From the NCBI RefSeq assembly GCF_035594765.1, contig NW_026943827.1, positions 1,550,001-1,614,000 on the forward strand: a stretch of DNA of 64,000 nucleotides. The letters run 5' to 3'. The position numbers and the translations under genes are program-made. The DNA comes from Anolis carolinensis (Eukaryota). Positions 1 through 64,000 of this stretch are shown in pieces (positions within the stretch are counted from its first letter, which is position 1; each line of letters begins with the position of its first letter). The notes below the pieces were generated by a model, which had not been told where the DNA came from, searched no databases, and was given only the letters and a program-made list of their open reading frames with translations.

Positions 1-380
1 ATGCAAATTTCTCAGAACCCTGGGATGCCTGCCTGTGGTGGAAGAAAAAGCAAAATTTAGGATGAAACAATCCCCAAATAAAAGCATTCCTTGGGTGGTG
101 GGCCGTAGTGTTTGGGAAGGACATTGGCAGGGTTTGGGCTACATGTTCATGGCGCTCGCTGTAACCGTAATGTCAGTGCAAAGGAGTGACTTGCTGGCTT
201 CTCAGCAGTGGGAAGTGTGGCCTGTTTGTGGAGGCCGGAGGGAGGCTGTCTGTGTGAGTGGACACCCGTGCCACATCCACACATATACAGGTTTTCACTA
301 TTATTATGGATTTAGATTTAGATTAGATTAGATTTAGACTAAGAAGAAAGATTAGATTTAGATAGATTAGATTTAGATAG
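1..380 (-). mobile_element. Helitron-like non-autonomous element, 5' terminal part (runs off window start)
   Basis: Bases 1-253 align by eye with 63743-64000; ends in ...GTTTTCACTATTATTATGGAT(TTAGA)n, i.e. an A|TC start on the minus strand with an AGAT-type microsatellite. Confidence 0.55.
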
Positions 381-427
381 ATAACAATAATATAAACATA
401 TTAACAGAACAATAATAATAATACAAG

Positions 428-1345
428 TGTTATGAACCGAAAGGGTTCCTGTTCTTTTGATGGATGCAGAGTGTTTAGAGAATCGTGATGGATCAATGAG
501 GCTCAGAGACCAAATTTGGTTTTAACACTTTCATTGTAACATTTATTGATAATCACATCACAATCATATCAAAATCACATCCCGAGAGAGCTCTCACCCA
601 CACGCAGATCCACACATCCATATTCTCACGCACAGGCCCTGCTCGGAAGAGGTGATCACGTTCTCCCGACAGACGTGGTCTCGGCGGTTCCGGAAAGCGT
701 GCTGGATCTTTGAGGCCCCTGCATTTGATAGTCTAAAGCAGGGGTCCCCAAGCGAAGGCCCGTGGGCCAGATGCGGCCCCCAAGGTCATTGACCTGGCCC
801 CTGTCCTAAGCTTTAGACTTGGGGTTGCCCTAAGTCTGAAATGACTTGAAGGCACACAACAACAATCCTAATTTTGGACTATTTCATCATAGTCCAGCCC
901 CCTCAATAGTCTGAAGGACCGTGAACCGGCCCTCCACTTCAAAAGTTTGAGGACCCCTGGCCTAAAGTTTAGTCCTTCTTTCGGTTCCTTCTGTTCTTAC
1001 GGCATGGTTTCAAAACATGCTCAATCTCAGGCAGTCGAAGGGTGAGTTGAAATCCAACTGTTGTTTAACTTTATTTACATAACTATTTACAGTTGCAGTT
1101 ATTTACATTAAGTCCCGGACACATGGCTTGTGTCTCCTCGGCTACAGCGTCCATCTTCAGTGAAAGCTCACGCTGAACACACACTCAGACGACACTCCCC
1201 CTGCATTCCACAGACCATGAAGAAAGTTCCGGTCAAACAAACTTGACCCCATTGGTCCTGTGATACATCAATCAAAGCAGGTTCTTATTAACGCCATAGT
1301 TACGGAAATGCCTTGCCGAAACCAACACAGAAGGCATTTCTAACA
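428..1345 (-). mobile_element. Solo LTR-like element, interrupted by a hAT MITE
   Basis: TGTTA...TAACA inverted termini; AATAAA on minus strand near 542-547; no matching TSD found. Confidence 0.5.
739..959. mobile_element. hAT-family MITE
   Basis: TIRs CAGGGGTCCCCAA / TTGAGGACCCCTG; 8-bp TSD GTCTAAAG / GCCTAAAG. Confidence 0.9.
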
Positions 1346-1358
1346 GCCTAGATTGATT

Positions 1359-2807
1359 TCAACATTTCACACAATTCACAATACCCTGACAATGTGAACG
1401 AAGGCCTGAACTATGAGTGAAGTTCTGTCCACATTCCAGGCATGTATAGGGTTTCTCCCCAGTGTGAATCCTTTGATGTGAACATAGGCCTGAACTATGA
1501 GTGAAGTTATGTCCACACTCCAGGCATATATAGGGTTTCTCCCCAGTGTGAGTCCTTTGATGTGAACGTAGGCCTGAACTATGAGTGAAGTTATGTCCAC
1601 ATTCCAGGCATGTATAGGGTTTCTCCCCAGTGTGAATCCTTTGATGTCTACGTAGGCCTGAACTATGAGTGAAGCTCTGTTCACACTCCAGGCATTTAAA
1701 GGGTTTCTCCCCAGTGTGAGTCCTTTCATGTGAAACTAGATGTCCCCTACGAGCGAAGCTCTGTCCACACTCCAGGCAGTTATAGGGTTTCTCCCCAGTG
1801 TGAGTCCTTTGATGTGAACGTAGACTTGAACTCTGAATGAAGCTCTGTCCACACTCCAGGCATTTATAGGGTTTCTCCCCAGTGTGAGTTCCTTGATGTG
1901 TATGTAAGTTTCCCTTCTGAGTGAAGCTCTGTCCACACTCCAGGCAGTTATAGGGTTTCTCCCCAGTGTGGGTCCTTTGATGGGAACGTAAGTGTCCCTT
2001 CTGAGTGAAGCTCTGTCCACACTCCAGGCAGTTATAGGGTTTCTCCCCAGTGTGAGTTCTTTGATGTGAACGTAGTCCTGAACTACAAACAAAGCTCTGT
2101 CCACACTCCAGGCATTTATATGGTTTCTCCCCGGTGTGAGTCCATTGATGTGAACGTAATCCTGAACTACAAGTATAGCTTTGTCCACACTCCAGGCATT
2201 TATAGGGTTTCTCCCCAGTGTGAGTCCTTTGATGTAAACGTAGTCCTGAACTACGAGTATAGCTCTGTCCACACTCCAGGCATTTATAGGGTTTCTCCCC
2301 AGTGTGAGTTCCTTGATGTGAACGTAGTCCTGAACTACGAGCAAAGCTCTGTCCACACTCCAGGCAGTTATAGGGTTTCTCCCCAGTGTGAGTTCTTTGA
2401 TGTGAACGTAGATTTGAACTAAAAGCAAAGCTCTGTCCACACTCCAGGCAGTTATAGGGTTTCTCCCCAGTGTGAGTCCTTTGATGTGAATCTAAGTGTC
2501 CCTTTTGAGTAAAGCTCTGTCCACACTCCAGGCAGTTATAGGGTTTCTCCCCAGTGTGAGTTCTTTGATGTGAATGTAGACTTCCATTATGAGCAAAGCT
2601 CTGTCCACACTCCGGGCATTTAAAAGGTTTCTCCCCAGTGTGAGTCCTTAGATGTGAATATAGGCCTGAACTATGAGTGAAGCTCTGTTCACACTCCGGG
2701 CATTTAAAAGGTTTCTCCCCAGTGTGAGTCCTTTCATGCAGTAGCAGATGGCTCCTCCAACTGAAGCTCTTTCCACACTCAAGGCATGTATAGGGTTTCT
2801 CCTCCAT
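1359..2807 (-). CDS. ZNF paralog A: tandem C2H2 zinc-finger protein, 16 complete fingers plus 1 truncated
   Basis: CxxC-x12-HxxxH repeats with TGEKPY linkers; ATG of MEEKP at 2807 in gacATGG context; exon acceptor TTCTTGATCAG with exon start at 3015. Confidence 0.88.
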
Positions 2808-3829
2808 GTCGACAGTTTTGTGATATGCACACGTGAGTGTTCCCTTTTTCTTTCTGATCAAAATTGAGTTCCACAAGATTGGCACCTAGAGAGGATTTCT
2901 TCTTCCCACAGGATTTCTTTCATTATTGCCCTTTGGTTTCCAAATTCCTCAATCTCCACTAGATATTGATATTTTCTTTTTATGCCGGTGGTGACTTCAT
3001 AGGGTCTTCATTTCCCTGATCAAGAAAGAAGAGCAAAAGGTTAAACATGAACCTGCAAACTTCCTTTATTTCCAAGATGATCCTCTTTTCCATTCAGTGC
3101 TCGTGTTGAAAATTGAACTACCCAGAAATGGAGATATGAAGGGTCTCAAGGACACACAGAAACAAGCAAAGGTGATCACAGATTTATGAACTATAAGGGA
3201 TGGATTCAGAAGGAAAGAAGGGAGGGAGGATGAAAATAATGAGTGAATGATGGAAGGAAAGAGGGATGGATGGAAGAAAAAAGGGACCTTCGTACAATAC
3301 TAAAGAACCACATTGGTTTTGTTGGCTTGACCTAAACATGGCTAAAGAAACACAAGGCAGACAGTCAAACAGACCATAGACAGGACGTCATTCACTCTGA
3401 ATAATGGGTTTCCTTGAATTACCAGCATAAGTTTAATCTTAAGAGGCACAATGATCCCTTTCCTGATGATTTCATGAATGTCTAGATTCCCTTTCAGGCC
3501 ACAAGGGATCCCAGGTCCGTCTCCTGTGCATCCCAAATTGGACCTCTGCTGCCACCACATTTCCTACATCTCTCAAAGGAACCCCAAATTCCCAAGGAAT
3601 TTCCTCTGTTGTGGGGAAAGGCTTTTCAGCAGGTGAAGGTGATTGAGAGAAACACGGGTTATGTGTACAAGGTTGTAGGAACGTGTCTGCAGTAATCTAA
3701 GCCATTAAATCCCAACCTAGGTAAGAACGGCACCCACTTTGTCCAGTCCTGTCCTGGAAGATGCCTCACAAATGCCTTACTGAGCATGAGCAATTTACTA
3801 AGTTTATCACGTGCCTTGGCACGTTATAA

Positions 3830-3939
3830 AACCATATTTCACCATACTGAATTAGTTCACCATCATAATACCCACTGCCTGCCTTGCACTTTAGTTGGCT
3901 CAGACCCTATACCTATGCTGTTCATGCACCCTCTGCACT

Positions 3940-3990
<51 letters not shown>

Positions 3991-4150
3991 CTTTATTTAT
4001 ACCCCGCCACCATCTCCCCGTGGGGACTCGCATTTGCACTTTGTATTGTTGGAGGGGGGTGGGGGAGGCTGGAGGGTTATGGGGACTGCCGGGTGGGGGG
4101 AGGGAATGGGTGTGAAAGGATGCCAATCTATAACAGAAAATTAATAATAT
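3830..4150 (+). repeat. Shared G-rich intronic block (copies at about 15915-16190 and, inverted, 36640-36900); possibly a LINE 3' end
   Basis: Near-identical sequence in three places, ending in (TAA)n-like tail, with a long G-run tract. Confidence 0.6.
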
Positions 4151-4224
4151 TATTTTGTAATACAATGTAATACTAATAATACAATATAATAATGTTAATT
4201 ATATACTATATATTACATGTAATA

Positions 4225-4547
4225 CAGTAGAGTCTCACTAATCCAAGCTAAACAGGCCGGCAGAAGCTTGGATAAGCGAATATCTTGGATTATAAGGACT
4301 GATCAAGTGAAAGCCTATTAAACATCAAATTAGGTTATGATTTTACAAATTAAGCACCAAAACTTCATGTTATACAACAAATTTGACAGAAAAAGTAGTT
4401 CAATACGCAGTAATGTTATGTTGTAATTACTGTATTTACGAATTTAGCACCAAAATATCACGATATATTGGAAACATTGACTACAAAAATGGCTTGGATT
4501 ATCCAGAGGCTTGGATAAGCGAGGCTTGGATTAGTGAGACTCTACTG
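4225..4547. mobile_element. Tc1/mariner-superfamily MITE
   Basis: TIR CAGTAGAGTCTCACTAATCCAAGC and its inverse; TA target duplication. Confidence 0.92.
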
Positions 4548-4815
4548 TATTAATAACATTACAATATATTGATATAGTACAATATAGTAGTTTATGGCCA
4601 GTATTGTGCTATGCTAATAATATAATATTGTCTGTGAATTTAATGTGTCAGCCGCTCTGAGTCCCCTTCGGGGCGAGAAAGGAGGGCGGGATATCAATGG
4701 GTCAGAGAAGGAAATACTGAACCTCTTTCCCCCGTGGGAGTGGCGCTGACCCTTGACCCCGCTGCCCAAGGGAGGGGCCAGACTCCGCCCAGAGAAGCCC
4801 CTTGACCACCTGGAA

Positions 4816-6286
4816 CAGGGGTCCCCAAACTTTTTATGCAGAGGGCCAGTCCACAATCCTTCAAACTGTTGAGGGGCCAAATTATCATTTGAAAAAAAAT
4901 ACAAACAAATTCCAATGTACACTACACATGTCTTATTTGTAGTGCAAAAACAACAACAACAAGAACAATTAAATAACAATGAAAGAGCAATACAATGTTT
5001 AAAAATAAAAACAATTTTAACCAACATACATTTCTCAGGATTTCAGTAGGAAGTGTGGGCCTGCTTATGGCCAATGAGATAGTCAAGTTAATTAGGGTTG
5101 TTGTTGTTGTGTGCTTTCAAGTCATTTCAGACTTTGGGTGAGCCTAAGTTTAAAATTTATTTATTTATTTACTATATTTATTTACTACATTTGTATCACA
5201 CCCTTCTCGCCCCAAAGGGGACTCAGAGTGGCTTACAAATTATATGTACATACAATATGCTATATTATTAGCATAGCACACTATTAGTATTATATATTAC
5301 TATATTGAACTATACCACTATTGTAGCGGAACCTTTGTACTACGGTCCTTGCGAGCGCAGTGGGAGGGATTGGAGACGGACAACTGGAGTCTTTCCAAGA
5401 AAACAGTTTATTGGCAAGCGGCCGCTGGGGTTCCCCCTAGCACAACACGGTGCTTTCCCAGGGAGAACCCCCAGCGGTGGGCTGAGTAAATATTTATACA
5501 CATTACAGGGTTCGGGTTATGCCCGCCCACAATCAAATTCATTGGCTTAGAGTTGTGACGCGGCTTGACTTGCATCCAATCAGCGCTGACCAGCGGCCCG
5601 GGCGCACTCTTTCTGTGTCGTGTTCACAATCACTCAGAGCGCCTGCGTGCGCACGCGCAGTTTGTTTATCTTTAGCTTTCATTTCTTCAGAAACACGTGA
5701 TTTCCCAGAAATCACATGTTTCTGTGAGCTTATGCACCCGGGTCGCTAGCTGTCGCCATCTCTGCCCATATAAGGCATTTCCTGGGGTTCTTTAACCTCC
5801 CGCCTCACTATACTGTAATATTATTAGTAATATATAATATATAATTAATACTATTGTATGGTATTATTATTATTAGTGTTGTATTACATTATAATATTAT
5901 TATCAATATTATATGTATATACAATATATTATATTATAAAACTGAGGGCGGGGGCCAGGTCAATGACCTTGGAGGGCCGCATCCGGCCCCCGGGCCTTAG
6001 TTTGGGGACCCCTGCAATATATTATATTATTAGCATAGCACAATATTAGCATTATATATTACTTTATTGAACTATACCACTATACTGTAATATTATTAGT
6101 AATATATAATATATAATTAATACTATTGTATGGTATTATTATTATTAGTGTTGTATTTTATTATAATATTATTATCAATATGATATGTATATACAATATA
6201 TTATATTATAAAACTGAGGGCGGGGGCCAGGTCAATGACCTCGGAGGGCCGCATCCGGCCCCCGGGCCTTAGTTTGGGGACCCCTG
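4816..6286. mobile_element. hAT non-autonomous element with nested solo LTR and duplicated right end
   Basis: TIR CAGGGGTCCCCAAACT at both ends; TSD ACCTGGAA / ACCTGGAG; extra terminus at about 6014. Confidence 0.88.
5322..5807 (-). mobile_element. Solo LTR (486 bp, 4-bp TSD)
   Basis: TG...CA termini, TSD CTAT, TATAAATA (about 5491-5498) and AATAAA (about 5407-5412) on minus strand; empty site visible at about 6072-6090. Confidence 0.85.
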
Positions 6287-6522
6287 ACCTGGAGGGACCG
6301 CAGGGCTCGCTGGGCCTGGGCCTGGGCTCGGGGAGATGGAGTTCGCCTGCAGCCAGAGAGCGCGGGACCCCGCGGAGGGCAGGCCCGGGCCCAACATGGC
6401 CAGCTGGGCCCACCGGCCTCCCTTCAGAAGAACCATCATCACCACAGGAACAGGAACAACAATGGATCTCTATGTCTATCCCTCTCTCCTCCCTCAGGGA
6501 CCCAAAGCGTATTTCTCCACAG

Positions 6523-6572
<50 letters not shown>

Positions 6573-6639
6573 GGCTCCGCCGCGCCCTCCGCCGCCTTCC
6601 TTCCCGCCTCACAAAGACGACGACGACGGAGAGGAAGAG

Positions 6640-6755
6640 ACGCCCGCCATCTTGGCCCTCCTCCTCGGCCTCCTTCCCCGCTCCCATTGGCTGAGCCCGT
6701 GGCGCCCCGCCCATCACAGGCCGCCCATTGGCTGCTCCCCTCCTTTGATGGACGG
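6640..6755 (-). promoter_or_regulatory. CpG-rich promoter module, probable promoter of ZNF A
   Basis: On minus strand: ATCAAAG, CCAAT, GGGCGGGG, CCAAT, then AAGATGGCGG (YY1); paralogous to 25055-25205 and 47815-47955. Confidence 0.72.
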
Positions 6756-6959
6756 GTGGCGAGAAAGAGAGGAAGAGGAGGAGGAGGAGGAGCCCGTCGG
6801 CCATGTTGGGCCTGCCCGTGTCCTCCCAAAACAGGGAACGAGAACTCTCCCGCGCCGAGGCCAGGATTAGCCCTTTGTTTACGTGTTTGCTGGCAGTGTT
6901 TCCGCCCCGCCCTTCCTTCTCGCCCGAAAAGGACTGGAGGGGGGGGGGAATCTCAATGC

Positions 6960-7567
6960 ACCCTTGATGTTATTTTTGTTATTATTACTGACCTTGAGGC
7001 CGGGTGGCCATCTGCCAGGGGTGCTTTTCTTGTGGTGCTCAGAGGCAGAAGAGGGCTGGACTACATGGCCGAAAGGGTCTTTTCCAACCCTTGATATTAT
7101 TTTTATTGTTATTATTACTGACCTTGAGGCTGGGTGGCCATCTGCCAGGGGTGCTTTGCTTGTGGTGCTCAGAGGCAGAAGAGGGCTGGACTAAATGGCC
7201 GAAAGGGTCTTTTCCAACCCTTGATATTATTTTTATTGTTATTATTACTGACCTTGAGGCCAGGTGGCCATCTGCCAGGGGTGCTTTGCTTGTGGTGCTC
7301 AGAGGCAGAAGAGGGCTGGACTACATGGCCGAAAGGGTCTTTTCCAACCCTTGATATTATTTTTATTGTTATTATTAGTAACATTGAGGCCGGGTGGCCA
7401 TCTGCCAGGGGTGCTTTGCTTGTGGTGCTCAAAGGCAGAAGAGGGCTGGACTACATGGCCGAAAGGGTCTTTTCCAACCCTTCATATTATTTTTATTGTT
7501 ATTATTACTGACCTTGAGGCCGGGTGGCCATCTGCCAGGGGTGCTTTGCTTGTGGTGCTCAAAGGCA
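6960..7567 (+). repeat. Tandem array of a 130-bp unit (about 4.6 copies) derived from a CR1 3' end
   Basis: GTGGCCATCTGCCAGGGG recurs at 7004, 7134, 7264, 7394, 7524; resembles the CR1 tail at 61540-61640 (reverse). Confidence 0.9.
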
Positions 7568-7570
7568 ACC

Positions 7571-8625
7571 CACTGCTCAGCTTATAACATCTAGAGGCCT
7601 CCTCCATCTCAGAGCCTCCTCCACTGCTCAGCTTATAACATCTAGAGGCCTCCTCCATCACAGAGCCTCCTCCACTGCTCAGCTTATAACATCTAGAGGC
7701 CTCCTCCATCTCAGAGCCTCCTCCACTGCTCAGCTTATAACATCTAGAGGCCTCCTCCATCTCAGAGCCTCCTCCACTGCTCAGCTTATAACATCTAGAG
7801 GCCTCCTCCATCTCAGAGCCTCCTCCACTGCTCAGCTTATAACATCTAGAGGCCTCCTCCATCTCAGAGCCTCCTCCACTGCTCAGCTTATAACATCTAG
7901 AGGCCTCCTCCATCTCAGAGCCTCCTCCACTGCTCAGCTTATAACATCTAGAGGCCTCCTCCATCTCAGAGCCTCCTCCACGGCTCAGCTTATAACATCT
8001 AGAGGCCTCCTCCATCTCAGAGCCTCCTCCACGGCTCAGCTTATAACATCTAGAGGCCTCCTCCATCTCAGAGCCTCCTCCACTGCTCAGCTTATAACAT
8101 CTAGAGGCCTCCTCCATCTCAGAGCCACCTCCACTGCTCAGCTTATAACATCTAGAGGCCTCCTCCATCTCAGAGCCTCCTCCACTGCTCAGCTTATAAC
8201 ATCTAGTGACCTCCTCCATCTCAGAGCCTCCTCCACTGCTCAGCTTATAACATCTAGGGGTCTCCTCCATCTCAGAGCTTCCTCCACTGTTCAGCTTATA
8301 ACATCTAGAGGCCTCCTCCATCTCAGAGCTTCCTCCACTGCTCAGCTTATAACATCTAGTGACCTCCTCCATCTCAGAGCCTCCTCCACTGCTCAGCTTA
8401 TAACATCTAGGGGTCTCCTCCATCTCAGAGCCTCCTCCACTGCTCAGTTTATAACATCTAGAGGCCTCCTCCATCTCAGAGCCTCCTCCACTGCTCAGCT
8501 TATAACATCTAGTGGCCTCCTCCATCTCAGAGCTTATAACACCTAGAGGCCTCCTCCATCTCAGAGCTTATAACACCTAGAGGCCTCCTTCATCACAGAG
8601 CCTTCTCCATCCAGAGGCCTCCTCC
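7571..8625 (+). repeat. 51-bp minisatellite, about 19 copies plus degenerate tail
   Basis: Unit CCACTGCTCAGCTTATAACATCTAGAGGCCTCCTCCATCTCAGAGCCTCCT. Confidence 0.97.
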
Positions 8626-8714
8626 ATCGCCCGGCTTGCTCTGTTTAAAGGCCTCCACCATTGATGGGTGTCCACCTTCACTGAACCTACACCATGTCTG
8701 AGTCTCCACCAACT

Positions 8715-9425
8715 CCCACTGGAGCATCGAAGCACATCAACATACATGGGAGTCACTCTAGACCGTGCCCTGACTTACAAGAAGCACTGCTTGAATATCA
8801 AGCAAAAAGTGGTGCTGGAAAGAATATCATATGAAAGCTGACTGACACAACCTGGGGATCACAACGAGACACAGTGAAGACCTCGGCCCTTGCACTCTGC
8901 TACTCTGCTCCTGAGTACGCGTGCCCAGTGTGGAACACATCTCACCGTACTAAAACAGGGGATGTGGCCCTTGGTGAGACATGCCGCATTATCACAGGAT
9001 ATCTACTCCGACACCACTGGAGAAGTTATACTGTTTAGCCGGTACAGCACCACTTGACATCTGTCGGGAAGTAGCAGCCAGCAATGAAAGGACCGAGGCA
9101 GTGACATCTCTGGCCCATCCTCTGTTCGGATATCAGTCAGTACACCAACACTTTAAATCAAGAAAGAGCTTTCTAAAATCTACAGAGATTCTCACAGGAA
9201 CACCTCATCAAGCGAGAATCCAAAAGTGGCAGGGCAGAACCCATAACCTCAGTCCAGATACCAGATGAGGGACTCCCTCCTGGGCACGTAGAAGACGCTG
9301 AACAGATTGCGTTCTGGCACCACGAGATCCAGAGCTGATCTTAAGAAATGGGGCTAGGAAGTGGAGTCCGCGACATGCGAGTGTGGAGAAGAGCCAACCA
9401 CAGACCCCTTACTACAATGCAGCCA
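8715..9425 (+). mobile_element. Non-LTR retrotransposon 3' fragment (Vingi/Ingi-like), decayed; tail resumes at about 10251-10330
   Basis: Translates to YMGVTLDRALTYKKHCLNIKQK...TVKTSALALCYSAPEYACPVWNT...CECGEEPTTDPLLQC with frameshifts. Confidence 0.7.
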
Positions 9426-9718
9426 CAAGCACATTGGGGGGTGCAAGGCTCACTTCCAAAAAAGGCACAAGAGTGGCTTCTCAAACAGGCAGGGGGAAAT
9501 CTCTCTTTCAAGATCCCAACCACTGCCACCATTAAATGTGGGACACCCTGCCCACAGCTCTTTCCATTTAGGCCAAGGGAATCTTCCTCTTAATATCCCA
9601 CGCCTTTTCAAGATGGGATCTCTCCAATCCCACTATGGCAGGGGGCCATCCTTCTTTCAGGATCCCAGCCACTGCCAGCTAGAAACCCTTGAGTCTGTGC
9701 TGTGCGTGTATGAGAGGA

Positions 9719-10250
9719 TGTGACACGGAGGGGAAGGATGAGAGACAAATCTTCCGCTGACTCTAAGTAGAGCAATTCACCACTCAGGAGCACTGTCTTT
9801 ATTACAAAGAAAGAATTAGTTATTGATGGTTTCTTTAGTCCAAAAAGCGTAACTGCTTGCAAAGGTTTACTTCTTCCGTTTCATTTGTACATGATATAGA
9901 TAATATCTTTCATTCTGTAACATCAACCACTTGACTGGAACTTTGTCTCAACAGTATTCCTTTTCCTCAGCTCTATCTCACTGGAAACTTAAACCTAACT
10001 GACTTCAGACATCTTCTTTCAAGCTCACCGGCTAGAGAACTTCACTAACTCACTCTTTTTAAAACATTCCCTCCTTTTTCATCCAGCTAGCTCCGCCCCT
10101 TTCGTGCTAGCTTCGAAATAGTTGCATTTCTACGTTACCATGGTGACACATAGCCAATCAGCAGTAGCCAACTCCTGCCCACCTTGACCACTGAATCAAC
10201 ATTACATAACATAGACAAAAATCCCCAATAAAATAGGGCTTTCCGTTACA
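9719..10250 (-). mobile_element. Solo LTR-like element
   Basis: TGTGAC...GTTACA termini, possible TSD GAGGA / GGGGA, minus-strand AATAAA near 9798. Confidence 0.5.
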
Positions 10251-10344
10251 GGGGACCTTCTCACAGCGACACCAGAGGCACTCCAAGCGGCCAGCTTCTA
10301 GTCAAAGGAAATCTAGTATCATGCCAAGTTTTAACTTTGTGTTA

Positions 10345-10563
10345 TTTTTTTTTTCCGTGTCAGGAGCAGCTTGAGTCGCTTCTGGGGAGAGTGCGGATGA
10401 GCTCCCTCTATCAGCTCCAGCTCCATGCGGGGAAATGAGAGAAGCCTCCCACAAGGATGGTGAAACGTCAAAACATCCGGGCAACGTCCCCTGGGCAATG
10501 TCCTTGCAGACGGCCAAGTCTCTCACTCCAGAAGCAACTCGGTTTGCTCCTGACACGAAAAAA
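10345..10563 (+). mobile_element. SINE 3' part (tail GCTCCTGACACG(A)n) with an inverted second tail at its left end
   Basis: Body matches copies at 30026-30287 and 48216-48449. Confidence 0.75.
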
Positions 10564-10920
10564 CAAAAACTTTGTGTTATTAAAATACATTATAACTGTA
10601 CTCTCAATTAGTTTCTGACATGATAGATCAAATAAAATCACTGGGCTTCCACCGTTACTGAGGCTCCACCAACTCAGATGCTCCACCATCCTGTGCTTTC
10701 CAAATTTTATCTTCTATTTTTAAAAGTTATTAACTTAAAATCTGCATGAACCAAATCTTCTAACCTTCCCATTTGTGTGAACATGTTTGTACGATTTCCC
10801 AGCAAAGCAACCAGACTTGGTCTCTGAAGGGCCTCCTTGATCTAACAGACCTCACTCTTCCCTGAACACTCGGCATCCAAAGAACACGAACCCTTTGGGC
10901 TCCGAACAAAACAAGCTGAC

Positions 10921-11806
10921 TGGAAAGGCGCGCGTGTGTGACAGGGAGGAATCCCTTCTGATCCCACCGCTGCCACCAATTTGGAAAGGCGCGCGTGCGT
11001 GACAGGGAGGAATCCCTTTTGAATCCCACCACTGCCACCAATTGAAGGGACGCGCGAGTGTGACAGTGAGGGATGGAGGATGTGTGAATGTATGACAGGG
11101 AGGAATCCTTTTATTCTCACCCTTGCCCCCAGTTATGAACAACCTTTCAAGTATGGAGGGAAGATATGTTGGGAGTATATATATATCAGGAGGGTTTAGT
11201 GGATAAGGAAGGATAACAGAACTGATGGATTTAAATGAGTAGATATGGCAACTTATATAGAAAAGTACGGTAACTTATATAGATAGGTATGGTAACTGCC
11301 ACCAACATGAGGTAATGGTTTTCCTTCAGGCTTACAGAGAGGCAAGGAGACTGATCTTTATGAACAACAAAATTCAAGTTTATTTGTACATAAGCGTGTG
11401 GTTTCAATCAGTAAATGTTCCGGATCTTAAGTTACAATGTAGTCTTGCTTGAATGGATAGATCTTAAATAACTTCTCTTGAACCAGTAAATAAAACACCC
11501 GGTCAACTTATATCACCAGCCTTTCCCCTGAGTGAACAATAAGCTGACGTCCTTAGCTGATTCCCACAGCTCCTAATCTTCTCAAAACCTAACAGCAACA
11601 CCCCTTTTTAAAAAGGTCTATGCTCTAACTGCCAACTAAGCCACGCCCCCTTCTTCTCCAAAGAGAGGCTGCATTACCATGGCAACCTGCCAAACACTGT
11701 TTCCATGTTAGGCCTTTTCCTTGCTAATATATAACTCCTTCTTTTTTCTTTAACAAACAAATAAAATCATATCAATAATCTCTGTTTAACTCCTAACATC
11801 CTTACA
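10921..11806 (-). mobile_element. Solo LTR (886 bp) with internal tandem units of about 61 bp
   Basis: TG...CA termini, 5-bp TSD CTGAC at 10916-10920 and 11807-11811; paralogous empty site at about 42120-42145. Confidence 0.8.
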
Positions 11807-26950: not shown

Positions 26951-27249
26951 TGTTAGAACAGAACCGAGGGTACAAGTTGTAATAGATTTGCAAACATAGA
27001 GGATTTTTTTAAAGAAAAAAAACTTGGCATTAATACTAAATGTATTTTGCCCAGTAGCTGGCCACCCAGCAGTTTCATGTAGATGTTAAAAAGCATGGGG
27101 GAAAGAATGGAACCTTGTGGGACCCCACAGGTCAATGGCCAGCTTTCATTAATTTTCCATATAAATTGTTTTCTTGGGAGACGGAGAACAAGAAAAAGGA
27201 AGAGGAGAATGAGAAATAAGGGAGGAGGAGAAGGGGATGAAGAAAAAGG

Positions 27250-28927
<1,678 letters not shown>

Positions 28928-28931
28928 TTAA

Positions 28932-29278
28932 ATCATAGAATAGTAGAGTTGGAAGAGACCTCATGGGCCATCCAGTCCAACCCCATTCTGCCAAGAAGCA
29001 GGAAATCGTATTCAAAGCACCCCTGACAGATGGCCATCCAGGCTGTGCTTAAAAGCCTCCAAGGAAGGAGCTTCGACCACGGCCTGGGGCAGAGAGTTCC
29101 ACTGCCAAACAGCCCTTCTCACAGTGAGGAAGTTCTTCCTGATGTTCAGGTGGAATCTCCTTTCCTGTAGTTTGAAGCCATTGTTCCACTGCGTCCTAGT
29201 CTGCAGGGCAGCAGAAAACAACCTTGCTCCCTCCTCCCTAGGACTTCCTCTCACATATTTGTACATGGCTATCATGTA
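28932..29278 (-). mobile_element. CR1 LINE 3' end
   Basis: [10 protein letters not shown]...[14 protein letters not shown]...[18 protein letters not shown]; ATTCTATG tail. Confidence 0.92.
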
Positions 29279-30025
29279 TTTTAAATCATATTTTAAAAGC
29301 TTAAATCCAGTCAAAGATTATTTTAGATTACTGCCCAGTTATAATAGAAATAGAAAAGGAATCAGGAGGAGGAAGAATAGAGGAAGGAGGAGATGGAAGA
29401 GAAGAAAAATAAGGAGGAGGAATAGGGAGGAAGAAGGAGAAAAGGCGGCCCCGGGTTCGGCTGTGGGTCAGAAGCAGAGAGGCATCCGTCCCTGCAAGGC
29501 GTAGCTTGGGGAGGCTGAGGTGGTGACCCCACAGAGGCCTGCCTGAAGCTGGGGCCCAAAGGGGGCCCCGAAGGGACCCAGGAATGCATAGGCAAGGCAA
29601 GAGAAGGTTCAAAGGCCTCCCTCCACCTTTCTTCATGGAAACCCTTTTTCTTTCCTCCCTTCCCTCTCCGGCCGGCCGTGTTCCTTCCTCTCTCTCCTCC
29701 TCCTCCGCCTCCTCCTCCTGTCCGGTTGGGCCGAGATCATGGTGGCGGCGAGGGAGGGCCAGGAGGGAGGGCAAGCGGACACCTCGCCACTGGCAGATGT
29801 GCTGAGGAAGAAGTGCCTGGCTCCCCCTCGTCATCAGCCTCGACAGCGCCTCCTCCTAGCTCAAGTGAGCGGCCAGACGGCAAGGAGGGGGATGCCGAAG
29901 AGGGGGAGCCGGGCACTTTTCCCTCAGCGCATCTGCTGGTGGTGGTGATGAATGGGGACCACTTTGCCCTTCCTCAAGTACGGTCTTGTTACCTCACGAA
30001 GGTGCCCACTTTCATTCAGGCACAA

Positions 30026-30287
30026 GGAACCCCCAGATGGTGTAGTGGACTAAGTGACTTGAAGGTTGGGTTGCTGACCTGAAGGCTGCCAGGTTCGAAT
30101 CCCACCCGGGGAGAGTGCGGATGAGCTCCCTCTATCAGCTCCAACTCCATGTGGGGACATGAGAGAAGCCTCCCACAAGGATGGTAAAAACATCAAAACA
30201 TCCAGGCGTCCTCTGGGCAACGTCTTTGCAGACGGCCAATTCTCTCACTCCAGAAGCGACTCAAGTTGCTTGTGACGTGAAAAAAAA
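30026..30287 (+). mobile_element. tRNA-head SINE with tail ...GACGTG(A)n
   Basis: B box GGTTCGAATCCC at about 30092; body matches 48216-48449. Confidence 0.8.
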
Positions 30288-30364
30288 TTCAGTCACAAGG
30301 GCAAGGACTGCAAACGGTGACGGCTGCCTCTCAGCAACACCCGCCTCCCTCCTTCCCTCCCTCA

Positions 30365-30444
30365 CCCGAGTATAAGCCAGCGGGGGCTTTTTCAGCATTA
30401 AAAATGTGCTGAAAAAGCCGGCTTATACTTGAGTATGTACGGTA
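30365..30444. mobile_element. Tc1/pogo-type DNA transposon end
   Basis: GGCTTATACTTGAGTATGTACGG-TA terminus with internal inverted GAGTATAAGCC. Confidence 0.55.
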
Positions 30445-30679
30445 TTTGTTTGTAGTTCTATCGTTACCATTAGAAACCTTCTTTTGTATCTGCCTTAACC
30501 ATTTGAGGGTGCCAGAGTTTGGGGAGATAGAATACCAGGCCCTTTCTTTTGGAAGTTCCCACAAAAGCCAATTCTTCTCCCAGTCATTTTTGTTTTCAGC
30601 CTTACAGAATCAAAGGATAACATTTTAGCCCATCTGAGGCATTTAAACCTTCCTTGCTTAGTTTCTCCATACCTCACAA

Positions 30680-30720
30680 CCTCTGAGGATGCCTGCCATA
30701 GATGCGGGCGAAACGTCAGG
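30680..30720 (+). ncRNA. Minimal hammerhead ribozyme motif in a Penelope fragment (about 30640-30773)
   Basis: CCT-CTGAGGA-T-GCCTGC-loop-GCGGGC-GAAAC-GTC-AGG. Confidence 0.7.
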
Positions 30721-31736
30721 AGAGAATACTTCTGGAACATGGCCATACAGCCCGGAAAACATACAACAACCCCACCATCTGGAGACCCCTTGAAGGCTTC
30801 TTCCCAAAGGCATCCAAGGAAGACCTTTTCTCTCCATGGCCTCCAGTTTTCTTAGGATTTCCTTGAGCCTAGCTAGCTCTTCTTGTGTTGCTGAAAATCT
30901 TCCCCTGAATGGAGGAAAAAGAAGAAAAGGGGGAAGTGGTCAAAGGGGAAAGGAGTTGGCAGGAAGGAGGCTTTGTGGCTGGAGCGGTGCCTGTCTTTGC
31001 GTCTCATGGGCTCTACCAAGGGAATGCATGGCCTGGATGGAACATAGTTCAGCATGGACTCATTTTGTGAACAAACCTCAACGTAGTTTTGAATTAGCCA
31101 GTTGAGAATGCAGGTCTTTGTTGGTTTGGAGGATTATTTTGGGAAATGTGGCCGGAGTGACCCTTTGAGATGCTGAGGAAGCAGAGTTGGGAGTCCCTGT
31201 GGCAGGGGAGATAATGACACAATCGATAAAGAAATCCTTGTTCCTTTGAGCATTTAGCACAATGCTGGTAATTCACCGAAATCCATGATCCAGAATGTGT
31301 TACACCCTTGAATGTTGGGAGGAGTTCTGCCTGCCTTGTGTTCCTTTAACCACATTTCGGTTTGACCCAATGAAATTGGTGTGCTCCTCCAATATGAGGA
31401 AAGGGTTCTGTTCCTTCCTTCCAGGATTCCTTCCTTCTCTTATCCTCTCCTTCTGTGTTTCCTCCCTTCCTTCCATCTTTCCTTTCTTCTTTCCTTTTTC
31501 GTTTTCTTTACCTTGAGCCAGAGGTATGCGGCTTCATGTCTAACCTTTGGCTTCTTCTTTCTTGACCAGGACATGAGAGTTCTCTGGAGCCACCCCTGCC
31601 GTGATGGGAAATGAACCAGCTTCTAGTCGATATTAAGGCATTTGGAAACCAAAGTGCAGGAAGGAAACCAGTCCTCTAGGAAAAGGGATTCCTCTCAAGG
31701 GTCTGATCTTGCTGAATTCCTACATTCACTTTGGAT

Positions 31737-33592
<1,856 letters not shown>

Positions 33593-34469
33593 ACTAACTT
33601 CCCTCTCCCAGCCTTGATCAACCAGATGGTCTCCTAAGGATTCCTTCAAAGATGTAGAGTGATCCATGACAGCTGATGCCTTGTTGAATTGCAACTCCCA
33701 GAAATTCTATAGTATTGAGTAGGCTTGCTCAAAAAATTCTATTTCTCCGGATGTCAGAAGTGATTTGTTTGTTTTGTCGCTTTTGAAGCGATTTCCAACG
33801 CGGATTATCCCACCGTGTGGATGCCGCGGTTTTGAACCGCGATAGCCTATTTTTCTGATCTCGTCGTATGTTTGTTGGAAGCAAAGCAAGCACTTTTGCA
33901 AATCGCCCAAACTTGCTTTGCTGCACTGAGGCAACCTAGCCTGTGGTTTCCTCCCTGTGGCCAATCCGAATGCACGTTGAACTTAGGGGAGGTGCTTGTA
34001 CGTCCTCAATGAAAAGAGCCTACAGGGCGCCTCGTGGCTCATTCGCACAAGTGATCTGGAGAGGGTGGTTGGGCTTAGCTCAGCAGTGTGGTTCCAGGCA
34101 ATATTTTTCTGCTGCGTTGGAGCTTCTTTGCCTGGTGGCCGCTGGGCTTTGGGATTAAGAAATTAGAATAGAGCAGAGAGAGCACCCAAAGAACACTGGG
34201 GAAAGGGTTGGTTTTTGATAAGACAGTGTTTGAAAAAGGGGCTGTGGGTTTTTTTTTCCCCTCAGGCTTGGCGTCCACCCGTGAGGGCTGTTATTTTCCT
34301 GCTGCACCATATTGTCTGGGTGTGGGGGGTGGCTTTCAGTTTTCTTTTAATACTTTTTCGGATAAGAATAAAAGTAAGGAGCACTTATTTCAGCACCTTT
34401 TTCGGGGTGTCTGGGGAAACGCTTGTTTGGATTTTTTTTTATAGGCCTTGCCTAATTCCTTAACCATTT

Positions 34470-34885
34470 GCAGTGTTGCAAATACTGGAATTCCCATTTT
34501 CCCCATAATAATACCTTAGGATAAGTGGCTGAATATTTTCTTTCTTTCTTTTTTTTTTGGTTCTATTTCCAACCCTGCTGGACTCCAAAGCAGTGCACCT
34601 CGTTTTGCAAATTGTGGCGTATACTAGAATTCCCATTAACCACATAAGACTACCTTGGGGATAAGAGGCTGAAGATTTTCCTTTGTTTGGTTCTATTTCA
34701 AACCTTGCAGGTTTCCTCAAAGCACTGCACCTCATTTTGCAAAGTGTGGCATATTCTCGAATTCCCATTAACCCCATAAGAATACCTTGGATATAAAGGC
34801 CTGAAGATTTTCTCTTGTTTGGTTCTATTTCAAACCTTACAGGTCGCCTCAAACCCCAGCAAACAACTTTGCTAAGTGTGGCATA
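34470..34885 (+). repeat. Degenerate tandem repeat, unit of about 132-139 bp, about 3 copies
   Basis: GAATTCCCATT at about 34488, 34627, 34759; GGTTCTATTTC recurring. Confidence 0.8.
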
Positions 34886-35269
34886 TACAGTAAAACCCTG
34901 CTGGTCCGAGCCCCTCTGGTCCAAGCCTCTGTGCAATCCGAGCACCTGCCTGCTGGCTGGCTTAGTGTGCGTGTTGCTAGGTAGTTAGCAAGCTACCTAG
35001 CAACATACAGTGGGCACCTTCCAAGGGGCGAGCGCCTCGTGCATATTGCTAGGTAGCTTGCTATCTACCTAGCAACATGCACGGCTGGCTCCTTCGGCAC
35101 GCTGGCCGCCGGTGCTGCCGGCCCCCGGTGTGACGAAGGAGCTGCGGCACGGGTGGGCGGGTGAACAGGGAGGGCTTTTGCGCCCCTCCCCCTTCACCCG
35201 CTCAATGGCTGGCCCAAATGCCCGCCGAAGGGAGAAGTTTCCTCTCCGATGGGCGCTTGAACCCAGGGA

Positions 35270-36097
35270 AGCGCAAAGTCAATGGTTGTGGGGCCGAGCA
35301 GGCGTCCCCCAGTGACACAATCTGGAACCAGTCCTCCAGGAATGAGTGGAGTCACTGCAAAACAGTGCCTCTAAGCCCCATCCCCACGAGGCAACCACAT
35401 GTTTCAAGACCTTGCCCAAATAGGGGAGATTGGAAATAGGCCGAAAGTTACAGAATTGAGTGTCGTCCAGTGATGGTTTCTTCAACAGCGGTTTGATCAC
35501 GGCTATGTTTAGGCTCGCTGGAAACTTGCCATCCCAGAGGGAGGTATTCACCACCACTTTCACCCACTTGGCCAAACCGCCTCTGGCTTCTCTCACCAAC
35601 CAGGATGGGCAGGGGTCCAGGATGCATGTGGTTGGTCTCACCTCTCCAAGGACCTTGTTCACATCCTCGAGCTCAACCAATTGGAATGAACCCATCAAAA
35701 CTGGACAAGCAGATGCTTGTGTTACATCCTCAGAGACTGCCGTTAGTATGCCGTCGAAGTTGGGGCGGATCAGAGTGAATTTGTCCGCAAAGAACTGAGC
35801 AAATGCTTCACAACAGGCTGCCGAGTTATCAGGGATCCCACCTTGAGTGGTGAGAGTTAACAACCCTCTGATAACACGGAACAGCACCACCGGACGGTCC
35901 TTTGCAGACGCAATGTTGGCCGCAATGTAAGCTCTCCTTGCGTCTTTGATTGCCGCGGCATATGTCCTGAGATAGGAACATAGTCGTGTTCGGTCTAACT
36001 TGCTGCGCTCTGATCGCCAGACGCACTCTAGTTCCTTCTTTTGCTTCATCGCTGCCAGCTCCTCGGTGAACCAAGGAGCTGGTTTAACTCGGTTACT
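35270..36097 (-). mobile_element. L2 LINE ORF2 fragment
   Basis: PAPWFTEEL...PTTCILDPCPSWLV...AVIKPLLKKPSLD...NFRPISNLPYLGKVLKHVVA. Confidence 0.9.
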
Positions 36098-36217
36098 CCC
36101 CCCCACCTATGAAGTTTGATTGAATTGTATTGGTGGTTTTTTGATATTATTACTGTTGTATTAATTTTGTTTTGTTTTATTACCTTATTGTGTTTTAACC
36201 TGTGTATATTGTGCTAA

Positions 36218-36544
36218 GGAGCCCTGGTGGCAAAGTGTGTTAAAGCGCTGAGCTGCTGAACTTGCCGACTGAAAGGTCCCAGGTTCAAACCCTGGGAGCG
36301 GCGGGAGCGGCCGCTGTTAGCTCCAGCTTCTGCCAACCTAGCAGTTTGAAAACATGCCAATGTGAGTAGATCAATAGGTACCGCTCCGGCAGGAAGGTAA
36401 CGGCGCTCCATGCAGTCATGGCCACATGACCTTGGAGGTGTCTACGGACAATGCCAGCTCTTTCGCTTAGAAATGGAGATGAGCACCAACCCCCAGAGTC
36501 AGACACGACTGGACTTAACGTCAGGGGAAACCTTTACCTTTTTA
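36218..36544 (+). mobile_element. Sauria SINE, full length
   Basis: tRNA-like head with A/B boxes, core GTGAGTAGATCAATAGGTACCG, tail (ACCTTT)n. Confidence 0.92.
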
Positions 36545-36635
36545 TGTTGTGCTAATGTATTTGTGTTGTTACTTTTGTAACAATGTGAGCCGCTCCGAGT
36601 CCCCGCGGGGAGATAGTGGCGGGGTATAAATAAAG

Positions 36636-36673
<38 letters not shown>

Positions 36674-36901
36674 GGTTTACTAATTTTTGGTTATATATTG
36701 GCATCCCTTCACACCCATTCCCTCCCCCCACCCGGCAGTCCCCATAACCCTCCAGCCCCCCCCCCCCAACAATACAAAGTGCAAATGCAGTTGTGAAGTG
36801 CAGAGGGGGCATGAGCAGCATAGGTCTAGGGGTCTGAGCCAACTAAAGTGCAAGGCAGGCAGTGGGGATTATGATGGTGAACTAGTTCAGTATGGTGCAA
36901 T

Positions 36902-37170
36902 ATCTATACATATAAAAGGGTAAAGTTGTTTGTTCTGCGACTATAACAACACAACTAAACACCCCAGAAATACGAAACTTGGCAACACAACGCAAAAGCC
37001 TTGCCTCACGGTTCTTACAACACAACCACACCACAAAAACACAATCCGGAGCCACAAAACCGAAAAAACCAGCAAACATGCACAACAACGCAACTACATG
37101 ACCCAAACACACAAAACTTGGCAACACAACCCAAAATCCTTGCCCCTAGGTGCCAACAACAAAAATAAAA
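36902..37170 (+). mobile_element. Helitron-like 5' terminus, G-depleted
   Basis: A|TCTATACATATAAAAG start; AAACTTGGCAACACAAC subunits. Confidence 0.55.
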
Positions 37171-38064
37171 GAAAAATAAAGTCCTAATTAGAAGAAAATG
37201 AATAATTGTTTTTATCCAATTGCTGACAGTTTTAGAAGCCTAAGCTCCGCCCACTTGGTCTCCTAGCAACCCACTCAGCCCAGGGGACAGGCACAGTTAA
37301 GCCTCACTTAGGCCTCTTCCACAGTATGCCGTCACACCCAGGCACCTTTTTAAGCTTTAGGATGTGCTTCTTCCTTTGCCCAGGTGAACTGCGGGGGCCT
37401 TACTTAGAAGCTCTGGAAATCCCAGTAACCAAAGGCACTTCAAGTAGAACAATCAAACAAAATTTTATTTTCACAAAGTCCTTGGCAGACTTGGCACATG
37501 TAATTAAGGTTGCAAATAAAAACAGTCAACTTATAAAACCTTGCAGATGTTCCTTTCGTGGCTTTTCCCCTTTAGTTGCTGGGTTAACTTCCACCAAAGG
37601 CAAAGAGGTCCAGAGATCCTCTTCACCCTAACTCTGAGCTGCTATTAAAAAGGTCTATAACTATCTAAGCTCAAAGCTAGTTTTTGAGGCAAAGTTGGTA
37701 GGGCTTCTCCAGTGGCAAAGAAATCCAGAGATGTTCTCTGCCCCAGTGCCAAAGCTATTGGAAAGAACAGGTCTTTCCCCTATCTATACTCAGCACTGGT
37801 TTTAAAGGCAGGTCAGTACTTACGATGGCCTTTTCAGAGTTGGCCTGGCTCGGCCACACAAGCACATCTACGTTGTTTCTCCTTCAGTCTAGAAGGCAGA
37901 AAAGGCTTCTCAACATGGAGCCTTCTATCTACAAAATGACACATTTGCAGGCTGCAAGCAACAAAGACTTGCAAACAGGCTAAACCATCAGACTGCTGCA
38001 GAATCTGCAGCAACCCTGGAGCAAATGCAAACAGATGCTATTCCTACAACTATAAAAAAATGCA

Positions 38065-38403
38065 AACCAAACCTCTGGGGGACGGAACAGGTGGCAGGAC
38101 GTGGTGGAGGCACTACGAGAAACGCAAAGAAAGTACAAACTCTCTGCTGATCGTAGGCGCCGAGAAGGAGACAAATTGGGCGAAGGAGATCTAGTTTGGC
38201 TGAGTACGAAAAATCTGAAGTTGGGATTTCCATCGAAGAAATTGGCACCACGCTATATAGGCCCATTCAGGGTTACAAAAAGGATAAATGAAGTAACCTA
38301 TCAGCTGAGGTTGCCCAAGGATTTAGGGAAAGTGCCCCCGGTGTTTCACTGCAGCCTATTGAAAAAGTACAAAGGAACGTTGGACAGCGTATTTATTAAA
38401 TAG
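38065..38403 (+). mobile_element. Gypsy/Ty3 integrase C-terminus (GPY/F module)
   Basis: GDLVWLSTKNLKL...KKLAPRYIGPFRV...VTYQLRLP...VFHCSLLKKY, followed by a polypurine tract at about 38430-38443. Confidence 0.9.
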
Positions 38404-38449
38404 CTGTATTTAATCTTTTTCTTTCAGGACGAAGGGGAGGAGGACGCCA

Positions 38450-38752
38450 TGTCAGAACCCTGCTACTAGAGCCTGGATGTGGCGCTGAGTTTCAGGGTCG
38501 CTGACATTGTGATTGTGATTGTGATAAGGCACCTGCATCCCGGGATCCTGAGAAGAAACGGCTGCTGGACTTGGCAGGGTTTTGTTGGGCGGGAAATGTA
38601 TCTTCAAATGAGGGGGGAGGGTATATAAAGGAATGCTGGCCGACGCCTCCCATGCTTGGCTTTTTCATGTCGATGTTTCCTGCAGTAAAGTTTCTGGTGA
38701 CAACACAGCGAGTCTCGTGTATTCATTCAGGAGCGGCTGTAGTGAGCCAACA
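38450..38752 (+). mobile_element. Gypsy 3' LTR
   Basis: Starts TGTCAG just after the PPT; TATATAAAG at about 38622; AGTAAA at about 38684; ends in CA. Confidence 0.65.
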
Positions 38753-38799
38753 GTCAATGTTATAGTGTCTTATTTTTATATTATTATTAAATAGAATAA

Positions 38800-39815
38800 T
38801 AATATATTGCATTATTTTATCACATATTATTATATTATATATTATGCCATTATAATATATTACACTTATTATATTATTGTATGATTATTGCTATATTATA
38901 ATATTACTGACATCAAATTGGATAGGATAAAATAATTATAATAATATAATATAATTATTCTATCCGATTTGTTGTCAATCCATTCCTTTGGACTTCATGC
39001 AAATCTCCCCTTTGCCAAAATATATGGTCCTGTGCTTTGAGCAAAGTCAAATTAGACTTATGATATAATAATTATTATAAAATATAATTCCAATGGCTTT
39101 CCTGTCTTGCTCCTCCTCTGGTCCTGGTCCATCAAGGGAGCTCCTCCCTCCCCCCTCCCTCCCTGGATGGCTGTTCTGTGCCTGCAGGGGGCGGCATGGA
39201 GACCCTTGTGATGCGCTGCAGCATCTCCCTCTGAAGGCCTTTCCCTTGGGAAGCTCACTTTCCCCGTTCACAGCAGGAAGGAAGGCAGGTAGTCGCTCGC
39301 TCTCTCTCGGTTCTTGTTCCTTGTCCGTTGCCTGTACCTGTGTCGCCTGGTTTGGTCCACATTCCAGTGAGTCTTCTTTGCTCCTCGTGTGGGGACCTAG
39401 ACCGTGGGAGGGTGTCCCTCTTGGTTCTCTTGGACCTCTCAGGGGCCTACGATACCATAGACCACGGTCTCCTTCTGGGATGCCTCGTGGGAATGGGACT
39501 TGGGGGCACCGTTTAGCAGTGGCTCCGGCCCTTCCTGGGGGTGTTGTTGGGGGACACCTTCTCGGCCCCGCAACCATTGTGTCGTGGAGTCCTGAGGATT
39601 CAGTCTCGATGACATGGCTTTTTTCCGGCCTGATGACCCCTTTGGCTTTGCTTTGTAGAGACAAAGGGGACTCTGTGTGGTGGTGGTTAAGGCCTCCTTA
39701 CAACTCGTTGCAACCGCCTTACAACTCCAGGTGTTCTTGGAAGACACTGAGTGTCTAGATCGGGCGCAGTCTGGCTTCAGGCCTGGTCATGGAACTGAAT
39801 CAGTCTTGGTCTCCT
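38800..39815 (+). repeat. Composite repeat copy 2 (CTCF motif and L2 fragments)
   Basis: Homology to the other three copies. Confidence 0.8.
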
Positions 39816-39817
39816 CA

Positions 39818-40965
39818 GCAGTTCCTGGGCAAGGTGATTGAGAGGGCAGTAGCGGAGCAGTTGCAACAGTTCCTAGACAACACAGCCGGATTAGATCCCT
39901 TCCAGTCCGGCTTTCGTGTGGGGCACGGGACAGAGACTGTGCTGGTCTCCATCACGGATCACCTTCGATGCCAGCTTGATCAGGGCGGGTCAGTGCTGCT
40001 CGTGTTATTGAACCTCACTGCAGCATTTGACACAGTCGATCATAATCTTTTGACCCACCGCCTTGCCGTTGTTGGAGTCAAGGGGACAGCTTTAAATTGG
40101 CTGGCCTCCTTTCTTCACAACTGTGGACAGTGAGTGGAGAGGGGAGGCCTGGTCTGAGAGGTCCCCTCTTCTTTGTGGGGTTCCTCAGGGGGCCATTCTC
40201 TCCCCTCTGTTGTTTAACATCTATATGCAACCACTTGCTCAGCTGGTCCGAGATTTCGGGCTTGAGTGTTATCAATACGCTGACGACACTCAGCTTGTGT
40301 TAAAGATGGAAGGCCCAATGGTGTCTGTACCCAACAGTTTTCATCAGTGCCTCGAGGTCATTATTGGATGGTTGCGTTCCAGTAGGTTGAGGGTGAATCC
40401 AGCAAAGACGGAGATCCTATGGCTGGGCCGACCGGGCAGTGGGGAGATCCAGTTGCCAATCCTGGATGGCCAAGTGCTACGCCCGTCTTCACTAGTAAAG
40501 AGTCTGGGAGTCCTCTTGGACCCTTCACTGACGATGGAGGCCCAGGTCTCTGCCGTTAGCAAAACCACCTTTCTTCATCTTCGGCAGGCTAGACGGCTGG
40601 GCCCCTATCTGTCTAGGGACAACCTGGCTACGGTGATCCAGGCTACGGTCATCTCGAGACTGGACTACTGTAATGCCCTTTACATCGGCCTTCCTGTGTC
40701 GGTGATCCGGAAGCTCAAATTGGTGCAAAATGCAGCTGCCTGGCTCCTTGCGGGAGTCCCGATGAGATGCCACATAACACCAATCTTACGGCAGCTGCAC
40801 TGGTTACCAATTGAGCACCGGATCACTTTCAAAGTGATGGTGCTTACCTTTAAGGCCTTACATTTTCCAGGGCCGATGTACCTGAGGAAACGCCTCACTC
40901 CCTACAAACCCCAGAGATCCCTCCGTTCTGAGGACCAAGACCTGTTGGAAATAAATAAATAAATA
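39818..40965 (+). mobile_element. L2 LINE RT fragment (different subfamily)
   Basis: DPFQSGFRVGHGTET, GVPQGAILSPLLFNIYM, YADDTQL, SRLDYCNALY. Confidence 0.93.
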
Positions 40966-41231
40966 AATGACCAAAGGAAAATACTGGACAGGTTTGTGGG
41001 GGAATTCACCTTGACGTACTGGGATGTATAGTTCACCCACAATCAAAAAGCACTCTGGGCCCCACCAAGGATGGCCCTGAGCCTAACTTAGCACACAGAA
41101 CCCCCATGACCAACACAAATGCAGGAGGGCTTTGGGGGAAAGTCACCTTGATTTATAGGAATTATAGTTCACCTACATACAGAGAGCACCGTCAATGCGA
41201 ACAACAATTGATCTGGATCAAATTTCAAAAC

Positions 41232-41615
41232 TCATCATTTATTTCGGTCGTAGACCAGCACAGGAAATAAAGGTCACAGTTACATACAAACTTGGTAAGT
41301 TTAGTACATTTAAAATATAAAGATACTAAAGCACAATAACCGGGGGGGGGGGGGGAAGCGGAAGGGGAAACAGGGCAAAACATACAATGCAGAGGTCCAT
41401 CAGCCAGTTATAGAACCAAGAGAGACGATTACTGGAGACATAGGTAACTTTTGGGACCCATCATCCCCTGGCGCATTTTGTACGCACAAAACTTTGCAAC
41501 ATTGTCATTTGTAGCTGAATGAGTATCTACAAGTAGCAGGGAGGTACAAAAGTCTCCTGAACGGCCTGGGTGCTTGTGTATCAAAGGTAAGATAAGCCTG
41601 GTGCGGATATCCCTG
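41232..41615 (-). mobile_element. LINE 3' end (clade uncertain) inserted in Helitron-like DNA (40965-41835)
   Basis: RDIRTRLILPLIHKHPGRS...LLLVD...VAKFC then a 3' UTR ending GACCGAAATAAATGATG. Confidence 0.5.
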
Positions 41616-42886
41616 GCAAGCGTACCCGATATGGCCAATTTGGAAGACTGGTAGGCTTTGGGCGGGCCTTTGGGAGTTGTAGATACTGGGATTTATAGTT
41701 CACCTGCATCCAGAGACACTGGGACCACCACCGACAATAGACCAAACGTGGCACACCGGACCACCAAGACTAACTTAATATACTGGAGGGGTTTGGGGGG
41801 AACTGACCCACCATGGTGGGAGCTGTAGTTCACTAGAAGTGTTGTTGTTGTGTCACAAACCACTGTCTGAATTGTGTCATGTTTTCAACTCCAGACTTAA
41901 TAATTCAAGATTCCAAATTTTATCTTCTATTTTTTAAAAGTTATTAACTTAAAATCTGTATGAACCAAATCTTCCAACCTTCCCGTTTGTGTGAACGTGT
42001 TTGCATGACTTCTCAGCAAAGCAACCAGACGTGGTCTCTGAAGGGCCTCCTGGATCTCACGGACCTCACTCTTCCCTGAACACTCGGCATCCAAAGAACA
42101 GGAACCTTTTGGGCTCAGAACAAAACAAGCGAATGACCAAACTTGGCACAAAGACCCAGCATGGCCCACTGTGCATACAGGTGAGGTTTGGGGGTGGTTG
42201 ACCTTGGCATGTGGGAGTCGTAGTTCACCCTTATCCAGAGAGCACTGAATCCAGCCAACGTTGGATCTGCAACCCCCACCAATGATGGATCAGGACCAAA
42301 CCTGGCACACAGGACCAACAGAACATACTGGAGGGTTTTGGGGACCGACCCACCCGTGTAGGAGTTGTCGTTCACCCTGCATCCAGAGAGCATTCGGAAG
42401 CCCACCAATGACGGATGGGGACCAAACTTAGCACACAGAACCCTGATGACCAAAAGAACACACTGGAAGGGTTTGGGGGATAGACAAGACAGTGAAAAAG
42501 AATAGATGGTGATCAAAGCCATGAATAGATGTTGTATAAAGCATAATAGGAATAATAACGTCTGAAGGAAGACAATTGAATCCAAACCCATGCCACCAAC
42601 ACCGAAGAAGGAAATGATGTTCAAAGGCGCTCTAGATTAAACATTAAACCCCATTTTGGGCCAAAAACAGGTCTACCCACCCCTCCAGTTTCAGCCGTTC
42701 TGACCCTTATAAATCCCCCTTTTTTTGCAAAAAATAAAAAAATAAAATGAGATATTAAAAGCAACAATGCCAAAAAGGCAGAAATTATATATAATGCTTC
42801 AACTACACATTAAAGTAAACAGACTAACGAGTTACCTACATAGACACACAACTGAACAAACAGACATGGATACATGACTAAAAGCC

Positions 42887-44248
<1,362 letters not shown>

Positions 44249-45389
44249 TTAATCCAAATTGAGTTCCACAAGATTGGCACCTAGAGAGGATTTTTTCTTC
44301 CCTCAGGATTTCTTTCATTATTGCCCTTTGGTTTCCAAATTCCTCAATCTCCACTATATATTGATATTTTCTTTTCATGCCTGTGGTGACTTCATAGGGT
44401 CTTCATTTCCCTGATCAAGAAAGAAGAAGCAAAAGGTTAAACATGAAGCTGCAAACTTCCTTTATTTCCAAGATGATCCTCTTTTCCATTCAGGGCTCAT
44501 GTTGAAAATGGAAGAAATGGAGATATAAAGGGTCTCAAGGACACACGGAAACAAAGGTAATCACAGATTGATTGACAATAAGGGATGGATTCAGAAGGAG
44601 AGAAGAAAAGAAGGGAGGATGAAAATGAGTGATTGATGGAAGGAAAGAGGGATGGATGGAAGAAAAAGGGACCTTCGTACAATACTAAAGAGCCACATTG
44701 ATTTTGTTGGCGTGACCTAAACACGGCTAAAGAAACAAAAGGCAGACAGTCAGACAGGCCGGAGACGGGGCGTCATTCACTCTGAATAATTCGTTTCCAT
44801 GAATTACCAGCATAAGTTTAATCTTAAGAGGCACAATGATCCCTTTACTAATGATTTCATGAATTTCAGGTTCCCTTTCAGGCCACAAGGGATCCCACGT
44901 CCGTCTCCTGTGCATCCCAAATTGGACCTCTGCTGCCACCACATTTCCTACATCTCTCAAAGGAACCCCAAATTCCCAAAGGCGTTGCCTTCCTGCCTGG
45001 CAAATTCAACACCCCATTTAGGCATGCTGAGATGCTCACAGAACTGGTCTCGCCTGGACTAAGTCCCCGTTGGGCTGTTCACTCCCTTGGTTGAGCCGCA
45101 GGACGGCATGCAAATTCACAGGCACAGCGCAGTCGGGAAACCCTCCTTCCTGCCCATTCCTTTCCACCCCTGTCCATTTCCGCCTCTATTTCCTGCCCTC
45201 TGTTGTGGGGAAAGGCTTTTCAGCAGGTGAAGGCGATTGAGAGAAACACGGGTTATTTGTACAAGGTTGTAGGAACGTGTCTGCAGTAATCTAAACCATT
45301 AAATCCCAACCTGGGGAAGAACGGCACCCACTCTGTCCATTCCTGTCCTGGAAGATGCCTCACAAATGAGCACGAGCAAAACCGAGGGA

Positions 45390-46700
45390 AAACCTACAGG
45401 AAGCACTGCTTGGCTATCAAACAACAAGTGGGCGCTGGAAATAACATGCTACGAAAGAGGACTGGCACACCCTGGGGACCACAACCAGGCACGGTGAAGA
45501 CATCTGCCCTTGCGCTTGGCTACTCTGTGGCTGAGTACGCATGCCCAGCGTGGAACAACATCTCAGTGGATGTGGCTCTTTATCACAGGACGTCTACACC
45601 CAACACCGCTGGAGAAATTATACTGTTTAGCCGCCATTGCACCACCTGACATCTGTCATCATTATCATCATCATCATTTAATTACTTATTAATCGCCCTC
45701 CATCCAAGATGCTCTAGGCCAGGGGTCCTCAAACTTTTTATGTAGAGGGCCAATTCATGGTCCCTCAGATTGTTGAGGGGCCGAATTATCATTTGAAAAA
45801 AAAATACAAACAAATTCCTATGCACACTGCTCATGTCTTATTTGTAGTGCAAAAAAAATTAGCATTATATATTACTATATTGCACTACACCTTTATACCA
45901 TAGTATTATTAGTAATATTACATTTAATATTTAATATATAATTAATATTATTATATTATACAATATTATTATATTGTATTATTATTTTAGCCGCCCTGAG
46001 TCCGCTATTGGGTGAGAAGGGCGGGGTAGAAATACTGAAATAAATAAATAAATAAATATTATATTGCATTGCATTATAATATTATTATCAATACCATATG
46101 TGTACCCAATATATAATATTATTACCATATTATTCATTTACAATATTTCATTTACAATATTAGTAAATGAAAGAACAATACAATATTTAAAAATAAAAAC
46201 AATTTTAACCAACATACTGTAAACTTATCAGGATTTCAGTGGGCAGTATGGGCCTGCTTCTGGCCAATGAGATAGTCAAGTAGGATTGTTGTGTGCCTTC
46301 AAGTCATTTCAGACTTTGGGCGAGCCTCAATCTAAAACTGAGGGCGGGGGCCACGTAAATGGCCTTGGAGGGCCGCATCTGGCCCCCGGGCCTTAGTTTG
46401 GGGACCCCTGCTCTAGGCGATTTGTCAGGAAGTAGCAGCCAGTAATGAAAGGACCAAGGCAGTGATACCTCCAGCCCACCCCCAGGTCGGATATCAGGCA
46501 GCACACCAACGCCTTAAATCAAGACACAGCTTCCTAAGATCTACAGACAAGATCTACTCACAAGAACATCTCAGCAAGCCAGAGTCCAAAAGTGGCAGGA
46601 CTGAGACCAGATGTGAGTCTTCCCCCTGGGCACTCAGAAGACAGAGCGACTCAGAAGACACTGAAGAGACCACGCTCTAGCACCACGAGACGCAGATATA
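45390..46700 (+). mobile_element. Decayed Vingi-like LINE fragment interrupted by a hAT element
   Basis: TYRKHCLAIKQQVGAGNNMLRKRTGTPWG...KTSALALGYSVAEYACPAW; similar to 8715-9425. Confidence 0.7.
45720..46410. mobile_element. hAT non-autonomous element (same family as 4816-6286)
   Basis: TIRs CAGGGGTCC.CAAACT; perfect TSD CTCTAGGC. Confidence 0.92.
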
Positions 46701-47814
46701 TTTGGAACACAGGTATCTATACCAAAGATACACAATGTATTATGTTGTTGTTATTTTTGAAGCATAAAACAACAGCTGTATTGATTATATACACAACATA
46801 AAGGTACCACTTGTCTCTATCCTGAATCAATGTCCGTACTCGTATACGATTCAAACGGGAGACCTCAGTCTCCTCAAAATAAACCCAATAGTCCAATATA
46901 TGACGACTTAAAAAGTCACTTGGACCATGTGAGGCATCACGTGACCACCTGGGGTCGCGGCATCAGGAAGGCTGAGAACCACTGGCCGAAAGAGAAGCGG
47001 GGTCTGTGGAGCCTCCAGAAAGGAAGACCGAGGGGAGGGGGCTGGAGAGGAGCCCCGTGTGGACCTCGGGAAGGAGGCCCCGAGGGAGGGGGAGCGGGAC
47101 TCCTTCCTGCAGGGTCGGGGGAGTGGGCCTTGGCTTTGGGAGTTGTAGTTCGCCTGCAGCCAGAAAGCACAAGGGAGGGCCTTCTCACAGCCACTCCAGA
47201 GGCACTCACTCACTCCAAGGGGTCAGGAGGCACTCCAACTTTATTTTGATATCCCGCCCCATCTCCCCGAAGGGACTCGGGGCGGCTCACAACAGGGACA
47301 AGCCCCAAACAACAACAACAACAACCTATTTGACATAAATTTAAAACATTCCAACCAAATAAAATAATGGGCCAATACATTAAAATCCAAGCAGATAAAA
47401 CCAGAGCAATTAAAAGCAACCCAGTGGGGAGAGGTTCCATACAGTGGTGTGTCATGGAAATGAGTGACAGTGACCAAGTGCCAGATGCTTTCAAAACAGG
47501 AAGAAGTCTTCTCAGGACAGCTCCATTGGGCCTGTTCATTGAACCACCATGTTTTCCATTCCCAAGAGGTTTGGGGAGGATTCGCATCCTGACTGAGAGG
47601 AGTCGCCCTTGACCTGCATCCAGAGAGAACGGCCGAGCCAACAACCCTGGATCTGGACCACACTGGCCGCGGAGGACGGGACTGGCGGGACCCTCACGGA
47701 CACTGTGGCCCCACCCACTCCACTTAATAATAATAATAATAATAGATGTCTATTTATTTCCGTCTCTTCTCACCTTGTCCGCCTCACAGACACAGACCAG
47801 GCCTCAGGCCAGGC

Positions 47815-47955
47815 CAGGCGCCGCCATCTTCCCCCTCGTCTTCCTCCTTCCCCATTGCCCGCCCCCGCCCCTCCCATTGGCTGAGCCCGGGACGCCCCGC
47901 CCACCGGAGGCCCCCCATTGGCCGCCTGCCGCTCCCCCGCCTTTGATTGACTCCT
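47815..47955 (-). promoter_or_regulatory. CpG-rich promoter module, probable promoter of ZNF D, with non-coding exon 1 ending at a donor AAG|GTGAG near 47773
   Basis: Same TCF / CCAAT / GC box / CCAAT / YY1 order as the other two copies. Confidence 0.75.
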
Positions 47956-48109
47956 GAGCAGAGTTGCCCAACGTCACACCCTTGAAGTCCTGACGGAGTT
48001 TCGGGGGAGAACCGGGCATGATGGGAGTTGTAGTTCATCCCATTCCTTATGTGTTTTGGACATTTTTTTTTTAAATAACTTGGTCAAATAACCTGGGCAA
48101 CGCCGAGTT

Positions 48110-48172
<63 letters not shown>

Positions 48173-48215
48173 TTACAAAATGTTATTATATAATATTATT
48201 ATTAATTAAATATAG

Positions 48216-48449
48216 AAGCCTCCGGTGGCCTAGGGGATGAAAGCCTCGTGACTTGAAGGTTGGGCTGCTGACCTGAGCGTGGGTGAGCTCCCTCTGTCAG
48301 CTCCAGCTCCATGCGGGGACAGGAGAGAAGCCTCCCACAAGGATGGTAAAACATCAAGACATCCGGGCAACGTCCCCTGGGCAACGTCCTTGCAGACGGC
48401 CCATTCTCTCACTCCAGAAACAACTCCGGTTGCTCCTGACACGGAAAAA
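48216..48449 (+). mobile_element. SINE with tail GCTCCTGACACG(A)n
   Basis: Matches 10385-10563 and 30026-30287. Confidence 0.8.
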
Positions 48450-48641
48450 ATATATTATCAAATAATATTATATTATAATAATAATATAACAGTATAATAA
48501 AATAATAAATATAATAATAATAATATATAATAACACAATAACATAATAATCATAATGCTGCCCTATATTATAGAATAACCTCACAGTGACCGTCTATGGG
48601 AAAGCCTTCCTTCGTGAGGTCCCAGCCAAGCCCCCTTCCCT

Positions 48642-50258
48642 TAATAATAATAATAATAATAATAAAACTTTATTTATAACCCGCCACCATCTCCCCAATG
48701 GGGACTCGGGGCGGCTTACATGGGGCCATGCCCAGACACCATACAATATAACAAAATAAAACAATATATCATAACACAATATAATAGTACAAAAATAATC
48801 ATATACATTACAACACAGATCAGAGCAGACAGGGCGGGCCACATGAACATTTAATTAAAAACTCGGGAGAGAGAGGCATATAAATAAAGAGAACAGGGGT
48901 ATAAGATGGAACAGTCCAAACAGTCCAAAGAATAAAATCCAAGGGGAGTAATCAAAGGTATATAACATTTACTCCCCGAAGGCACATCGAAAAAGCCATG
49001 TTTTTAGATCTTTCTTAAAAGCCAATAAGGTGGGGGCTTGCCTGATCTCAGAGGGCAATGAATTCCACAGTCGGGGGGCCACAGCAGAAAAGGCCCTCTC
49101 TCTCGTTCCCACTAGACGGGCCTGGGATAAAGGCAGTGGCGAAAGAAGGGCCTCCCCGGATGAGCGGAGGGATCGAACAGGTTTATAATAGGAGATACGG
49201 TCACGAAGGTAGGTGGGTCCCAAACCGTTTAGGGCCTTATAAATGATGGTATTCACCTTGAATTGGGACCGGAAGGTGAACGGCAGCCAGTGGAGCTCCT
49301 TGAACAGGGGAGTAGATCTCTCCCTGTAGCTCGCCCCTGTAATTAATCTGGCCGCCGAGCGCTGAACCAGTTGTAGTTTCCGGGCCGTCTTCAAGGGAAG
49401 CCCCACGTAGAGCGCATTACAGTAGTCCAGTCTAGAGGTAACTAAGGCATGCACCACCGTGGTCAAGTCAGACTTCATGAGGTATGGTCGCAGTTGGCGC
49501 ACAAGTTTGAGTTGTGTGAAGGCCCTCCCGGCCACCGCCGACACCTGAGCCTCAAGCGTCAGCGCTGAGTCCAGAAGGACCCCCAAACTGCGGACCTGTG
49601 ATTTCAGGGGGAGTGCAACCCCGTCCAGCACAGGTTGCCACCCAATACCCCGATCCGACGTGCGACTGACCAGGAGGGCCTCTGTCTTGTCAGGATTGAT
49701 CCTCAGCTTGTTCCTCCTCATCCAGTCCGCCACAGCGGCCAGGCACTGGTTCAGCATCCGAGGGGCTTCCTTGGAGTCAGATGGAAACGAGTAGTGGATT
49801 TGCGTGTCATCTGCGTAGAGATGGCAACGCCCTCCAAAACTCCGGATGACCTCTCCCAGCGGTTTCATGTAGATGTTGAATAGCATGGGGGATAGAATAG
49901 ACCCCTGCGGGACCCCACAGGTCAATGGCCAGGGGTCCGAGCAGGAGTCCCCCAACTTCACCATCTGGGAACGACCCCCCAGGAAGGACCGGAGCCACTG
50001 CAGCACAGTGCCACCAAGCCCCATCCCAGAGAGCCTCCCCAGAAGGATACCATGGTCGATGGTATCGAAAGCCGCTGAGATGTCCAAGAGAACCAGCAGG
50101 GTCACACTCCCCCTGTCCAGCTCTCTGCGGAGGTCATCCACCAAGGCGACCAAAGCCGTCTCGGTACTGTGCCCAGGCCTGAAGCCAGACTGCGAGCAGT
50201 CCAGAAAATCAGTGTCATCGAGAAACTCCTGGAGCTGCTTGGCAACCACCCGCTTCCC
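48642..50258 (-). mobile_element. Young 5'-truncated L2 LINE with uninterrupted 431-aa RT-to-C-terminus frame, 3' UTR and (TTA)n tail
   Basis: QSGFRPGHSTETAL, LLDISAAFDTIDH, GVPQGSILSP, YADDTQ, LWNSLP...FKKDLKTWLF. Confidence 0.95.
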
Positions 50259-50329
50259 TTCCACAGATTTACCTCATTTCACAATATAATATATTTCAAT
50301 TTTATAACAGGACTATTATGTCTGATTCT

Positions 50330-50604
50330 GGGGGTTGGGGCTCATCTCCATTTCTAAGCCAAAGAGCCGGCGTTGTCCGTAGACACCTCCCAGGTCATGT
50401 GGCCACTGGCATGACTGCATGGAGGGCCGTTACCTGAAGTGGTACCTATTGATCTACTCACATTGGCATGTTTTCGAACTGCTAGATTGGCAGAAGCTGG
50501 AGCTGACAGTGGGTGCTCACTCCACTCCCCGGATTTGAACCTGCGACCTTTCGGTCTGCAAGTTCAGCAGCTCAGCGCTTTAACACACTTCACCACCGGG
50601 GCTC
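50330..50604 (-). mobile_element. Sauria SINE, 3'-truncated
   Basis: Reverse complement of 36218-36495. Confidence 0.9.
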
Positions 50605-50609
50605 TTAGG

Positions 50610-51910
50610 GCATTATAATATATTACTATTATTATACTATTGCATGATTATTGCTATATTATGATAATATTGATGTCAGATCGGATAGGATAAGATCATT
50701 ATAATATTACAATATAATACAATATCATAATTATCCTATCCGATTTGTCGTCGGTCCACTCCTTTGGGCTTCAAGCAAATCTACCCTTTTCCAAAATATA
50801 CGGTCCTGTGTTTTGACCAAATTCCAGTTATAATTATGATATAATAATAATTATAATAAGTTTATTATATATGATTGTATTCTTTTAAAGATATGTTATT
50901 ATTATCATTACATTGTTCTGACGATGGCTTTCCCGTCCTGCCCCTCCTCTGGTCCTGCCCATCAACGGAACCCTCCCCCCTCCCTCCCTCCCTGGATGGC
51001 TGTTCCGTGCCTGCAGGGGGCGCCATGGAGACCCTTGTGATGTGCTGCAGCATCTCCCTCTGAAGGCCGTTCCCTTGGGAAGCTCACTTTCCCGTTCACA
51101 GCAGGAAGGAAGGAAGGCAGTCGCTCTCTCTCTCTCTTTCTCTCTCTCGTGGTTCTTGCTCCTTGTCCGTTGCCTTTTCAGCCTGTACCTGTGTCACCTG
51201 GTTTGGTCCACATCCCGGTGAGTCTTCTTCGCTCCTCGTGTGGGGAGGAGGGGAGGAGCAGAGGGACCTAGACCGGGGGAGGGTGTCCCTCTTGGCTCTC
51301 TTGGACCTCTCAGGGGCCTTCCATACCTTAGACCACGGTCTCCTTCTGGGATGCCTCGTGGGAATGGGACTTGGGGGCACCGTTTAGCAGTGGCTCCGGC
51401 CCTTCCTGGGGGTGTTGTTGGGGGACACCTTCTCGGCCCCGCAACCATGGCGTCGTGGAGTCCTGAGGATTCAGTCTCGATGACATGGCTTTTTTCCGGC
51501 CTGATGACCCCTTTGGCTTTGCTTTGTGGAGACAAAGGGGACTCTGTGTGGTGGTGGTTAAGGCCTCCTTACAAGAAGGCAAGAGTCCAGCCGGATTAAA
51601 CAAAGCTGTAATGAAACCACTGTTGACAAACCCTCCCTGGACCCCACTCAATGGGTCAACTTCCGGCCAGTTTCCAATCTCCCCTTTTTGGGCAAAGTCA
51701 TGGAACGTGTGGTGGCCTCACAACTCCCATTGTTCTTGGAAGACATTGAGTGTCTAGACCGGTTTAAGTCTGGCTTTAGGACGGGACATGGAACTGAATC
51801 AGTCTTTGTCTCCTCAGCAGACGATCTAAGCAGGGAACTGGACGGGGGGAGGGTGTCCCCGGTGGTTCTCCTGGGCCTCTTGTCGGCCTTCCATACCATA
51901 GACCACGGTT
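50610..51910 (+). repeat. Composite repeat copy 3 (CTCF motif and L2 fragments)
   Basis: Homology to the other copies. Confidence 0.8.
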
Positions 51911-52265
51911 TGATTGACGGGCGGCAAGGAGGGGCTTGTGTGGGCCGAGATAGCGCCGTGAAGCCAAAGAGGGAGGGAAGTGGCCCCGCTTGGCAGGCCG
52001 GAGAGGCCGAGGGGGCGGGGTCCAGGAGGGGAGAGGGCGGGGGTCAGGAAACTGGCCTGCTTGCCTGCCTTCCTTCCTGGGAGTTGTAGTTCACCCTCCA
52101 ACCAGAGAGCGCGCCCAGCCCCACCCGTGACGCCTCCTGAGCACGCTTGCCCAACATCACACTCTTCCACCACTGATGGAGATTCTGGGGGTGAACCTGG
52201 CAGGATGGGAGTTGTAGTTCACCCACAATCTTATGCATTTTGGACCATTGAAACACTGACTTTGT

Positions 52266-53716
52266 AAGTCGAAGAGGTGGCATTGCTTGTATGAGTGTAT
52301 GGAGCGCCATTAGTTTTGCGTCGGAGGAATAGGTATTGATGTAGTGATATCTGGATGTTTTGGAACTGTTGGGTTGGGAGAAGGTGGGGTAATAGTGGGG
52401 GTTGACTCTGTTTTCCGAATTCGAACCTGCGACGTTTCGTTGGAGAAGTTGAGTAGGTTAGCGGTTGAAGACGCTGCGTTATTAGGGGATATTATGTCCT
52501 AAAGGTGGTGAATATACAATATTTGTGATTATTGGGGTTTTTTGTCTGTTGGAGGTAAGTATGAATGGTGTATAAGAGATGTTGTAGGTGTTGTGAATGG
52601 GTAGAGATGACGTTATTATTGGTATATTAGAGTTGTATAAGAGATGCTGTAGGTGTGTTTTTGAATGTGGTGTGTTGTTAGAGTTAGTTTGCCTGGCCCA
52701 TGGCTTTGAAACGGGATATGGTTTTGTTTGGGTTGGTGTGTCAGTGTAGATGGAGGGTAGAAGTTGATTCTAAATGAAGATAATCCAGGTGAAATGTGAC
52801 ATTGTGGATATGGGTGGTTGTGGGTTGGAGTGGGTGGGTGTTGTTTGTATGAATGGAGGAGGAAGGAGAGGGTGGGAGGGAGGAAGTGGATGGTGGTGGT
52901 CTTGCTTTGAAAGGGTAGAGATGGGGGTCTGGGTTGTAGTGGGTGGAGCTTGTGTGTAGGAATGGAGGAGGAAGGGGAGGGGTGGGTGGGAGGAAATGGG
53001 TGGTCGTGGGTTGTCTTGGGTGGGTTTTGTTTAGAGAAATAGAGGAAGAAGAGTGGGAGGAGTTGGGTGGTGGAGCGTGTAGGATGGGCCTTGATTTGAT
53101 GAGCGGAGGAGGAGGAGGAAGAGGAGTGGGAAGGAAGAAATTGAGAGTTGTGGTCTTGTTTCGAAAGAGAAGGGGGGTTACGGAGTTTGGAGTCGAGGTG
53201 CAGGCTGTGAGGTGGGGTGCGGCTTGCCCTTCCTTATTTCTCGGTGGAGGCCTTCCGGAGGCCTAAGGAGGCCTGGTGGTGCCTCAGAGAGGAGGAGGAG
53301 GAAGAGGAGGGGGGTGGCGGGTAGGAAGAAGACCAGGTTTCCCTGCAGTGGAAGCGGCGGCGCTCTTTCCTCCTCCTGAGGGGAAGGTGAGGTCTTGGAG
53401 GAGTCGGCCGCGGTGGGGAAGAGGTGGGGCAGCCAGGCGGCTTGGGGAGGGTCGGCCTCTCTCCCCCTCCTTGTTTTTTCTGGGGTTGCCTTTGCCTTCC
53501 GGGTAAGGGGACTGGCGGCGGGTTCTGTGTTGGCGCAGGCGCAGTTTGCCTGTTGCGGTTTGTCGGCCGTGTGATTGTGTTTGTAATATAATGGTGTGGT
53601 ATCATACTGGAGGCGGGGATGATGGTTTGTGCGGTGAATTTTCAAGTTTGGGGGTTTTGGGGTTTTGTTGCTTTGTGCGTCGCCATGACGCCAAAAGCCT
53701 TTTATATATAGAAGAT
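52266..53716 (-). mobile_element. Helitron-like element with captured, hypermutated cargo including a Sauria SINE at about 52285-52488
   Basis: Right end CTTTTATATATAGAAGAT reads A|TC on minus strand; extreme C depletion on plus strand; SINE still alignable. Confidence 0.6.
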
Positions 53717-53719
53717 TTT

Positions 53720-54600
53720 ATAATATATTATTACATTATATCATAATAAATTACAATTACTATACTATTGTATGATTATTACTATGTTGTGATATTTTCA
53801 ATGTCAAATCGGATAAGATAATTATAATATTATAATATAATACAATATTATAATTATCTTATCCGATTTGTTGTTAATCCACTCCTTTGGGCTTCACACA
53901 AAAGTCAAATTACAATTATGATATATTTATTATAATATTTTATTATATATAATTGTATTCTTTTTATGATATTATATTATTATGATTATTATATATTATG
54001 AAGATGGCTTTCCCATCCTGCTCCTCCTATGGTCCTGCCCATCAAAGGAGCTCTCCCTCCCTCCCTCCCTCCCTTCCTGTTCCGTGCCTGCAGGGGGCAC
54101 CATGGAGACCTTTGTGATGCGCTGCAGCATCTCCCACTGAAGGCCGTTCCCTTTGGAAGCTCACTTTGCTGTTCACAGCAGGAAAGAAGGCAGTCACTGT
54201 CTCTCTCTCGTGGTTCTTGCTCCTTGCCCGTTGCTTTGGCTGCCTGTCGCTGTGTCACCCGGTTTGGTCCACATCCCGGTGAGTCTTCTTTGCTCCTCGT
54301 GCGGGGAGGAGGGGAGGAGCAGAGGGACCTAGACGGGGGGAGGGTGTCCCTCTTGGTTCTCTTGGACCTCTCAGGGGCCTTCAATATTGTAGACCACGGT
54401 CTCCTTCTGGGATGCCTCGTGGGAATGGGGCTTGGGGGCACCGCTTAGCAGTCCTTCCTGGAGGTGTTGTTGGGGGACACCTTCTCGGCCCCGCAGCCAT
54501 TGCTTTGTGGGGTCCTGCAGGGTTCAGTCTCAATGACATGGCATTTGGGGGCCTGCTGACCCCTTTGGCTTTGCTCTGTAGGGACAAAGGGGACTCTGTC
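53720..54600 (+). repeat. Composite repeat copy 4 (CTCF motif and L2 fragments)
   Basis: Homology to the other copies. Confidence 0.8.
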
Positions 54601-56205
54601 TCAGCCAGCGCGGTGTCTGGGGTCACGGCAGCCTTTGAGGCCTCTGTTGGAGGGACGCTCTTCAACGCGGAAGAAGGCTCTTCCTTCTGGAAGCAAGGCC
54701 TCGTCTGGGAAGTGGTCAGAGTCCCAAACAGGAAACAGTATTATCATCATCATCGTTGTTGTTGTTGTATTTATTTCTACTTAGAAGTCAACCCCTTGAA
54801 CAAGTGATATTCACTAGCATTCATGTAATGGCACACAGGGAACTCAGCTGCTGGACTGAAGAACCATGTCTTTAAACTGCCGAGGATAAAGACATGCCAG
54901 TACAAACATATATTTGGTTGGTAGTAGAGGATGGTTGTTTTGCTCTTGAAATTGCAGTTGCCCAAACGGTAAGACACTCTCTTGAAACCTCTTAGTTAAA
55001 ATAGGCACTCAGAGATCAAAAACAAAGTCTTCTTTGAAAAATAACACATCTTGTCTACTCACAAACATCTTGTATTAATCACCAATCAGGCACATTTCTG
55101 ATTGAAGTTGGGTTACAGGTATGGTGTAGCTTCTCTGTGTTGAGTACACAGGGCATCACTCTGCATCAGGAGTCCATCGTGAAAGTATAGTTGTACTCAC
55201 TGTGTAGTGGAATCAGTGGAGTCCGTTGAGACACGAAGCCAATGAAGCAGGCAGACAAGACATCTTGGGTTTCAAGGAGAGGCGCCCAGAGCAGTGTCCC
55301 TGTTGTCCACCCTCCGCCCCAAACAATCCTGGAGAACTTCATCTGGAGATCTCAAGATGCTCTGGACAGCTAGCTGGCTTCCCAGGATCTGTTTCCCGAG
55401 ACAGGAGCCACTTCGGTCTGCCTCCTGGAGAGGAGTCCCATTGCGTCTTCAAGAGGAAGGCCTTTGTTTTGGGAGAAGCTTTGGTGGTTCCCGAAGGGAG
55501 GGGAAGGGGCCATGAGGAATCCTGACCCCCTTCTCCAAGATGGCCCCCGCAATGCCTCCTCCTCAGAACGAGGCCTCAAGGAGGAGCCATGAATGAGCAG
55601 CTTCCATCTGCACCAGGAGCAAGGCTTTTGTGATGCCAATGGCTTCCGATTGTCCTCTCCAGAGGAAGCCAAAGGCCCCGAATGTGACGTGGAAAATGCC
55701 CCCTGGGCTCATGTGAGGATGAAGCCGGGAAACATGAGATCCTAATGGAGTCCCAGAATCCGAAAGGGACCCCAAAAAGGCGTCTTGCCCAACCATGCAG
55801 GAACACACTGTTGGTTTGATTCATTTCTTTATTTAGATATACAAAAACAAAACAACATCAACAACAAGAGATTAAAAATACTGTTTCTAGAATAATACTA
55901 CTTTATCCTATATATAAAAAACCCCAATAACTACAAACAATCTACGTTATCTAATGTAATGACCTGGCATTCTCTCTCTGGTTGTTATCTTCTCTCTGTT
56001 TTCTACACCCGTTTAGTGAAAAGCAACCCTTGGAACGTCCTTTCTCACATAGTAACACACTTCTAGTCCCAAACAAACAGACAGTGATGGAGATTTGGCC
56101 CCATCGTTGTTGGAGGAACACAATCAATGGGCCCCGGTCTTTCTTAAGTGAGAGATTTCTCCTCAGTCAACGTAGTAAACCTCTTCATTCCCACAAACTC
56201 ACTTG

Positions 56206-56304
56206 TTTTCGTCAGCCAATCATTTTCTGACAGAATCACATTTTCATAAGCCAATCATTTTCTGACAGAATCACATTTTCGTCAGCCAATCATTTTCTGA
56301 CAGT
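56206..56304 (+). repeat. Tandem repeat of about 35 bp, 3 copies, each with CCAAT, in LTR-like DNA
   Basis: AGCCAATCATTTTCTGACAG three times. Confidence 0.85.
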
Positions 56305-56369
56305 CTTTCCATCTTTAAGTGGAGGTCATTCTTGCTGCCGTTCTCACCTATAGCAATCTCCTCCCACAT

Positions 56370-56885
56370 TTCCTATTAAGTTGTTCATCTCACATCCCAA
56401 GCAGATAAGAGTTCAGGTTTCATTTCAAATTTGACTTTAACCATTTCTTCTAAAACCATATGTATTTGTGCCCAGTATTTCTGGGCCTTTTTACCTGACC
56501 ACGACACATGATAAAAAGTGCCCACCTTTCCCCCACTTTTCCAACAATCTAGAACTGTTGTTACAGATCTTCGCCATCCTTTCTGGTGTCAGGTATCATC
56601 TATACATCATGTTATAAAAAGTATTTTTACTCAATTGTAAATTCCACACTCTTTGTCCAAACCCTTTCCCGTTGTTCCCTTTGTATTCGTTTACCAAAAT
56701 GTTGTGCCCACTTTACCACACAATCTTTCGCCTCCTCCATTTCATGTTTCAACAAAAGTTTATACAACTTAGCAATAACATGGTCATCTCCAGAGTCCAA
56801 AACAGTTTCAAGTTACGGTATATCAATAATATCAAAACTTATTATCAAATAAGTTTTTATCCACTTTAAATGCTTACCAATGTAC
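56370..56885 (-). mobile_element. L1 LINE ORF2 C-terminal fragment
   Basis: Minus strand reads CWK..EKVGTFYHV.W...KAQKYWAQIHMVLEEMVKVKFEMKPEL, a degenerate L1 zinc knuckle. Confidence 0.7.
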
Positions 56886-57134
56886 CAGTAAGTTTCCGGA
56901 GGGGAGTTCCTCGTCTTTGTTCTATGCTGATGATTATCCAACGCCATAGTTGATGCTTCACTGACAGCCATCAGATGAACTTGTGGTGATCTCATGACGG
57001 AGCGGCCTCCAGGCCACTGTATCCTCCCGTCCTGCTCAGGCTTTGCAAAGCCAAGGCAGCGGCCAAAGCGCCTTTGACCGAGTCCATCCAACTGTAAGAC
57101 CCTTCTCTCTCGTGGCCATTACAGTCTTCACACC

Positions 57135-57265
57135 AGCATGATGCAGCACTTGGACTATTGACTCTGGAGACCAGCGTTTAAATCCCTGCTCAGCTACAGA
57201 ATCTCTGACCTGACCTTGTCCCAGTCACACTCTCTCAGCTTTAGAAGCAGGCCAGGGGAAACTTA
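57135..57265 (+). mobile_element. Old degenerate tRNA-derived SINE (MIR/CORE-like)
   Basis: TTGGACT...CTGGAGACCAGCGTTTAAATCCCTGCTCAGC...TGACCTTG...AGTCACACTCTCTCAGC. Confidence 0.5.
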
Positions 57266-58173
57266 TCTCCCTAATTAATTAGCATTAACAAATCTACGAA
57301 TAACGCTTGAAAGGCTCGGATGTTTAGTGGTTGAGAGCAAGCTATTCTCGACTACCTCATCCAGGGCAGAAGCAGCATGGCTCTCAAGCTCCCTTTTTAT
57401 TGCCCGGATCTTATGACTGTCTCACTGAGCCCAAATGAGGAAAAATAATACCTTGCCTGACATTAACAAAGCCAACACCTTGACAAACTGTGGGCCTGTC
57501 ACACTCACAATGGCCTTATTCTTCTCCTTTTGCTGTATGACTTCTAATGTCTTTGCCTAATAGAAAAGCCAACGGAACTTTGAAATCTTGCAGGGTATAT
57601 TTTGGTGCCTTTATAGTAGGCCCAATAAACCCCGTTTGTGGATTTGGGGTGTTACTGTATTTCACTACCATAGTCAGCTGTGTGAACAACCCTGGGATAT
57701 ATGCTTGTGTAAATAAAGCCGAGTAGCTGCGCTGCCGAGCTCAACTGAAGGGTTGCCACTCAATTTATCGATAAGCCAGCACAAATTGAGAACGGGATAA
57801 TTCATGTGAGATAGGCAGAGGAGGATTTATATAATCCCGGCTGGCAGGCAGAAGTTCTGGGGATGTCTCCTTTCTGCATCGCTGACAGGATAACAATCAA
57901 CTCCAGAGCTATGCGGCCAACCTTAAAGGCAAAATAAATTGGGCAATAAACTCCACATGGGTCTAAAATCACTTCTATCTGCCACTCCAGTCTCAGAATT
58001 TTTAACCTATCTAAATTAGCCACCTTTTTAGAAAATAATTTTTAAGTAAAAACAATAATATTGCATAAAGGAGAAATTACATAATATATGATGCTAAACT
58101 TATGTGGCTAACTAACTAGCTACTACAACAAAGTACAAAGCTAAATTAGAAACAAGTATCAACAAAACACATA

Positions 58174-58496
58174 CAGTAGAGTCTCACTTATCCAAGCCTC
58201 GCTTATCCAAGTTTCTGGATTATCCAAGCCATTTTTGTATTCAATGTTTTCAATACATCATGATATTTTGGTGCTAAATTCGTAAATACAGTAATTACAA
58301 CATAACATTACTGCGTATTGAACTGCTTTTTCTGTCAAATTTGTTTTATAACATGATGTTTTGGTGCTTAATGTGTAAAATCATAACCTAATTTGATGTT
58401 TAATAGGCTTTTCCTTAATCCCTCCTTATTATCCAAGATATTCGCTTATCCACGCTTCTGCCGGCCCGTTTAGCTTGGATAAGTGAGACTCTACTG
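58174..58496. mobile_element. Tc1/mariner MITE (same family as 4225-4547, opposite orientation)
   Basis: TIR CAGTAGAGTCTCACTTATCCAAGC; TA TSD. Confidence 0.92.
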
Positions 58497-58842
58497 TACC
58501 CACAAAGACACAAACTACACCAACAAACAAAAAATAGACAAGAATGGATCTATTTCTATAAACTTCACACTCTCTATTCATTGTTTTTTATACCGTATGA
58601 TTCTACTCCATGTAGACAATCCTATACAAGCACACTTCTGCCTTTGGTACCACTTATTCTCATTCATAAATCTGACACTTGACATATGCCCCTATTGTTG
58701 TCATGAAAAGTCCTGTGATGTGAATGTAGATTTACATTGTAAGTGAAGGTTTTTCCACACTCCAGGCATGTATAAGGTTTCTCCCAGTGTGCATCCTTTG
58801 ATGTGTATGTAGACGTGGTTCCTGAGTGAAAATCTGTCCACA

Positions 58843-60864
<2,022 letters not shown>

Positions 60865-61517
60865 TTAATCAAAATTGAGTTCCACAAGATTGGCACCTAG
60901 AGAGGATTTCTTCTTCCCACAGGATTTCTTTCATTATTGCCCTTTGGTTTCCAAATTCCTCAATCTCCACTAGATATTGATATTTTCTTTTCATGTCTGT
61001 GGTGACTTCATAGGGTCTTCATTTCCCTGATCAAGAAAGAAGAAGCAAAAGGTTAAACATGAACCTGGAAACTTCCTTTATTTCCAAAATGATCCTCTTT
61101 TCCATTCATGGCTTATGTTGAAAATGGAACTACCAAGAAATGGAGAAATGAAGGGTCTTAAGGACACACGGAAACAAGGCAAAGGTTATCACAGATTGAT
61201 GGACAATAAGGGATGGATTCAGAAGGAGAGAAGAAAAGAAGGGAGGAAGAAAATGAGTAATTGATGGAAGGAAAGAGGGATGGATGGAAGAAAAAGGGAC
61301 CTCCGTACAATACTGAAGAGCCACATTGATTTTGTTGGCTTGACCTAAACACGGCTAAAGAAACACAAGGCAGACAGTCAGACAGGCCATAGACGGGGCA
61401 CCATTCACTCTGAATAAAGGGTTTCCATGAATTACCAGCATAAGTTAAATATTAAGAGGCACAATGATCCCTTTATTGATGATTTCATGAATGTCTAGAT
61501 TCCCTTTCAGGCCACAA

Positions 61518-62776
61518 TCATAGAATCATAGAATCATAGAATAGTAGAGTTGGAAGAGACCACATGGGCCATCCAGTCCAACCCCCTGCTAAGAAGCAGG
61601 AAATCGCATTCAAAGCACCCCCGACAGATGGCCATCCAGCCTCTGCTTAAAAGCCTCCAAAGAAGGAGCCTCCACCACGGCCCCGGGGAGAGAGTTCCAC
61701 TGTCGAACAGCTCTCACAGTGAGGAAGTTCTTCCTGATGTTCAGGTGGAATCTCCTTTCCTGTCGTTTGAAGCCATTGTTCCCTTGCGTCCTAGTCTGCA
61801 GGGGAGCAGAGAACAATCTTGCTCCCTCCTCCCTTTGACTTCCCTTCACGTATTTGTACATGGCTATCATGTCTCCTCTCAGCCTTCTCTTCTGCAGGCT
61901 AAACATGCCCAGCTCTTTAAGCCGCTCCTCATAGGGCTTGTTCTCCAGACCCTTAATCATTTTAGTCGCCCTCCTCTGGACGCTTTCCAGCTTGTCAACA
62001 TCTCCCTTCAACTGTGGTGCCCAAAATTGGACACAGTATTCCAGGTGTGGTCTGACCAAGGCAGAATAGAATAAGGGGGAGCAGGACTTCCCTGGATCTA
62101 GACGCTATTCCCCTATTGATGCAGGCCAGAATCCCATTGGCTTTTTTAGCAGCCGCATCACATTGTTGGCTCATGTTTAACTTGTTGTCCACGAGGACTC
62201 CAAGGTCTTTTTCGCACACACTGCTGTCAAGCCAGGCGTCCCCCATTCTGTATCTTTGATTTCCATTTTTTCTGCCGAAATGAAGTATCTTGCATTTGTC
62301 CCTGTTGAACTTCATTTTGTTAGTTTTGGCCCATCTCTCTAGTCTGTCAAGATCGTTTTGAATTCTGCTCCTGTCTTCTGGAGTGTTAGCTATCCCTCCC
62401 AGTTTGGTGTCGTCTGCAAACTTGATGATCGTGCCTTCTAACCCTTCGTCTAAGTCGTTAATAAAGATGTTGAACAGAACCGGGCCCAGGACGGAGCCCT
62501 GCGGCACTCCACTTGTCACTTCTTTCCATGATGAAGACGACGCATTGGTGAGCACCCTTTGGGTTCGTTCGCTTAGCCAATTACAGATCCACCTAACCGT
62601 AGTTTTGTCTAGCCCACATTTTACTAGTTTGTTTGCCAGAAGGTCATGGGGGACTTTGTCGAAGGTCTTACTGAAATCCAGGTACGCTACATCCACAGCA
62701 TTCCCTGTATCGACCCAACTCGTAACTCTATCGAAAAAAGAGATCAGATTAGTCTGGCATGACTTGTTTTTGGTAA
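61518..62776 (-). mobile_element. Young 5'-truncated CR1 LINE inserted in the intron of ZNF E
   Basis: GVPQGSVLGPVLFNIFINDL, FADDTKL; (ATTCTATG)3 tail; splits GGCCACAA|GGGATCCC, which is intact in paralogs A, B and D. Confidence 0.95.
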
Positions 62777-63120
62777 AGGGATCCCACGTCCGTCTCCTGT
62801 GCATCCCAAATTAGACCCCTGCTGCCACCACATTTCCTACATCTCTCAATGGATCCCCAAATTCCCAAAGACGTTGCCTTCCTGCCTGGCAAATTCAACA
62901 CCCCATTTAGGCATGCTGAGATGTCCACAGAACTGGTCTCGCCTGGACTAAGTCCCCGTTGGGCTGTTCACTCCCTTGGTTGAGCCACAGGACGGCATGC
63001 AAATTCACAGGCACAGATCAGTCGGGAAACCCTCCTTCCTGCCCAGCCCTTTCCACCCCTGTCCATTTCCGCCTCTATTTCCTGCCCTCTGTTGTGGGGA
63101 AAGGCTTTTCAGCAGGTGAA

Positions 63121-64000
63121 GGATGGGTTCTGGTCTTTGGCTGGCTTCTGCGGTCTTTGGATACAGGTAAACTACAACTCCCAAAATCAAGGCCCATTCC
63201 CACAAACCCTTGTAGTATGTTCAGTTGGTCATGAGGCTTCTCTGTGCAAAGTGTGGTCCTCGTCCATTGTCAGTGGGGGGTCACTTTTTCTCTGGATTCA
63301 GGTGAACTATAAGTTCCTTTTCCCCCCAACTAGTCCAATATGTTCTATTAGTTATGATGGCTCTGTGTGTCAGGTGTGGTCCTGGACCATCATTGGTGGG
63401 GTTTGATTGCAGGTGAACTATAAATCCCAGTACCTACTACTCCCAAATGCCTGGGCCAATTCCCCTCAAAACCCACCAAATGTGGGCACATCAGGTATGC
63501 ATGGCAGGTTAGGTCCAGGCCCATCATTATTTGGGTTCATAGCGTTCTAGATGTAGGTGAACTACAACTCCTCTACATTCCCCAGTAGGAGTCACAGCAG
63601 TGCTCTGACTTGATGCAAGACGAACTACAACTTCCACCATGTGCAGTCAATCCCCAAACTCCTCCAGTAAGTTTATTTCTGCTCAGTTCTGCTGTGTTTG
63701 TTATGCAGACAGATTTGAAAGGGAAGGGCAGTAGGAGGGGTCATGCAAATTCCACAGCAATGGAGAACCCTGGGATGCCTGCCTGTGGTGGAAGAAAAAG
63801 CAAAATCTAGGATGAAATGGTCACCAAACTAAAGCATTCCTTGGGGTGGTGGGCTGTAGTGTTTGGGGAGGACATTGGCAGGGGCTGGGCTGCATGTTCA
63901 TGGGGCTCGCTGTAACCAAAATGTCAGTGGAAAAGAGTGACTTGCTAGATTTTTAACCATGGGAAGTACAACCTGTTTGTGGGGGCTGGAGGCTGTCTGT
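63121..64000 (-). mobile_element. Helitron-like repeat (runs off window end)
   Basis: GGTGAACTA(C/T)AA subunits; last 260 bp homologous to 1-253. Confidence 0.55.

What the first reader, a model, noticed from the sequence alone, without database searches (positions are those of the whole stretch)
52266..53270. Strand-specific C-to-G / C-to-T hypermutation sparing CpG inside a Helitron-like element
Seen: the plus strand is almost free of C (4 C in 52501-52680, 2 in 52801-52920). An embedded Sauria SINE can be aligned to ordinary copies in this window (50400-50604 and the reverse of 36218-36425). By eye, over 52291-52398 about 21 of 28 reference C are replaced (about 13 by G, 8 by T) against roughly 6 changes at other bases. 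For example ACCTATTGATCTACTCACAT becomes AGGTATTGATGTAGTGATAT. Most surviving C are in or next to CpG, the opposite of normal vertebrate decay. Known: AID/APOBEC enzymes deaminate ssDNA and most disfavour 5mC; UNG plus REV1 turns the uracils into C-to-G; Helitrons move through ssDNA intermediates. Inference: a germline deaminase-based mutagenesis or defence acting on one strand of a rolling-circle transposon, erasing its cargo (kataegis- or RIP-like). I do not know of this being described for lizard Helitrons.
Basis: partly seen in the sequence, partly recalled or inferred. Interest (0 to 1): 0.9.

Follow-up and report, generated by a model that had tools for sequence, protein, structure and literature searches.

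The report
One-strand cytosine loss in lizard Helitron
A 1.45-kb rolling-circle transposon (Helitron) in an anole lizard has lost about 70% of the cytosines on one strand of its alignable cargo, half to G and half to T, while the DNA on either side is untouched; this probably records damage to the template strand as the element copies itself, and I found no paper describing it.

Summary
Window 52262-53715 is a Helitron-type insertion on the minus strand in an Anolis zinc-finger cluster; a paralog shows the empty site. Its Sauria SINE cargo, against a consensus of nine free copies, has 45 of 64 plus-strand C replaced (24 G, 21 T, 0 A) versus 7 of 57 G (P 5e-11), about 17 times background. CpG cytosines are partly spared (7/11 vs 12/53 kept, P 0.012); no WRC, TC or CC motif. 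Both flanks are symmetric. Contigs from four studies hold many C-poor copies, so it is not an artefact. The spectrum fits uracil/abasic sites bypassed by REV1. The damaged C lie on the template (bottom) strand, not on the displaced strand that transposes. It is not universal: a complete sister Helitron carries an unmutated SINE. A deaminase and a defence role are unproven. Best reading (about 0.5): template-strand cytosine lesions fixed during repeated donor resynthesis. Rivals: R-loops, top-strand guanine lesions, a cDNA route. This scan noted the same footprint earlier in other Helitrons of this genome; no paper found in a library lacking most subscription journals.

The parts
52262..53715 (-). 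Composite non-autonomous Helitron-type insertion ('B'); top strand is the window minus strand, G/(G+C) 0.21; its 3' end is missing at this locus
53566..53715 (-). Helitron 5' terminal segment, starting TC after an A; 67-75% identical to the 5' ends of complete Helitrons in L004 and L005
53271..53565 (-). CpG-rich cargo that looks like a promoter or first exon (donor-like site on + near 53387, by eye); milder skew (C64/G128 on +); source not found
52708..53270 (-). Most C-poor part (C15/G186 on + over 52708-53103), with degenerate internal duplications of about 200 nt; no unmutated source found, so it cannot be polarised
52496..52707 (-). Internal segment shared with very many other repeat copies, with a repeat of about 65 nt (C12/G67 on +)
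52262..52495 (-). Hypermutated Sauria SINE cargo, sense to the Helitron top strand, with an internal deletion of about 27-30 nt near 52286-52291; the only part that can be polarised
52078..52266 (+). Left flank: subterminal piece of another Helitron-type family ('A'), cut at a 5-nt microhomology; not mutated (27/27 C kept)
53716..54599 (+). Right flank: AT-rich stretch plus a repeat unit found four times in the window; symmetric (146/156 C and 137/146 G kept)
22881..23565 (-). Paralogous empty site: matches both flanks without the insertion
36903..37325 (+). Sister Helitron 5' portion in the opposite orientation, G-poor on its own top strand (C120/G59)
50319..50617 (-). Ordinary Sauria SINE used as a reference
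36205..36545 (+). Ordinary Sauria SINE used as a reference

Best explanation
The tract is a non-autonomous Helitron whose lineage lost cytosines on its bottom strand through its own replication cycle. Step 1 (shown): the 1.45 kb is an insertion, and the bias stops at its edges. Step 2 (shown): the C-poor state is shared by many copies, so most changes arose before or between amplification steps. Step 3 (from PMC5876387): the transposase nicks and peels off the top strand; the bottom strand stays as template, and donors are resynthesised and reused. Step 4 (inferred): the unpaired bottom strand collects cytosine lesions, most simply uracil, which UNG turns into abasic sites; when the new top strand is made, REV1 inserts C (G>C on top) or another polymerase inserts A (G>A). 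Step 5 (inferred): reused donors pass the changes on, so long-carried cargo erodes and recent cargo is still clean. Step 6 (weakly inferred): an enzyme that disfavours methyl-C (AID/APOBEC type) makes the uracils, which would explain CpG sparing. This is a mutational by-product, not a shown defence.
For: Spectrum C>G 24, C>T 21, C>A 0, other bases at background, about 17-fold excess. Skew starts at 52262 and ends at 53715. Flanks symmetric and empty site in a paralog. 5' end related to complete TC...hairpin-CTAG elements. Seven related elements or fragments have C>G content on the top strand, G/(G+C) 0.33-0.40, six at P<0.05 but not independent. Other copies differ in both directions at ancestral C sites: 52409 and 52480 keep C, 52415 and 52427 have lost it, which points to stepwise accumulation. 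Precedent: cytosine lesions in the leading-strand template of a migrating bubble give equal G>A and G>C on the new strand in yeast (PMC9262586); UNG/REV1 gives mainly C:G>G:C in avian DT40 cells (PMC6316486); anole APOBEC1 is a DNA mutator (PMC3880073).
Against: A complete sister Helitron (L004:17338-18068) carries a SINE with 0 G>C of 91; explaining this needs recent capture, which I could not date. Family A Helitron-type repeats are unskewed (0.50-0.53), and an A. sagrei element has a G-rich repeat on its top strand. The displaced top strand, the obvious single-stranded target, shows no C loss. No deaminase motif. Only one 230-nt cargo could be polarised. The polarised excess in the sister at 36903 is small and no larger than in ordinary copies. 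Anole APOBEC1 is reported from the gut, not the gonad (PMC3880073).
Confidence: 0.5

Rival explanations
1. R-loop or transcription-associated mutagenesis: the element is transcribed antisense to its top strand, the G-rich RNA displaces the bottom strand, and its cytosines are deaminated in the chromosome with positive feedback; transposition only spreads the result.
For: Six runs guessed to be RNA, from four studies, hold 0.31-0.41 of the words. In X11, contigs lie across the whole element and hardly on the L2 flank at 51850-52047. The element carries promoter-like cargo. Polarity fits a plus-strand transcript, and CpG sparing fits methylated chromosomal DNA.
Against: Both flanks are untouched up to the element's edges. 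The derived state is shared among many copies. RNA status and strand are unknown, and the tool warns that contig depth does not measure expression.
Confidence: 0.17
2. The lesion is on guanine of the displaced single-stranded top strand (an oxidised or adducted G), copied as G>C and G>A.
For: The top strand is the one known to be displaced and transposed (PMC5876387), so no exposed template has to be assumed.
Against: From general knowledge, oxidised guanine gives G>T, alone or with G>C; here top-strand G>T is 0 (4 in the rougher alignment). An exposed top strand should also lose C, and it does not.
Confidence: 0.13
3. The lineage passed through RNA: transcripts ending in the Sauria SINE tail were reverse-transcribed by a LINE and the cDNA (bottom strand) was deaminated, as in APOBEC editing of retroelements.
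For: Polarity matches exactly: the SINE is sense to the G-depleted strand. G-to-A editing of anole L1 is published (PMC3880073).
Against: The 5' end is the exact Helitron TC terminus after an A. Published retroelement editing is G>A, not half G>C. None of 31 free SINEs shows it. The 3' end is deleted here, so target-site duplication could not be tested.
Confidence: 0.1
4. Selection for a G-poor top strand (less folding, fewer false terminators) or for a G-rich RNA.
For: Related elements are G-poor on the top strand.
Against: G>T removes G equally well but is absent; 1.5 hits per site against 0.09 background is too much for selection on a non-coding repeat.
Confidence: 0.03
5. Sequencing or assembly artefact (base-calling, bisulfite-like conversion).
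For: CpG-sparing, one-strand C>T resembles bisulfite conversion.
Against: Half the changes are C>G. Contigs from four studies match, some with no differences.
Confidence: 0.01

Closest known systems
Anolis non-autonomous Helitrons, e.g. Helitron-2N3_AC (Novick et al., PMC3014272)
   Same: Non-autonomous, 0.5-2 kb, can carry SINE fragments, TC 5' end
   Different: The passages read mention no strand-specific substitution; this copy lacks its 3' end; I could not compare with the named consensus sequences, so the subfamily is not assigned
APOBEC3A damage to the D-loop bottom template strand in yeast break-induced replication (PMC9262586)
   Same: Lesions on the leading-strand template; equal G>A and G>C on the new strand; microhomology deletions
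   Different: Experimental, TCW-specific, low density, not a transposon; here about 77% of non-CpG C are lost with no motif
AID-UNG-REV1 hypermutation in avian DT40 cells (PMC6316486)
   Same: C:G>G:C transversions through abasic sites in a sauropsid
   Different: Somatic, both strands, Ig loci, WRC hotspots (general knowledge); here inherited, one strand, no clear WRC preference
APOBEC G-to-A editing of retroelements, including anole L1 (PMC3880073)
   Same: G loss on the element's plus strand from C lesions on the minus strand; germline-fixed
   Different: There G>A only, about 0.26% of L1 copies, single events on cDNA; here half G>C, apparently stepwise, in a DNA transposon
Kataegis (SBS2/13) and fungal RIP (general knowledge)
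   Same: Dense, cytosine-directed changes in a bounded tract
   Different: Kataegis is TC-specific, somatic and local; RIP is C>T on both strands and inactivates repeats. Neither fits a motif-free, one-strand, amplified lineage

Membership tests
Helitron (canonical) | 5' TC terminus inserted after an A | tested here: met
   A then TC at 53715 on the minus strand, followed by a TATA-rich start
Helitron (canonical) | 5' segment homologous to complete Helitrons | tested here: met
   67-75% identity over 116-138 nt to L004:17338 and L005:18533, which end in hairpin-CTAG
Helitron (canonical) | 3' hairpin and CTRR terminus | tested here: inconclusive
   Absent at this locus; the SINE is joined to family A and about 147 nt of the ancestral site are also lost, which points to a later deletion. 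No full-length hypermutated copy was obtained
Helitron (canonical) | Insertion relative to an empty site; multiple copies | tested here: met
   Paralog 23565-22881 lacks it; 1143-2086 contigs laid per run
Helitron (canonical) | No target-site duplication | not testable with these tools
   The 3' junction is deleted in this copy
Helitron (autonomous) | RepHel open reading frame | tested here: not met
   Only two short ORFs, with no Pfam hit and no relatives: non-autonomous
AID/APOBEC-UNG-REV1 footprint | Strand-coordinated C>T plus C>G with little C>A | tested here: met
   24 C>G, 21 C>T, 0 C>A; 0 G>C
AID/APOBEC-UNG-REV1 footprint | Sequence motif (WRC, TC or CC) | tested here: inconclusive
   WRC 15/19 lost vs 30/45 others; TC 10/12; CC 9/15; GC 18/22; AC 8/14. 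No preference, but near saturation and few sites
AID/APOBEC-UNG-REV1 footprint | Methyl-CpG disfavoured | tested here: inconclusive
   CpG C kept 7/11 vs 12/53, P 0.012; methylation itself not measured
AID/APOBEC-UNG-REV1 footprint | Dependence on a deaminase expressed in the germline | not testable with these tools
   Needs expression data and an assay
RIP-like defence | C>T on both strands of repeats, inactivating them | tested here: not met
   One strand, half transversions, many derived copies
APOBEC retroelement editing | G>A only on the plus strand of a retro-copy | tested here: not met
   G>C is as common as G>A; Helitron-type 5' end; 31 free SINEs unaffected

The most novel reading that the evidence does not exclude
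Rolling-circle transposition in the anole germline exposes the template strand to a cytosine deaminase plus UNG/REV1. Certain Helitron lineages therefore act as heritable one-strand hypermutators of whatever they carry, and G loss works as a counter of transposition rounds and a direct in vivo record of which strand is unpaired.
Probability: 0.3. Interest if true: 0.88.

Novelty: new variant of a known kind. Interest (0 to 1): 0.68.

Why it matters
If the footprint is tied to transposition, it is a natural record of how Helitrons replicate in a vertebrate germline: it points to the template strand as the exposed one, a detail left open by the Helraiser model. It would give an internal clock for the order of cargo capture and for donor reuse. 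It would also mean that divergence-based ages of these elements are inflated and that old cargo is missed by ordinary alignment. Finally it would extend germline cytosine hypermutation from retroelements to a DNA transposon and point to an unrecognised germline activity of a squamate deaminase or of REV1.

Tried and rejected
(1) Resident CpG-island promoter with ordinary GC skew, my first reading: rejected as the main account, because the tract is an insertion against an empty site and the flanks are symmetric. (2) Excess of G<->T differences among copies as a sign of independent C loss: not significant after correcting for composition (P 0.10-0.23); the internal duplications are too diverged to polarise. 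(3) Search for an unmutated source of 52500-53560 with C-tolerant scoring over the window and six loci: nothing clearly above shuffles except the 5' terminus. (4) A 20-nt pattern search in metagenomes: five hits with no further homology, treated as chance. (5) The 155-aa ORF as a route to sister copies: no relatives, no Pfam hit. (6) ZNF and L2 protein searches gave nine Anolis loci (five A. carolinensis, four A. sagrei), none with a second hypermutated copy; P0121 was not on record. (8) Three Pfam calls failed on stop codons; the SCAN-like piece was then left out. (9) Five literature searches on Helitron hypermutation, skew or APOBEC found no description; most subscription journals are not in that library. 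(10) (bacterial promoter scan) was uninformative. Contig depths were used only as hints.

Full report
Setting. The window is a C2H2 zinc-finger gene cluster (84-nt arrays) from an anole: its L2 reverse transcriptase is 84-87% identical to the best hits, all Anolis carolinensis proteins. It has no N.

The observation. Apart from one CT-microsatellite, it is the most skewed 600-nt window in 311 kb of anole DNA that I collected. An embedded Sauria SINE allows polarisation. Against a consensus of nine free A. carolinensis copies, 45 of 64 plus-strand C are replaced, 24 by G, 21 by T and none by A. Only 7 of 57 G, 4 of 44 A and 4 of 53 T changed (Fisher P 4.5e-11; C>G against G>C 24:0). Non-CpG C took about 1.5 hits per site against 0.09 for other bases, a 17-fold excess. 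Among 31 other SINE copies from two Anolis species the sense-strand G>C count is 0-3, against 22 here. CpG cytosines are partly spared (7/11 kept against 12/53, P 0.012), and CpG decay is about symmetric (4 C and 3 G lost). No 5' motif stands out: WRC 15/19 lost against 30/45, TC 10/12, CC 9/15, GC 18/22, AC 8/14. Saturation limits the power of that test.

Not an artefact. Twenty public runs from nine studies hold part of the stretch. In four runs from four studies, 1143-2086 contigs were laid at 85% identity or better, including pieces with no difference over 115 and 165 nt. The C-poor state is therefore shared by many genomic copies. Copies differ at ancestral C sites in both directions: others keep C at 52409 and 52480 and have lost it at 52415 and 52427. 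Window C positions vary among copies about twice as often as other bases. This suggests stepwise accumulation rather than one event.

What the element is. On the minus strand the unit starts at 53715 with TC after an A and a TATA-rich run. The first 150 nt are 67-75% identical to the 5' ends of complete anole Helitrons that end in a hairpin and CTAG (L004:17338-18068, L005:18533-18059). Inward follow a CpG-rich promoter-like piece (53565-53271), a very G-poor segment with degenerate duplications (53270-52708), a widely shared internal piece (52707-52496) and the SINE (52495-52262), sense to the top strand. A paralog at 23565-22881 matches 52074-52267 and 53718-54052 without the element, and has about 147 nt that this locus lacks, including the 3' end of another Helitron-type family. 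So the element inserted here and a later deletion removed its own 3' end. The join uses a 5-nt microhomology that exists only after one of the C>G changes, which suggests the hypermutation came first (inference). The skew begins at 52262 and ends at 53715. The left flank keeps 27 of 27 C and the right flank 146 of 156 C and 137 of 146 G. There is no RepHel frame. Novick et al. (PMC3014272) describe such non-autonomous anole Helitrons, one with SINE fragments; the passages I read say nothing on base composition.

How general. Seven related elements or fragments from both species are G-poor on the top strand (G/(G+C) 0.33-0.40), but they share ancestry and cannot be polarised. There are real negative controls. 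The complete element in L004 carries a SINE with no G>C in 91 G. Family A repeats are unskewed, and an A. sagrei element has a G-rich repeat on its top strand. The sister 5' end at 36903 is G-poor but shows only 5 changes in 17 conserved G, like ordinary copies. The effect is thus strong in some lineages or in long-carried cargo, not in all Helitron DNA. Earlier notes of this scan report the same top-strand G loss in several other Helitrons of this genome. These are unchecked AI notes; I took from them the top-strand framing and the hint of generality, and tested neither on their loci.

Mechanism. Equal C>G and C>T without C>A is what uracil, UNG and translesion synthesis give: REV1 inserts C opposite the abasic site (PMC6316486). 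The polarity matters. Helraiser nicks and transposes the top strand, while the bottom strand templates resynthesis of donors that are reused (PMC5876387). The lost C are on the bottom strand, so simple deamination of the displaced strand predicts the wrong polarity. A precedent exists for the observed one: in yeast break-induced replication, lesions in the leading-strand template give equal G>A and G>C on the new strand, with microhomology deletions (PMC9262586). I therefore favour lesions on the exposed template during donor or circle resynthesis, accumulating over rounds (0.5). That a deaminase makes them is a further, weaker inference from CpG sparing; anole APOBEC1 is a DNA mutator but is reported from the gut (PMC3880073). 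Rivals are antisense R-loops (0.17; runs guessed to be RNA cover the element, strand unknown), a guanine lesion on the displaced strand (0.13; missing G>T argues against), a cDNA route through the SINE tail (0.1; right polarity, wrong 5' end and spectrum), selection (0.03) and artefact (0.01). The remainder is for mechanisms not listed. A defence role is not supported, because the mutated lineage kept amplifying.

Novelty and verdict. Five literature searches found no report of this footprint in Helitrons, within a library that lacks most subscription journals. The chemistry resembles known single-strand cytosine hypermutation; the substrate, polarity, density and inheritance through a transposon lineage are new to me. 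I class it as a new variant of a known kind, interest 0.68. The main limits are one polarisable cargo of 230 nt, no full-length hypermutated sister copy, and no enzyme motif. One listing of cluster members could not be made.

Noticed in passing
window:54598-54720 (+): Isolated exon-sized fragment of a CLC voltage-gated chloride channel (Pfam PF00654, E 1e-5) in the ZNF cluster, next to the right flank; probably captured or duplicated.
   Followed up: partly
window:55230-55750 (+): Looks by eye like a decayed SCAN-domain exon with stops; the Pfam test failed on stop codons and was dropped.
   Followed up: partly
window:11610-13131 and 27243-28764: 1522-nt duplicate at 99.9% identity, including part of a zinc-finger array: a very recent duplication or an assembly duplication.
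   Followed up: no
window:50605-51574, 53740-54599, 38842-39703, 23252-22305: A repeat unit of about 0.9 kb in four copies (AT-rich stretch, CTCF-like motif, donor-like site, L2 fragments), 77-90% identical; family not identified.
   Followed up: partly
window:52078-52265, 20735-21520, 23345-24000, 40968-41833, 47935-48110: Helitron-type family A is built from repeats with a ZNF143-like motif (by recall) and lies near CpG islands; it shows no G/C skew.
   Followed up: partly
window:37325-38750: What looks by eye like an LTR-retrotransposon remnant interrupts the sister Helitron at 36903.
   Followed up: no
L005:18533-17680, L004:17338-18660, L001:20321-21050: Head-to-tail Helitron pairs with one element's CTAG next to the TC of the next, in both Anolis species; may reflect rolling-circle concatemers or insertion next to existing ends.
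   Followed up: no
L014:11515-12176, L001:1634-2215: A. sagrei Helitrons carry a GA-rich microsatellite on the top strand just before the 3' hairpin, untouched by G loss.
   Followed up: partly
window:52246-53763: In run X11 (RNA is only a guess) contigs lie across the whole element and hardly on the L2 flank at 51850-52047; the family may be transcribed, strand unknown.
   Followed up: partly
window:7570-8533 and 6960-7567: A 51-nt tandem array (19 copies, 97% matches, C-rich on +) with open frames on both strands, next to a 130-nt array.
   Followed up: no
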